This document shows, piece after piece, positions 1 to 64,000 of a DNA stretch of 64,000 nt. Origin of the DNA: an uncultured Clostridium sp. GTDB lineage: Bacteria; Bacillota; Clostridia; TANB77; CAG-508. Position 1 is the stretch's first letter; each line of letters begins with the position of its first letter. Both the position numbers and the translations under genes were made by a program. Under the pieces are notes generated by a model. The model saw only the letters and a program-made list of their open reading frames with translations. It made no database searches and was not told the origin of the DNA. The DNA lies in the NCBI GenBank assembly GCA_900555615.1, contig USMB01000001.1, positions 470 to 64,469 of the forward strand, in the 5' to 3' direction.

Positions 1-39
1 TGGGGCCTGAAATAAAGTAGAAAGGTAAAGTGATAAAAT

Positions 40-477
40 ATGAACAAAGTAATTTTAATGGGTAGATTAACAAGAGACCCAGAAGTAAGATATACTCAAA
101 CAAACAATACAGTTGTTGCATCATTCTCATTAGCAGTAAACAGAAGATTTGTAAGACAAGGAGAAGAAAGACAAGCAGATTTTATAAATATTGTAGCTTG
201 GAGTAAGTTAGGAGAATTTTGTAGCAAATACTTTAAGAAAGGTCAACAAGTTGGAATAATTGGAAGAATCCAAACAAGAACATGGGATGATGACCAAGGT
301 CAAAAACACTATGTTACAGAAGTTGTTGCTGAAGAAGCTTATTTTGCTGATAGCAGAAGAGATGGAGAAGCTTCAAGCTCTTCATTCGAAAGTACATTTG
401 GAACAGCAATACCAGGTGGATCAGTTCCTGGAGGAGCAGATTTCGAGGTATCTTCAAGTGACGACCTACCATTTTAG
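40..477 (+). CDS. ssb: single-stranded DNA-binding protein
   Basis: OB-fold N-terminus (MNKVILMGRLTRDPE...), Gly/Ser-rich tail ending in the acidic tip DDLPF; sits directly upstream of rpsR as in the rpsF-ssb-rpsR operon. Confidence 0.95.
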   Translation: MNKVILMGRLTRDPEVRYTQTNNTVVASFSLAVNRRFVRQGEERQADFINIVAWSKLGEFCSKYFKKGQQVGIIGRIQTRTWDDDQGQKHYVTEVVAEEAYFADSRRDGEASSSSFESTFGTAIPGGSVPGGADFEVSSSDDLPF

Positions 478-496
478 AACAAGGAGGGGAATTTAA

Positions 497-784
497 ATGG
501 CAGACAAAAATAAAAAAAGAAATAATAGAAATAACAATAATTATGATGATGATTTTAACCCAAAGTTCAGAAAACAAAGAAAAAAAGTTTGTGCATTATG
601 CAATGACAAAAACTTTGAATTAGATTATAAAAATCCTGAACAATTAAGAAAATTCATCAATGATAAGGGAAAAATATTACCAAGAAGAACAACAGGTGCT
701 TGTGCTAAACATCAAAGAGACATAACACTTGCTGTTAAGAGAGCTAGACATATTGCAATATTACCATATGCAACAAAAGACTAA
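497..784 (+). CDS. rpsR: 30S ribosomal protein S18, with an Asn/Lys-rich N-terminal extension
   Basis: C-terminal S18 core ([34 protein letters not shown]); GGAGG RBS upstream. Confidence 0.93.
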
Positions 785-790
785 TACAAA

Positions 791-858
791 ATGGCGAAAA
801 TGGGGTCGGAGAATTTTTTCACATTTGCGAAAAAATTCTCCGACCCCATTTTCGCATT
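791..858. repeat. palindromic intergenic element, variant copy (core GGGGTCGGAG / CTCCGACCCC)
   Basis: 27-bp perfect inverted repeat 794-820 / 829-855 (GCGAAAATGGGGTCGGAGAATTTTTTC) with an 8-nt loop; starts 7 nt after the rpsR stop; shares the GCGAAAATGGGGTCGG arm with the other copies. Confidence 0.8.
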
Positions 859-870
859 TTCATATAATTA

Positions 871-1053
871 TTAATTATACAAATTTCTTTCATATAAATC
901 ATCAATAAAAACATCACGTTCTTCAAAATTATCAATAAAGCCAACTTTGGCAATATTATTATTGACTCCTTGAATCCAAACAGGACGTTCATCGAAAAAA
1001 ATATCTACCTTTTCTTTATTTGTTAAGACTTCCTTTACTCTATTATACTTCAT
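871..1053 (-). CDS. small acid-soluble spore protein, SspH family
   Basis: MKYNRVKEVL...RPVWIQGVNNN...V.IDDLYE aligns with B. subtilis SspH (RAKEIV...VPVYIQHVNEE...); GAGGTGG RBS before the internal ATG at 1053, so the longer track ORF start at 1101 is rejected. Confidence 0.7.
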   Translation of the reverse strand: MKYNRVKEVLTNKEKVDIFFDERPVWIQGVNNNIAKVGFIDNFEERDVFIDDLYERNLYN

Positions 1054-1145
1054 AATTACCACCTCAAAATAATTATATACATAAGTATTAAAAATATTCA
1101 TGAATAATGGACAAGATACAATTATAAAATAAAACTATAAAATGC

Positions 1146-1174
1146 TTGAAAAACGACAAAGTTATTAGTATAAT
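1146..1174 (+). promoter_or_regulatory. sigma-A type promoter (TTGAAA-17-TATAAT)
   Basis: TTGAAA at 1146-1151, 17-nt spacer, TATAAT at 1169-1174, about 40 nt upstream of the 1213 start. Confidence 0.55.
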
Positions 1175-1212
1175 AGAAAATGTTAAAAGACGTTTAGAGA
1201 GGATGAGGAAAA

Positions 1213-2814
1213 TTGAAAGAAAAAATATCAGAATTATATAAGGAACAAATAGAAAAAAGTGAATATCCAGTTGTGGGAGCAATTGTAGATAATGAATATA
1301 AAAGTTTAGACGAAGAATTAAATGGAAATGAGAGAGTAGAATTAATAACAATAAATTCTAAAGAAGGAATGAAAATATACAGAAGAACATTAACATATAT
1401 AATGGGAAAGGCATTTTGGCATCTATATCCAGAAGCACATGTAATTGTTAATTACCAACTTTCAAATGCAATGTATTGTAACATAGAAAATATGGAAGTA
1501 ACTCATGAAATGTTAGAAAAAGTAAAAGCAGAAATGCAAGAAATCATTGAAAAGAATTTGAAGATAGAAAAAATGGTAATGACAAGAGAAGAAGCTGAAA
1601 AATTCTATCAAGAAACAAATTCAGCAAAAGGAAGATTACAATTTGACTTAGAAGAAAGACAAAATATTAATATGTATTATTGTGATGAATATTATAATTA
1701 TATTTATGAGATAATAGCAACACATACAGGAATAACTAAAATTTTTGATTTACAAAAATATAGTGATGGATTTTTGTTGAGATATCCAAGTTCAAAAAAT
1801 GTAAATGTTTTACCAGAATTTCAAGAGACAAAAAAATTATTATGGGCATTACAAGAATATGAGACAATCTACAAAGTTTTGAATGTAGGTACAGTATACA
1901 GATTAAACAAAGCTGTAGAAGAGAATAGTATAAAATATTTAATCTTATTATCAGAAGCTTTACATGAAAAAAAGATTTCTCAAATTGCAGATAAAATTGC
2001 AGCTAGAAAAGGCGTAAAAATGATATTAATAGCAGGCCCATCATCTTCTGGAAAGACAACATTTGCACAAAGATTAGGCATACAATTAAAAATAAATGGT
2101 CTAAGACCTGTAACAATTTCTGTAGACAATTATTTTGTTGAAAGAAAAGATACTCCATTAAATGAAAAGGGAGAATATGATTTTGAAAGTATTAATGCAA
2201 TTGATATAGACTTATTTAATAAGCATTTGTTGGCTCTTTTGAATGGCGAAGAAGTTGAAATGCCTGAATTTGATTTTCAAGAGGGAACTAAAAAGTATAA
2301 TGGAAATAAAATAAAATTAGGAAAAGATGATGTTCTTGTAATTGAAGGAATTCATTGCTTAAATGATAAGCTAACAGAAAGGATTCCTCAAGACCAAAAG
2401 TACAAGATTTATATAAGTGCATTAACAGTTCTTAACATGGATGCAATTAATAGAATTTCTACAACAGATACTAGATTAATTAGAAGAATGGCAAGAGACA
2501 GCAAATTTAGAGGATATACGGCTCAAAATACAATTTCTACTTGGGATAATGTAAATAGAGGAGAAGAAAAAAATATATTCCCATACCAAGAACAAGCAGA
2601 CAGTATATTTAACACATCACTTATATATGAACTAGGTGTTCTAAAAGATGATGTAGTTCCATTGTTAGAAAAGATCACAAGAGATGAACCTGAATTTGCA
2701 GAGGCACAAAGATTGCTAGAAATATTACGCTATTTTAAGTCAATTCCAAAAGATATGGTTCCATCTAATTCTTTATTAAGAGAATTTTTAGGTGGAGGAG
2801 ATTTTAAAGGATAA
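1213..2814 (+). CDS. uridine kinase / phosphoribulokinase-family nucleoside kinase with an N-terminal TGS/ThrRS-like domain
   Basis: P-loop GPSSSGKTT in the C-terminal half, uridine-kinase-like DNYF and EGIH motifs; TTG start with a GAGG RBS. Confidence 0.7.
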   Translation: MKEKISELYKEQIEKSEYPVVGAIVDNEYKSLDEELNGNERVELITINSKEGMKIYRRTLTYIMGKAFWHLYPEAHVIVNYQLSNAMYCNIENMEVTHEMLEKVKAEMQEIIEKNLKIEKMVMTREEAEKFYQETNSAKGRLQFDLEERQNINMYYCDEYYNYIYEIIATHTGITKIFDLQKYSDGFLLRYPSSKNVNVLPEFQETKKLLWALQEYETIYKVLNVGTVYRLNKAVEENSIKYLILLSEALHEKKISQIADKIAARKGVKMILIAGPSSSGKTTFAQRLGIQLKINGLRPVTISVDNYFVERKDTPLNEKGEYDFESINAIDIDLFNKHLLALLNGEEVEMPEFDFQEGTKKYNGNKIKLGKDDVLVIEGIHCLNDKLTERIPQDQKYKIYISALTVLNMDAINRISTTDTRLIRRMARDSKFRGYTAQNTISTWDNVNRGEEKNIFPYQEQADSIFNTSLIYELGVLKDDVVPLLEKITRDEPEFAEAQRLLEILRYFKSIPKDMVPSNSLLREFLGGGDFKG

Positions 2815-2833
2815 ACATAATTGGAGGCATAAA

Positions 2834-3151
2834 GTGTTAGAAAAAAGTAAATTTACAAAAATAGATGAAGAATTTATTTGTGAAAATTGTGGTAAGAAAG
2901 TTCCTAAGCTAGGTTATACTAGCAGGAACCATTGCCCATATTGTTTACATTCAAAACATTTGGATATAAATCCAGGAGATAGGGCAGAAACATGCCATGG
3001 CATATTAGAACCTATTGGATTGGAAACAAACTCTAAAAAAGGGTATATAATTGTTTTTAAATGTAAGAAATGTGGTGCAATAAGAAGGAATAAAGTGGCA
3101 GAAGATGATAACATGGATTTGATTATTAAATTGAGTGCAAAACATATTTAA
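2834..3151 (+). CDS. RNHCP domain-containing protein (zinc-ribbon)
   Basis: RNHCPYCLHSKH motif plus flanking CxxC pairs; GTG at 2834 lies 7 nt after GGAGG, and the longer track start overlaps the upstream gene. Confidence 0.7.
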   Translation: MLEKSKFTKIDEEFICENCGKKVPKLGYTSRNHCPYCLHSKHLDINPGDRAETCHGILEPIGLETNSKKGYIIVFKCKKCGAIRRNKVAEDDNMDLIIKLSAKHI

Positions 3152-3158
3152 GATAAAA

Positions 3159-3191
3159 TAAAAAAACGCTTTTGATTCAAGCGTTTTTTTA
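3159..3191. terminator. bidirectional intrinsic terminator
   Basis: ACGCTT (3166-3171) / AAGCGT (3179-3184) stem flanked by an A-run and a T-run, between convergent genes. Confidence 0.7.
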
Positions 3192-3392
3192 TTATTGTGC
3201 TCTTTTTACTTTTCCATTTTTTAAACATTTAGCACATACATGGATTCTTTTTATTTCTCCATCAACATCAGCTTTTACTGTTCTTAAGTTTGGCTTCCAA
3301 GTACGTGGAGCTCTTTTACTGATATGAGAACGTGTTATACTTAATTTATTTCCATGAATAGCTGTTTTTTCACAAATTTCACATTTTGCCAT
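3192..3392 (-). CDS. rpmB: 50S ribosomal protein L28
   Basis: MAKCEICEKT...GNKLSITRSHISKRAPRTWKPNL is the L28 signature; start taken at MAKCE. Confidence 0.92.
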   Translation of the reverse strand: MAKCEICEKTAIHGNKLSITRSHISKRAPRTWKPNLRTVKADVDGEIKRIHVCAKCLKNGKVKRAQ

Positions 3393-3485
3393 GATTAAAT
3401 GCACCTCCTATTTAAAATAATAAACATGACTATTAACTAGTTTACCATAGAATTTGGAAAAATACAAGAGTTTTTTGCAAAAAAG

Positions 3486-4712
3486 TTAGTTTCTTGATAA
3501 ATTAAACCAAATGCTAAATATGTTTTTAGTGATGTTTAAAAATCCCGATTTTTCTATTGAATTTTCTGCTACAAGATTAGTTCTTAATAGAACATTTCCA
3601 TTCATTGAATATGTTATAGTTCCAAGGATTTGACCTTTATCAACAGGAGCTTGAATTGAATCATTTAAATTAATTTCATAAGTTATATTTGATTCTTCTC
3701 CCTTTTTTATAAGAAGAGAAGGAGAGGTTTCATAAACAGCATTTACTTCATTTTGAACGCCTTTATTAACAGAAATAGATTTTACTACATCTCCTTGAAC
3801 TGCAAAAGTTTTATATGAAAAATTACTGAAACCATAATCTAGTAAACTAGTAGCATTGCTAAAACGTTTAGCGGCTGTTGGAGCTTTCATAACAACAGCA
3901 ATTAAAGATAATCCATCACGCGTTGCAGAAGCGGAAAGATTATACAATGCAAGTGAAGTAGAACCTGTTTTTAAACCAGTACATCCAGCATAATTTCTAA
4001 CTAATTTATTTGTATTTGAAAGGGAAGATTTTCCATCTCTTAAAGTATCTGTCCAAATTGTTGTGTATTCTGTTATTTTAGGATGTTTAGTTAACAATTC
4101 TCTAGACATTAAGGCAATATCGTATGCAGAAGTTAGATGGTCATCTTCATCTAATCCATGGCAATTTTTGAATGTAGTATCATTCATTCCTAATTCTTTG
4201 GCTTTATCATTCATCATCTGAACAAAACCTTCTTCAGTGCCTCCAAGATATTCGGCGAGAGCCACTACACAATCATTTGCACTAACTACACAAATTGCTT
4301 TTAACATATCATTAACACTTAAAGTTTCTGTGGTATCAAGCCAAATTTGTGAACCACCCATGCTTGCAGCATTGCTACTACATGGAATTTGGGTATCAAG
4401 TGTGATTTTTCCACTGTCTAATGCTTCCATAATAAGTAAAAGACTCATGACTTTTGTTACACTTGCTGGATGTAATTTTTCATGAACATTGTATCCATAT
4501 AATATTTGACCACTATTTTGCTCAATTAAAATTGTAGCTCCTGCATCTAAATTTAAAAAATTATTATCTAAAATTTCTCCACTTTCAGTAAGGGAGGAAG
4601 AAGTTTCAACAACTTTATCTAAAACAGACCAAGTGTACTCTTCTGAAAAAGCATAGCATACAGAAGTGCTAAAAATAAATATTAATATAATTGAAATAAA
4701 AAATTTTTTCAT
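3486..4712 (-). CDS. D-alanyl-D-alanine carboxypeptidase (S11, PBP5/DacB-like)
   Basis: Signal peptide; SxxK (SVTK), SxN (SAND) and KTG (KTGST) motifs in the canonical order. Confidence 0.88.
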   Translation of the reverse strand: MKKFFISIILIFIFSTSVCYAFSEEYTWSVLDKVVETSSSLTESGEILDNNFLNLDAGATILIEQNSGQILYGYNVHEKLHPASVTKVMSLLLIMEALDSGKITLDTQIPCSSNAASMGGSQIWLDTTETLSVNDMLKAICVVSANDCVVALAEYLGGTEEGFVQMMNDKAKELGMNDTTFKNCHGLDEDDHLTSAYDIALMSRELLTKHPKITEYTTIWTDTLRDGKSSLSNTNKLVRNYAGCTGLKTGSTSLALYNLSASATRDGLSLIAVVMKAPTAAKRFSNATSLLDYGFSNFSYKTFAVQGDVVKSISVNKGVQNEVNAVYETSPSLLIKKGEESNITYEINLNDSIQAPVDKGQILGTITYSMNGNVLLRTNLVAENSIEKSGFLNITKNIFSIWFNLSRN

Positions 4713-4882
4713 ATGCCCTCCGAATTTAAAACCGATTTTTTTACTTTTACAATTATATGCACTTATATCAATAAAAATTCAAAATAAAAAAACTTTCGGG
4801 AAATTTTTACGTAAATTTGACATAAATAGTTAAAAGTAGTATAATTAAATTAGCAGATATGCTAAGATAGGAGGTATTTAAT

Positions 4883-6241
4883 ATGAATAGTAAAATTTTA
4901 AAACATATTAAAAAAGTTATTATTGCATTAGCAATAATGGTATTATGTGGTACAAATACCGCATGTGCATTTTCGTTTGGAGGAACGAGCAATACAGGAA
5001 AAACTAATAGCTCAATAATGAGTTTAATTGAGATGCTACGTAAATTTAAGAAAGACGAATATACATTATCAGATTTTGAGATTGATCTAGAAAAAATGAA
5101 AAAGACAGGTGATATTGATGTTGAAAAGATCGAAGAATTATTTGACAAACTTCCAAATAGCACAGAAAAGAGCATGTTACAACCATCAATAGAAATGTTT
5201 TCAAATATTTCAGATACAAGTGCAATTAAAGGAATTGATGTAAAAGGACTTTTAAGCAAACTTTTAGAGACACTTATCAATGCAGTTAAGTCACTTGTAA
5301 GTGGAATAGGTGGAAGCAGTAGTTCTTTACCAGTTGAACCAACATCAGTAAATATGACTGCAAAAACAGCAGTAGAATTTGCTGGAAAAGATTATGCTGT
5401 AAACTTACATGCAAGTGTTTATAAACATGTAGATGCAAATGGAAATCCGGATTCAAATAAATGGGTATTATTACTACATCCAAATAGCTATAATGGAGCG
5501 AAGATAGCGGGAATAGTTGGACCATTCTATTACGAAAAAGGATATAACATTTTTGCACCAGATTTAAGAGGTGCAGGAGATAGCGAAGGAGAAACTTCAT
5601 TAGGATTTTTGGACAGTCTTGATGCATATGATTGGTTAACTAAATTGAACAATGAATATGACACAGAAGAGGTTATTGTACATGGTATATCATTAGGAGC
5701 AGCAACAACTAACTTCTTATCAGGAATTGATCAATTTATGAACAATGGACCAGTAAAAATGAATACTACAATTAAACCTATACGTGAATTAAAAGTAATT
5801 GGTTTAGTTGAAGATTGTGGATATACTGATATGGAGCAGTTTTCAAGTAAGAGTTCTTTGATAGGCATGGGAATAGGATTAACAGAAGAAAATTATGATT
5901 ACTATCATTTAGCTACAAATAGTTTAAAATACTGTGATCTTCCAATTTTAATAATACATGGAACAAAAGACATCATTGTAAAAGTAGAAAATGCTGACAC
6001 AGTAAAAAATACAGTAAAAGGTTATGCTGAACAATGGTTAGTAGAAGGAAAAAATCATGCATTTATAATAATGGGACAAGAGGAAGAAGCATATGAAGCA
6101 CATGTACATGATTTTATAGATAGATGCGAAAACAAAGATACACAAATCAATCTACCACAAGTATCAGAAGAAAATAATACAGACACAGAGAAAGGAACGC
6201 AAAGTTTCTTAGAAAAATTAATTAATGCATTAAAAAAATAA
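4883..6241 (+). CDS. secreted or membrane-anchored alpha/beta hydrolase
   Basis: N-terminal signal/anchor; GxSxG nucleophile elbow (HGISLGA); C-terminal HG..D and H catalytic-type residues. Confidence 0.6.
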   Translation: MNSKILKHIKKVIIALAIMVLCGTNTACAFSFGGTSNTGKTNSSIMSLIEMLRKFKKDEYTLSDFEIDLEKMKKTGDIDVEKIEELFDKLPNSTEKSMLQPSIEMFSNISDTSAIKGIDVKGLLSKLLETLINAVKSLVSGIGGSSSSLPVEPTSVNMTAKTAVEFAGKDYAVNLHASVYKHVDANGNPDSNKWVLLLHPNSYNGAKIAGIVGPFYYEKGYNIFAPDLRGAGDSEGETSLGFLDSLDAYDWLTKLNNEYDTEEVIVHGISLGAATTNFLSGIDQFMNNGPVKMNTTIKPIRELKVIGLVEDCGYTDMEQFSSKSSLIGMGIGLTEENYDYYHLATNSLKYCDLPILIIHGTKDIIVKVENADTVKNTVKGYAEQWLVEGKNHAFIIMGQEEEAYEAHVHDFIDRCENKDTQINLPQVSEENNTDTEKGTQSFLEKLINALKK

Positions 6242-6279
6242 AGATTTACTGATTATCAATAATTATAAAATTTAAAAAG

Positions 6280-6312
6280 GGTGTCCTGTGAAGAACAGGA
6301 TACCTTCTTCTT
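6280..6312 (+). terminator. intrinsic terminator
   Basis: GGTGTCCTGT (6280-6289) / ACAGGATACC (6295-6304) stem followed by TTCTTCTT. Confidence 0.7.
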
Positions 6313-6335
6313 GTATAATAAATATGGCTAGCTAA

Positions 6336-6965
6336 TTAATATAATAGAGTAATTTTGCTACCGTTTTTTTTTATAAAACCTTCATCTATAAGTAATTTAA
6401 GTTCTCTCATCATAGCACTTCTATCAACACTTAAAAAATCTGCCAAATCTGTATAAGAATATGGCAAAGTAAAAGTTTTACGTAAAGATCCTTTGGAAAG
6501 AATTTCAAAATAAGAAAGAATTTTACTTCTAGTATTTCTTTTTGTAAGTATTTCGATACGCAAATTTAATTCAACGATTTTACTTAAAAAGAGTTCACTT
6601 AAACTACTAGTAAGAGTTTTGTGGAAATCGCAGTTACGCCTACATTTTGTAAATAAAGTATCATACGTAAAAAATAATATTTCAGAATTTTTACGAGCAA
6701 TTGCAAATAGTTCATTATTAGTATTTGCTGGAAAGAATACTTCACCAAAAATATCATCATCAACGAAATGACCAATAATAGTTTTATTTCCATTAAAATC
6801 ATATCTAATTAAATCTACTTCGCCTGATAAAACAATGCATATTTGATTACGCTTTTCAATATATGTGGTTACAGTTTCACCTTTTATAAATTTTTTTGTT
6901 TGAACTCTATTACAATCATGTTTGAAAATTTTTATAAAATTTTTTTTATCGAAATTAGTATCCAT
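6336..6965 (-). CDS. Crp/Fnr-family transcriptional regulator
   Basis: cNMP-binding-like beta-roll followed by a C-terminal HTH (YSYTDLADFLSVDRSAMMRELKLL); GGAGG RBS precedes the internal Met (MDTNFDK) at 6965. Confidence 0.8.
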   Translation of the reverse strand: MDTNFDKKNFIKIFKHDCNRVQTKKFIKGETVTTYIEKRNQICIVLSGEVDLIRYDFNGNKTIIGHFVDDDIFGEVFFPANTNNELFAIARKNSEILFFTYDTLFTKCRRNCDFHKTLTSSLSELFLSKIVELNLRIEILTKRNTRSKILSYFEILSKGSLRKTFTLPYSYTDLADFLSVDRSAMMRELKLLIDEGFIKKNGSKITLLY

Positions 6966-7205
6966 AAAAATAACCTCCAAATTATCAAAATCTTGTGCTT
7001 CACAACTTACAGAATTCGACATAATTATTATACTGAAAATTATGAAATTCTAAAACAATTATATTTCATTTTTGTTGCATTTGCAACAGTTTTTTTAAAA
7101 TTTAAATGTATAATAAGTACATACAAATCAAACACAAGATGTTAACAAAGAACGTGAAAAACGGCTTTGCTCAAGGGTTTGTACTGAAGAAAGGAATGGG
7201 GTAAG

Positions 7206-9332
7206 ATGAAAGTTATTAAAAGAGACGGAAGAACAATCGAATTTGATAGGGATAAGATTGAAGTAGCAATTGAAAAAGCAAATAAAGAGGTAAGAGGAAA
7301 AGAAAAAGCAACAAAAGACGAAATTAATGAAATTATTGCATATATAGAGGATTTAGGAAAAAAGAGAATGTTAGTAGAAGACATTCAGGACGTTATAGAA
7401 GAAAAATTAATGGAACTTAACAAGTATGAATTAGCTAAAAAATATATAGTATATAGATATACAAGAGCATTGGTTAGAAAATCAAATACAACAGACGAAT
7501 CTATTTTAGGATTAATCAGAAATGAAAATAAAGAATTAGCAGAAGAAAATTCAAATAAAAATACAATGCTTGCATCTACACAAAGAGATTACATAGCAGG
7601 AGAAGTTTCAAGAGATTTAACAAGAAGAATTTTATTGCCAGAAAAGATATCAAAAGCACATGAAGATGGAATTTTACATTTCCATGATGCAGATTATTTT
7701 GTACAACCAATATTTAACTGTTGCCTAATTAATATTGGAGATATGCTAGACAATGGAACAGCAATGAATGGAAAAATGATAGAAAGTCCAAAGAGTTTCC
7801 AAGTTGCATGTACTGTAACAACACAAATAATTGCAGCAGTAGCAAGTAACCAATATGGTGGACAATCAGTAGATATGAAACATTTAGGAAAATATTTAAG
7901 AAGAAGTCATGATAAATTCCAAAAAAGATTAACAGAAAAATATGGTGGAAAATTACCTAAACAAACAATAGAAGATATGGTAAATGATAGAGTAAAAGAG
8001 GAATTAGCAGCAGGTGTACAAACAATTCAATATCAAATAAATACATTAATGACAACAAATGGACAATCTCCATTCGTAACATTATTCTTACACTTAGAGC
8101 CAGATGATGAATACATAAAAGAAAATGCTATGATAATAGAAGAAATCTTAAAGCAAAGAATTCAAGGAATAAAGAATGAAGTTGGAGTATATGTAACACC
8201 AGCATTTCCAAAATTAGTATATGTATTAGATGAACATAACTGCTTAAAAGGCGGAAAATATGATTATTTAACAAAATTAGCAGTAAAATGTTCTGCAAAG
8301 AGAATGTATCCTGATTATATATCAGCTAAAAAGATGAAAGAAAACTATGAAGGTAATGTATTTAGCCCAATGGGATGCAGAAGTTTCTTAATTCCATGGA
8401 AAGATGAAAATGGAAATTATAAATTTGAAGGAAGATTTAATCAAGGTGTTGTAAGTATTAACTTGCCACAAATAGCTATACTTGCACAAGGAGATGACGA
8501 TAAATTCTGGAAGTTATTAGATGAAAGACTAGAACTTTGTAAAGAAGCATTAATGTGCAGACATTATTCTTTATTAGGAACATCATCAGATATTTCTCCA
8601 ATTCACTGGCAAAATGGTGCGATAGCACGTTTGAAAAAAGGTGAAAAGATTGATAAATACTTAAAAGATGGATATTCAACATTATCTTTAGGCTATATAG
8701 GAATATATGAGACTACAAAATTAATGAGAGGAGTATCACATACAACTCCAGAAGGACATGAGTTTGCAATTAAAGTTATGAGATATCTAAAAGATAGAGC
8801 TAATAAATGGAAAAAAGAAACAGGATTAGGATTTTCTTTATATGGAACACCAGCAGAGTCTCTATGCTATAGATTTGCTCGTATTGATAAAGAAAAATTT
8901 GGTAGCATACCAGATGTTACAGATAAGGGATATTATACAAATTCATATCATGTTGATGTTAGAGAAAAGATTGATGCTTTCCATAAATTGAAATTTGAGA
9001 GTGAATTCCAACCATTATCTGGAGGCGGGGCAATTTCTTATGTAGAAGTTCCAAACATGAAAAACAATTTACAAGCATTAGAAGAAGTTGTTAAATTTAT
9101 ATATGATAATATTCAATATGCTGAATTTAATACAAAGTCAGATTATTGCCAAGTTTGTGGATATGACGGAGAGATGATAATTAATGATCAAAATGAGTGG
9201 GAATGCCCACAATGTGGAAATAAAGACCATAATAAAATGAATGTTGTTCGTCGTACTTGCGGATATTTGGGAGAGAATTTCTGGAATGTTGGTAAGACTA
9301 AAGAAATTAAATCAAGAGTATTGCATTTATAA
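7206..9332 (+). CDS. nrdD: anaerobic ribonucleoside-triphosphate reductase (class III)
   Basis: N-terminal ATP-cone, C-terminal CxxC...CxxC zinc site and glycyl-radical motif RRTCGYLG. Confidence 0.95.
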   Translation: MKVIKRDGRTIEFDRDKIEVAIEKANKEVRGKEKATKDEINEIIAYIEDLGKKRMLVEDIQDVIEEKLMELNKYELAKKYIVYRYTRALVRKSNTTDESILGLIRNENKELAEENSNKNTMLASTQRDYIAGEVSRDLTRRILLPEKISKAHEDGILHFHDADYFVQPIFNCCLINIGDMLDNGTAMNGKMIESPKSFQVACTVTTQIIAAVASNQYGGQSVDMKHLGKYLRRSHDKFQKRLTEKYGGKLPKQTIEDMVNDRVKEELAAGVQTIQYQINTLMTTNGQSPFVTLFLHLEPDDEYIKENAMIIEEILKQRIQGIKNEVGVYVTPAFPKLVYVLDEHNCLKGGKYDYLTKLAVKCSAKRMYPDYISAKKMKENYEGNVFSPMGCRSFLIPWKDENGNYKFEGRFNQGVVSINLPQIAILAQGDDDKFWKLLDERLELCKEALMCRHYSLLGTSSDISPIHWQNGAIARLKKGEKIDKYLKDGYSTLSLGYIGIYETTKLMRGVSHTTPEGHEFAIKVMRYLKDRANKWKKETGLGFSLYGTPAESLCYRFARIDKEKFGSIPDVTDKGYYTNSYHVDVREKIDAFHKLKFESEFQPLSGGGAISYVEVPNMKNNLQALEEVVKFIYDNIQYAEFNTKSDYCQVCGYDGEMIINDQNEWECPQCGNKDHNKMNVVRRTCGYLGENFWNVGKTKEIKSRVLHL

Positions 9333-9337
9333 AATTT

Positions 9338-9420
9338 GTGAAAAAGGTGTGAAAAAGGGGTCGGTCCTTAATTTAGCAAAATTGCTAAATTAAGGACCGA
9401 CCCCTTTTTCGCTTTTTCAT
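9338..9420. repeat. palindromic intergenic element (core GGGGTCGGTCC / GGACCGACCCC)
   Basis: 29-bp arms 9351-9379 / 9382-9410, flanked by GTGAAAAAG x2 on the left and CTTTTTC x2 on the right; begins 6 nt after the nrdD stop. Confidence 0.85.
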
Positions 9421-9445
9421 ATTATTTCAAATAATTTTTTAAAAA

Positions 9446-9472
9446 TTAGCAAAAAGACTTGACAAGTGCTAA
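9446..9472 (+). promoter_or_regulatory. CIRCE operator 1 (imperfect), overlapping the -35 box
   Basis: TTAGCAAAA-N9-AAGTGCTAA versus consensus TTAGCACTC-N9-GAGTGCTAA; TTGACA at 9459-9464 and TATTAT/TATAAT at 9482-9490. Confidence 0.75.
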
Positions 9473-9498
9473 AAAATATAGTATTATAATATACGAAA

Positions 9499-9525
9499 TT
9501 AGCAAACAAACATAAAGAGTGCTAA
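9499..9525 (+). promoter_or_regulatory. CIRCE operator 2
   Basis: TTAGCAAAC-N9-GAGTGCTAA between the promoter and the hrcA start. Confidence 0.8.
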
Positions 9526-9564
9526 AAAAGAAGCTAACATATCCCAAAAGAGGAGGAGAAAAAA

Positions 9565-10587
9565 GTGTTAGATGAAAGAAAAAAAAGAGTATTACAAGCA
9601 ATTGTTGAGGCATATATTCAAACCGCAGAACCTGTTAGCTCTAATGCGATAATGAATTTAGAAGGATTAGAATGCAGTAGTGCTACAATAAGAAATGAAA
9701 TGGCAGAACTAGAAAAAATGGGTTACTTAGAAAAACCACATACTTCAGCAGGAAGAATTCCATCAGCTAAAGGATATAGATATTATGTAGATGAGCTTTT
9801 GAATGATGATAAAATCACATTAGATGAAATAAAATATATAAGTGATAAACTAGAAACAAAAGTTAATGAGATGGAAGAAATAACTAAAATAGCATCAAGT
9901 ACAATATCAGAAATAACACATTATACCACAGTATCAATAGGACCAAGTTCAGATGTACAAAAAATAGAAAGTATAAAATTTGTACTATTAAGTCCTAGAA
10001 TGATGATGGCCGTTATTTTAACAGATTCAGGTTTAGTAAAAGAAACAATAATAAAATTTGATGAAGATATAACAGAAAATCAAGTTCAAACATTAAGCTA
10101 TATGTTTAATAATAAACTAAAAGGTGAACCAATCACAAAAATTGATAGGCCTTTAGAAAAATATTTAGTAGAAGAAATGAGCTATAGTGTTAATTTGATA
10201 AAACCAATTATTGAGCAAATGAGAAAAGTAGTTGAAGAAGAAAGTGTACATTTAGAAGGTGCAAATAAGTTATTTGAATTGCCTGAATTTAATAGCTTAG
10301 AAGTGGCTAAAAATTTTGTTAATATATTAGATGAAAAAGAATTAATGGCAGATATGTTAAGCACAGGGTTTGCCAAGGATATCAATGTTTATATTGGTGA
10401 AGAAAATGAAAAAGAAGAATTAAAAGATTTCAGTATAGTAACTTTCAAGCATAGAATAGGAAATAAAGATTTGGGAACAATTGGAATAATAGGCCCCAAA
10501 AGAATGGATTATGCAAAAGTTATTTCTGTAATGAAATATATTAGTAAAAAATTAAATGGAGATGACAACAAAGAAGATAAAAGTTAG
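9565..10587 (+). CDS. hrcA: heat-inducible transcription repressor HrcA
   Basis: N-terminal wHTH (RKKRVLQAIVEAYIQTAEPVSS) and position as first gene of hrcA-grpE-dnaK-dnaJ; GTG start after GAGGAGG. Confidence 0.93.
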   Translation: MLDERKKRVLQAIVEAYIQTAEPVSSNAIMNLEGLECSSATIRNEMAELEKMGYLEKPHTSAGRIPSAKGYRYYVDELLNDDKITLDEIKYISDKLETKVNEMEEITKIASSTISEITHYTTVSIGPSSDVQKIESIKFVLLSPRMMMAVILTDSGLVKETIIKFDEDITENQVQTLSYMFNNKLKGEPITKIDRPLEKYLVEEMSYSVNLIKPIIEQMRKVVEEESVHLEGANKLFELPEFNSLEVAKNFVNILDEKELMADMLSTGFAKDINVYIGEENEKEELKDFSIVTFKHRIGNKDLGTIGIIGPKRMDYAKVISVMKYISKKLNGDDNKEDKS

Positions 10588-10606
10588 AATAGAAAGAAGG
10601 TAAATT

Positions 10607-11128
10607 ATGGATAAAGAAGAAAAAAATGAACAAGCTGAAAAAAATAAAGAAGAAAAAGCAAAAAATGTACAAGAAGAAAAGAAAAATGACTGCATAATAG
10701 ATCCAAAGCAACAAGAATTAGACGAATTGAATGACAGATATAAAAGAGTTTTAGCAGAATTCGAAAATTACAAGAAAAGAAGCGGTAAAGAACGAGAAAC
10801 AATGTATAATTCTATTTTAGGTGATGTTGTTGAAATGTTTTTACCAATAGTAGATAATCTTGAAAATGCTTTAAAAGTAGAAACACAAGATACTGAATAC
10901 AAAAAAGGTGTTGAACTAGTGTTAAAGCAATTTAAAGATATTCTAAAATCTAAAGGAGTTGAAGAAATTCCAGCACTTGGAGAAACATTTGATCCAAGTT
11001 TACACGAGGCAGTAAGCAGTGTGCAAGACCCTGACAAAAATGCCAAGGAAATTGTACAAGAATACAGAAAAGGCTATAAAATAGGAAGCAAAGTTATAAG
11101 ACATTCTATGGTTGTAGTAGCTAATTAG
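10607..11128 (+). CDS. grpE: nucleotide exchange factor GrpE
   Basis: Charged coiled N-terminus, RVLAEFENYKKR motif, C-terminal beta domain; operon position. Confidence 0.93.
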   Translation: MDKEEKNEQAEKNKEEKAKNVQEEKKNDCIIDPKQQELDELNDRYKRVLAEFENYKKRSGKERETMYNSILGDVVEMFLPIVDNLENALKVETQDTEYKKGVELVLKQFKDILKSKGVEEIPALGETFDPSLHEAVSSVQDPDKNAKEIVQEYRKGYKIGSKVIRHSMVVVAN

Positions 11129-11213
11129 CATAAAAATAAACAGTTATTAATTTTAAAAAATATATAAAGTCAGCACACATTAAAATAATAGTAATCACTA
11201 ATTCACAAGGGGA

Positions 11214-11265
11214 GGGGACATATCTTATCTCTAGTGAAAGTGACGGGATGTTAAGATGTGTCCCC
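11214..11265 (+). other. GC-rich 14-bp stem-loop in the grpE-dnaK spacer
   Basis: GGGGACATATCTTA (11214-11227) pairs with TAAGATGTGTCCCC (11252-11265), one G-U pair; no U-tract follows. Confidence 0.6.
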
Positions 11266-11289
11266 TGACAAAAAAGAGAAAGGAAGTAA

Positions 11290-13149
<1,860 letters not shown>

Positions 13150-13252
13150 TAAGATGTAACATTAAAGAGAGGGCGAGTTTTTAAGACTCGCCTAATTTAT
13201 GAAAAGGAGCTAAGTATGAACTTAGAAAAAGTAGTGATGGGAGGTAAGACTT

Positions 13253-14425
13253 ATGGCAAGTAAAAGAGACTATTATGAGGTATTAGGTGTTGATAAAAAT
13301 GCCACAGATGAAGAATTAAAAAAAGCATATAGAAAGCTTGCAAAAAAGTATCATCCAGATGCCAACCCAGATAATAAAGAAGAAGCTGAAGAAAAATTTA
13401 AAGAAGTAAATGAAGCATATGAAACATTATCAGATCCACAAAAAAGAAAAATGTATGACCAATTTGGACCAGATGGTCCTCAAGGATTTAATGGATTCAA
13501 TGGAGCAGGTGGACCATTTGGAAATGGTGGATATTATTCTTATACCTCATCAGGATTTGATGGCTTTTCTGATTTTGGAGATTTAGGAGATATATTTTCT
13601 TCATTTTTTGGTGGAGGGGCAAGAACTGGTGCGAGAGCTCAAACACAAAGAGGACCTAGAAAAGGTGCAGATCTTAATTTAAATATGGAAATTACTTTTG
13701 AAGAAGCTTTTTTAGGAGTTGAAAAAGAAATTTCTATAACAAGACCTGAAACATGTGAGATATGTCATGGAACTGGAGCAAGACCTGGAACTAGTGTAAC
13801 CAAATGTCCTACATGTAATGGAACAGGAACTGTAAGACAAGTTCAAAATACTATATTAGGCCAAGTTCAGACTTCAAGAACATGTACAGCATGTCATGGA
13901 ACTGGTGAAGTAATAAAAGAACCTTGTGATAATTGTAAAGGAAAGGGAACAGTTAGAAAACAAGCTAGAATAAAAGTAAAAATTCCAGCAGGAATAGATG
14001 ATAGTCAGACAGTTGTATTAAGAGGAGAAGGCGAACCAGGTGAAAAAGGAGCGTCAAAAGGAGATTTGTATATAACAATTAAAGTACGTAAGAGCAGTAT
14101 TTTTACAAGACAAGGTACAACTGTAATGTGTGAAGTTCCAATTACAATTACACAGGCAACATTAGGTGCAAATTTAAAAATCCCTATGGTAGATGGAAGT
14201 ACAGAAATGTTTACTATACCAGAAGGAACACAAACTGGAACTAAATTTACAATAAGAGACAGAGGATTTAAATCTTTAAATTCATCTGTTAGAGGAAATT
14301 TTGTATTTACAGTTGTGGTTCAAACGCCAAAAAGATTAAACAGAGAACAAAGAGACTTGTTAGAAAAATTAGCTATTACAATGAATGAACAACCACCAAT
14401 TAAAAAGCGCGGAATATTTGGATAA
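13253..14425 (+). CDS. dnaJ: molecular chaperone DnaJ
   Basis: J-domain with HPD, G/F-rich linker, four CxxCxGxG zinc-finger repeats. Confidence 0.97.
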
Positions 14426-14460
14426 AATTACCAAAAAAGTAATAAGTTTTACATAAATAC

Positions 14461-14489
14461 TTGCAAAATAATTATTTTTATGGTATAAT
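14461..14489 (+). promoter_or_regulatory. strong sigma-A promoter with extended -10 (TTGCAA-17-TGGTATAAT)
   Basis: TTGCAA at 14461-14466, 17-nt spacer, TGnTATAAT ending at 14489. Confidence 0.7.
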
Positions 14490-14494
14490 TTGTG

Positions 14495-14838
14495 TATCGT
14501 TCGGAAATGAACGGAAGAACATTTAAGAAAAATGGAAAGTCCAAATGGCTAAAGGACCGTTCCATATTTCTTGGAATGAACAGGATGTAGAGGTTCTTAC
14601 CAAGAATGCGTTCCTCAAAAACAATTTCCTCTATCCTGATTGTTCGGCAAAAGACCGAATCGTGACTGTGATTAACAAGACTTCGAAAGAAGTCAAGTAT
14701 GTGGTATTCCAGGGTGAATTTATGGAGGCTATGGAAGCAGCAGGAGGGGAAAACAAAGCGTAAACATTGAATACTCCGCTATGCATTTCAGGCATAGCAT
14801 ACAGAAGAATGGCAAAGAAATTTTGCCATTTTTCTTAT
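14495..14838 (+). ncRNA. structured non-coding RNA of about 340 nt, class not assigned
   Basis: GC-enriched island in an AT-rich genome. Nested stems: 14498-14513; a 16-bp stem 14526-14543/14555-14572; 12 bp CAGGATGTAGAGG/CCTCTATCCTG; TTCGG/CCGAA; GACTTC-GAAA-GAAGTC; GCTATGC/GCATAGC. 5' TGTAT can pair with ATACA just before the intrinsic terminator ATGGCAAAGAAATTTTGCCATTTTTCTT. The overlapping 72-aa ORF has no credible RBS. Confidence 0.6.
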
Positions 14839-14905
14839 GTTAAAAGCTTTTCTTTTTATACATTTTATTGTATAATATAAATTGTTAAAATGGGAGGAAA
14901 GAAAA

Positions 14906-15916
14906 ATGAGTAAAAAAAGAATTGTAACAGGAGATAGACCAACTGGAAGATTACACATTGGTCATTATTTTGGTTCATTAAAAAATAGAGTAAAAATGCA
15001 AAATTCTGGAGAATATGATCAATACATATTGGTAGCAGATGTTCAAGCATTAACAGATAATTTTAATAATCCAGATAAAGTAAGAAAAAATGTAAGAGAA
15101 GTAGTAATGGATTATTTATCAGTAGGAATAGATCCTGAAAAAACAACAATATATATACAATCAATGATACCAGAAGTTGCTGAATTAACAGTATTTTATT
15201 CAAATTTGGTAACAATAGCTAGACTAGAAAGAAATCCAACCGTAAAAACGGAAATAGCTCAAAAGAGGGATTTATTTGGAGAAAGTGTTACATATGGTTT
15301 CTTAGGATATCCTGTAAGTCAAGCAGCTGACATAACAGCTTTAGAGGGAGCAGTTGTTCCAGTAGGAGAAGACCAATTACCACTTATAGAGCAATGTAGA
15401 GAAATAGTAAGAAAATTTAATAGCATATATGGAGAGGTTTTAGTAGAACCAGAGGCTGTTTTATCAAAAGAAAAAAGAATAAAAGGACTTGATGGAAATG
15501 AGAAAATGGGAAAATCATTAGGAAATGCAATCTATTTATCAGATCCAGAAGAAGAAGTTAATAGAAAAGTTATGAGTGCAGTAACAGATCCAAATAGAAT
15601 AAAAAAAGATGATTTAGGAAATCCTGATGTATGTATGGTAGCATATTATCATAATTTATTTACAGAGCCTGATGAATATAAAACAGTGTGTGAAGAATGT
15701 AGAGCAGGAAAAAGAGGATGTGTTGCTTGCAAAAAGCAATTAGCAGCTAATATAAACAAGACATTAGAACCAATAAGACAAAAAAGAAAATATTATGAAG
15801 AAAGGCCAGAATTAGTTGATGAAATACTAATTAAAGGAACAGAGAAAGCTAGAGCAACAGCAAAAGAAACAATGAAAAAAGTAAAAAAAGCAATGAAACT
15901 TGATTATTTCGAATAA
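14906..15916 (+). CDS. trpS: tryptophan--tRNA ligase
   Basis: Class I HIGH (GRLHIGHY) and KMSKS-like (KMGKS) motifs; GGGAGG RBS before the ATG at 14906. Confidence 0.95.
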   Translation: MSKKRIVTGDRPTGRLHIGHYFGSLKNRVKMQNSGEYDQYILVADVQALTDNFNNPDKVRKNVREVVMDYLSVGIDPEKTTIYIQSMIPEVAELTVFYSNLVTIARLERNPTVKTEIAQKRDLFGESVTYGFLGYPVSQAADITALEGAVVPVGEDQLPLIEQCREIVRKFNSIYGEVLVEPEAVLSKEKRIKGLDGNEKMGKSLGNAIYLSDPEEEVNRKVMSAVTDPNRIKKDDLGNPDVCMVAYYHNLFTEPDEYKTVCEECRAGKRGCVACKKQLAANINKTLEPIRQKRKYYEERPELVDEILIKGTEKARATAKETMKKVKKAMKLDYFE

Positions 15917-17200
<1,284 letters not shown>

Positions 17201-17211
17201 GAGATAAAACA

Positions 17212-17655
17212 ATGGAAGATAAAGAATTTAGAATACGTTTAGCAGGAATAGTTCCAATGCAAAATGGTTTTGCATTTATGCATAGAGTAGGAGTTCAAAA
17301 TCATCCTATTGGAGATTATTATACATTTCCAGGAGGAGGACGTGAAGGAGATGAAACTCTTGAAGAAGGAACTATAAGAGAAATAAAAGAAGAGTTCGGA
17401 ATAGATGTTGAAGTAGAAAAATTATTATATAAATTGGAAAATGGTGAACAAAACAAAACAGAATATTTTTTCTTGTGTAAATATGTGGGAGGAGAATTCG
17501 GAACAGGAACAGGTCCAGAATTCTCTGGAGATCCTAAATATGCACATAGAGGAAAATACATACCAGAAATAATAGCAAGAGAAGATGTTGAAAAAATTAC
17601 ATTATTGCCAACAGAAATAAAAGAAAAATTTGTCAAAGATATTAAAAATATGTGA
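17212..17655 (+). CDS. NUDIX hydrolase
   Basis: Nudix box GGGREGDETLEEGTIREIKEEFG. Confidence 0.85.
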   Translation: MEDKEFRIRLAGIVPMQNGFAFMHRVGVQNHPIGDYYTFPGGGREGDETLEEGTIREIKEEFGIDVEVEKLLYKLENGEQNKTEYFFLCKYVGGEFGTGTGPEFSGDPKYAHRGKYIPEIIAREDVEKITLLPTEIKEKFVKDIKNM

Positions 17656-17712
17656 AAATAGGGTCGGTCCTTTTTTTCACAATGCGAAAAAAAGGACCGA
17701 CCCTATTTTCGC
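17652..17712. repeat. palindromic intergenic element (core GGGTCGGTCC / GGACCGACCC)
   Basis: 26-bp arms 17652-17677 / 17687-17712 (GTGAAAATAGGGTCGGTCCTTTTTTT); the left arm contains the NUDIX stop codon. Confidence 0.85.
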
Positions 17713-17726
17713 AGAAAGGAATAAAA

Positions 17727-18587
17727 ATGCAAGAAATATTAGAAGTGTTACAAGATACAGCAATTGATACTATTAAATTATTGCCATTTCTTTTTATAAC
17801 ATATCTGATAATGGAATATATTGAACATAAAACTAGTAATAAAGTAAAAGATGTAATAAAAAAATCAGGAAAATTTGGACCTTTATTAGGTGCAATTGTT
17901 GGAATATTTCCACAATGTGGATTTTCTGTATCTGCTACTAACTTATATGCAGGAAGAGTAATAACACTTGGAACGTTGATTTCAGTATATTTAGCAACAT
18001 CTGATGAAATGTTGCCAATATTATTAACAGAAGCGGTTCCAGCAGGAACAATATTTACAATACTAGGAATAAAGCTAGTCTTAGGAATAGTAGCAGGATT
18101 TATTATAGACTTTGTTATAAGAATGTTTAGAAAAGAAAAAGTAGAAGAGCAAGAAGAAAAAATAGAAGAAATTTGTGAACATGAACATTGCCATTGTGAA
18201 GAAGGAATTGTTACATCAGCAATTAAACACACTTTAAACATTACAATATTCATATTTTTCATAACACTTGTGCTTAACGGAATAATTGCATATATTGGTG
18301 AAGATACTATTGCACACTTTATTAGCAAAAATGTGATATTAGGACCAATAGTAGCAGGCTTAATTGGATTAATTCCAAATTGTGCTTCATCAGTAATTTT
18401 AACAGAATTATTTATAAGTAATGTTATATCTATGCCAGTATTGATATCTGGAGTTGCGGTAAATGCAGGTGTTGGGCTATTAGTATTATTTAAAACAAAT
18501 AAAAATGTAAAAGAAAATATAAAAATAGTAGGAATCTTATATTTAATAGGAGTTTTAGCTGGCATAATTTTAGAACTATTCTTATAA
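17727..18587 (+). CDS. polytopic membrane protein, putative 10-TM heavy-metal exporter (ArsP_2-like)
   Basis: N-terminus LLPFLFITYLIMEYIEHK typical of that family as I recall it; central Cys/His cluster EEICEHEHCHCEEG; start moved to the ATG at 17727 because the track ORF start reads through the repeat element. Confidence 0.55.
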   Translation: MQEILEVLQDTAIDTIKLLPFLFITYLIMEYIEHKTSNKVKDVIKKSGKFGPLLGAIVGIFPQCGFSVSATNLYAGRVITLGTLISVYLATSDEMLPILLTEAVPAGTIFTILGIKLVLGIVAGFIIDFVIRMFRKEKVEEQEEKIEEICEHEHCHCEEGIVTSAIKHTLNITIFIFFITLVLNGIIAYIGEDTIAHFISKNVILGPIVAGLIGLIPNCASSVILTELFISNVISMPVLISGVAVNAGVGLLVLFKTNKNVKENIKIVGILYLIGVLAGIILELFL

Positions 18588-18666
18588 ATTTGTCCAAAAT
18601 ACTTGTAATTTTAGCGATTTTGTAGGATAATATATGTGTATGATTTTATAAATGAAAGGGATAATC

Positions 18667-20988
18667 ATGAAAATAATAGATAAATTTTTGAAAAAGATTA
18701 ATGCAAGTAGAAATACATTTGCAACATATATATTAACACTTATATCATTATATTTAGTAGTAGACAGATTAGTAGAGATGTTATTCATGATATTTACAGG
18801 AGTATCAGTATCATATTGGGGACCATTTAAATATACCTTAGCAATGGCATGTCCAATATTTGCATATTTGTTTTCTCCATCATCAGAATTTGCAATATCT
18901 AAAAATATGAAGGTAACATTATTTTATACATATGTAGTTACTTTGTATATTATTGTAATATCAATGGTAACGCAATGGGTAAATCAAGGTGCATGGTTAT
19001 TTTTAATTTCATTACCAGGTTATACAGAATTAGTAACTAATTTTTCTGAATTGATAAAACCAGCTTTAACAGCATTAGCTGTATATTTCCCACTAGTAAC
19101 TTTTTATGAGGTATTTAAATGGATTAAGTTGGGCGTTGATGACAGCAAAGACCAATTCAGATCAATTTGGGATTATAAAGGAATTAGTTTAGCAGATACT
19201 AAAGCGGGACATGGACCATTTACATGTGATATGTATATGTGTAGTGATTTTGAAAATGGAAATAAAATGGTATTTACCGAAAAATGTAGATATCAATCAT
19301 TATTAGCTTGCGGTGGTTCAGGAACTGGAAAAACATCATTAATATTAGAACCAATGATGGCTAAAGATTTAGAGAAAAAAGCCTTTTATAGAGCAAATGC
19401 AAAAGAGATGGGATATACTGCTTTAAAAACAGGTATTGCAAAATTGAATAGACCATATGATAATGATTATTTAAATGAAAACTTTAATTTAAGCATGATT
19501 ACTCCAACAGAAGGAAGAGAAGATGTGTATAAAGCATATATGAGCAAAATGATACTAGCTTCAATTGGAGATGATATAACTTATAGAGATTTAGGAATAA
19601 CATCAATTTCACCAGATTTCGAATCAACTTCACGAATAATGAATGTATGTAAAAATTATCATATTAAATATAATTTAATAGATCCAGCAAATCCAGATTC
19701 TATTGGATTAAACCCATTTGTATATGATGATGCAACTAAAATTGCTGTTACAATATCATCAGTATTAAAGGGAATGTGTTCAAGTAAAGAACTTGAACAA
19801 GAAGAAGTTTACAGAGAAGAATTTATTATTCAAGCTTTAGAAAATATAACAATTATGTTAAAAGAAATGTATCCAAGATTAAATGGAGGAAATATTCCAA
19901 ATCTTGAAGATATGTTGAAAATGCTTACAAATTTTGATTTAGTTGAAAAAATGTGTGAGATAATGAGACAAGACCAGGAATTAGCTGAAAAATATAGTTC
20001 ACAAATTACTTATTTTAAGAAGAATTTTTATGCTAATAGTGCTGGAAGAGAAGCAACTTCAAAATATATTTATTTGGCAGTTGCTCAATTAGATAATTTA
20101 TTGAGACTACCAGGTGTAAAAACTATTTTGTGTAACAGACATAATAATATTGATTTTGATAAGGCATTAGCAAATGGAGAGGTTACACTAGTTTGTACAC
20201 GTAGAGGAGATTTAGGAAGAACAAGTCACAAAGCATTTGGATTATTCTTTATACTTTCAATGCAAAATGCAGTTTTAAGGAGACCTGGAAATGAAAGTAG
20301 TAGAGTGCCACATTTCTTGTATATAGATGAATTTCCAGACTTTATTTGCAAAGATACTGAAGCAATATTTACATTATATCGTAAATATAAAGTAGGAACA
20401 ACTATTACAGCTCAAAACCTTGCTCAATTAAATGGTGATGCACCAAAAATGAGATATCAAGATACAATCTTATCAAATTGTGCAAGCAAAATATTCATGG
20501 GAGATGCAAGACCTGAAGAGTTAGATTGGTGGGAAAAGGAATTTACAAAGAAAAGAGAATGGCTATATAAGAATAGTATGGATATGGGAAAACTTAAATA
20601 TGATTCAAAATATGGAGACGTGCAATATGGTTGGGCATCATATTTTGCTGCTAATAAATTGGGAACATTAGGTTTTAAATTTGCTGCAGTTAAATTAAAA
20701 ACAGAAGGCGGAGGTTTCTGCGTAGGTGAAGGAAAATTTGATTTCATTGCTGCAAAACATAAAGAAGAACAACCTATGAAGGTATATAATTTTTCTAAGT
20801 TTACACCAGGAGTAGCAACAAGTGACGATTCAAATGATTCTGCAAGACAAAAGTTTGATCCAAAACATATAAATTTTGTGGATGATAGAGATGAAATTAA
20901 TCCAGTTCAAACAGATAATACAGATGCAAACTTTGAATTTGATAATGAAAATGCAATTGTAGTTAATTTTAAAAAAAAGAAAATGTAA
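18667..20988 (+). CDS. TraG/TraD/VirD4-family (type IV coupling protein-like) membrane ATPase
   Basis: About 5 N-terminal TM segments, Walker A GGSGTGKTS, Walker B-like HFLYIDEFPDF, overall T4CP architecture; AAAGGG RBS favours the ATG at 18667 over 18652. Confidence 0.65.
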   Translation: MKIIDKFLKKINASRNTFATYILTLISLYLVVDRLVEMLFMIFTGVSVSYWGPFKYTLAMACPIFAYLFSPSSEFAISKNMKVTLFYTYVVTLYIIVISMVTQWVNQGAWLFLISLPGYTELVTNFSELIKPALTALAVYFPLVTFYEVFKWIKLGVDDSKDQFRSIWDYKGISLADTKAGHGPFTCDMYMCSDFENGNKMVFTEKCRYQSLLACGGSGTGKTSLILEPMMAKDLEKKAFYRANAKEMGYTALKTGIAKLNRPYDNDYLNENFNLSMITPTEGREDVYKAYMSKMILASIGDDITYRDLGITSISPDFESTSRIMNVCKNYHIKYNLIDPANPDSIGLNPFVYDDATKIAVTISSVLKGMCSSKELEQEEVYREEFIIQALENITIMLKEMYPRLNGGNIPNLEDMLKMLTNFDLVEKMCEIMRQDQELAEKYSSQITYFKKNFYANSAGREATSKYIYLAVAQLDNLLRLPGVKTILCNRHNNIDFDKALANGEVTLVCTRRGDLGRTSHKAFGLFFILSMQNAVLRRPGNESSRVPHFLYIDEFPDFICKDTEAIFTLYRKYKVGTTITAQNLAQLNGDAPKMRYQDTILSNCASKIFMGDARPEELDWWEKEFTKKREWLYKNSMDMGKLKYDSKYGDVQYGWASYFAANKLGTLGFKFAAVKLKTEGGGFCVGEGKFDFIAAKHKEEQPMKVYNFSKFTPGVATSDDSNDSARQKFDPKHINFVDDRDEINPVQTDNTDANFEFDNENAIVVNFKKKKM

Positions 20989-20992
20989 AAAA

Positions 20993-21022
20993 TTGACAGG
21001 TTTAATACCTGTCGATTTTTTT
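20993..21022 (+). terminator. intrinsic terminator
   Basis: TTGACAGGT / ACCTGTCGA stem followed by T7. Confidence 0.75.
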
Positions 21023-21191
21023 ACTTATTCATGTTTTATGAACTAACTCTAAATTCAGAAAAAATAAAAGACCCAAATGTAGAAAAAATGAAAAAAATAG
21101 TATAAAAAGTTAAAAGTACAGTAAATATAAATTATAAGATAATATTTGATTCAAAAGATTAAATATTATCTTATTTTTTTAGAAAAAATAA

Positions 21192-21220
21192 TTGACTAAC
21201 ATAAGAAAATATGATATAAA
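21192..21220 (+). promoter_or_regulatory. sigma-A type promoter for tRNA-Glu (TTGACT-17-TATAAA)
   Basis: TTGACT at 21192-21197, 17-nt spacer, TATAAA at 21215-21220; the tRNA begins at 21238. Confidence 0.55.
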
Positions 21221-21237
21221 TGTATAGTAAATTAAAT

Positions 21238-21312
21238 GGCCCGTTGGTCAAGCGGTTAAGACGCCACCCTCTCAAGGTGGAATCATGAGTTCGATTCTCG
21301 TACGGGTCACCA
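21238..21312 (+). tRNA. tRNA-Glu (anticodon CUC), CCA encoded
   Basis: Hand-folded cloverleaf: acceptor GGCCCGT/ACGGGTC, anticodon stem CCACC/GGTGG, loop CTCTCAA, T-loop TTCGATT; backbone nearly identical to Bacillus tRNA-Glu. Confidence 0.9.
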
Positions 21313-21321
21313 TATATGTAA

Positions 21322-21424
21322 CCTTAAAGGGGAGTAGTTTTAAATTGTTAATCAACAGTCGCGATTTTTTAGAAAATCTGGTTAACAAGCTTTGGATATA
21401 ATAAGTAAACGAGACTTTTAAAGA
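21322..21424 (+). promoter_or_regulatory. yybP-ykoY (Mn2+) riboswitch aptamer
   Basis: Hallmark AAAGGGGAGTAG at 21326-21337, 3' ACGAGAC-TTTTAAAG closing P1, internal helices GTTAATCAACAG/CTGGTTAAC and GATTTT/AAAATC; an A/U-rich hairpin plus T-run (21421-21458) follows as the probable expression platform. Confidence 0.8.
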
Positions 21425-21519
21425 AAAAATTGAACCTTTTTTCTTTAGAAGTTTTTTTGTTATTAGAAAGTTACATAATATAAGGTTACACACAATGGAC
21501 AATCTATAATGAAAGGAAG

Positions 21520-24243
21520 ATGCAAATGGGAAAACAGTGGTTTAACAAAACTGTAGAGGAAGTTGAAAAAGAGCTTGGAACAAACAAAGAAAACGGATTA
21601 AGCTCAAAAAAAGTAGAAGAAAATAGAGCTAAATATGGACTAAATGAATTAAAAGAAAAAAAGAAAGAATCATTAATTCAAAAATTTATTGATCAATTTA
21701 AAGATTTTTCAATAATAGTATTGATAATTGCAGCAATTGTTTCTGGAGTAGTTGGAGTAATGCAAGGAGAAGGATTTACAGACACAATAATAATATTAAT
21801 AGTAGTATTATTAAATGCTGTAATAGGAGTTGCACAAGAAAGTAAAGCAGAAAAATCATTGGAAGCACTAAAAAAATTAAGTGCACATGCTGCGAAGGTA
21901 ATAAGAAATGGAAAAGAAACAGCAATTCCAGCAAGAGAATTAGTACCAGGAGATTTAGTTATAATAGAAACTGGTGATTATATATCAGCAGATTTAAGAG
22001 TAATAGAAGCTGTTAACTTAAAATCACAAGAAGCATCTCTTACAGGAGAATCAGTTCCAGTAGAAAAAAGAACAGATGCAATTCAAGAAACAGAAGTAGG
22101 GGTTGGAGATAGAAAAAATATGTTATTTTCATCAAGTTTAATAACATATGGTAGAGGTAAAGCTATTGTTGTAAAAACTGGTATGAATACTGAAGTTGGA
22201 AAAATAGCAGATATGATAAATCAAACAGAAGACCAAGAAACACCACTTCAAAAGAAATTAAATAGCTTAGGGAAAACACTTGGAATGGTAGCATTAACAA
22301 TATGTGCAGTAATATTTGTAATTGGGCTATTACAAGGAAAAGAAATTATCAATATGTTTATGACAGCTGTATCACTAGCAGTAGCAGTAATTCCAGAGGG
22401 ATTAGTTGCAGTATCAACAATTGTACTTGCAATAGGTGTACAAAAAATGGTAAAGAAAAATGCAATAGTAAAAAAATTACCAGCAGTAGAGACATTAGGA
22501 AGCAGTACAGTTATTTGTTCAGATAAAACAGGAACATTAACACAAAATAAAATGACAGTAGAAAAAGTATTTTGTAATGATACAACCTCAGATATTGAAA
22601 GAGCAGAAACAAATGAAGATTTTAGAAAATTAATATATGATTGTATGTTATGTAATGATTCAAGAGTATTGGAAAATGGAGAAATTGCAGGAGATCCAAC
22701 AGAAACTGCATTAGTAGATTTTGCTTTAAAGTTGGATTATCCAGTATCAATTATGAGAGAAAATCCAAGAGTTGCAGAAGTTCCATTTGATTCTAATAGA
22801 AAATTAATGTCAACAGTAAATGGAAAAGATGGAAAATATATAGTATATACAAAAGGTGGACTAGATGAAATTTTAAGAAAATGTGATTCTTATTTATATA
22901 AAGGAAGTGTAAGACACAATTTAAGTGATTATGCAGAATGGATTAGAACCAATAATGAACATATGGCAAATGAAGCTTTAAGAGTATTGGCATTTGCATA
23001 TAAAGAAATAGACCATGTACCATCAAAATATGAAATGGAAAATCTAGAAAATGGATTAACATTTATAGGAATGGTAGGAATGATAGACCCACCAAGAGAA
23101 GAAGCAAAAAAAGCAGTGGAAAAATGTAAACATGCTGGAATAAAAACAGTAATGATAACAGGTGACCATAAGGCTACAGCGGTTGCTATTGCTAAGAAAA
23201 TTGGAATATTAGAAAACGATAATGAAGCATTAACAGGATTGGAATTAGATAAAATATCTGACGAACAATTAGCAAAAGATGTTAGAAAATATTCAGTATA
23301 TGCAAGAGTTTCACCAGAACACAAAGTACGTATTGTAAAAGCATGGCAGAAAAATGGCGAAATAGTTGCAATGACAGGTGATGGAGTAAATGATAGCCCT
23401 GCATTAAAAACAGCAGACATTGGTTGTGCGATGGGTAAAGTGGGAACAGAAGTTGCCAAAGAAGCTGCAGATGTTATATTAACAGATGATAATTTTGCAA
23501 CAATAGTATCAGCAGTAGAAGAAGGAAGACGTATTTATGATAATATTTTAAAAGTAATTCAATTCTTACTTTCATGTAATGTTGGAGAAGTTATTGTATT
23601 ATTATTAGCAACATTATTTGCACCAACAATAGGAAGAGTGTTTGGAATATATGATATTTCAATGATACAAGTATTATTACCAATTCATATTTTATGGATT
23701 AATCTTGTAACAGATACATTTCCTGCACTTGCATTAGCATTTGATCCAGCTAATAAAGACATAATGGATAGAAAGCCAGTAAAGAAAGACGAAGGAATAT
23801 TCACAAAAGGTAGAACCTTTAGAATAGTATATCAAGGATTTATGATAGGATTACTTACACTTGCAGCATATTTAATTGGAATAGGTTCAACAAAAACAGC
23901 TATAGGAAATCTTACATTAGAAGAAACAAAAATAGAAGTTGGACAAACAATGGCATTTACAGTATTGGCATTTTCAGAATTAATTCATGTATTTAATATA
24001 CGTGATAATAAAAATTCAATATTTAAAACAGGTATATTAGGAAACAGTATTTTGATTTATGCTGTTGTTATATCAGCATTATTAATGGGAGTTATCTTAT
24101 TAATACCTCAATTAAGAGAAATATTTAGTATTCCAATTTTACCAGTTGGAAATATCATTGAAACCGTATTATTGATTATTGCACCAGTTGTTATAGTTGA
24201 ATTAATGAAGTTATTTAAAGTCAATACAGCAAAGGATGAGTAA
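21520..24243 (+). CDS. cation-transporting P-type ATPase (Ca2+/Mn2+, P2A/PMR1-like)
   Basis: DKTGTLT phosphorylation site, TGES, TGDGVNDSPALK hinge, 10-TM layout; the start may be the second ATG at 21526, which has better RBS spacing. Confidence 0.92.
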   Translation: MQMGKQWFNKTVEEVEKELGTNKENGLSSKKVEENRAKYGLNELKEKKKESLIQKFIDQFKDFSIIVLIIAAIVSGVVGVMQGEGFTDTIIILIVVLLNAVIGVAQESKAEKSLEALKKLSAHAAKVIRNGKETAIPARELVPGDLVIIETGDYISADLRVIEAVNLKSQEASLTGESVPVEKRTDAIQETEVGVGDRKNMLFSSSLITYGRGKAIVVKTGMNTEVGKIADMINQTEDQETPLQKKLNSLGKTLGMVALTICAVIFVIGLLQGKEIINMFMTAVSLAVAVIPEGLVAVSTIVLAIGVQKMVKKNAIVKKLPAVETLGSSTVICSDKTGTLTQNKMTVEKVFCNDTTSDIERAETNEDFRKLIYDCMLCNDSRVLENGEIAGDPTETALVDFALKLDYPVSIMRENPRVAEVPFDSNRKLMSTVNGKDGKYIVYTKGGLDEILRKCDSYLYKGSVRHNLSDYAEWIRTNNEHMANEALRVLAFAYKEIDHVPSKYEMENLENGLTFIGMVGMIDPPREEAKKAVEKCKHAGIKTVMITGDHKATAVAIAKKIGILENDNEALTGLELDKISDEQLAKDVRKYSVYARVSPEHKVRIVKAWQKNGEIVAMTGDGVNDSPALKTADIGCAMGKVGTEVAKEAADVILTDDNFATIVSAVEEGRRIYDNILKVIQFLLSCNVGEVIVLLLATLFAPTIGRVFGIYDISMIQVLLPIHILWINLVTDTFPALALAFDPANKDIMDRKPVKKDEGIFTKGRTFRIVYQGFMIGLLTLAAYLIGIGSTKTAIGNLTLEETKIEVGQTMAFTVLAFSELIHVFNIRDNKNSIFKTGILGNSILIYAVVISALLMGVILLIPQLREIFSIPILPVGNIIETVLLIIAPVVIVELMKLFKVNTAKDE

Positions 24244-24260
24244 ATATAAGGGGAATTAAA

Positions 24261-25121
24261 ATGGATAAAAAGCAAAAATACATATTATTCGCAATTTTAC
24301 TAGTACTTCTAGTAGTTGCGATGGTAGTTATTATAGTAAAAAATAGGACAGTTAGTGTAGCAAAAACTAGTGATGTAGATTATCATGCAGAAAACGAGCC
24401 TGTGGCACAAACAGGAGAGATTCCAGAAGAACCAAAAGAAGATGTTCAAGAGGAAGAAACAGAAAATGTGACTGATGAAACTGAAGTTGAGCCAGAAGAA
24501 AATGAAGGAACCAAAGTAACACCAGTTTCAAATGTTACAAATTCAAAACAAGGAATTTATTATATAAAAGTAAATTTAGAGCAAAATGTTGTTACAATTT
24601 ATTCAAAAGATGAAGATGGTGAATATACAATACCAGTAAGGGCAATGGTGTGTTCAACCGGAAAAGCAACACCAACAAGTGGAACATATACTATTCCTAA
24701 TAGAAAATGGGATAGATGGACTTGGGGCCAAATGGTTGGAAATGTATGGGCACAATATTATGTTAGAATAAAAGGAAGTATTTTATTCCACTCTGTGCCA
24801 TATACAAGTAAAGACAAGTCTACACTAGAATATTGGGAATATGATAAATTAGGAACTAAGGCATCAGCTGGATGTATACGTTTAACTGTACAAGATGCAA
24901 AATGGATATATGACAATTGCAAAGCTGGAAGCAAAGTTGAGTTTTATTCTGATCCAAATCCAGGACCTTTAGGAAAGCCAACTGCTCAAAAAATTTCTGA
25001 TGATGAAGAAGTAAGAGGTTGGGATCCAACAGATCCTGATAATGATAATCCTTGGATGGATTATACAAGACCAGCAAATAAAAATACAGTGCCAGCAGAA
25101 GAGTTGCCACCAATAGATTAA
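24261..25121 (+). CDS. L,D-transpeptidase (YkuD domain), membrane anchored
   Basis: N-terminal TM segment, acidic linker, catalytic HS...SAGCIRL motif. Confidence 0.88.
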   Translation: MDKKQKYILFAILLVLLVVAMVVIIVKNRTVSVAKTSDVDYHAENEPVAQTGEIPEEPKEDVQEEETENVTDETEVEPEENEGTKVTPVSNVTNSKQGIYYIKVNLEQNVVTIYSKDEDGEYTIPVRAMVCSTGKATPTSGTYTIPNRKWDRWTWGQMVGNVWAQYYVRIKGSILFHSVPYTSKDKSTLEYWEYDKLGTKASAGCIRLTVQDAKWIYDNCKAGSKVEFYSDPNPGPLGKPTAQKISDDEEVRGWDPTDPDNDNPWMDYTRPANKNTVPAEELPPID

Positions 25122-25210
25122 TGTGAAAATGCGAAAATGGGGTCGGTCCTTTTTTGAACATTGTTCAAAAAAGGACCGACCCCATTTTCACGTTTTCACA
25201 TTTTCGCATA
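25122..25210. repeat. palindromic intergenic element, longest copy
   Basis: 39-bp near-perfect arms 25122-25160 / 25162-25200 (TGTGAAAATGCGAAAATGGGGTCGGTCCTTTTTTGAACA) plus an extra TTTTCGC unit; starts at the base after the stop codon. Confidence 0.9.
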
Positions 25211-25296
25211 CATTACTTTTTATACTGACCTCCCAGTACAATCCTCAAACAAAAGAAAATGTGTTAAAATTTTAAAGACAAATGAGGAGGAAAGAA

Positions 25297-26889
25297 ATGG
25301 AGACAAATAAAATAACAGATTTAAAAGACATGCTAAAAAAATCAGGAGAAAAATATCCAGAAAAAATAGCATACAAAATAAGAATAGAACAAGGAAAATA
25401 TAAAGAGATAACACATAAACAAGTAAGAAATATGATAGATAGTTTAGGAACAGTATTAATAGATATGGGTCTAAAAGGCAAGCGAATAGGCGTTATTGGT
25501 GAAAATAGATATGAATGGGAAATAGCATATTTATCAATAGTATGTGGAACAGGAATAGTAGTGCCATTAGATAAATCTTTGCCAGAAAATGAATTAAGAA
25601 GTTTGATTGAACGTTCAGAAATAGAAGCGATTTTCTATACTAAAAAATATGAAGATAGTTTGAAAAAAATATTAGAAGAAAAAGTAGGAAAACTAAAATA
25701 CTTAATTTCTATGGAAAATGAAGAACAAGAATTAATAAAAAAAGGTGAGCAATTAATTAAACAAGGAAACAGAGAATTTATAGATGCAAAAATTGATAAT
25801 GAGAAGATGAACATTATGCTTTTTACGTCTGGAACAACATCAGCATCAAAGATAGTTGCATTATCACATAAGAACTTAGTATCAAATTTGATGGATATTT
25901 CATCAATATTAGATGTTAATTCAGATGATGTATTTTTATCATTTTTACCAATACATCATGTATTTGAATGTACTGTAGGATTTTTGTTTGCACTATATTC
26001 AGGAGCTCAAACAGTATTTTGCGATGGAATAAGACATATTATGGAAAATATGAACGAATATAAAGTATCTGTAATGGCATCTGTTCCAGCAATTTATGAA
26101 AGAATATACAAAATTATAAGCAAAAATAAAGAAAATGCTAAAGACTTGCTAGGTGGGCATGTAAAATTGCTAATAAGTGGTGCAGCAAGTCTAGATCCAA
26201 CAATTGAAAAAAATTATAGAGATTTAGGAATTAATTTGGTTCAAGGATATGGATTAACAGAAACATCACCTGTTATTGCAGTTGGTACAAATGCACATTA
26301 TAGAACAGGTTCAGTAGGAATTGCAGTCCCAAGTGTTGAAGCAAAAGTAATAAATTGTGATGAAACAGGAATGGGTGAATTGGTTGTAAAAGGTCCAAGC
26401 ATCATGTTAGGCTATTATGGAAATAAAGAAGAAACAGATAAGGTTTTAAAAGATGGATGGTTTAATACAGGTGATTTAGCAAGAATTGATAAAGATGGAT
26501 ACATATTTATATGTGGCAGAAAAAAGAGTGTTATAGTATTAAAAAATGGTAAAAATATTTTTCCAGAAGAAATGGAAAGTAGAATTAATAGAATTGATGG
26601 TGTAGAAGAATCATTTATTTTTGGGAAGCCAGTTTCAGAAGATAAAAATAATATAAAAATCTTTGCTAAAGTTGTATACAATCAAGAGTTGATGAAAGAT
26701 ATGTACAATGTTCAAGAAAGTGCAGATGTATACAAAATTATCAGTGAAAAAGTAAAAGAAATAAATCAAGAAATGCCAAGATATAAGGCTATAAAAGGTG
26801 TGATTGTAAGTGAAGAGCCACTTATAAAAACTACTACAAATAAAATAAAAAGACAAGATAATTTTAATCAAATTATGAGTCAATTATAG
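25297..26889 (+). CDS. AMP-dependent long-chain fatty acid--CoA (or ACP) ligase
   Basis: AMP-binding motifs FTSGTTSASK, GYGLTE, TGDLARIDKDGY; GAGGAGG RBS before the ATG at 25297. Confidence 0.85.
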   Translation: METNKITDLKDMLKKSGEKYPEKIAYKIRIEQGKYKEITHKQVRNMIDSLGTVLIDMGLKGKRIGVIGENRYEWEIAYLSIVCGTGIVVPLDKSLPENELRSLIERSEIEAIFYTKKYEDSLKKILEEKVGKLKYLISMENEEQELIKKGEQLIKQGNREFIDAKIDNEKMNIMLFTSGTTSASKIVALSHKNLVSNLMDISSILDVNSDDVFLSFLPIHHVFECTVGFLFALYSGAQTVFCDGIRHIMENMNEYKVSVMASVPAIYERIYKIISKNKENAKDLLGGHVKLLISGAASLDPTIEKNYRDLGINLVQGYGLTETSPVIAVGTNAHYRTGSVGIAVPSVEAKVINCDETGMGELVVKGPSIMLGYYGNKEETDKVLKDGWFNTGDLARIDKDGYIFICGRKKSVIVLKNGKNIFPEEMESRINRIDGVEESFIFGKPVSEDKNNIKIFAKVVYNQELMKDMYNVQESADVYKIISEKVKEINQEMPRYKAIKGVIVSEEPLIKTTTNKIKRQDNFNQIMSQL

Positions 26890-26902
26890 AAAGAGGAAAT
26901 CT

Positions 26903-27448
26903 ATGTACAAACAATATTTCTATCGCAAGATAGATTCAACACAGTTAGAAATTTGGAGAAGGATTGAAGCAAATAAAATAGACAATAAAACCGTTGTAAT
27001 TGCAGACATACAAACAAATGGAAAAGGTACACATGGGAGAAAATGGCATACAGATGAAGTTAATAATATTGCATTTTCTTTTTTTAGACAAATCAATTGT
27101 GAGATTGATAAATTAGATGGTTTAACTACTGAAATGGCACAAATTATATTAGATATTTTTAAAGAAATATATCAAATTAAACTTCAAATAAAATTACCAA
27201 ATGACATATTTTACAATGGAAAAAAAGTAGGTGGAATACTTTCAGAAACAAAAGTAAGTGGCAATATTGTGAAATATATTGTTGTTGGAATAGGAATAAA
27301 TACATGTCAAACTGAGTTTACTGCAGAAATAAAAAATATTGCGACATCAATAAAAAATGAATTTGGAATTGATGTGGATAGAATGAAAATCATAGAAGAA
27401 TTTTGTAATAGATTTGAAAAAAGAATATCGGGAAGGATTGATAAATAG
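26903..27448 (+). CDS. biotin--protein ligase catalytic domain protein (short, no HTH, no C-terminal domain)
   Basis: IDSTQ and GKGTHGRKW match the BirA DSTN and GRGRxGRxW motifs; only 181 aa. Confidence 0.75.
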   Translation: MYKQYFYRKIDSTQLEIWRRIEANKIDNKTVVIADIQTNGKGTHGRKWHTDEVNNIAFSFFRQINCEIDKLDGLTTEMAQIILDIFKEIYQIKLQIKLPNDIFYNGKKVGGILSETKVSGNIVKYIVVGIGINTCQTEFTAEIKNIATSIKNEFGIDVDRMKIIEEFCNRFEKRISGRIDK

Positions 27449-28390
27449 ATGAAAATAGGATACTTATTTCCAGGTCAAGGTGCACAAAGTCTAGGAATGG
27501 GAAAAGATATATATGAAAAATATGATGTGGCAAATGAGGTTTATAGAAAAGTTCAAGAATTGACAGGAATAGATGTTGCTAAAATAACATTTGAAAATGA
27601 AGAATTGCTAAATCAAACACAATATACACAAATTTGTATTTTAACAATGAGTTTAGCAATTTTAGAAATCTTAAAACAGAATGGGATACAAGCAGAAGTT
27701 GCAAGCGGCTTAAGCTTAGGAGAATATACAGCTTTAATAAATAGTGAAGCACTAAATTTTGAAGATGGTATAAAATTAGTAAAAAAACGTGGTGAATATA
27801 TGCAAAAACTAGTTCCAGAAGGTGAATGGCTAATGGCTGCAGTACTTGGTATGGAAGAAGAAAAGGTTATTGAAGTATGCAAATTAGCAAATGAAAAATC
27901 AGCAGAAAATTTTGTGGTTCCAGTAAACTTTAATTGTCCAGGTCAAATTGTAATATCAGGAAATAAGGCTGGTGTTGAAACAGCAGAAGTTATTGCTAAA
28001 GAGCAAGGTGCAAGAAAAGTTAGAGAACTAAAAACATCAGGACCATTCCACACAGAAAAATTAAAAGAAGCATCAGAAGCATTGAAAAAAGAGTTGGGAA
28101 AAGTAGAATTTAATAAATTTAATAATACAGTTATAAAAAATATAGATGGCACAGAATATAAGGAAACAGATGATATTAGAGATATATTAGCAAAACATAT
28201 AATAAGTCCTGTTAAATTTACAGCAGTGCTTCAAAAGATGTTAGACATGGGGGTTGATACTTTTGTTGAAGTTGGACCAGGAAAAACATTGTCAGGATTT
28301 ATAAAGAAAATGCCAACAGAGAAAGAGATAAAAATTTTAAACATCAATAATTGTGAAACTTTAGAAAATGTTTTAAAGGAGGTAAAATAA
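27449..28390 (+). CDS. fabD: malonyl CoA-ACP transacylase
   Basis: FPGQGAQ and GLSLGEY active-site motifs. Confidence 0.95.
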   Translation: MKIGYLFPGQGAQSLGMGKDIYEKYDVANEVYRKVQELTGIDVAKITFENEELLNQTQYTQICILTMSLAILEILKQNGIQAEVASGLSLGEYTALINSEALNFEDGIKLVKKRGEYMQKLVPEGEWLMAAVLGMEEEKVIEVCKLANEKSAENFVVPVNFNCPGQIVISGNKAGVETAEVIAKEQGARKVRELKTSGPFHTEKLKEASEALKKELGKVEFNKFNNTVIKNIDGTEYKETDDIRDILAKHIISPVKFTAVLQKMLDMGVDTFVEVGPGKTLSGFIKKMPTEKEIKILNINNCETLENVLKEVK

Positions 28391-29122
28391 ATGGATAAGG
28401 TAGCAATGATAACTGGTGCAACTAGAGGAATTGGAAAACAAATTGCTTTAACATTAGCAAATGAAGGTTATAATATCGTATTAAATTATAGAACTGAAAA
28501 TGATGAGCTAAAACAATTGAAAAATGAAATTGAAAGCAAAAATGTAAAATGCTTAGCAGTTCAAGGTGATGTAACAAATTTTGAAGATTGCAAGCAAATG
28601 ATAGAAAGTGCAATTAAGGAATTTGGAAAAATTGATGTATTAGTAAATAATGCGGGAATTACTAAAGATATGTTACTTGCAAGAATGAAAGAAGAAGATT
28701 TTAAACAAGTAATAGATGTTAATTTAGTTGGAACATTTAATATGACTAAAAACGTAATTTCATATATGATGAAAGCAAGAAATGGAAAAATTATAAATAT
28801 TTCATCAGTTGTAGGAATTGCAGGTAATGCAGGTCAAACAAATTATTCTGCATCAAAAGCAGGAATAATTGGATTTACCAAAAGCTTGGCAAAAGAAGTT
28901 GCATCAAGAAATATTTTAGTAAATGCAGTAGCACCAGGATTTATAGAAACGAATATGACAGATGTATTAAAACAAGAAGTAAAAGACGAAATTGCTAAAA
29001 ATATTCCATTAAAAAGAATGGGAACACCTCAAGATGTAGCAAATGTAGTAAAATTTTTAGCTTCAGAAGATAGCTCATATATTACAGGGCAAGTTATTTC
29101 AGTTGATGGAGGAATGATTTAA
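28391..29122 (+). CDS. fabG: 3-oxoacyl-ACP reductase
   Basis: SDR TGATRGIG, NNAG, YSASK motifs; position in the fab operon. Confidence 0.93.
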   Translation: MDKVAMITGATRGIGKQIALTLANEGYNIVLNYRTENDELKQLKNEIESKNVKCLAVQGDVTNFEDCKQMIESAIKEFGKIDVLVNNAGITKDMLLARMKEEDFKQVIDVNLVGTFNMTKNVISYMMKARNGKIINISSVVGIAGNAGQTNYSASKAGIIGFTKSLAKEVASRNILVNAVAPGFIETNMTDVLKQEVKDEIAKNIPLKRMGTPQDVANVVKFLASEDSSYITGQVISVDGGMI

Positions 29123-30366
29123 TGAAAAAGAGAGTTGTAATAACAGGTTTAGGTGCAATAACACCAATAGGTAAAACAGCAAATGAGACTTGGAATGGAA
29201 TTAAAAATAAAAAATGTGGAGTTGATGAAATCAAATTATTTAATGCTGAGAATTTTAAAACTAAATTTGATGCAGAAGTAAAAGATTTTAATCCATTAGA
29301 TTATTTAGATATGAAACAAGCCAAAAGATTAGATAGAAGTTCACAGTTTGCAATTATTGCAGGAAGAGAAGCTTTAAAAGATAGTGGAATAACAACAGAA
29401 AATACAGATTTTAATAATGTAGGTGTTTTTGTAAGTTCTGGAATAGGTGGTCTAACTACAATTCAACAACAATGTGAAATCAATTATGAAAAAGGAAATA
29501 ATAGAGTATCTCCAATGTTTATACCAATGGGAATTGCTAATATGCCTGCTGGAAATGTTGCAATAGATTTAGGATTAAAAGGAGAATCAATTTCTATAGT
29601 TACAGCTTGTGCATCATCTACACATGCTATTGGAGAAGCTTTTAGAAATATACAAGATGGATATGAAGAAGTAATTTTGGCAGGTGGATGTGAAGCTGCT
29701 ATTTGTCAATCTGGTGTAGCAGGATTTGAGAATATGAAGGCATTAACACATGCAACTGAAAAAGATAGAGCAAGCATACCATTTGATAAAGAGAGAAGCG
29801 GATTTGTAATTGGTGAAGGTGCAGGAGTTGTAGTTTTAGAAGAATTAGAACATGCCAAAGCAAGAAATGCCAAAATATATGCAGAGCTTGTAGGATATGG
29901 TGCAACATCTGATGCATATCATATTACTTCACCAGCTCCAGATGGAGAAGGTGCTGCAAGAGCCATGGTAAGAGCAATGGAAAATGCAAACATAAAACCA
30001 GAAGATGTTGATTATATAAATGCTCATGGAACTTCAACACATTTAAATGATGTATGTGAAACACTAGCAATAAAAAAAGCATTAGGAGATGCAAGTAAAA
30101 AAGTTATGGTAAGCTCAACAAAAGGAAATACAGGACATTTACTAGGTGCTGCTGGTGCAGTTGAAGCTCTTATATGTGCAAAGGCTATAGAAGAACAATT
30201 AGTTCCGCCAACATTAAATTACAAAGTACCAGACGAAGAATGTGATTTGGATATTGTTCCAAATGAGTTAAGAAATGCAAATTTAAATGTTGTAATGTCA
30301 AATTCTTTGGGATTTGGAGGACATAATGCAAGTATCATATTAAAGAAATATGAGGAGGAAAAATAA
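29122..30366 (+). CDS. fabF: 3-oxoacyl-ACP synthase II
   Basis: Active-site TACASS, HGTST, GHLLGAAG motifs; 1-nt overlap with fabG (TAATG). Confidence 0.95.
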   Translation: MKKRVVITGLGAITPIGKTANETWNGIKNKKCGVDEIKLFNAENFKTKFDAEVKDFNPLDYLDMKQAKRLDRSSQFAIIAGREALKDSGITTENTDFNNVGVFVSSGIGGLTTIQQQCEINYEKGNNRVSPMFIPMGIANMPAGNVAIDLGLKGESISIVTACASSTHAIGEAFRNIQDGYEEVILAGGCEAAICQSGVAGFENMKALTHATEKDRASIPFDKERSGFVIGEGAGVVVLEELEHAKARNAKIYAELVGYGATSDAYHITSPAPDGEGAARAMVRAMENANIKPEDVDYINAHGTSTHLNDVCETLAIKKALGDASKKVMVSSTKGNTGHLLGAAGAVEALICAKAIEEQLVPPTLNYKVPDEECDLDIVPNELRNANLNVVMSNSLGFGGHNASIILKKYEEEK

Positions 30367-30816
30367 ATGGAGTATGACAAAATAAAACAATTGATGGAAG
30401 ATATGGGAAAATCTAATATAGAAGAATTGGAAATTGAGTTTCCTGAAGGAATGAAAATAAGCATGAAGAAGAATGTTGCTGTTGTGCCGGCTCAACAAGT
30501 GGTAGCTCAACAATCTACAAATATTCCTGTAGTTCAATCAATCCAAACTACTCAACCTGTACAGGAAGAGCCAAAAGAAGAATATAAAGAAATAAAATCT
30601 CCAATGGTTGGAACATTTTATTCAAAACCATCACCTGACAAAGAAGCGTTTGTAAAAGTAGGAGATAAAGTAAAAAAAGGTCAAGTGGTTTGCATTATAG
30701 AAGCAATGAAATTAATGAATGAAATAGAAGCAGAATTTGATGGAGAAGTAGTAGAAGTGTGTTTAAATGATGGCGAGGCAGTTGAATATGGAAAATCACT
30801 TTTTAAATTAAAATAG
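30367..30816 (+). CDS. accB: acetyl-CoA carboxylase biotin carboxyl carrier protein
   Basis: Biotinylation motif EAMKLMN near the C-terminus. Confidence 0.95.
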
Positions 30817-30825
30817 GAGAAAAAT

Positions 30826-31248
30826 ATGTTAGATAAAGAAGAAATAAAAAAAATAATTCCTCAGAGAGATCCATTTTTAATGATAGATGAGGTAGAACAA
30901 TTTGTGCCAGGAGAAAGTTGTACTGCTTATAAAAATGTAAGTGCAGATGAATATTATTTTAAAGGTCATTTTCCTGGAAATCCTATAATGCCTGGAGTGT
31001 TAATGGTAGAAGCATTAGCACAAACAGGAGCAGTAGCAATTCTGTCAATGGAAGAAAATAAAGGAAGAAATGCATTATTTGGCGGAATTAATAATTTGAA
31101 ATTCAAAAAGCAAGTTGTTCCAGGGGATAGATTAAAATTAGAGGTTAAGATAATTAAAAGAAAAGGACCAATAGGAATAGGAGAGGCAATTGCCACTGTT
31201 GATGGGAAAATTGCTGTTAAAGGTGAATTAACATTTGCCATAGTATAA
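30826..31248 (+). CDS. fabZ: 3-hydroxyacyl-ACP dehydratase
   Basis: Hot-dog fold motif HFPGNPIMPGVLMVEALAQ. Confidence 0.95.
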   Translation: MLDKEEIKKIIPQRDPFLMIDEVEQFVPGESCTAYKNVSADEYYFKGHFPGNPIMPGVLMVEALAQTGAVAILSMEENKGRNALFGGINNLKFKKQVVPGDRLKLEVKIIKRKGPIGIGEAIATVDGKIAVKGELTFAIV

Positions 31249-31283
31249 TGGCATTTTGGAGCTTATAGGAAAGGAAAAGAAAG

Positions 31284-32627
31284 ATGGTAAACAAGATATT
31301 AATTGCAAATAGAGGAGAAATAGCAGTAAGAATAATAAGAGCATGTAAAGAAATGAATATAAAAACAGTTGCAGTATATTCAGAAGTAGACAAAGATGCA
31401 ATGCATGTAAAACTAGCTGATGAGGCTATATGTATAGGCCCTGCAAATTCTAGTAAAAGCTATTTGAATTTTAAAAATATAATAGAAGCAGCTAATATAA
31501 CAGGAGCTGATGCAATTCATCCTGGATTTGGATTTTTATCAGAAAATAGCCAGTTTGCAAAAATATGTGAAGAATCTAATATAAAATTTATAGGTCCAAA
31601 TTACAAAGTAATTGAATTGATGGGAAATAAGTCAAATGCAAAAGAATTAATGAAAAATGCAGGAGTTCCAGTTATACCAGGTTCAGATGGAAGTGTAAAG
31701 GGACTAAAAGATGCAATCAAAATTGCAAATGAAATAGGATATCCAGTTATGCTAAAAGCAGCTGCTGGAGGTGGAGGAAAAGGAATAAGAATTGTAAATA
31801 TTCCAGAAGAACTAGAAAGTAATTATAATATTGTAAAGCAAGAAGCAAAACTTTCTTTTAATGATGATGAAATATATATAGAAAAGTTCGTAAAAAATCC
31901 TAGACATGTAGAAATACAAATTTTAGCAGATGAGCATGGAAATGTAATCCATCTAGGAGAAAGAGACTGCTCAATACAGAGAAGAAATCAAAAAGTGATT
32001 GAAGAAACACCTTCAACAGCAATAGATGACAAATTAAGAAACAAGATGGGAGAAGCTGCAATTAAAGCAGTAAAAGCATCAGGATATACAAGTTGTGGGA
32101 CGATTGAATTTTTAGTAGATTGTGATAAAAACTTCTATTTTATGGAGATGAATACAAGAATCCAAGTAGAACATCCGATAACAGAAGAAAGAACAGGAAT
32201 TGATATTGTTAAAGCTCAAATAAGAATTTCAGCAGGAGAGCCATTAAAAATAAAACAAAAAGATGTTAAATTTAATGGACATAGTATTGAATGTAGAATA
32301 AATGCAGAAAATCCAGCCAAGAATTTTAGACCATGTCCAGGAACAATAACAGGAGTAATTTTGCCAGGAGGAAATGGTGTAAGAGTTGATACGGCGATAT
32401 ATTCAGGTTATACAATACCAAGTAACTATGATTCAATGATTGCAAAAATAATCACACATGGGGACACAAGAAATGAAGCAATCAGCAAAATGAAACGAGC
32501 TTTAGAAGAAACAGTAATAGAAGGTGTAGATACAAATATAGATTTCTTATTTAAGATTATAAAAAATCCAAATTTTATTAGAGGAAATTTTGATACCTCT
32601 TTTATTGAAAAAGAAATTTTGAAATAG
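31284..32627 (+). CDS. accC: acetyl-CoA carboxylase biotin carboxylase
   Basis: ATP-grasp with GGGGKG loop, [10 protein letters not shown] motif. Confidence 0.96.
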
Positions 32628-32638
32628 AGGAAAGAAAA

Positions 32639-33493
32639 ATGATAGTAGATAAAATAAAAAAAAGAGAGCCAACGGCTAAAAGGCTAACAAATAAAGTAGA
32701 TATTCCAATTGGAAAATGGATAAAATGTGATAAATGTAAAGAAATAATTTATAAAGAAACTTTAAGAGAAAACTATTCAATTTGTCCTAATTGTGGTGCA
32801 TATTTTAGAATGCATATAAATAAAAGGCTAGAAACAATATTAGATGAAGGATCTTATAAAAGATTTGATTTAGACATAGATACAACAAATCCATTAGGAT
32901 TGGAAGATTATCCTAAAAAGATAAAAGCATTAAGAGAAAAAACAGGAATTCAAGAAGCTGTTGGATGTGGTACTGGAAAGATAAATGGAGAAGATGTTGT
33001 TATTTGTATAATGGATAGTGGATTTTTGATGGGAAGTATGGGAGTTGTAGTTGGAGAAAAAATTACATATTCAATAGAAAAGGCAATAGAATTAAAATTG
33101 CCAATTATAATCTTTTGTACATCAGGTGGAGCAAGAATGCAAGAAGGAATAGTGTCTTTAATGCAGATGGCAAAAACGACATCAGCAATAAGAAAATTAA
33201 ATGATGCAGGATTATTATATATATCTGTACTAACAGATCCAACATATGGAGGAGTTACAGCTTCATTTGCGAGTATTGCAGATATAGTACTTGCAGAGCC
33301 TAAAGCAATGATTGGCTTTGCAGGAAAACGTGTAATTGAGCAGACAATAGGTCAAACATTGCCAGAAGATTTTCAGACTTCAGAATTTTTGTTAGAACAT
33401 GGATTTATAGACAAAATTGTTGAAAGAAAAGATATGAAAAATACATTAAGTACATTAATTAAATTTCATAAAGACCAACTAGGAGGTGAATAG
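32639..33493 (+). CDS. accD: acetyl-CoA carboxylase carboxyltransferase beta subunit
   Basis: N-terminal CxxC...CxxC zinc ribbon, GGARMQEG motif. Confidence 0.95.
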
Positions 33494-33494
33494 A

Positions 33495-34280
33495 TTGGAA
33501 AAATCAGCATGGGAAAAAGTCGAAATTGCAAGAAATCCAAAAAGAAAAACAGCATTAGATTATATAGAAAAAATATTTGATGAATTTATAGAATTACATG
33601 GAGATAGAGCTGGAAAAGATGATAAGTCAATTGTATGTGGACTTGCAAAAATAGGTAAACAGAATTTTACAGTAATAGCAGAGCAAAAAGGAAGAACCAC
33701 AAAAGAAAATATAGAAAGAAATTTTGGAATGCCTACCCCAGAAAGCTACAGAAAAGGCATTAGATTTATGAAACAGGCCGAAAAGTTTAATAGGCCAGTT
33801 ATCACATTTATTGACACAAAAGGAGCATATCCAGGAATAGAAGCAGAAGAAAAAGGTCAAGGAGAAGCGATTGCATCATCAATGCTTCAATTATCAGGTC
33901 TAAAAGTGCCAGTGATTGCAATTGTAATAGGAGAAGGTTCAAGTGGAGGCGCTTTAGCACTTGGAGTAGGAAATGAAGTAATCATGCTAGAAAATGCAAT
34001 TTATTCAATCTTATCTCCTGAAGGTTATGCAAGCATTTTGTGGAAGGATGCATCACGTGCAAAAGAAGCGGCAGAAAAAATGAAGTTAACAGCCCAGAAT
34101 TTGCTAGAATTAAATATTATTGATAAAATAGTGGAAGAAAAGTCATTTGAACAAACAGCCAAAGATTTAAAAACAGAGATTGAGCGTGGTGTGGCTGAAT
34201 TGAAGAAACTATCTGCTGATGAATTAGTTGAGAGTAGATATCAGAAATATAGGAACATGGGAGAATATGTTGTGATATAA
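33495..34280 (+). CDS. accA: acetyl-CoA carboxylase carboxyltransferase alpha subunit
   Basis: FIDTKGAYPG and GEGSSGGALA motifs; the TTG at 33495 lies 8 nt after AGGAGG, whereas the track GTG at 33486 overlaps the RBS. Confidence 0.93.
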   Translation: MEKSAWEKVEIARNPKRKTALDYIEKIFDEFIELHGDRAGKDDKSIVCGLAKIGKQNFTVIAEQKGRTTKENIERNFGMPTPESYRKGIRFMKQAEKFNRPVITFIDTKGAYPGIEAEEKGQGEAIASSMLQLSGLKVPVIAIVIGEGSSGGALALGVGNEVIMLENAIYSILSPEGYASILWKDASRAKEAAEKMKLTAQNLLELNIIDKIVEEKSFEQTAKDLKTEIERGVAELKKLSADELVESRYQKYRNMGEYVVI

Positions 34281-34349
34281 GAGAATTCGACGGGAGAATG
34301 CTGAAATGAGAGTTTGGATAAAAAATATATAGAGGAGAGAAGAGTAAAG

Positions 34350-35123
34350 ATGTTGTTAGAAAATAAAAAAATATTAATAATGGGAATAAGAAACAAATGG
34401 AGCATAGCATTTGGAATTGCAAAATCTGCATATGAAAATGGAGCTGAATTGCTTTTTACGTGTAAAGGAGAAGAGAATAAAGCTAAGATAGAAGAATTAG
34501 TTTCAGAATTTAAAGGAAGCAAAGTATATCTTTTAGATGAAGCATCAGATGATGAACAAGTAAAAGCAACTTTTGAAAAAATAAAAGAAGAAAATGGAAA
34601 AATAGATGGGATTGTACATGCGATAGCACATGCATTTACAGATGATTTACACAATGATTTTATTCAAACAAGCAAAGAAGGATATTTACATGCCTGTGAA
34701 GTTAGTGCATATTCATTTGTACTAGCAGCAAGAACTGCAAAAGAATTAGATATGTTAAATGAAAATGCAAGTTTAGTTACTTTGACATATTATGGTTCAA
34801 CAAAAGTAATAGAAGGATACAATGTAATGGGAATTGCCAAATCTGCATTAGAAGCAAGTGTGAGATATTTAGCTGAAAATTTAGGAAAAGAGCAAATTCG
34901 TGTAAATGCAATTTCAGCAGGACCAATAAAAACATTGTCTGCACGAGGCATTAAAGATTTTGGAAATATCTTGGATGTTATTGAAGCAAAAGCACCGTTA
35001 CATAAGAATATAACAACAACACAAATTGGTGATGTTTCTACCTTTTTATTGAGCAAAATGTCAAATTGTATAACAGGGCAAATTATCTACGCCGACAATG
35101 GTTACGAGATAATGGGGTGCTAG
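34350..35123 (+). CDS. fabI: enoyl-ACP reductase (NADH), FabI type
   Basis: Y-x6-K catalytic pattern (YNVMGIAK), SAGPIKT motif; RBS AGAGGAG before the Met at 34350. Confidence 0.9.
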   Translation: MLLENKKILIMGIRNKWSIAFGIAKSAYENGAELLFTCKGEENKAKIEELVSEFKGSKVYLLDEASDDEQVKATFEKIKEENGKIDGIVHAIAHAFTDDLHNDFIQTSKEGYLHACEVSAYSFVLAARTAKELDMLNENASLVTLTYYGSTKVIEGYNVMGIAKSALEASVRYLAENLGKEQIRVNAISAGPIKTLSARGIKDFGNILDVIEAKAPLHKNITTTQIGDVSTFLLSKMSNCITGQIIYADNGYEIMGC

Positions 35124-35132
35124 TTTTTTGTT

Positions 35133-35188
35133 AATTTGGTACCGGTGTTTTTTTTGACAATTGTCAAGAAAAACACCGGTACCAAATT
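35133..35188. terminator. long perfect palindrome acting as a bidirectional terminator
   Basis: 20-bp arms AATTTGGTACCGGTGTTTTT (35133-35152) / AAAAACACCGGTACCAAATT (35169-35188) with nested TTGACAATTGTCAA; lies between convergent fabI and the peroxiredoxin gene. Confidence 0.8.
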
Positions 35189-35189
35189 G

Positions 35190-35864
35190 TCACTTGTCAC
35201 AAAGTTTAGGTGGCTCTTTAAAGCTTAAATACCAGCTCATTCCGTTATTATTTTGCTCGATAAAATTTAGTCTTTCTTGCAATTGAGGATATGTTTTTGG
35301 AGGTGTTTCAATAACAGGTTGCCCTGGCATCCAATTTGCAGGAGTAGAACCTTTTGAGCAGTCTGCCATTTGTAGTGCTTGAATAATTCTTAGGATTTCT
35401 GGTATAAATCTGCCTATGTTTAAAGGGTATACTAGAATTACTCTTACAATACCTTTATCATCAATTACAAAGACATTTCTAACAGTTTCTGTAGAACTAA
35501 TATCATTAGAAATCATGCCATATTTTCTGGCAATTGATCCATTTCTATCTGCAACAATTGGAAATGGTAGAACGATTCCTGTCATACAATAAATGTCACG
35601 CATCCATGCAAGATGTGAGGGATTACTGTCTATACTTAAGCCTAATAGGCAAGTGTTTAATTTTTCAAAGTATGGGCAGGCATTTGCAAATGCAATCATT
35701 TCTGTTGTACAGACAGGTGTAAAGTCTCCTGGATGTGAGAAAAACACTAACCACTTTCCTTTGTAATCTTCAAGGCTGACAGGCCCATATGTAGTTTCTG
35801 CTTCAAAGCTTGGAGCGTGTTGACCAATTTTTACAGTTCCATTCATCATTAATTCATAGTCCAT
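35190..35864 (-). CDS. peroxiredoxin (1-Cys/Prx6-like AhpC-TSA family)
   Basis: FSHPGDFTPVCTTE peroxidatic Cys motif; AAAGGAG RBS before the internal Met (MDYEL). Confidence 0.88.
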   Translation of the reverse strand: MDYELMMNGTVKIGQHAPSFEAETTYGPVSLEDYKGKWLVFFSHPGDFTPVCTTEMIAFANACPYFEKLNTCLLGLSIDSNPSHLAWMRDIYCMTGIVLPFPIVADRNGSIARKYGMISNDISSTETVRNVFVIDDKGIVRVILVYPLNIGRFIPEILRIIQALQMADCSKGSTPANWMPGQPVIETPPKTYPQLQERLNFIEQNNNGMSWYLSFKEPPKLCDK

Positions 35865-36116
35865 ATAAAAAACTCCTTTCATCATATTGTATTTTGATGC
35901 GGAGTTTTTGTGACTTAAAAATTTTTGTCAAATATCTCTTTAAAAGTGCTAGACAAATACAAATGAATATAATACTCTATTGACTAACATACATGGTTAG
36001 TATAGGAATATGTCTTTTTAACTTGCAAAAACAAGGAAAATATTGTATAATAGAGAAGAATGAGGCAAAAAAATGCCTTAAACTGTAATTAAAAGTTGGA
36101 AGGAATGTTTATTTAT

Positions 36117-36587
36117 ATGGATAGAATGAAAACATTTGCTAAATATGCAATTTGGGTAATATTATTTTGGATATTGTCAGATATATTAATATATTATGGT
36201 ATAAACACTACATATAAAACAATATCTAGAAGAAATGAAATTTCAAATCAAATAGCAATCAATGATGCAGAAGCAACCAAAGTCAATGGAAGAATAAAAG
36301 GAGCAGTAACTAATACAGAGGAAAACAATATAAGTGGAAAATATATAAAAATAGACTTATATTCAGAAAGAGGAAATGTATTAGGAACAAAATATTTAGA
36401 TATTGGAAATCTAGAACCTAATCAAACTACACAATTTGAAACATATTTTAAAATTCAAGATGTAAAATCTTATGATGTTACCATTTCGGATGAAAAGGTA
36501 GAAACAACAACAGAGGTTGATTTCATGACAGAAGACATGAAACAGATGAGAATAATAATGTTGTTAACATATATGATATTTTTTTAG
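36117..36587 (+). CDS. membrane-anchored FxLYD-like domain protein
   Basis: N-terminal TM segment, beta-rich ectodomain with IKIDLYSERGNVLG resembling the FxLYD motif. Confidence 0.4.
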   Translation: MDRMKTFAKYAIWVILFWILSDILIYYGINTTYKTISRRNEISNQIAINDAEATKVNGRIKGAVTNTEENNISGKYIKIDLYSERGNVLGTKYLDIGNLEPNQTTQFETYFKIQDVKSYDVTISDEKVETTTEVDFMTEDMKQMRIIMLLTYMIFF

Positions 36588-36622
36588 TTGAAGAAAAATT
36601 TTTTAAAAATTTTTAAAAAGTA

Positions 36623-36651
36623 TTGTCAAAAATAAAAGAATGTGTTACTAT
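36623..36651 (+). promoter_or_regulatory. sigma-A type promoter for tRNA-Trp (TTGTCA-17-TACTAT)
   Basis: Hexamers with a 17-nt spacer, ending 15 nt before the tRNA 5' end. Confidence 0.5.
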
Positions 36652-36666
36652 ATAAAAGTATCACAT

Positions 36667-36741
36667 AGGGGCATAGTGTTAATGGTAGCACATCGGTCTC
36701 CAAAACCGCTTGTCTGGGTTCGAATCCTAGTACCCCTGCCA
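36667..36741 (+). tRNA. tRNA-Trp (anticodon CCA), CCA encoded
   Basis: Hand fold: loop CTCCAAA, T-loop TTCGAAT, discriminator G; close to Bacillus tRNA-Trp but with C6-A67 and U27-C43 mismatches. Confidence 0.85.
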
Positions 36742-36792
36742 TAAAAAACTATTAATTGGGGAATTAATAGTAAAAAAATTAGGGGCCTAGAA

Positions 36793-36827
36793 AGAAGTTT
36801 AGCATATAGAGCTAGACTTCTTTTTTT
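36793..36827 (+). terminator. intrinsic terminator after tRNA-Trp
   Basis: 11-bp stem AGAAGTTTAGC / GCTAGACTTCT followed by T7. Confidence 0.75.
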
Positions 36828-36847
36828 GCTTAAAATTAAAATAGGAG

Positions 36848-37438
36848 GTGAAAATTATTAATAAATTAATTTATAAAATTATAATATTTACTATTATGGT
36901 ATGCATATTTTTTGTGCCTACAATTTCAGCAAATGCAGGAACAATAGGAGATGAACCTGAAAAGGGGCAAATCATATTTGGTAGCAACACTAAATATGCC
37001 TGGCCAATTCCAGGGTATACATCAATCTCATCACCATTTGGAAAAAGAACAGCTCCAACCTCAGGTGCATCAACATATCATAAAGGAACAGACATACCAG
37101 CACCAGAAGGAACGCCACTTGTTGCAACCTGTGATGGAGAAATAACATTTACAGGATTTCTAGGTGGAGGTGGATATACAATAACACTTACAACAGAAGA
37201 AGATATAAAAATATCTTATTGCCATGTTTCGCCCAATTATATAGTATCAAAAGGTCAATTTGTAGAGCAAGGAGATATAATAGGAAATGTGGGGCCTAAA
37301 TATGTGTATGGAGTTGTAGGAAATCAATATAAAGATTCAGCTGGAAATCCAACAAATGGAGCAACAACAGGTTGTCATCTTCATATAGGTTTTAGAATAG
37401 ATAATGAGTATGTAAACCCATTAGATTATTTACAATAA
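36848..37438 (+). CDS. secreted M23-family metallopeptidase
   Basis: HKGTDIP and GCHLH zinc ligand motifs, signal peptide. The start is uncertain: the GTG at 36848 overlaps the AGGAGG RBS, in-frame ATT codons at 36854/36857 have better spacing, and the next ATG is at 36896. Confidence 0.85.
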   Translation: MKIINKLIYKIIIFTIMVCIFFVPTISANAGTIGDEPEKGQIIFGSNTKYAWPIPGYTSISSPFGKRTAPTSGASTYHKGTDIPAPEGTPLVATCDGEITFTGFLGGGGYTITLTTEEDIKISYCHVSPNYIVSKGQFVEQGDIIGNVGPKYVYGVVGNQYKDSAGNPTNGATTGCHLHIGFRIDNEYVNPLDYLQ

Positions 37439-37480
37439 AACAAAATTGTGGTATTATAATAATATTTGGAGGAGATAACC

Positions 37481-39139
37481 ATGGCATTTGATGGAATTGT
37501 AACAAAAGCAATTGTAACAGAGTTGCAAGAATTAGTTGGAAGTAAAATTGATAAAGTACATGAACCTGATAAAAATACAATAGTCTTAGGATTGTATTCA
37601 CAAGGAAAAAATTATGCATTAAATATTTGTATAGATGCACATAATTGTAGGCTAAACTTAACAACACATAACAAGCTAAATCCACTTGTTGCACCTAATT
37701 TTTGTATGCTACTTAGAAAACATTTGATAGGTGGTAAAATTTCTGGCATTTTTATGCAAGGGCTTGAAAGAATTGTAAATATTGAAATTGAGACTATTAA
37801 TGAATTTAGTGAGATAGAAAATAAAACTTTAATTTTGGAATTGATGGGAAAACATAGCAATATCATTCTTAAAAATCAAAATGATATTATTATTGATGCA
37901 ATGAGGCATATTGCTTCAAATAATTCATATAGAGAAATATTACCATCACGAATTTATACATTACCACAATCAAATAAATATGAATTTACTAAATTGTCAG
38001 GGCCAGAAGAGTTTGGTGAAAAATTAGAAATAGATTCAACAGAAAATGATTATGCTAAAAAGCTTTCAAATACATTTACAGGGATAAGCTTGTCGTTTGC
38101 GAAATCTGCAGTAGAACAGAGAGAATTGCCTGAAATATATAATTATATAAATGAAATTATAAATAGTGAAAAATTGAAATTTGAGTTAGAAGGCTCTGAC
38201 TATGTTTTAAAACTATCAGATCAAGAGAAAGAAATGTTTGAATTAAACTTTTTTATAGATGACTTTTATTTTGAAAGAGAGACAACAGAAGCATTTACAA
38301 ATGCTAGAAATACTATGCTTAGAATGATTTTAGAAGTTCTAAAAAAATATAAAAATCGTTTGGCAAGTATAGATGCGAAATTACAAGAATGTGATGGAAT
38401 GGACAAATATAGATTATATGGAGAATTGATAACAGCTAATTTATATCAGCTTACAAATACACATTCAGATAGCATAGAATTGTACAATTACTATGATAAT
38501 AGCAATATTAAGATTCCATTAGATGTAAAATATTCGCCAAGCATGAATGCTAAGAGATATTTTAAGAAGTATTCGAAATTGAAAAATGCATATAAAATTG
38601 TATCTGAGCAAAAAGTAGAAACAGAAAAAGAATTAAATTATATAGAAAGTATAGTTTATGAATTAGAAGATAGTACATGTTTAGAAGATGTTCAGGACAT
38701 CTTTGAGGAAATAAGCGAAAATGTGGTATTTAAAGAAAAATTAAAGAGGAAAGAAAAGAAAAACAAAAATCAGAAAAAGAAAAAACAACAAAAATTTTCA
38801 CCAATTGAATATGAAGTGAATGGATATAAAATTTATGTCGGAAGAAATAATAAAGAAAATGATTGGTTAACATTATCATTTGCAAGTAAAACAGATTATT
38901 GGTTTCATACCAAAGATGTGCAAGGAAGCCATGTTATATTAAAAGCAGATAAAGAGGTAAATGATGATATTTTAGTAAAAGTAGCAGAGATTGCGGCAAA
39001 ACATAGTAAAGCCAAAATGTCATCAAATGTGCCAGTTGATTATTGTTTAGTACAATTTGTGAAAAAGCCAAATGGTTCAAAGCCAGGAATGGTAATATTT
39101 ACAAATAATAAAACCTTAAATGTAAATCCACAAAAATAA
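37481..39139 (+). CDS. rqcH: ribosome quality control factor RqcH (NFACT / FbpA family)
   Basis: NFACT-N start MAFDGIVTKAI, coiled-coil middle, C-terminal NFACT-R with DYWFHTKDVQGSHV. Confidence 0.88.
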   Translation: MAFDGIVTKAIVTELQELVGSKIDKVHEPDKNTIVLGLYSQGKNYALNICIDAHNCRLNLTTHNKLNPLVAPNFCMLLRKHLIGGKISGIFMQGLERIVNIEIETINEFSEIENKTLILELMGKHSNIILKNQNDIIIDAMRHIASNNSYREILPSRIYTLPQSNKYEFTKLSGPEEFGEKLEIDSTENDYAKKLSNTFTGISLSFAKSAVEQRELPEIYNYINEIINSEKLKFELEGSDYVLKLSDQEKEMFELNFFIDDFYFERETTEAFTNARNTMLRMILEVLKKYKNRLASIDAKLQECDGMDKYRLYGELITANLYQLTNTHSDSIELYNYYDNSNIKIPLDVKYSPSMNAKRYFKKYSKLKNAYKIVSEQKVETEKELNYIESIVYELEDSTCLEDVQDIFEEISENVVFKEKLKRKEKKNKNQKKKKQQKFSPIEYEVNGYKIYVGRNNKENDWLTLSFASKTDYWFHTKDVQGSHVILKADKEVNDDILVKVAEIAAKHSKAKMSSNVPVDYCLVQFVKKPNGSKPGMVIFTNNKTLNVNPQK

Positions 39140-39170
39140 ACAGGGGAGTTCAATAAGAACTCCTCTGTTT
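39140..39170. terminator. bidirectional terminator hairpin
   Basis: 12-bp stem ACAGGGGAGTTC / GAACTCCTCTGT between convergent genes. Confidence 0.7.
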
Positions 39171-39184
39171 GCTGAAAATTATTT

Positions 39185-39511
39185 TTATTTTCCAGCTTTT
39201 GCTTGGTCACAATAGTCTTCAAAAATGCTCCATATAATCCGGCAAGGCCGAGAAAGACGAAGCATGTTGGAAACAGAATTCTCAAAAGTCGTATACTCAA
39301 TAAAGGGAACATCTTGTGTTTCGATAATGTCTTTATTGATTTTGATAGACTGGAATTCAGGAATCAACTCACAGAGTTTTTTTGCATTTGCATTGCGGTC
39401 AGGGTAAAAATCACTGATATCAATCATGAGTGCGAAAAAGGCTTCGCGGTTGATTGTTCCTTTGTAAGTTTTGCCGTTTTCAATGTAAGTTAATTCAATA
39501 AGGCTTCCCAT
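39185..39511 (-). CDS. hypothetical protein with atypical composition
   Basis: GGAGG RBS 6 nt before the ATG; many C/G-ending codons, unlike the neighbouring genes; no motif I recognise. Confidence 0.6.
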   Translation of the reverse strand: MGSLIELTYIENGKTYKGTINREAFFALMIDISDFYPDRNANAKKLCELIPEFQSIKINKDIIETQDVPFIEYTTFENSVSNMLRLSRPCRIIWSIFEDYCDQAKAGK

Positions 39512-39614
39512 GCTAATACCTCCATCATTTAATGAAATTAATGGGCTAATTAATTTCGGACAGGAAAATTATACCATATTATTGTTATAATTTCCAGCTT
39601 TTTTTCAAAAAATG

Positions 39615-39643
39615 TTGACAAAGCAAGGTTAAAATAATATAAT
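39615..39643 (+). promoter_or_regulatory. consensus sigma-A promoter (TTGACA-17-TATAAT)
   Basis: TTGACA at 39615-39620, TATAAT at 39638-39643. Confidence 0.75.
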
Positions 39644-39649
39644 AATTGC

Positions 39650-39877
39650 AAATAAATAATTACGATGAAAAAGAAAAATCATGTGGAAAGTTTTGGAGAG
39701 AGCTAGCAGTTGGTGCGAAGCTAGTAATTTGAACCATGAGGGGAGCTTTGGAGTAATATAAATTAAGGTGCTCAATGTCTTGAAAAAAGACTTTGAGAAT
39801 TAGGGTGGAAACGCGGAATTTAACTTTCGTCCCTAGCAATATATTTTTTATTGCTAGGAATGAAAGTTTTTTTAATT
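39650..39877 (+). promoter_or_regulatory. T-box riboswitch leader (glycine)
   Basis: Stem I with GATGA K-turn, AGAGAG and GGTGCGA distal motifs (39697-39719); candidate GGA specifier at 39742-39744; T-box AATTAGGGTGGAAACGCGG at 39798-39816 (the UGGA bulge fits discriminator U of tRNA-Gly); long terminator 39824-39877 ending in T7. Confidence 0.9.
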
Positions 39878-39911
39878 TTTCTAGCAAAGAAGTAACAAGG
39901 AGGAGTTTAAA

Positions 39912-41294
39912 ATGGTAAAATCAATGGACACAATAGTAAATTTGTGTAAAGCAAGAGGATATATATATCCTGGATCAGAAATATACGGAGGATTAGCAAA
40001 TACTTGGGACTATGGACCTTTAGGAGTAGAACTAAAAAACAATGTAAAAAAATTATGGAGAAAGAAATTCATTCAAGAAAGTAAATACAATGTTGGATTA
40101 GATGCTGCAATTTTAATGAACCCACAAACATGGGTAGCATCAGGACATGTTGGAGGATTTTCAGACCCACTTATCGATTGTAAAGAATGCAAAACAAGAC
40201 ATAGAGCAGATAAATTAATCGAAGAATGGGCTCATGAACAAGGAAAAGACATGATTGCAGATGGAATGTCAGATGAAGAAATGATAAAATTCTTAGATGA
40301 TAATAATATTCCATGTCCAAACTGTGGAAAACACAACTTCACATCAATTCGTAAATTCAACTTGATGTTCAAAACATTCCAAGGTGTAACAGAAGATGCA
40401 AAAGCAGAAATATATTTAAGACCAGAAACAGCACAAGGTATATTTGTTAACTTCAAAAATGTAATGAGAACAACAAGAAAAAAATTACCTATGGGTATTG
40501 CACAAGTAGGAAAAGCATTCAGAAATGAAATTACACCAGGTAACTTTACATTTAGAACAAGAGAATTTGAGCAAATGGAACTAGAATTTTTCTGCAAACC
40601 AGGAACAGATTTAGAATGGCATGAATATTGGAAAAAATTCTGCGAAGATTGGCTATTAGGATTAGGAATGAAAAAAGAAAATATTCGTTTAAGAGATCAT
40701 AGCCCAGAAGAATTAGTATTTTATAGCAAAGCAACAACAGATATAGAATATGCATTCCCATTTGGATGGGGAGAATTATGGGGAATTGCTGACAGAACTG
40801 ATTATGACTTAACAAATCATATGAATATGTCAAAAGAAGATTTCACATATTTAGACCCAGAAACAAATGAAAGATATGTACCATATTGTATCGAACCATC
40901 ACTTGGAGCAGACAGAGTTGCATTAGCATTTTTATGTAATAGCTATGATGAAGAAGAAATTGCAGAAGGAGATACAAGAACAGTATTACACTTACATCCT
41001 GCTTTAGCACCATACAAAGTAGCTGTATTGCCATTATCTAAAAAATTATCAGAAAAAGCAGAAGAAGTATATACACAATTATCAAAGAAATTTATGTGTG
41101 AATATGATGAAACAGGTTCAATTGGAAAACGTTATAGAAGAGAAGACGAAATAGGTACACCATATTGCGTAACTGTTGATTTTGATACATTAGAGGATAA
41201 TACTGTAACAGTAAGAGATAGAGACACAATGGAACAAGTTAGAGTAAATATTAATGATTTGGAAAAATGGATTGAGGAGAAGGTTGAATTTTAG
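39912..41294 (+). CDS. glyQS: glycine--tRNA ligase (dimeric class II, GlyQS type)
   Basis: Full-length similarity to GlyRS alpha2 type ([30 protein letters not shown] motifs). Confidence 0.95.
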
Positions 41295-41297
41295 GGC

Positions 41298-41370
41298 ATG
41301 CGCAAAAAAGGACCGACCCTAAATTAGCATGAGAGAAAATGCACAAAAAAGGACCGACCCCAAATTAACA
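41298..41370 (+). repeat. two direct copies of the right-arm half element
   Basis: CATGCGCAAAAAAGGACCGACCCTAAATTAGCA and AATGCACAAAAAAGGACCGACCCCAAATTAACA about 40 nt apart, with no left-arm partner. Confidence 0.8.
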
Positions 41371-41386
41371 AGAGAGGAAAAGAAAA

Positions 41387-42091
41387 ATGGGAAATAAAAA
41401 AACTATAATAGGAATTATAATATTATTAATATTGATAATAGGAATAGTGGTATTTGCCTATTCTTATAATAAGTTTAATTCTGAGCAAATGAAGCTTTTG
41501 TCAGAAGAGTCAAATAAAATATTACAATCAAATATAGTAACTGAAAATGTGGACTTTAATATTAAGACTAAGAAAAATTATGCCATTGTTGAAAAAGCTA
41601 TTAAAGAATATGTATCAAATCTTAAGAATACATATATAGAGATTGAAGAATTATATAGTGGAATAAATCCAAATAGTATTTTTTCTGCACAAAACATAAA
41701 TCATAAAGATTTAAGTGAGATTGATGAGATTATAAAAGAATATAAGGATAAAAGTCAAAATTGTGTAGATGAATTAGAAAAATTAGTTGCTGAAGAGAGT
41801 ATTTCTGAAAATATTAATAATAAAAGTTTTTCTAGTAGAGAAAAGTATTATAAAGATTTATACAATACTGTTATGTTGAGTGATGCCATGAAATCACAAT
41901 ATAGTTCTTTAAAGGAAAAAGTTAAAGATGAAAAAAGCAAGTTGAATGAAAAGGTAAGCAAAATAGAAAAAATAAAGAATTTCTTGGAAAATAATAAAGA
42001 TGCTTGGGAAATCAAAGATGATAAAATACAATTTAATAATTTGAATAGAATGACAGAATACTATGGATTGTTAAATCAACTTGTTGACTAA
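41387..42091 (+). CDS. hypothetical membrane-anchored coiled-coil protein
   Basis: Single N-terminal TM segment, Lys/Glu/Asn-rich helical remainder; no recognisable motif. Confidence 0.5.
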   Translation: MGNKKTIIGIIILLILIIGIVVFAYSYNKFNSEQMKLLSEESNKILQSNIVTENVDFNIKTKKNYAIVEKAIKEYVSNLKNTYIEIEELYSGINPNSIFSAQNINHKDLSEIDEIIKEYKDKSQNCVDELEKLVAEESISENINNKSFSSREKYYKDLYNTVMLSDAMKSQYSSLKEKVKDEKSKLNEKVSKIEKIKNFLENNKDAWEIKDDKIQFNNLNRMTEYYGLLNQLVD

Positions 42092-42115
42092 TATACAAGA
42101 AAGAAGGAATTAAAT

Positions 42116-43480
42116 ATGAGAAAATATTTTGGAACTGATGGAATTCGTAGAATTGCAAATACTGAATTATCACCAGAATTAGTTTATAGAGTTGCTAAAG
42201 CAGGGGCATATGTGTTGTCAAGACATTCTAAAAAAGCTCCAACTATATTGATTGGTAGAGATACTCGTCTTTCAGGTACATTAATAGAAAGTGCAATGGT
42301 TGCAGGATTTTTAAGCTATGGTGCAAATGTAAAATTACTAGGAGTTATTCCAACTCCTGGTGTTGCATATTTAACTAGAAAGCTACAAGCTGATGCTAGT
42401 GTAGTTATTTCAGCTTCTCATAATACATATGAATTCAATGGAATAAAATATTTTAGCAATAAGGGAATGAAAATTCCTGATGATGTTGAGAAAGAAATAG
42501 AAGAAGTTATGGATTCTGGAAAACTTGACGAATTATCAGCTGTAAGCGAAAAAATAGGTGTTTCTGAAGTTAGCACAGATTTATTAGATGAATATGTATA
42601 TTTCTTTAGAAAGAATTTTGATGATAATATTGCAAGACTAAATAGACCAGATTTTAAAGTTGTTATAGATACTGCAAATGGTGCAACATATCAAGTTGCA
42701 GATAAGGTATTTACAACACTTGGAATAAATCATGTAATAATAAATAACAAACCAGACGGAATAAATATTAATGCTGGATGTGGTTCAACACATCTTGAAA
42801 TGTTGAAAGAATATGTTGTAAAAAACAAAATGAGTCTTGGAATTGCATATGATGGTGATGGAGATAGATGCCTTGCAGTTGACGAAAATGGAGAAGAAAT
42901 AGATGGAGATAAATTGCTTGCAATTATTTCTCAATATCTAAGAAAACAAGATAAGCTTGCTAAAGGTACAATTGTTGCAACTGTTATGAGTAACTTAGGT
43001 TTGAATAAATTTGCAGAAAAAGAAGGCTTGAACTTTATTCAAACTAAAGTAGGAGACAGATATGTACTAGAAGAAATGCTAAAAAGCGGATATAACTTAG
43101 GTGGAGAGCAATCTGGCCATGTTATATTATTAGACTATAATCCTACTGGTGATGGAATATTAACCTCATTAATGCTAATTCAAGCAATTTTAGAGAGTGG
43201 CAAAAAAGCATCCGAATTAGGCTCAATTGTACAAAAATATCCACAAGTTTTAATAAATGCAAAAGTGGATTCAGATAAAAAATATGATTATGAGAAAAAT
43301 GTAGAAATAAAGAATGCAATTGAAAAACTAGAAAAAGAATTTTCCGGAAATGGCAGAGTTTTAATTAGACCTTCTGGAACAGAACCTCTTGTTAGAGTTA
43401 TGATTGAAGGAAAAGATAAAGAGGTTATTAGAGAAAAAGCACAAAAAATAGCAGATTTAATAGAGAAAAATTGCAAATAA
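42116..43480 (+). CDS. glmM: phosphoglucosamine mutase
   Basis: Active-site SASHN, metal-binding DGDGDR, GEQSGH sugar loop. Confidence 0.95.
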   Translation: MRKYFGTDGIRRIANTELSPELVYRVAKAGAYVLSRHSKKAPTILIGRDTRLSGTLIESAMVAGFLSYGANVKLLGVIPTPGVAYLTRKLQADASVVISASHNTYEFNGIKYFSNKGMKIPDDVEKEIEEVMDSGKLDELSAVSEKIGVSEVSTDLLDEYVYFFRKNFDDNIARLNRPDFKVVIDTANGATYQVADKVFTTLGINHVIINNKPDGININAGCGSTHLEMLKEYVVKNKMSLGIAYDGDGDRCLAVDENGEEIDGDKLLAIISQYLRKQDKLAKGTIVATVMSNLGLNKFAEKEGLNFIQTKVGDRYVLEEMLKSGYNLGGEQSGHVILLDYNPTGDGILTSLMLIQAILESGKKASELGSIVQKYPQVLINAKVDSDKKYDYEKNVEIKNAIEKLEKEFSGNGRVLIRPSGTEPLVRVMIEGKDKEVIREKAQKIADLIEKNCK

Positions 43481-43496
43481 AGAAAGAGGGTTTAAG

Positions 43497-44402
43497 ATGG
43501 GATTTTTTGATAAACTAAAACAAGGACTAAGCAAGACAAAAGATTCAATTAATGAAAAAATCAATGATGTTTTTAGTAATTTTAGAAAAGTTGATGAAGA
43601 TTTTCTAGAAGAACTAGAAGAAGCATTAATAATGTCAGATATAGGAATTGAAACTTCAACAAAAATAATTGATAATCTAAGAACTAGAATTAAAAAAGAA
43701 AAAATTGAAGATGAGGAACAAGTAAAAGAAGCATTAAGGGAAGAAATCGAAAAAATATTAGAAATTTCAGATAATTCATTAAAGCTTGAAACTAAGCCAT
43801 CTGTAATCTTAGTAATAGGAGTAAATGGAGTAGGAAAAACTACTTCTATTGGAAAAATGGCTGCAAGATTATCAAGAGATGGAAAAAAAGTTGTAGTTGC
43901 TGCTGCAGATACATTTAGAGCTGCAGCAGTAGAACAATTGGAGATTTGGGCTAAAAGAGCAGGTGCTGAAATAGTAAAAAGAGAAGAAGGAATAGATCCA
44001 GCTTCAGTTGTATTTGATGCTATAAAAAAGACAAGAGAAATAGGTGCAGATGTTTTAATCTGTGATACAGCAGGAAGATTACACAATAAAAAATATTTGA
44101 TGGACGAGCTAAACAAAATTCAAAAAGTAATCAACAAAGAAATGCCAGATGCATCAAAAGAAGTTTTGCTAGTAATTGATGCTGGAACAGGTCAAAATGC
44201 AATTTCACAAGTAAAAGCATTTAAAGAACAAGCAGATATTACAGGTATAGTTCTTACAAAATTAGATGGAACAGCCAAAGGTGGTGCTGTTATTGGAATT
44301 GTAGAAGAAAATAAAATTCCTGTAAAATTTATTGGCGTTGGTGAGCAAATTGATGATATGGAAATCTTTAATTCAAAGGATTTTGCTAAGGCAATAATAT
44401 AA
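43497..44402 (+). CDS. ftsY: signal recognition particle receptor FtsY
   Basis: NG domain: GVNGVGKTT, DTAGR, TKLDG motifs. Confidence 0.95.
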   Translation: MGFFDKLKQGLSKTKDSINEKINDVFSNFRKVDEDFLEELEEALIMSDIGIETSTKIIDNLRTRIKKEKIEDEEQVKEALREEIEKILEISDNSLKLETKPSVILVIGVNGVGKTTSIGKMAARLSRDGKKVVVAAADTFRAAAVEQLEIWAKRAGAEIVKREEGIDPASVVFDAIKKTREIGADVLICDTAGRLHNKKYLMDELNKIQKVINKEMPDASKEVLLVIDAGTGQNAISQVKAFKEQADITGIVLTKLDGTAKGGAVIGIVEENKIPVKFIGVGEQIDDMEIFNSKDFAKAII

Positions 44403-44463
44403 TGCGCAAAAAAGGACCGACCCGAAATTAGCATGCGCAAAAAAGGACCGACCCCAAATTCAC
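44402..44463 (+). repeat. tandem pair of right-arm half elements (31-nt period)
   Basis: ATGCGCAAAAAAGGACCGACCCGAAATTAGC followed directly by ATGCGCAAAAAAGGACCGACCCCAAATTCAC; starts in the ftsY stop codon. Confidence 0.85.
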
Positions 44464-44483
44464 AAATTCGCGAGGAGGAAAAT

Positions 44484-47228
44484 ATGGAAATAACTAAACT
44501 AAGAATCGGAAAAAAAGCAAGAGCAGGACTTGTAATAGCATTTCTTATAATATATGCACTTATAACGTATATATCGCTAAGAGGCCAGTATTTGGAATAT
44601 CTTGAACTAGGAAATCAATATGTCGAAAAATTTTTGACAGATATTAAATGTAAATACACAATAATGGGAATAAGTTTTGTTGTATTAAGTATTATTATAT
44701 ATTTTATAAATAGAGGTGTAAAAAAGGGGTTAAAGCCATTTTTTGAGCAAGAGAATAAAACAATGCCTAAGCTTCCTAATAAATCTTTAACTTTAATTAT
44801 TTCTGCAATAGCAAGTGTTGTAATATCTAATAATTTAGTTGAAAAAGTTTTATTGCTTGCAAGTAATGTTTCTTTTGGAGAAGCTGACATAGTTTTCAAT
44901 TTAGATATTTCATACTATATGTTTGTAAAACCTTTAATTGATTTGTTAATAGATTATGCGATAAAATTAATTATAATGTTAAGTTTGTACATGGCAGGAT
45001 ATTATATTGTTGTATTTAATTTTTATTTTAAAGGCGTAGATAGACAGTTATTGCGTGAAAGTAAATTGATAAAAAAGCTATTAAGAAATGTAATATTTTT
45101 AGCTATAGCTTATGGTGTTAAAACAGTGCTAAGCACTCAAAATATTGTGACAGGTAAATTGTTAACATTGGATAATGGAACAGAGTTGACAGGTGCTGGT
45201 ATTGTTGAGGCAACGATTCAAGTTTGGGGATATGTGGGACTTGCTGTTGTAATTATAGTTGCATCAATATTGGCAGTAAAATATTTTGTTAAAAATCAAA
45301 ATAAAAAAATCATGTATACAGTTATGTCTGTACCAATATATCTAGTTGCTTTATTTGTTGTTATGGTAGGATATAATTTAATATTTGTAAAACCAAATGA
45401 ATTTGATAAAGAAAGAAAATATATTGGAGAGAATATAAAATCTACTCAAAAAGCTTATAATATAAAAGTAGAAGAAGAGAATGCTGATTATACAGGAACT
45501 ATAACAGAAGAAGAAATTGAAAATAATTCAGATATTATAGATAATATTCCGTTAGTAAATGAAAAATTGGTTGTTGAAAGTTTGAATGATACTCAAACAG
45601 AATCTGGATATTATACATATAAAAATGCTCAAATTGCTAAATATCAAATTGACGGAAAAGACCAATTGGTATATGTTTCTCCAAGAGAAATGAAGAATCT
45701 AGATATTTCTTATAATAATAAAACATATGAATATACACATGGAATTGGAGAAATTGTTGCATCTGCAACATCTGTAGCAGAAGATGGAAATATCAAGTAT
45801 ATTCAAAAAGATATTTCTGGTACTGATAATATTTACAATATAACAGAACCAAGAATTTATTATGGTGTTGAAACTAATAGTACAGTTGTAGCAAATACAA
45901 AAAATAAGACAGAATATGATTATACAGATAATGCTGGAATAGAACATACATATAATTATTCTGGAAAATCTGGAATACAAGTTGGGTTTATTGATAGATT
46001 GATTTTAGCAATAAATCAAAAAAATATAAAACTTGCAATGTCAAGTTCTGTTTCAGATGAAAGCAAAATTCTAACAAATAGAAATATAATTGAAAGAGCT
46101 AAAACAGTATTGCCAAACATTGTTTATGATGAAAATCCTTATACAGTAGTTGATAATGGTCAAATTTATTGGGTGCTAGATGGTTATACAGTTTCTGATA
46201 AATATCCATATTCAACATATACAGAGGTTGTTTATAATGATGCTAAACATAAAATAAATTATATTAGAAATTCTGTAAAAGTTATAATAAATGCATATGA
46301 TGGTGATATGACATTTTATATAACAGACAGAAATGATCCAATTATTATGGCATATTTGAAGTTATATCCAACTATCTTTTCTGATTATACAGGAAAAGAG
46401 ATTCCTGAAGGAATAAAAGCACAACTAAAATATCCAAAATATTTATACAATGTTCAATCTCAAATGCTTATGGTATATCATAATGTCAAAGAAGATGTAT
46501 TGTATAGAAATGGTGACATTTGGGCTTTGCCAAAGTATGGAACAGCAACTTCAAAAACTAAAATAGCAACATTAGAACCATATTATGCTATGGTAAAAAA
46601 TGGTGATAGTCAAGCTCAATTAGGATTAATTCAAATGTATACACAAAATGGAAAATCAAATATAATATCATATTTGGTTGGTGTTTGTGAAAGTACAGAA
46701 TGTAAATTAAAAATATATAAATATCCAACAGATAGCAATATAGTAGGGCCAACACAGTTAGATACAAAAATTCAACAAGATGAAACAATTTCAGCACAAT
46801 TAGAAGCTCTAAATGTAGCTGGAAGTAAAATATCAAAAGATATGAAGATAATACCAGTTGGCAATACAGTTTTATATGTTGAAACAATATATCAAACAAG
46901 AACTAATGAGCCTAATGCAACAACTACATTAGAGAAAATAATTGTTGCATCTGGAAGTAAAGTAGCAATTGGTGATAGCTTGCAAGAAGCAATTACTAAT
47001 TTGCTATCAAAATCAGCTGTAAATATTGAAATAACTAATACAGAAGATGTTGAAGGAATGATTCAAGCAATTATAAAAGCAAATAAAAATTTAACAGAAT
47101 CAAACGGAAGAAATGATTGGAAAATGATGGGGGCAGATATTAAAGAACTTCAGAGTCTAATAGATTCTTTGGAAAAGATGGTAAAAAAAGAAAACTCAAA
47201 ATTTAATGTAACAACATCTGATTTTTAG
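44484..47228 (+). CDS. UPF0182-family large membrane protein
   Basis: Seven or so N-terminal TM segments followed by a large (about 600 aa) extracytoplasmic domain, size typical of UPF0182; GAGGAGG RBS before the ATG at 44484 (the track start reads through the repeat). Confidence 0.65.
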   Translation: MEITKLRIGKKARAGLVIAFLIIYALITYISLRGQYLEYLELGNQYVEKFLTDIKCKYTIMGISFVVLSIIIYFINRGVKKGLKPFFEQENKTMPKLPNKSLTLIISAIASVVISNNLVEKVLLLASNVSFGEADIVFNLDISYYMFVKPLIDLLIDYAIKLIIMLSLYMAGYYIVVFNFYFKGVDRQLLRESKLIKKLLRNVIFLAIAYGVKTVLSTQNIVTGKLLTLDNGTELTGAGIVEATIQVWGYVGLAVVIIVASILAVKYFVKNQNKKIMYTVMSVPIYLVALFVVMVGYNLIFVKPNEFDKERKYIGENIKSTQKAYNIKVEEENADYTGTITEEEIENNSDIIDNIPLVNEKLVVESLNDTQTESGYYTYKNAQIAKYQIDGKDQLVYVSPREMKNLDISYNNKTYEYTHGIGEIVASATSVAEDGNIKYIQKDISGTDNIYNITEPRIYYGVETNSTVVANTKNKTEYDYTDNAGIEHTYNYSGKSGIQVGFIDRLILAINQKNIKLAMSSSVSDESKILTNRNIIERAKTVLPNIVYDENPYTVVDNGQIYWVLDGYTVSDKYPYSTYTEVVYNDAKHKINYIRNSVKVIINAYDGDMTFYITDRNDPIIMAYLKLYPTIFSDYTGKEIPEGIKAQLKYPKYLYNVQSQMLMVYHNVKEDVLYRNGDIWALPKYGTATSKTKIATLEPYYAMVKNGDSQAQLGLIQMYTQNGKSNIISYLVGVCESTECKLKIYKYPTDSNIVGPTQLDTKIQQDETISAQLEALNVAGSKISKDMKIIPVGNTVLYVETIYQTRTNEPNATTTLEKIIVASGSKVAIGDSLQEAITNLLSKSAVNIEITNTEDVEGMIQAIIKANKNLTESNGRNDWKMMGADIKELQSLIDSLEKMVKKENSKFNVTTSDF

Positions 47229-47406
47229 AAAATATTTATAAAAGTTGGGGGATTTAAGGATTTCTATTGCAAAGAAATTCTTAAATTCTTTTTTTGATTT
47301 TTGCTATAAATTAAATTAAAAAAGTCTTGTAAAAATAATATATTTAGTGTAAAATAAAGGCAAAAAGTAAATAATAAAAAAGAGCAAAAAGGAATGAGGT
47401 CAAAAA

Positions 47407-48462
47407 ATGAGATTTGTAACAGATGAGAAGAGTGAAAAAGAGTATAAAGAATTTTTAGAAAAGCATGAAAGATGCAACTTTCAACAATCACCAGAATGGG
47501 CAAAAGTAAAATCAAATTGGAAAAACGAAGTAGTCTTAGCAGAAGATGAAAATGGAAAAATTATAGGAGCAGTAAGTATATTAATAAGAAAAATCCCTAT
47601 TTTCGGTAATATTATGTATTCTTCAAGAGGGCCAACATGTGATATACATGATTTTTCTGTAATGAAACAATTAACAGATGGAATTAGAAAATTAGCAAAA
47701 AAATATAATGCATTTGTTTATAAAGCAGAACCAGATATTGAAAGTAAAGATGAAGAGTTTAGAAAAGTTGTAACAAGCTTAGGCTACAAAATAAAAGATG
47801 ATGCCAAAAACTTTAGAGAAGAAATACAACCAAGATATGTATTTAGACTAGACATAAAAGATAAAACAGAAGATGAGATTTTTTCAGGATTTCACTCAAA
47901 AACAAGATATAATGTACGTCTTGCAATAAAAAAAGGTGTCGAAGTCAAAGAAGGAACAAGAGAAGATTTAAAAGAATTCCATAAAATAATGGTTGAAACA
48001 GGGACAAGAGATGGATTTATAATTAGACCACTATCATATTTTGAAAAAATGTATGATGAACTTGCACCAAATCATATGAAATTATTAATGGCATATCATG
48101 ATGGAAAAGCAATATCAGGAGTAATTCCAATCTTTTATGGAAATAAAACATGGTATTTATATGGAGCAAGTAGTAATGAACACAGAAATTTAATGCCAAA
48201 TTATTTATTACAATGGGAAATGATAAAAATGGCATTAGCAAGAAAAGATGATATTTATGATTTTAGAGGAGTATCAGGAGTTGTAGACGAAAGTCATCCA
48301 CAATATGGATTATATAGATTCAAAAAAGGATTTGGAGCAACATTTACAGAATTTATTGGAGAAGTTTATATTCCATTTAAACCATTAACATATTCAATTT
48401 ATAAATTTTCAGAAAAAACATTTAGAAATTTAAGGGGATTAAAAACAAAGTTCAAGAAATAA
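47407..48462 (+). CDS. FemAB-family peptidoglycan aminoacyltransferase (FemX-like)
   Basis: Twin GNAT-like FemAB fold signatures ([34 protein letters not shown]). Confidence 0.85.
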
Positions 48463-48470
48463 GGAGATAT

Positions 48471-49571
48471 ATGAAAACATTAGTTGTAGAAAAACAAAAT
48501 CTAAAACATAATTTGAAAATAATAAAAGACATAACAGAAAAAAATAAGACTAAAATTATAGCAGTAATAAAAGGCAATGGATATGGATTAGGATTAGTTG
48601 AATATGCAGAATTTCTAGCAGACAATGGGATAGAAATTTTTGCAGTTGCAACAGTAGAAGAAGCGATCAAACTAAGAAAAAACGGTATAAAACAAGATAT
48701 CTTGATGATGTCTTCAACAGCTGTAAAAGAAGATGTTGAAGCATTAGTAGAAAATGATATTATAATAACAATAGGCTCAAATGAAGCAGTTGAAGTAGCA
48801 GAAGAAGTGGCAAAAAGTAAAAATAAAAAAATAAGAGCACATTTAAAAATAGATACTGGATTTGGAAGATATGGATTTATTTATACAGAAAAAGAAAAAA
48901 TCTTAGAATCATTAAAGAAACTAGAAAATGTAAAAATAGAAGGAGCATTTACACATTTTTCTATTGCATTTTTTGGAGATGGAAAAGAAACTCAAGAGCA
49001 ATTTGAAAGATTTATGGCAACAGTAGAATATCTAAAGAAAAATAATGTTGATACAGGAATGTTGCATGTGTGCAATTCATCAGCATTTTTAAGATTTGAA
49101 AATATGCATTTAGATGCTGTAAGAGTTGGTTCTGCATTATTAGGTAGACTAGCAATTCCAAATAAATGGGGATTCAAAAAAGTAGGATATCTAAAATCAA
49201 ATATTGCAGAAATAAAAGTACTTCCAAAAGGATATAATATAGGATATTCTAATTCATATCAAACAGAAAAAGAAACTAAAATAGCAATAGTGCCAGTAGG
49301 ATATGCAGATGGATTTAATGTTAAAGTAGATAGAGATATGTTTAGACCAATTGATAGACTAAGATATGTAATAAGAGACATAAAAGATGCTTTTAGAGAT
49401 AAAAACTTATATGTAACTATAAATGGAGAAAAACATAGAGTTTTAGGACGTTTAGGAATGTATCATGTTAGTGTTGATATAACAGGAAAAGAAATTAATA
49501 TTAATGATGAGGTTCATTTTAATGTAAGTCCAATGTTTGTAGATAGCAGTATTACTAGAGAATACATTTAG
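48471..49571 (+). CDS. alr: alanine racemase
   Basis: PLP-lysine region [12 protein letters not shown]-terminal beta domain with PVGYADG. Confidence 0.88.
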
Positions 49572-49624
49572 AGGTTTATAGGTATAGCCAAAAAAACCTA
49601 AATAAAATTTAAAAGGAATAAGAA

Positions 49625-50668
49625 ATGAAAGAGAACAAAGTTAAAAATATAAACTTTTTTAAAAAGATTTGGTATTCTATTACCAAATTTGAACAATATC
49701 CAGCCATGGCAGCAGAAGGAATAAAAACTGCAACAAGATATTTGTTAATATTAATAACATTAGTAACTGTAGCTGCAATGGGAGGTTCATTATTACAAAC
49801 GAATAAAATGATGAGAGATTTATCTCAATATATTCAAGAAAATATTCCAGAGTTTTCTTATAATGATGGAAAAATAGAAATGAACACAGAAGAACCTATT
49901 GTTATAAATGATATTCAATATCAAGGAATAGATAGAATAGTCATAGATCCAATGGCTGATACGGCAGAGCAAAAAGAGAAAGATAAAACAGATAATTCAA
50001 TGGAAGGAATAATAGTGTTCTTGTTTAAAGACGAAATTGTGCTAGTTGGAAAAACATCAGAATCAGATAAAACAGCGGAACAAGTATATACATATAGCAA
50101 TTTCATTCAAAGCTATACAGGAACTGATATTCAATCATTTAATAAAACAGATTTTACTAATTATTTAACAAGTGAAAGAATGATTCCATTTTATACAAGA
50201 TATGGATTATCAATATTTATATATTTGTTAATTATGAATGTTATATATGCCTTGCTAGATGCTTTCGAAATTGCAATATTAGGATGGATAACAGGTTTAC
50301 TTGCAAAGATAAAAATAAAATTCTCTGCATTGTATAGCATGGCTGCATATGCATTAACATTATCAATATTTTTAAACATTATATATATAGTAATTAATTA
50401 TTTTACGACATTTTCAATTAAATATTTCCAAGTAGCATATATTGCAATTGCTTATATTTATTTAGCTGCAACAATATTTATACTAAAAGATGATTTGATA
50501 AGAAAATTACAAGAAGTAGAAAAAATCAGAGAAGAGCAAAAAAATGTTAAAGAAGAAATAAAAGAACAAGAAGATAAAAAGGAAGAAGAACCTAAAGAAG
50601 AGAAAAAAGAAAAAAAGGATAAAAAAGAGGATGATGAAGGAGAAGAACCACAAGGCTCTGAAGCATAA
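49625..50668 (+). CDS. DUF1189-like polytopic membrane protein with a Lys/Glu-rich tail
   Basis: N-terminus FFKKIWYSITKF..., TM layout resembles YvdJ/DUF1189; low-complexity EEKKE C-terminus. Confidence 0.45.
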   Translation: MKENKVKNINFFKKIWYSITKFEQYPAMAAEGIKTATRYLLILITLVTVAAMGGSLLQTNKMMRDLSQYIQENIPEFSYNDGKIEMNTEEPIVINDIQYQGIDRIVIDPMADTAEQKEKDKTDNSMEGIIVFLFKDEIVLVGKTSESDKTAEQVYTYSNFIQSYTGTDIQSFNKTDFTNYLTSERMIPFYTRYGLSIFIYLLIMNVIYALLDAFEIAILGWITGLLAKIKIKFSALYSMAAYALTLSIFLNIIYIVINYFTTFSIKYFQVAYIAIAYIYLAATIFILKDDLIRKLQEVEKIREEQKNVKEEIKEQEDKKEEEPKEEKKEKKDKKEDDEGEEPQGSEA

Positions 50669-50683
50669 GGAGGAAAATAACGG

Positions 50684-52489
50684 ATGAACAATAATAAAGA
50701 TAAATACAAAGAAATTTTAAGAAATTTAATTAATACAGTATTAATATTAGGTATTATTATAGCATTAGCTTTTGGAGGATATTTATTTTACAAAAATCAA
50801 AAAGAGAAAAATGGCGATGATACAAAATTATCATATACAGATTTAGTAAAAGAGATAGAAGCAGGAAATGTAGAAAAAATAGAAATGACAACTGGAAGTG
50901 CAACTCTAAAAGTAAAATTAAAAGATGTAGAAGAAGAAAAAACAACAATCATATCAAGCACACAAGCATTTACAGAATTAATTCAAGAAAAGACATTAGA
51001 GGAAAAAGGAGTAAATTTAGAGGTAAAAAAACCAAGTATAATATCACAACTTCCATCTTATGTAATGTCTATTTTGCCAACAGTAATAATGCTTGCACTA
51101 TTTATCATGATATTTAAAATGCAAGGACTTGGAGATAAAGGCGAAGTATATGATGATACAGAAAGAAAAACCAAAATTACATTTGATGATATAGCTGGAT
51201 TAGATGAAGAAAAAGAAGAACTAAAAGAAATTGTAGAGTTTTTAAAACAACCAAAAAAATTTACAGAAATGGGAGCAAAAATTCCAAAAGGTGTTTTACT
51301 ATATGGTAAACCAGGAACTGGTAAAACATTAATTGCAAAAGCAATTGCTGGAGAAGCAGATGTACCATTTATTTCTATGAGTGGTTCAGAATTTATAGAA
51401 ATGTTTGCAGGACTTGGAGCATCAAGAGTAAGAAAATTATTTGATAAAGCAAGAAAATTATCACCATGTATAGTATTCATAGATGAGATTGATGCAATTG
51501 GTTCAAGAAGAACAAGTAATAGTGGAGCTGAATCTGAAAATAATCAAACATTAAATCAATTATTAGTTGAAATGGATGGTTTTTCATCAGAAGAAACAAT
51601 TATTGTATTAGCAGCAACAAATAGACCAGAAATGCTAGATAAAGCTTTATTAAGACCAGGAAGATTTGATAGACAAGTAACAATACCAGCACCAGATTTA
51701 GCTGGAAGAGAAGATATTTTAAAGATACATGCAAAAGACAAAAAAATAGCAGATGATGTTTCTTTATATAGTATAGCAGAAGATACAGCAGGATTTACAG
51801 GAGCGGAACTTGCAAATATATTAAATGAAGCAGCAATTATAGCTACAAAGAAAGAACATGATGCAATTACAAATCAAGATTTAGATGAAGCAGTAAAAAA
51901 AGTAACTGTAGGTCTTGAAAAAACAAGCAGAAAAATATCTGATAAAGATAAAAAGCTAACAGCATATCATGAAGCTGGACATGCTATTGTAAGTCAATTC
52001 TTACCAACACAAACAGCTGTAAAAGAAGTATCTATTATACCTAGAGGAATGGCTGGAGGATATACAATGTATAAATCTGATGAAGACAAATACTATATAT
52101 CTAAGACAGAAATGCAAGAAAAATTAATAGCACTTTTAGGTGGAAGAGCAGCAGAAAAATTAATATTAGATGACATTTCAACAGGTGCAAGCAATGATTT
52201 AGAAGTAGCAACTCAAATTGCAAGAGATATGATTACTGTTTATGGAATGAGTGATACAATAGGAACAATATCATTTAAAGATAGTGATGGAGAAATGAAT
52301 TACCAAATGTTTGGTGATGAAATGCAAGATGCAATAGGTAAAGAAGTAAAAAGACTAATAGACACAGCATATAGAGATGCACAAGAAATCTTAAGACAAA
52401 ATATTGATAAATTACATGCTATAGCATCTGTATTGATTACAAAAGAAAAAATAAATGAAGAAGAGTTTAATAAGTTTTTTAATTCTTAA
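50684..52489 (+). CDS. ftsH: ATP-dependent zinc metalloprotease FtsH
   Basis: Two TM segments, AAA+ GKPGTGKT, SRH, HEAGHA zinc site. Confidence 0.97.
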   Translation: MNNNKDKYKEILRNLINTVLILGIIIALAFGGYLFYKNQKEKNGDDTKLSYTDLVKEIEAGNVEKIEMTTGSATLKVKLKDVEEEKTTIISSTQAFTELIQEKTLEEKGVNLEVKKPSIISQLPSYVMSILPTVIMLALFIMIFKMQGLGDKGEVYDDTERKTKITFDDIAGLDEEKEELKEIVEFLKQPKKFTEMGAKIPKGVLLYGKPGTGKTLIAKAIAGEADVPFISMSGSEFIEMFAGLGASRVRKLFDKARKLSPCIVFIDEIDAIGSRRTSNSGAESENNQTLNQLLVEMDGFSSEETIIVLAATNRPEMLDKALLRPGRFDRQVTIPAPDLAGREDILKIHAKDKKIADDVSLYSIAEDTAGFTGAELANILNEAAIIATKKEHDAITNQDLDEAVKKVTVGLEKTSRKISDKDKKLTAYHEAGHAIVSQFLPTQTAVKEVSIIPRGMAGGYTMYKSDEDKYYISKTEMQEKLIALLGGRAAEKLILDDISTGASNDLEVATQIARDMITVYGMSDTIGTISFKDSDGEMNYQMFGDEMQDAIGKEVKRLIDTAYRDAQEILRQNIDKLHAIASVLITKEKINEEEFNKFFNS

Positions 52490-52512
52490 TTCAAAAGAAA
52501 AGGGGTAAAAAC

Positions 52513-53271
52513 ATGGAAGATTTTGCTGAATATATTTTAAATGAGAAAGATTTAATATCAAAAATGGAAATTATTTATTTTTTGGCGCCTAAGCTAGGAA
52601 TTAATTTTGATAAATCAATCGTGTTTAAAACAGAAATAGCAAGAATGTTCTTAAAATATTCTGAAATAGATGTAGATGATAATCTTGTTTTAACTGCTAC
52701 TCTTTTATGTAACTGTAAAAAAGTAGATGATGCTCAAAAAATAGGCAAATTGCAAACATATGCAAAAGAAGGTGCAGAATACTTGGCAAAACTTGGTTTT
52801 GATGAGAGGTTTTGCAGGATTTGTGAGGGTGTAAATAGGTATAGTGGTTTAAATCCAAGAGAAAAAGAAAGTGACATATTAGAGTTAGCAGATCAATTTG
52901 GTGGATTATTAATAGATAGGCCAGAAAGAGTAGGATTTTCACCAGATGAAGCATTTGTATTAATAGAACACAGAAATTTAAAATCAGAGTATAATAGATA
53001 CTTGGAGAGTTTTAGAGATTTTGTGAATAATGTTGAAAAAATAGAAATTTCAGGAAGAGTAAATACTACTGTTTTTGCAAGATTACAGAAATTGAATAGA
53101 GAGGCAAGAGATGTTCCTGAATTTGTGAAAAAGATGTCAATAGATTATTCAAATGCGGTTGATGAAAAACTAAAAGAATTAGAGGCAGAAGCTAAAATAG
53201 CTAGAGAAAAAGCAAACAGAGCAATGTTTAGCAGTGAAATTGAGGAAAAAATATTAAGGAGAGAAGGATAA
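52513..53271 (+). CDS. hypothetical protein
   Basis: Good RBS (AAAGGGG); ends 1 nt before the next gene start; no motif recognised. Confidence 0.55.
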   Translation: MEDFAEYILNEKDLISKMEIIYFLAPKLGINFDKSIVFKTEIARMFLKYSEIDVDDNLVLTATLLCNCKKVDDAQKIGKLQTYAKEGAEYLAKLGFDERFCRICEGVNRYSGLNPREKESDILELADQFGGLLIDRPERVGFSPDEAFVLIEHRNLKSEYNRYLESFRDFVNNVEKIEISGRVNTTVFARLQKLNREARDVPEFVKKMSIDYSNAVDEKLKELEAEAKIAREKANRAMFSSEIEEKILRREG

Positions 53272-53272
53272 A

Positions 53273-54466
53273 ATGTACGAAGTATTTGCAGATTTACATG
53301 TTCATATAGGAAGAAGTGAAAATGGCAAACCTATAAAAATTACAGCAGCTAGAAGCTTAAATTTTGCTAATATTGCAAAAGAATGTGCAGAAAGAAAAGG
53401 AATAAACATTGTAGGAATAATAGACTGTGCATCACCTTACGTTATAGAAGATATAGAAAAATTTTTGAAAACGGGTGATGCCTATGAATTAGAAGATGGT
53501 GGAATAATTTACAAAGATAAAGTATGCATTTTATTGGGAAGTGAAGTAGAAACATCAGAAAAAGGAAGAAACGGAAAATGCGGTGCAGCACATAATGTAT
53601 GTTTCTTCCCACATTTGAAAGATATAAAAGGCTTTTCAAATGAAATGAGCAAACACATAAAGAATATTACGCTAAGTACTCAAAGGTCTGATATATCAGG
53701 ATATGATTTGATAGATATTGTAGAAAAATATAATGGAATTCTAATACCTGCACATATTTTTACTCCATTTAAAAGCTATTATGGAAATTGTACAGACAGA
53801 TTACAATATATATTTAAAGAAAAATATGATAAGATTTTTGCAGTAGAATTAGGTTTGAGTTCAGACACATTTTTAGCTGATATGATTTCAGAATTAGAAA
53901 ATAAGACATTTGTTACAAATTCTGATGCACATTCATTACCTAAAATTGCAAGAGAATATAATAAGATGTTAGTCAATGATATAAGTTTTAAAGAGGTTGT
54001 AAAAGCTTTAAAAAATGAAGATGGAAGAAAAATATTAGCAAATTATGGATTAGACCCAAAGCTTGGAAAATATCATAGAACACATTGTGACAATTGTGAT
54101 TCTACAATAGAAACAAAAGAACCAGTTGAAATTTGTCCAAAATGCGGAAGTGATAAAGTAACATTTGGAGTTTTTGATAGAATCGAATTAATAAAAGATA
54201 AAGAGAAAACACAGAGCCCAGCTAATAGGCCGCCATACATATATCAAATTCCATTAACATTCATACCAGGAGTTGGTGGAAAAACAATAGAAAAATTGTT
54301 AGACAATTTTGAAACAGAAATGAATATTTTACATAAGCTTTCAGAAGATGATATAGAAGCAGTTGTGGGCGAAAAGATTGCTAAGAATATAGTTAATGCC
54401 CGTGAGGGAAAAATGAAAGTTGAAGCTGGTGGCGGAGGAAATTACGGAAAAGTAACAGCTTCTTAG
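53273..54466 (+). CDS. endonuclease Q-family protein (PHP-like fold with zinc ribbon)
   Basis: N-terminal ADLHVHIGRS...IIDCASP typical of the TIGR00375/EndoQ family as I recall it; CDNC...CPKC zinc ribbon. Confidence 0.7.
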   Translation: MYEVFADLHVHIGRSENGKPIKITAARSLNFANIAKECAERKGINIVGIIDCASPYVIEDIEKFLKTGDAYELEDGGIIYKDKVCILLGSEVETSEKGRNGKCGAAHNVCFFPHLKDIKGFSNEMSKHIKNITLSTQRSDISGYDLIDIVEKYNGILIPAHIFTPFKSYYGNCTDRLQYIFKEKYDKIFAVELGLSSDTFLADMISELENKTFVTNSDAHSLPKIAREYNKMLVNDISFKEVVKALKNEDGRKILANYGLDPKLGKYHRTHCDNCDSTIETKEPVEICPKCGSDKVTFGVFDRIELIKDKEKTQSPANRPPYIYQIPLTFIPGVGGKTIEKLLDNFETEMNILHKLSEDDIEAVVGEKIAKNIVNAREGKMKVEAGGGGNYGKVTAS

Positions 54467-54526
54467 TTCTAAAAAGAATTTTATTGCATAGACATTATGT
54501 AGAAATTAGTGAATAAGGAGTTGTCT

Positions 54527-55156
54527 ATGCGAAAGAGAAAAAATGAAATTTTTACAACTATAAAAGAAGATATTGTTAACCATGCAAAAGCTTATTTTAT
54601 AGTTGTAATTATTTTTACAGTTGGGTTATTTTTAGGTGTTTTGTTTGTTAATAAAACAGAAAATAAAAGTGAAATTGAAAAATATATTAATTCTTATATT
54701 GATGAGACAAAGCAAATTCAAAATGCAAATTATTTTGATGAATTGCAAAAAGATATTAGAAGCAAGATTACACTTACCTTCTTTTTATGGTTTGCTGGAA
54801 CTACAATTATAGGAATACCAATAGTATTAGGAATTATACTGTTTAGAGGATTTTGTTTAGGATATACAATAGCATCTTGTATATTTGCTTTAGGAAAAGT
54901 AAAAGGACTTATATTTGTTATTATTACAGTTTTCTTACAGAATGCAATATTTATACCAGCACTCATGATATTGGGCGTTAGCAGTATAAAATTATATACT
55001 TCTATAATAAAAGATAGAAGAAAAGAAAATATAAAAGTTTCTATATTGAAGCACAGTATTGTTTCAATTATGGTGATGATTGTACTAATAGTATCGGCAA
55101 TTGTAAAAATAGAAATTTCTTACAGAATGATAGTAAATTTGATAAAATATTTTTAA
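54527..55156 (+). CDS. spoIIM: stage II sporulation protein M
   Basis: 5-TM layout with FLQNAIFIPALMILG-type segment; AAGGAG RBS before the ATG at 54527; typical position upstream of xerD. Confidence 0.8.
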   Translation: MRKRKNEIFTTIKEDIVNHAKAYFIVVIIFTVGLFLGVLFVNKTENKSEIEKYINSYIDETKQIQNANYFDELQKDIRSKITLTFFLWFAGTTIIGIPIVLGIILFRGFCLGYTIASCIFALGKVKGLIFVIITVFLQNAIFIPALMILGVSSIKLYTSIIKDRRKENIKVSILKHSIVSIMVMIVLIVSAIVKIEISYRMIVNLIKYF

Positions 55157-55271
55157 AAAATAGATAAAAGCTATTTACAATTTGATGAAAATTTGATATA
55201 ACATAAGAGTATATCATTTATGTAAAATAAAAGATATAAGACAATAAAATTAAACATAGGTGGGGGAAAAA

Positions 55272-56153
55272 ATGGAAGAACAATTAAACTTATTTTTTGG
55301 ATTTTTAGAGAATGATAAGAAAGTGTCATTAAATACACTTCAATCATATAGAAGAGACTTAAAGCAATTTGAAAAATATATAGAAGACAATGGAGAAGAT
55401 TATGTAGAAGTTACAAATGATGGAATAAAAGAATACATAGAATATATGCAAGAAATAGGAAAAAAACCATCAACAATATCAAGAGGATTAGCATCAATTA
55501 GATCATTCTATCAATATGAAGCAAAAAACAAAGTTGTAGAAAAAGACCCAACAGAAGGGATTCAATCACCTAAAATTGAAAAAAGAGTACCAAGTGTATT
55601 AACATCAAGTGAGGTTGCGTTATTATTAGACCAACCAAAAGATGTTGATTTAAAAGGTACAAGAGATAAAGCAATGCTAGAATTTGCTTACGCTACAGGT
55701 ATGAGAGTAACAGAAATAATATCATTAAATATAGAAGATGTAAATTTAGAAACTGGTTATGCGACATGTAGAAATGGCAAGAAAGAAAGAACAGTTCCAA
55801 TGGGAAATATGTCATTAAAAGCATTAAAAGAATATGTATTAGAAGCAAGACCAACTATGATCAGAGACGATAATGAAAAAGCATTATTTGTTAATGTAAA
55901 TGGACAACGTCTAACAAGACAAGGATTTTGGAAGATTATAAAATATTATAAGGATCAAGCACATATTGATAAAGATATTACACCACATGTTTTAAGACAT
56001 TCATTTGCAACACATTTATTACAAAATGGAGCAGATTTAAAATCAATTCAAATGATGTTAGGACATTCTGATATTTTATCAACACAAATATATATGCAAT
56101 TCCAAGATGAATCATTAAAAAATGTATATAAAAAAGCTCATCCAAGAGCATAA
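55272..56153 (+). CDS. xerD: site-specific tyrosine recombinase XerD
   Basis: SAM-like N-domain, catalytic R...HxLRHSFATHLL...GH...Y residues. Confidence 0.9.
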   Translation: MEEQLNLFFGFLENDKKVSLNTLQSYRRDLKQFEKYIEDNGEDYVEVTNDGIKEYIEYMQEIGKKPSTISRGLASIRSFYQYEAKNKVVEKDPTEGIQSPKIEKRVPSVLTSSEVALLLDQPKDVDLKGTRDKAMLEFAYATGMRVTEIISLNIEDVNLETGYATCRNGKKERTVPMGNMSLKALKEYVLEARPTMIRDDNEKALFVNVNGQRLTRQGFWKIIKYYKDQAHIDKDITPHVLRHSFATHLLQNGADLKSIQMMLGHSDILSTQIYMQFQDESLKNVYKKAHPRA

Positions 56154-56160
56154 AAATAAG

Positions 56161-56194
56161 ACCGACATAATGCATATATGTCGGTTATTTTTAT
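56161..56194 (+). terminator. intrinsic terminator
   Basis: ACCGACATA / TATGTCGGT stem followed by TATTTTTAT. Confidence 0.75.
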
Positions 56195-56220
56195 AGAACT
56201 ATATAATAGGAGAAAAACAT

Positions 56221-58494
56221 ATGAAAATAGAAAACAAATTAACTTTTAATAATATTAGAAAAAATATAAAAAGAACAATATATACTACAATTTCAATAGC
56301 ATTATGCTCATTTCTTATAATAGCAACACTTTTGGTGGCGACTAGTATTGGCAAAAGTTTTAAAGAAAATATTGCCCAAAAATATAATGACTATTATTTT
56401 TTTATAAAAAATATAAGTTTAGATAGATTTAATAAAATTAAAACTAAAGAATATATTAAACAAATTTATTTACAAGAAAATAATGAAGGGCAATTATATG
56501 AAATAGATAATTTGCCAGATTCTTTCCAAATTACTGATGGAATAAATATATATATTAAATATGACAATTATAAAAAAACGTGTGCCTATACAAATGACAT
56601 ATTAGAAACTTTAAATTTAACATATATTGAAACAAGTGAAAACTGCGAATTAAACACAAAATTGCTAAACTCTTATGGACTAATAGATGTATCTATCATT
56701 CCAAATGGTTATGCTGATAGTGTCCCAACATGTCAAGCTAGGCTAAATTTCACATATGTTGCAGATATACTGCTTGTAATTATATTATTAATATTCTCAA
56801 TTTTATCAATCATAATATTATATAATGCATTTTTAATAACTATTAATGAAAGAAAAAAAGATTATGCAGTATTAAACAGCATAGGAGCAACAGAAGGTCA
56901 AATATTAAAGATGACATTTTTAGAAAATATTATTATAGGAGTAATTGGAATAATTATAGGCTTTCTACTTTCTTACCTTTGTTCTGATTTGCTATTAAAA
57001 CTTTTGAATAATATAGTAGCTTCTGCTATATACAATTTTAAATTAGTGTTAGATATTAAATATATAATCATATCATTTGTTATAATAATTATTAATATTT
57101 ATATATCATCATTAATTCCAAGCATAAGAGCAAGTAGCACATCTGTTATACAAGGAATTAAAAACAACAAACAAATAAAATCTCAAACAAATAATTATAT
57201 TTTTGAAAAACATCTTAATATAGAAGGAAGATTGGCTTTAAAGAATTTAAAGAGAAATAAGAATAAATATAAAATTATAACAATTTTACTTGTAATATGC
57301 ATGACTTCATATATTACAATTTCTACATATATAAATTATGAAAAAGTAGCAGCAAATTTAATAGATGAATATGATGTTGATGCTGAATTAGAACTTAGTG
57401 AAAACTCAAATAAATATTACAAAACCATACTTGATAACTATGGTACGACTTCTGGTGATAAAATTGAATATTTAGAATATAAGATAATGGGCTTATATGC
57501 TTTAGTAGAACCAGAAGATGCTCTTATAGCAAATTGCAGATATGCAGATTCACTGCATTTCCCAATCCAAGTAATTGGATTAGATGATAAATCTTATAAT
57601 AATTATATAACTGATCTAAATGCTAATAATGGAGATTATATCATTTATAATAACATTACCCAAAAAGAAGGAAAAACAGAATATGTATATAAATATTATA
57701 CTGCATTTGAAACAAATTATGAGTTTGATTTTAAAATAGTTTATTGCAATTATGTTGATGAAGAAGCTTCATATGAAATAATCGATGATGAAACTTTAAA
57801 AGAAAATTTTGTTTTAACAGAAAAGCTTCCTAATGGATTTAAAGAAATAAATAATACAGAAAAGATAACAATTTTTACAAACTTTGATACATTTAATAAG
57901 ATAGAAGAGAAAATAAATATTCATCCAAAAGGTACTAATCAACAAAATATATGGATGCATTTTGGAAATACAAGTAATAGTGGAAATTTTGTTAAAATCA
58001 AATGTGGAAATATAATTAATTTTTCAAATTATATGGATAATATTATTCAAAACCAAAATATTGATATTTCGGCAAAATATTATTCTTTAGAAAATCAAGA
58101 AAAAATAATTTATGCCAATGTTTTAGAACTAATATTACGAACTATTATTTTAACGATTATAATTATTGGAATAATAAGTTCTATAAATATAATAAATGCA
58201 AGTCTATGTGAAAGAGAAGAAGAATTTAAAGCATTATCAAGATTAGGTGCTACTAAAGAAAATATAATTAAAATACTAATATATGAAAATATCTATATGT
58301 TTATAAAATCAACAATAATATCAATTATTTTGTCAATTCCTATTTTATATGCGATTATAAAATCTATGACAAAAACAATTATATTAGATAAAATATTAAT
58401 TCCATTTACTGGTATAGGTATATTTATTTTATTACTATTTATAATATCTTTAATTATAGCAATATATTCAGTAAAATTTATAAAAGAAGAATAA
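56221..58494 (+). CDS. ABC transporter permease with two FtsX domains (MacB/BceB-like)
   Basis: Two 4-TM FtsX-type modules (about aa 180-310 and 640-757) separated by a large Asn/Tyr-rich extracytoplasmic region. Confidence 0.8.
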   Translation: MKIENKLTFNNIRKNIKRTIYTTISIALCSFLIIATLLVATSIGKSFKENIAQKYNDYYFFIKNISLDRFNKIKTKEYIKQIYLQENNEGQLYEIDNLPDSFQITDGINIYIKYDNYKKTCAYTNDILETLNLTYIETSENCELNTKLLNSYGLIDVSIIPNGYADSVPTCQARLNFTYVADILLVIILLIFSILSIIILYNAFLITINERKKDYAVLNSIGATEGQILKMTFLENIIIGVIGIIIGFLLSYLCSDLLLKLLNNIVASAIYNFKLVLDIKYIIISFVIIIINIYISSLIPSIRASSTSVIQGIKNNKQIKSQTNNYIFEKHLNIEGRLALKNLKRNKNKYKIITILLVICMTSYITISTYINYEKVAANLIDEYDVDAELELSENSNKYYKTILDNYGTTSGDKIEYLEYKIMGLYALVEPEDALIANCRYADSLHFPIQVIGLDDKSYNNYITDLNANNGDYIIYNNITQKEGKTEYVYKYYTAFETNYEFDFKIVYCNYVDEEASYEIIDDETLKENFVLTEKLPNGFKEINNTEKITIFTNFDTFNKIEEKINIHPKGTNQQNIWMHFGNTSNSGNFVKIKCGNIINFSNYMDNIIQNQNIDISAKYYSLENQEKIIYANVLELILRTIILTIIIIGIISSINIINASLCEREEEFKALSRLGATKENIIKILIYENIYMFIKSTIISIILSIPILYAIIKSMTKTIILDKILIPFTGIGIFILLLFIISLIIAIYSVKFIKEE

Positions 58495-58520
58495 AATTAT
58501 AGGATTATAGGAGAAAAATT

Positions 58521-59195
58521 ATGAGAATTTTAAAAGTAGAAAATTTGAGTAAAATTTATGGAAAAGGTGATGCAAAAGTTACTGCTTTAAATGACATTTC
58601 TTTTGAAGTTGAAGAAGGAGAGTTTCTTGCAATAATAGGCCCTTCTGGAAGTGGAAAGTCTACACTTTTACATACAATTGCAGGCTTAGAAAAGCCAACT
58701 AGTGGTAAAGTATATTTTTATGATAAAAATATGTATGAAATGAATAAAAAGGATTTGACAATATTAAGAAGACAAAAAATAGGAATTATATATCAGTTTT
58801 ATAATTTGATTCCTACTTTAAATGTAGAAGAAAATATAACATTACCTATTGAACTTGATAAGAAAAAAATAGATAAAGTAAAGCTAGAAGAAATATTAAA
58901 ATTTTTGGGAATAGATAATAGAAGAAAACACTTACCAAATGAATTATCTGGAGGGCAACAACAAAAAGTAGCTATTGGTAGAGCTTTAATGATAGAGCCA
59001 ACCATTATTTTAGCTGATGAACCAACTGGTAACTTGGATTCTAAATCAAGCAATGAAATTATACAGTTATTAAAAAAAGCCAATAAAGAATATAATCAAA
59101 CTATTATAATGATTACTCATAATTTAGAAATTGCAAAATTGGCAGATAGAATTATACAAATAGAAGATGGAAGAATTAAAGATCTTCTGTCTTAA
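58521..59195 (+). CDS. ABC transporter ATP-binding protein (MacB/LolD-type)
   Basis: Walker A GPSGSGKST, signature LSGGQQQ, Walker B ILADEPT. Confidence 0.93.
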   Translation: MRILKVENLSKIYGKGDAKVTALNDISFEVEEGEFLAIIGPSGSGKSTLLHTIAGLEKPTSGKVYFYDKNMYEMNKKDLTILRRQKIGIIYQFYNLIPTLNVEENITLPIELDKKKIDKVKLEEILKFLGIDNRRKHLPNELSGGQQQKVAIGRALMIEPTIILADEPTGNLDSKSSNEIIQLLKKANKEYNQTIIMITHNLEIAKLADRIIQIEDGRIKDLLS

Positions 59196-59267
59196 AGGGT
59201 TTAGTACAATCTTTTGCTCTATAAAAAATGTTGAAGTAGTTTTAACCACCTCAACATTTTTATAGAA

Positions 59268-59765
59268 TTATTTTGAAAATATTCCAGTAATTTCAGCAAA
59301 ATATAAATCATGATAATCTTTGTTAGGATAATTTTTAGAATCTAAAGACTTATCAATAAAACAATCAGGTTGTAAACTTTGCCTATATAAATTTTTGCAA
59401 TTAATTACAAGTGAAGCTTCTTCAAATGTAGGAATATTATTTATAAATTTAACATGTAAGCCTGAATTAGAAATTTTATCTTCATTTTTTCCAGAAACTT
59501 TGCCCATATAAGCTAGAGTCTTTTTATAATTTTCATCAAAGAAGCTTAAAGAGAATTCGTTTGAGGCTTCTACAAATTCTTTTGTATATCTTTGTGGTCT
59601 AAGTACAATAAAGGCTATGTTTTTATTCCATAATACACCAACTCCGCCCCAAGAAGCGGTCATACTATTTACTTTACCATTGTTACTGGCTGTTACTAGC
59701 ATCCATTCTTTTCCTATTTTTGTAAATGGATCAAATTTAAATTCTTCAATATTAATTTCTTTCAT
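59268..59765 (-). CDS. flavin reductase-family protein (FMN-binding split barrel)
   Basis: SMTASWGGVGVLW motif typical of the family; GGGAGG RBS. Confidence 0.75.
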   Translation of the reverse strand: MKEINIEEFKFDPFTKIGKEWMLVTASNNGKVNSMTASWGGVGVLWNKNIAFIVLRPQRYTKEFVEASNEFSLSFFDENYKKTLAYMGKVSGKNEDKISNSGLHVKFINNIPTFEEASLVINCKNLYRQSLQPDCFIDKSLDSKNYPNKDYHDLYFAEITGIFSK

Positions 59766-59834
59766 GTTTTACCTCCCATAATGATATTATATACTAAAAA
59801 TATAAAATTTGAATAAAAAATTATAATAAAACTA

Positions 59835-59863
59835 TTGAAAAAATAATAAAAAGTGTGTATAAT
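59835..59863 (+). promoter_or_regulatory. sigma-A type promoter of the type III TA locus (TTGAAA-17-TATAAT)
   Basis: TTGAAA at 59835-59840, TATAAT at 59858-59863. Confidence 0.6.
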
Positions 59864-59904
59864 GAATACAATAGTAGTAGATATTTAATATCTACTATAA
59901 TTAA

Positions 59905-60005
59905 AATGTGAACCGCAACCCTATTTGCGAAATATAAATTTATAGGTGAGAGAATGTGAACCGCAACCCTGCTTGCGAGATATAAATGTGCAGGTGGAAA
60001 AATGT
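59905..60005 (+). ncRNA. type III antitoxin RNA: 2.1 tandem 48-nt repeats
   Basis: R1 59905-59952 and R2 59953-60000 are identical at 39 of 48 positions, followed by a partial AATGT. Each unit has a CGCAA/TTGCG hairpin, and unit positions 16-20/38-42 covary (CCTAT/ATAGG versus CCTGC/GCAGG). Confidence 0.65.
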
Positions 60006-60017
60006 TATTATAGTGAA

Positions 60018-60051
60018 ATATGGGGTCTATAAAAATAGGTCCCATATTTTC
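60018..60051 (+). terminator. intrinsic terminator between the antitoxin repeats and the toxin ORF
   Basis: 13-bp stem ATATGGGGTCTAT / ATAGGTCCCATAT (two G-U pairs) followed by a T-run. Confidence 0.7.
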
Positions 60052-60073
60052 GTAAAGGAGAGATGAAATAAAA

Positions 60074-60492
60074 ATGGTAATAGAAGATGGAAAATTTTAT
60101 TTTATAAAAGATGAGTTTTTTGATGTGTTTAAGGATTATGGATTAATGGTAAATAAAGAAAATGGGAATAAAAGACCATGTTATTTTTGTTTTAAAGATA
60201 GAAAAAATAAAGAAATAATTTGGTTTGTTCCAATATCTACAAAATATGAAAAATATAAGGAACTTTATGAAACAAAAAAAACAAAAGTGGAAAAAGACCT
60301 GTTTACAACTTTGTATTTGGAAATGTATTAGGAAAAAAGGCTGTATTTTTAATTCAAAATATATTTCCAACAACAGTTAGAGATAACGTTATCATTACAT
60401 CTCTTAGGGTTGTAGAGTTAGCTGAAAGAGGAATCAATATTCCGTTTTATGATATTGTGAAGATGAAAAATTTGCTATTAAATAAACAGTAA
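60074..60492 (+). pseudogene. ToxN/AbiQ/CptN-like type III toxin endoribonuclease, interrupted by a frameshift
   Basis: Frame 1 (60074-60331) reads GKFYFIKDEFFDVF...RPCYFCF...IIWFVPISTK, like the ToxN FY..S..Y...L..FD / YLAPLTSPK blocks. A second frame is open from 60271 to 60492 (KRPVYNFVFGNVLGKKAVFLIQNIFPTT...); the junction lies among A-runs at 60274-60295. Confidence 0.6.
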
Positions 60493-60507
60493 ATTATATT
60501 GAGGATT

Positions 60508-60557
60508 AAAAAATAACCTTACAAAATTGATGAAATTTTATTGTAAGGTTATTTTTT
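60508..60557 (+). terminator. intrinsic terminator
   Basis: 13-bp stem AATAACCTTACAA / TTGTAAGGTTATT followed by a T-run. Confidence 0.75.
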
Positions 60558-60638
60558 GTAAAATTTTATGAGTATCTTGAATAAAAAAAGAAAATGGTGT
60601 ATAGTAAAACCAGAAAAAATGTAAGAAAAGAGAAAAAT

Positions 60639-61115
60639 ATGAAAAAGAAAAAAGTATTATTTATATCAAGTACAGGTGGACACTTTAACGAATTACAACA
60701 ATTAAGTCCAATATTTGAAAAATATGATTATCATATAATAACAGAAAAAGACGAATCAACAAAAGGACTAAAAGAAAAATATGGAGATAAAATATCATAT
60801 TTACCATATGGAACAAGAAAAAAATTAATAAGATATATTTTTGTATATACTTATTTGTGTTTAAAAACAATATATTTGTATTTTAAAATAAGACCTAAAT
60901 ACATTGTAACTACTGGAACACATACAGCAGGACCAATGTGTTATTTAGGAAAATTATTTGGTAGCAAAATAATATATATAGAAACATTTGCAAACAGAAA
61001 TAGAAAAACTGCAACAGGAAGATTAATATATCCAATTGCAGATTTATTTATTGTGCAGTGGGAAGAAATGCTAAAATTATACCCAAAAGCTGTATATGGA
61101 GGTGCAATTTATTAA
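60639..61115 (+). CDS. Alg14-like / PssD-Cps14F-family glycosyltransferase membrane subunit
   Basis: SSTGGHFNELQQL motif and size match the Alg14-like family; start taken at MKKKKVLF. Confidence 0.75.
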   Translation: MKKKKVLFISSTGGHFNELQQLSPIFEKYDYHIITEKDESTKGLKEKYGDKISYLPYGTRKKLIRYIFVYTYLCLKTIYLYFKIRPKYIVTTGTHTAGPMCYLGKLFGSKIIYIETFANRNRKTATGRLIYPIADLFIVQWEEMLKLYPKAVYGGAIY

Positions 61116-61594
61116 TGACATTAGTATTATTAGGAACGCAAAATAATAGTTTTCATAGACTATTAGAAGAAGTACAAAAAAATATAGATAATGGAAACAT
61201 AAAAGATGAAGTTATAGTTCAAAAAGGTTATACAAAATTTGAAAGTCCAGATATGAAAATATATGACCAAGTTTCAGCAGAAAAAATGAAAGAATTGGTA
61301 AAACAAGCAGATTTGATTATAACACATGGAGGAGTAGGGTCAATTATAACTGCAATTGAGCAAGGAAAAAAAGTAATTGCAGTCCCACGTTTAAAAAAGT
61401 ATAAAGAGCATGTAAATGACCATCAATTAGACATAATAAATTCATTTAATGATGCAGGATATATTATAGGAATACAAGAGGTTTCAGAATTGCCAAAAGC
61501 ATTAGAAATGGCTAAAAAATTCATTCCACAAAAGTATGTACAAAATACGGGAAAAATCTTACAAATTGTGAGTGATTTTATAGACAATCATTAA
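61115..61594 (+). CDS. Alg13-like / PssE-Cps14G-family glycosyltransferase catalytic subunit
   Basis: HGGVGSIITAIEQGKKVIAVPR (Glyco_tran_28 C-terminal type); the ATG overlaps the upstream stop (TAATG). Confidence 0.75.
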   Translation: MTLVLLGTQNNSFHRLLEEVQKNIDNGNIKDEVIVQKGYTKFESPDMKIYDQVSAEKMKELVKQADLIITHGGVGSIITAIEQGKKVIAVPRLKKYKEHVNDHQLDIINSFNDAGYIIGIQEVSELPKALEMAKKFIPQKYVQNTGKILQIVSDFIDNH

Positions 61595-61699
61595 CAAATT
61601 TCACAAAATTTTTACATATATCTATTGCAAAAAAAGCATATTATTGATATGATAAGATAGAATGAAATTTATGAAAATTAAAAGGAAATGGTAGAAAAA

Positions 61700-62386
61700 A
61701 TGATAGAATTTAAGAACGTATGCAAAAAATATGGGACAGGTACAGAAGCAGTAAAAAATGCAAGTTTCAAGATCGACAAAGGAGAATTTGCATTTTTAGT
61801 AGGAACATCAGGAAGCGGAAAATCAACACTTATAAAACTAATACTAAAAGAAGAAGAACCAACATCTGGAAATATTATTATAAATGGAAAAGATACTACA
61901 TTTTTAAAGAAAAATAGAGTACCTTTCTTGCGTAGAAGCATGGGAGTAGTGTTTCAAGACTTTAGATTATTGCCAGATAAAACTGTATATGAAAATGTTG
62001 CATTTGCAATGTATATAGTAAAAGCAACTCCAAAGCATATTCGCAGACAAGTTCCGATGGTATTGTCTTTAGTTGGATTAAGTGGAAAAGCTAAAATGTA
62101 TCCAAATGAATTGTCAGGTGGAGAACAACAAAGAGTTGCATTAGCAAGAGCATTAGTAAATAATCCATCAATGATAATTGCAGATGAGCCTACAGGAAAT
62201 TTGGATCCAGACACTGCATGGGATATTATGAACTTGTTAAATGAAATAAACATGAGAGGAACAACTGTAGTAGTTGCAACACACGCTAAAGATATTGTAG
62301 ACCAAATGAAAAAAAGAGTTATACACATACATAAAGGCGTAATAGTAAAAGATGATAAAAAAGGTGGGTATGATTGTGAGATTTAA
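61700..62386 (+). CDS. ftsE: cell division ATP-binding protein FtsE
   Basis: Walker A GTSGSGKST, LSGGEQQR, IIADEPTGNLD; followed by ftsX. Confidence 0.93.
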   Translation: MIEFKNVCKKYGTGTEAVKNASFKIDKGEFAFLVGTSGSGKSTLIKLILKEEEPTSGNIIINGKDTTFLKKNRVPFLRRSMGVVFQDFRLLPDKTVYENVAFAMYIVKATPKHIRRQVPMVLSLVGLSGKAKMYPNELSGGEQQRVALARALVNNPSMIIADEPTGNLDPDTAWDIMNLLNEINMRGTTVVVATHAKDIVDQMKKRVIHIHKGVIVKDDKKGGYDCEI

Positions 62387-63269
62387 TGTAATAAACTATT
62401 TAATAGGAGAAGGTGTCAGAAACTTATTCAAAAACAAGAAATCAACAATGTCATCACTGATGATAATGTGTGCAACAATGCTAGTGTTTGGTTTGTTTTT
62501 TGTAATAGGTGAAAATATAAATGCATTTGTAGAAAATGTGGCAGAAGCGCAAGAAATAAGAGTAAACTTAAAGATAAACGCAACAGAAAGTGAAATTGAG
62601 GAAGTCGGAAATGAAATTCTTGCAATAGATGGAGTAAGAAATGCAGAATTTGTTTCAAAAGATGATGCAATAAAATATATGGAAGATTTACTTGGAAGTG
62701 ATGCAGTTGAGGAATACAAAGAAAGAAATATATTCCCAGTAGCATATAATGTAACACTAACAGATCTTTCATTAAATGATGAAGTACAAAATGAAATAAA
62801 ACAAATACCACAAGTAGATGATATTGTATCAAGTAACCAATTAATTGCACAAATTCTTAGATTAGCCAAAGGAGTAAAATATGTTACTGCAGGAATATTA
62901 GCATTACTAATAATTATTTCTGTATCTATAATATCAAATACAATAAAATTAACAGTTCATGCAAGAAGAAAAGAAATTTCAATTATGAAATATGTAGGAG
63001 CAACAAATAGTTTTATTAGATGGCCATTTTTGGTTGAAGGTATTATTATAGGAGTAATTGCAGGATTATTATCAGTAGGAATAGTAGGATTAGTGTATAT
63101 TGGAATTGCAAATCAATTATCAGCAACAGACTTTTTGGAGACAGTACATTGGAAACTATTAGACTTTAAAGATATGTTCAATTTAATTTTAATGGTATAT
63201 TTAGGATTAGGAATTGGAATTGGTGCGCTAGGAAGTGGAATTTCTATGAGAAAATATTTGGAAGTATAG
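62370..63269 (+). CDS. ftsX: cell division permease FtsX
   Basis: N-terminal GVRNLFKNK motif, one TM segment, periplasmic alpha/beta domain, three C-terminal TM segments; the start is the ATG at 62370 or the GTG at 62376 (better RBS spacing). Confidence 0.9.
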   Translation: MIVRFNVINYLIGEGVRNLFKNKKSTMSSLMIMCATMLVFGLFFVIGENINAFVENVAEAQEIRVNLKINATESEIEEVGNEILAIDGVRNAEFVSKDDAIKYMEDLLGSDAVEEYKERNIFPVAYNVTLTDLSLNDEVQNEIKQIPQVDDIVSSNQLIAQILRLAKGVKYVTAGILALLIIISVSIISNTIKLTVHARRKEISIMKYVGATNSFIRWPFLVEGIIIGVIAGLLSVGIVGLVYIGIANQLSATDFLETVHWKLLDFKDMFNLILMVYLGLGIGIGALGSGISMRKYLEV

Positions 63270-63288
63270 TACAGAAAGGATATGTTAA

Positions 63289-64000
63289 ATGCGCAAATGT
63301 ATAATAATATTAACAATTTTTGTTTTGATTAGTAGTATATGTATTTGCGTATCAGCAGAGGACATTAAAGACTTACAAGAAAAATCAAATACAATTACAG
63401 AATCATTGACAGAATCTAATAATAGGTTACAAGCAGTTCAGGGACAGCTATCTGAAAATATGCAACAATTACAAGAGTTAGATACTCAAATAGCACAATC
63501 ACAGGAAGAACTAAATGTAATAGATACACAGGTTGATGATTTATTAAAACAAACAGATGAAAATGAAACAAAATTAAAAAATACACAAGAGCAATATGAT
63601 AAAATTCAAGAACTTGTTGATTCTAGAATGTTAAAATTGTATGCTACGCCAAAGTTTCAGACTTTACAAATTTTATTAGAAGCAAAGAGTATCACAGATT
63701 TCTTATCAACTTATTATGCTATACAAGAAGTAACAAAAGCTGATAGGGGTTTAATGGAAACTGTAAAAAAGCAGAAGGCTGAAATTGAAACAACAAAGAA
63801 AATTTTAGCAGAAAAAAAGCAACAAATAATAACTAGTAAGCAATCACAACAAAAGAAAAAACAGGTATTGGCAAATACTAAAAAAATGCGTGAATATTAT
63901 ATAAGTAAATTATCAACAGAAGAACAGGAATTGCAATCACAAATAGATGAATATAATAGACAAGCATCAGAAATTGAAGCAGAAATAAAACTGTTGGCAT
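63289..64000 (+). CDS. secreted coiled-coil protein, probable PcsB/EnvC-like peptidoglycan hydrolase or activator (3' partial)
   Basis: My own translation from the ATG at 63289 is open to the window end: signal peptide MRKCIIILTIFVLISS, then a long Gln/Glu/Leu-rich coiled coil; position immediately after ftsEX. Confidence 0.65.
   Translation, partial: MRKCIIILTIFVLISSICICVSAEDIKDLQEKSNTITESLTESNNRLQAVQGQLSENMQQLQELDTQIAQSQEELNVIDTQVDDLLKQTDENETKLKNTQEQYDKIQELVDSRMLKLYATPKFQTLQILLEAKSITDFLSTYYAIQEVTKADRGLMETVKKQKAEIETTKKILAEKKQQIITSKQSQQKKKQVLANTKKMREYYISKLSTEEQELQSQIDEYNRQASEIEAEIKLLA

What the first reader, a model, noticed from the sequence alone, without database searches (positions are those of the whole stretch)
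59835..60557. Type III toxin-antitoxin locus (CptIN/ToxIN-like) with covarying 48-nt RNA repeats and a frameshifted toxin
Seen in sequence: the order is a TTGAAA-17-TATAAT promoter, two complete 48-nt tandem repeats plus a partial third (59905-60005), an intrinsic terminator (60018-60051), and then an ORF. The ORF N-terminus (GKFYFIKDEFFDVF..., IIWFVPISTK) resembles ToxN/AbiQ toxins. Established knowledge: promoter, tandem antitoxin RNA repeats, leaky terminator and endoribonuclease toxin is the defining layout of type III TA and abortive-infection systems, and the CptIN family is described with about two repeats of roughly 45 nt. The two repeats differ at 9 positions. Four of these form two compensatory pairs: unit positions 19-20 and 38-39 give CCTAT/ATAGG in R1 and CCTGC/GCAGG in R2. 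This supports a conserved helix that involves the loop of the CGCAA/TTGCG hairpin, meaning either a pseudoknot or alternative folds. The toxin reading frame breaks: frame 1 stops at 60331, while a second frame is open from 60271 to 60492. The switch has to fall among A-runs (A7 at 60274-60280, A5 at 60291-60295). The toxin is therefore either inactivated, phase-variable by slippage, or affected by a homopolymer sequencing error.
Basis: partly seen in the sequence, partly recalled or inferred. Interest (0 to 1): 0.75.

Follow-up and report, generated by a model that had tools for sequence, protein, structure and literature searches.

The report
Decaying CptIN type III toxin-antitoxin locus
This is an ordinary member of the known CptIN family of RNA-antitoxin/protein-toxin modules from a gut Clostridia bacterium: its two antitoxin RNA repeats are intact, but its toxin gene carries a 60-base deletion and a one-base frameshift.

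Summary
Positions 59835-60557 contain a promoter, a 5' hairpin, two 48-nt repeats plus a partial third, a terminator hairpin and a broken ORF.

**Family.** The repaired 139-aa product passes the NCBIfam CptIN toxin model (123.6 bits, cutoff 90) and matches the CptN crystal structure 4RMO. At least 73 of 80 related genome loci have the same layout.

**Antitoxin RNA.** Each repeat folds as the CptI-type H-type pseudoknot, with a one-base loop 1 and an A-rich loop 2 containing AUAUAAAU, as in CptI of E. rectale. Across 56 distinct units, 98.9% of cells pair and 7 of 10 pairs show compensatory changes.

**Toxin damage.**
- The frameshift is an A9-to-A8 change at 60274-60281. It is the only coding indel in 13.9 kb compared with conspecific contigs.
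It removes 20 residues, including the tyrosine that aligns with active-site Tyr104 of CptN.
- Other strains carry different lesions. The promoter-to-terminator segment is the best conserved part of the region.

**Verdict.** This is a known kind of system, and here the toxin is decaying. Minor new points: repeats 1 and 2 stay distinct in every locus, and the 5' hairpin is conserved. Interest is low to moderate.

The parts
59835..59863 (+). Sigma-70-type promoter: TTGAAA (59835-59840), 17-nt spacer, TATAAT (59858-59863)
   Evidence: Best promoter match in the region, 11 of 12. A TTGA(C/A)-17-TATAAT at the same distance from the repeats is conserved in related loci. The block of homology to other loci begins around 59800-59858.
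59874..59898 (+). 5' leader hairpin: 11-bp stem with a 3-nt loop, a few bases after the predicted transcription start
   Evidence: Predicted by RNAfold. A hairpin at the same position is present in nearly all related loci, with different stem sequences in different clades: TAGATAT/ATATCTA, AGATAC/GTATCT, GAGATGTTC/GAACATCTT. It is absent from E. rectale-type cptIN loci.
59905..59952 (+). Antitoxin repeat 1 (cptI R1), 48 nt. H-type pseudoknot: S1 at 59914-59918/59925-59929, L1 at 59919, S2 at 59920-59924/59942-59946, L2 at 59930-59941
   Evidence: Pseudoknot covariation. L2 contains AUAUAAAU, as in CptI-Er (primer sequence in PMC4627078).
59953..60000 (+). Antitoxin repeat 2 (cptI R2), 48 nt. 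Same pseudoknot, with S2 as CCUGC/GCAGG
   Evidence: R2 units of other loci are the nearest relatives of R2 in 76 of 76 loci.
60001..60005 (+). Start of a third, partial repeat (AATGT). Probably supplies the 3' processing site of R2
   Evidence: AATGT is invariant at the start of all 56 distinct units. It is also present after R2 in nearly all loci. The cleavage position is inferred by analogy with CptI-Er, not shown.
60015..60050 (+). Terminator-like hairpin between the repeats and the toxin: 16-bp stem, AAAA loop, ending in UUUU
   Evidence: RNAfold. Hairpins at the same place occur in related loci with clade-specific sequences. The strict terminator scan did not call it.
60056..60062 (+). 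Ribosome-binding site AGGAGAG, about 12 nt before the ATG
   Evidence: Read directly from the sequence. AGGAG/GAGG is conserved upstream of the start codon in related loci.
60074..60492 (+). cptN toxin pseudogene. Codons 1-69 are in frame 1. After the frameshift, frame 1 ends at 60331; the remaining native codons lie in the +2 frame up to the stop at 60490-60492
   Evidence: The intact 139-aa allele (P0001) is found on 14 contigs with the same neighbouring genes.
60274..60281 (+). A8 homopolymer, the frameshift site. Intact conspecific alleles carry A9, or C followed by A8
   Evidence: Alignments. There is no A9 run anywhere else in the 64-kb window.
60365..60376 (+). Junction of the 60-nt in-frame deletion: the surviving copy of the 12-nt direct repeat TTCCAACAACAG
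   Evidence: Comparison with L007 and L089, which keep the 60 nt flanked by the direct repeats. The 20 lost residues include the Tyr that aligns with CptN-Er Tyr104.
60507..60557 (+). Hairpin with A-run and T-run flanks after the toxin stop codon; likely a bidirectional terminator
   Evidence: Read from the sequence. It shows up as long-hairpin pseudo-matches in the Rfam scan. Not studied further.

Best explanation
This is a chromosomal CptIN-family type III toxin-antitoxin module in an uncultured, low-GC gut Clostridia species. Its antitoxin half is intact and its toxin half is decaying.

**How intact relatives most likely work** (inferred from the family). A constitutive promoter makes an RNA that starts with a stabilising 5' hairpin and carries two 48-nt repeats. 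Most transcripts stop at the hairpin terminator. Read-through transcripts allow translation of CptN, a Kid/MazF-fold endoribonuclease. CptN cuts the precursor at the invariant A/AUGU junctions. Each released 48-nt H-type pseudoknot bridges two toxin monomers in an inactive 2:2 complex.

**What has happened here** (shown).
- The species' common allele lost 60 nt by slippage between 12-nt direct repeats. This removed two predicted strands and the Tyr that aligns with active-site Tyr104 of CptN-Er.
- The sequenced strain additionally has an A9-to-A8 frameshift. It truncates the protein to 69 native residues plus 16 out-of-frame residues.

**Consequence** (inferred). The locus as sequenced makes no functional toxin. 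The promoter-repeat-terminator segment is still under constraint and is probably still transcribed.
For: **Family membership**
- NCBIfam CptIN equivalog NF047359: 123.6 bits for the repaired product and 92.4 bits for the N-terminal fragment alone, against a cutoff of 90. Full-length relatives score 156 bits over the whole profile.
- PDB 4RMO CptN: E = 9e-13 for the repaired product and 6e-17 for a full-length relative.
- The AF2 model of a full-length relative has pLDDT 81.8. Its best PDB match is 4RMO_A at TM 0.71, followed by ToxN and MazF.

**Layout**
- At least 73 of 80 genome loci carry about 2.1-2.2 copies of a roughly 48-nt repeat, 48-92 nt upstream of the ORF.
- These values fall within the published cptIN ranges of 40-48 nt and 1.9-3.4 copies (PMC3401426).

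**Pseudoknot**
- 98.9% of cells pair, and 7 of 10 pairs show changes on both sides.
- 0 of 500 shuffles reach the observed values, and slid controls pair in only 24-53% of cells.
- L1 is one base and L2 is A-rich and contains AUAUAAAU(G). This matches the CptI-Er description and sequence.

**Frameshift**
- The window differs from conspecific contigs by a single A in the A9 run.
- It is the only coding indel in 13.9 kb at about 99.3% identity.

**Deletion**
- The junction and flanking direct repeats are seen by comparison with L007 and L089.
- The lost residues 99-118 include Tyr109, which aligns with Tyr104 of CptN-Er. That residue is described as specifying the scissile adenine.

**Independent lesions in other strains**
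- L088 carries an 88-nt deletion and L089 a 5-nt insertion near the 3' end.

**Constraint on the antitoxin half**
- There are 0 differences in 216 nt against L007, compared with 2-10% divergence in flanking segments.
Against: - No expression, processing or toxicity data exist for this locus.
- A lone homopolymer sequencing or assembly error at the longest A-run in the region cannot be excluded without reads.
- The importance of Tyr104 is based on the crystal structure, not on mutagenesis, so the 20-residue-shorter protein could keep some activity.
- The deleted allele is the majority allele in this species, found on 14 or more contigs. It also occurs in a divergent copy (L087) with an open frame. 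That is compatible with tolerance of the deletion, or even selection for it.
- The low-confidence AF2 model of the deleted form (pLDDT 46) used a shallower alignment, so it is weak evidence.
- The strict terminator scan did not call the 60015-60050 hairpin.
Confidence: 0.8

Rival explanations
1. The locus is a fully functional CptIN module. On this view the frameshift is a homopolymer sequencing or assembly error, and the 139-aa, 20-residue-shorter CptN is an active toxin variant still neutralised by the two repeats.
For: - The intact 139-aa ORF is the common allele, present on 14 contigs for P0001 plus P0002 and P0003.
- The same deletion exists in a divergent copy with an open frame (L087).
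- The S-T-K catalytic triad motif (ISTK) is retained.
- The frameshift sits at the longest A-run of the region, the place most prone to error.
Against: - The deletion removes predicted strands 98-101 and 109-112 and the Tyr that aligns with active-site Tyr104.
- The NCBIfam match stops at profile position 94 of 150.
- The assembly shows no other coding indel in 13.9 kb despite many A7-A8 runs.
- Other strains have further disruptive lesions.
- L087 is an outgroup to the window/L007 pair (dS 0.63-0.70 against 0.05). The shared deletion is therefore best read as recurrent, and the low dN/dS of 0.05 says nothing about selection after the deletion.
Confidence: 0.1
2. The A9/A8 tract is a contingency (phase-variation) switch, or a site of transcriptional slippage. 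Strand slippage would turn toxin production on and off, or set it to a low level, within the population.
For: - The A9 run is the longest A-run in 64 kb and is specific to this species' allele. Most other loci have A5-A7 at this site, and two have A8.
- Both A9 (in frame) and A8 (out of frame) alleles are observed among near-identical strains.
Against: - Only one out-of-frame allele was seen among about 20 contigs.
- Two strains have replaced the first A by C, shortening the run without changing the protein. This argues against selection for a long tract.
- The gene being switched already lacks an active-site residue.
- Other lesions in the population are ordinary deletions, as expected for decay.
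Confidence: 0.07
3. The module is kept as an orphan antitoxin. After toxin loss, the cptI RNA is retained because it neutralises incoming cognate CptN toxins carried by mobile elements (anti-addiction).
For: - The promoter-repeat-terminator segment is the most conserved part of the locus: 0 differences in 216 nt against L007.
- Toxin-less cptI arrays exist right after the toxin gene in L016 and L060.
- Closely related cptIN modules travel next to an 89-100% conserved large serine recombinase in 27 of 80 species. Cognate toxins are therefore likely to be encountered.
Against: - The conservation could simply reflect how recent the toxin lesions are, or a local recombination event.
- CptI is thought to need CptN for processing, and unprocessed RNA may not be protective.
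- There is no direct evidence. This reading extends the best explanation rather than excluding it.
Confidence: 0.25

Closest known systems
CptIN of Eubacterium rectale (PDB 4RMO; Rao et al. 2015, PMC4627078)
   Same: - Toxin homologous by sequence (E = 6e-17 for the full-length relative) and by fold (TM 0.71).
- Two tandem repeats upstream, followed by a terminator.
- RNA is an H-type pseudoknot with a one-base L1 and a long A-rich L2 containing AUAUAAAU(G).
- The two-repeat array matches the 2 RNA : 2 protein stoichiometry of the crystal complex.
   Different: - About 25% protein identity.
- Repeat of 48 nt rather than 45 nt, L2 of 12 nt rather than 9 nt, and longer single-stranded tails.
- The catalytic triad reads S-T-K rather than S-S-R.
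- A conserved 5' leader hairpin is present here and absent in the E. rectale locus.
- The two repeats are identical in the crystallised locus but always differ here.
- The toxin here is deleted and frameshifted.
cptIN family as catalogued by Blower et al. 2012 (PMC3401426) and NCBIfam NF047359
   Same: - Chromosomal location in Firmicutes/Clostridia.
- Repeat length and copy number within the published ranges.
- Short or partial toxins next to complete repeat arrays were already reported for several cptIN loci (45-101 aa).
   Different: - This subfamily comes from uncultured gut Clostridia and is not individually described.
- Here the lesions can be traced to the nucleotide: a 60-nt deletion mediated by direct repeats and an A9-to-A8 slip.
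ToxIN / AbiQ (type III TA and abortive infection; PDB 2XDD, 7D8O)
   Same: - Same overall logic: promoter, RNA repeats, terminator, endoRNase toxin.
- Same toxin superfold (Foldseek E about 2e-4).
   Different: - No sequence-level match to ToxN/AbiQ.
- The ToxIN complex is a 3:3 triangle built from 36-nt triplex pseudoknots.
- Phage defence has been shown for ToxIN and AbiQ but never for CptIN.

Membership tests
CptIN type III toxin-antitoxin system | Toxin protein homologous to CptN | tested here: met
   NF047359 scores 123.6 bits (cutoff 90) for the repaired product and 92.4 bits for the N-terminal ORF alone. 4RMO matches at E = 9e-13. The model of a full-length relative matches 4RMO_A best, at TM 0.71.
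CptIN type III toxin-antitoxin system | Tandem direct repeats of 40-48 nt, about 2-3 copies, immediately upstream of the toxin gene | tested here: met
   48 nt in 2.1 copies at 59903-60005. The same arrangement is found in at least 73 of 80 related loci. Published ranges are in PMC3401426.
CptIN type III toxin-antitoxin system | Rho-independent terminator between the repeats and the toxin gene | tested here: inconclusive
   A 16-bp hairpin at 60015-60050 ending in UUUU is predicted and is positionally conserved, with clade-specific sequences. The strict consensus scan did not call it, and termination has not been measured.
CptIN type III toxin-antitoxin system | Each repeat folds as an H-type pseudoknot with a one-base L1 and a long A-rich L2 (A-minor twist) | tested here: met
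   Covariation over 56 distinct units: 98.9% paired, 7 of 10 pairs with compensatory changes, 0 of 500 shuffles as good. L1 is C15. L2 contains AUAUAAAU, identical to CptI-Er nt 27-34. The tertiary A-minor contacts themselves cannot be tested.
CptIN type III toxin-antitoxin system | Toxin is an endoribonuclease that processes the repeat RNA and is inhibited by the processed units | not testable with these tools
   This needs kill/rescue assays and RNA mapping. The only hint is indirect: an invariant AAUGU at every unit boundary.
CptIN type III toxin-antitoxin system | Complete toxin ORF with the conserved active-site residues (Ser-Ser/Thr-Arg/Lys triad and the tyrosine contacting the scissile adenine) | tested here: not met
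   The triad motif ISTK is present. The ORF is frameshifted at 60274-60281. The residue that aligns with Tyr104 lies in the deleted 20 residues. The locus is therefore a degenerate member, not a working one.
ToxIN/AbiQ family | Toxin matches ToxN/AbiQ profiles; antitoxin matches ToxI-type RNA | tested here: not met
   No Pfam hit, no Rfam hit at E up to 10 and no PADLOC hit. There is only superfold-level similarity.

The most novel reading that the evidence does not exclude
The two antitoxin repeats may be two distinct RNAs rather than redundant copies.

- In all 76 loci examined, R1 and R2 carry different stem-2 helices. The closing pair is U-A in R1 and C-G in R2.
- Each repeat type is closest to its counterpart in other species.
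- R1 and R2 have therefore been kept apart since before the subfamily diversified, without homogenisation.

This would mean one of two things. Either the inactive complex preferentially holds one R1 and one R2. Or the differing stems are selected to stop neighbouring pseudoknots from mispairing, or the array from collapsing by recombination.

Combined with toxin loss, the retained pair could act as a stand-alone anti-addiction RNA against incoming CptN toxins.
Probability: 0.2. Interest if true: 0.5.

Novelty: new member of a known kind. Interest (0 to 1): 0.3.

Why it matters
**For annotation.** The region should be labelled a CptIN-family type III TA locus with a cptN pseudogene and an intact cptI array. 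It should not be counted as an active toxin or a phage-defence gene.

**More broadly.** It is a clean, nucleotide-resolved example of how a type III module decays. The toxin is hit first and repeatedly: by a direct-repeat deletion, a homopolymer slip, and other deletions in sister strains. The RNA antitoxin and its promoter stay unchanged.

**Side observations for people working on type III antitoxin RNAs.**
- A large, previously uncharacterised CptIN subfamily exists in gut Clostridia.
- It offers rich natural covariation for the CptI pseudoknot.
- Repeats 1 and 2 are always non-identical.
- The 5' hairpin is conserved.

These points are modest in scope.

Tried and rejected
- **Pfam, Rfam and PADLOC scans gave nothing useful**. 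Pfam returned only sub-threshold noise (DUF1132, RNA_pol_N). The Rfam matches were miRNA/lncRNA pseudo-hits on hairpins.
- **Conserved synteny, as a sign of vertical inheritance, was rejected.** Only the sister genome L007 shares the flanking genes. Homology to other loci is confined to about 59800-60490.
- **dN/dS was tried as evidence that the deleted toxin is still under selection.** The ratio is 0.05 between the two deleted alleles. L087, however, is an outgroup to the window/L007 pair, so the deletion is recurrent and the ratio is uninformative.
- **An AF2 model of the deleted protein was tried as a stability test.** Confidence was low (pLDDT 46), but its alignment was shallower than that used for the full-length model, so I give it little weight.
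- **An error-riddled long-read assembly was rejected.** There are only 2 indels in 13.9 kb against two conspecific contigs.
- **Additional cptI copies elsewhere in the window were sought.** None were found.
- **The idea that non-identical repeats are a requirement of CptI function was weakened.** The crystallised E. rectale locus has two identical repeats.
Full report
**1. What is in the sequence**

- TRF reports a 48-nt tandem repeat at 59903-60005, 2.1 copies, 81% matches.
- With the unit starting at AATGT, R1 is 59905-59952 and R2 is 59953-60000. A third unit starts at 60001 and breaks off after AATGT.
- R1 and R2 differ at nine positions. These include 19-20 and 38-39, giving CCTAT/ATAGG versus CCTGC/GCAGG.
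- The repeat core occurs only twice in the 64-kb window, against zero expected by chance.
- TTGAAA-17-TATAAT at 59835-59863 is the best promoter-like site in the region.
- RNA folding of 59866-60075 gives two strong hairpins. One is an 11-bp hairpin at 59874-59898, just after the expected transcription start. The other is a 16-bp hairpin at 60015-60050 ending in UUUU (z = -3.5 for the whole stretch).
- The strict terminator scanner did not call the second hairpin. Its U-run is partly inside the stem.
- An AGGAG ribosome-binding site precedes the ATG at 60074.
- Frame 1 is open to a stop ending at 60331. The +2 frame then continues to the stop at 60490-60492.

**2. The protein is a CptN toxin**

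- Joining the two frames at the A-run gives a 139-aa product.
- Pfam, PADLOC and Rfam give nothing.
- The NCBIfam equivalog model for the CptIN family toxin (NF047359) scores 123.6 bits against a curated cutoff of 90. The N-terminal ORF alone scores 92.4 bits.
- The only solved structure matched is CptN of Eubacterium rectale, 4RMO, at E = 9e-13.
- The database search found 892 relatives. Most are 157-165 aa long.
- Full-length relatives cover the whole NCBIfam profile at about 156 bits.
- An AlphaFold model of one of them (pLDDT 81.8, pTM 0.80) matches 4RMO_A best, at TM 0.71. ToxN and MazF/CcdB follow.

**3. Two lesions, not one**

*(a) The frameshift.*
- A protein identical to my conceptual join (P0001) is encoded intact on 14 contigs. 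These have the same neighbouring genes as the window: FtsX/ABC transporter, flavin reductase on the other strand, the toxin, Alg14/Alg13-like glycosyltransferases and FtsE/FtsX.
- The window has A8 at 60274-60281. Those contigs have A9, or a C followed by A8, which is a synonymous ACC for ACA.
- Over 13.9 kb at about 99.3% identity to two conspecific contigs there are only two indels. One is this one. The other is intergenic, at 53269.
- The window has 69 A7 and 5 A8 runs but no A9.
- The assembly is therefore not riddled with homopolymer errors, and the change sits at what would be the longest A-run in the region. I consider a genuine slippage mutation more likely than an error. Only reads can settle it.

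- The 139-aa form lacks 20 residues (PTTE(K/E)YIENKYVNSNIDVEI) that the 157-165-aa relatives have. Its NCBIfam match stops at profile position 94 of 150.
- At the DNA level this is a 60-nt deletion whose junction is the 12-nt sequence TTCCAACAACAG at 60365-60376.
- The sister genome L007 keeps the 60 nt. It is 93-97% identical with the same synteny and has an intact 159-aa toxin.
- A conspecific contig, L089, also keeps the 60 nt. There it is flanked by two perfect copies of that 12-mer. This is the signature of replication slippage between direct repeats.
- In the pairwise alignment to 4RMO, the deleted stretch contains the Tyr aligned with Tyr104 of CptN-Er.
- Rao et al. describe Tyr104 as specifying the scissile adenine and stacking on G44, with the neighbouring Ile106 contacting the RNA duplex (PMC4627078).
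- In the AF2 model, residues 99-118 form strand 98-101, helix 102-106 and strand 109-112.
- A model of the deleted form is of low confidence (pLDDT 46). Its alignment was shallower, so I treat this as weak support only.

*(c) Other lesions in the population.*
- L088 has the 60-nt deletion plus an 88-nt deletion of 60079-60166.
- L089 has no 60-nt deletion but carries a 5-nt insertion near the 3' end that extends the frame.
- L087 is a divergent copy in another genomic context and has the same 60-nt deletion.
- L087 is an outgroup to the window/L007 pair (dS 0.63-0.70 against 0.05). The deletion is therefore best explained as recurrent, and the low dN/dS of 0.05 cannot be read as selection on the deleted form.

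**4. The RNA is a CptI-type pseudoknot, with strong comparative support**

- At least 73 of 80 genome loci from uncultured gut Clostridia carry 1.9-2.3 copies of a 46-49-nt repeat, 48-92 nt upstream of the toxin ORF.
- I extracted R1 and R2 from 76 loci, giving 56 distinct units.
- I tested this structure: S1 at unit positions 10-14 with 21-25, L1 at position 15, S2 at positions 16-20 with 38-42, and L2 at positions 26-37.
- 98.9% of cells form standard pairs, and 7 of 10 pairs show changes on both sides. Examples are CGCAA/TTGCG to CGGAG/CTCCG or CGCCA/TGGCG in S1, and CCTAT/ATAGG, CCTGC/GCAGG, CCTAC/GTAGG, CCTGT/ACAGG and GTCAC/GTGA in S2.
- None of 500 shuffles reaches the observed values, and sliding the partners drops pairing to 24-53%.
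- The topology matches the published description of CptI-Er: two stems, a single-base L1 and a long A-rich L2.
- The 45-nt CptI-Er sequence can be reconstructed from the cloning primer in that paper. Its L2 is AUAUAAAUG. The window's R2 has AGAUAUAAAUGU and R1 has AAAUAUAAAUUU.
- The A29 and 'kink' U30 shown by mutagenesis to be essential in CptI-Er therefore have direct counterparts here.
- AAUGU is invariant at the start of every unit and recurs after R2. By analogy with cleavage after A45 in ...UUGA/AAGU of CptI-Er, I infer processing at A/AUGU. That would release exactly two 48-nt units, matching the 2:2 complex. This step is inferred, not shown.

**5. Further conserved features**

- The promoter is conserved.
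- So is a hairpin a few bases after the start site. Its sequence differs between clades while the pairing is kept. It is absent from E. rectale-type loci. A 5'-terminal stem-loop that stabilises the RNA is the simplest reading. A palindromic operator is not excluded.
- The terminator hairpin is likewise conserved in position, with clade-specific sequences.
- R1 and R2 never share the same S2 helix (0 of 76 loci). Each R1 is closest to another R1 (75 of 76) and each R2 to another R2 (76 of 76). The two repeats are therefore old, separately evolving units.
- The crystallised E. rectale locus has two identical repeats. Some sister loci also show compensatory differences between their repeats. Non-identity is therefore common but not required.

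**6. Context and constraint**

- Homology to other loci is limited to about 59800-60490, that is, from the promoter to the stop codon.
- The flanking genes are shared only with L007.
- In 27 of 80 species, an 89-100% conserved large serine recombinase lies 0.2-1.7 kb downstream. Two loci carry a second, toxin-less cptI array.
- Elsewhere, then, the module rides on a mobile element. In the window it is stranded between housekeeping genes.
- Between the window and L007, the 216-nt promoter-to-terminator segment has no differences. Neighbouring segments differ by 2-10%, so at the local 2-3% rate one would expect 4-6 differences.
- The antitoxin half is thus the most conserved part of the locus, while the toxin half accumulates lesions.

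**7. Interpretation**

- The locus is a CptIN-family type III TA module. Membership is met for the toxin, the repeat array and the pseudoknot.
- The requirement for an intact toxin ORF and active site is not met. It is a degenerate member.
- Short toxins next to complete repeat arrays were already noted for cptIN loci in 2012.
- The rivals cannot be excluded without experiments but are less well supported. They are a functional variant with a sequencing error, phase variation at the A-tract, and a retained orphan antitoxin.
- The orphan-antitoxin idea is compatible with the main reading.
- The abortive-infection role is not established for any CptIN system. Two loci tested in E. coli gave no phage protection but did stabilise plasmids.

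**8. Verdict**

This is a new, decaying member of a known kind. Interest is low to moderate (0.3). Its value lies in correct annotation, a clear example of toxin-first decay, and a rich natural covariation set for the CptI pseudoknot.

Noticed in passing
window 59874-59898: A conserved 5' leader hairpin lies between the promoter and the first repeat. Related loci keep a hairpin here with clade-specific stems. E. rectale-type cptIN loci lack it. I found no description of it in the CptIN papers I read.
   Followed up: partly
L016:2480-2640 and L060:2480-2610: A second cptI-like two-repeat array with its own terminator sits directly after the toxin stop codon, with no second toxin gene. In L016 it is followed by a unit resembling the E. 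rectale-type repeat.
   Followed up: partly
27 of the loci L007-L086 (e.g. L060:2720-4360), and L087: A large serine recombinase, 89-100% identical in protein across different species, lies 0.2-1.7 kb downstream of cptN on the same strand. This suggests the module is cargo of a widely shared integrative element. The window has no such gene next to its module.
   Followed up: partly
protein P0009 (623-nt ENA contig, not fetched): A 159-aa allele is identical to the window lineage from about residue 44 onward and includes the 20 residues deleted here. Its first 43 or so residues are divergent. It looks like a recombinant (mosaic) cptN.
   Followed up: no
window 57530-57770 (inside the 757-aa FtsX-family permease ORF 56221-58494): One conspecific contig (L090) differs from the window by a cluster of indels and substitutions here and encodes 768 instead of 757 residues. 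Two others are colinear with the window. This looks like a hypervariable segment of the permease.
   Followed up: no
window 53269: This is the only other indel against conspecific contigs in 13.9 kb: A4 here versus A5, between a GGA-rich ribosome-binding site and an ATG.
   Followed up: no
L093, L113, L134 (E. rectale-type cptI arrays from gut metagenomes): The crystallised CptIN-Er locus type has two identical 45-nt repeats (L097, L102). Sister loci have R1/R2 pairs that differ by compensatory changes in both stems (ACCAC/GTGGT versus ACCGC/GCGGT; CCGA/TCGG versus CCAA/TTGG).
   Followed up: partly
window 60507-60557: A long hairpin flanked by an A-run and a T-run follows the toxin stop codon, before the Alg14-like gene. 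It is probably a bidirectional terminator. It produced spurious miRNA hits in the Rfam scan.
   Followed up: no
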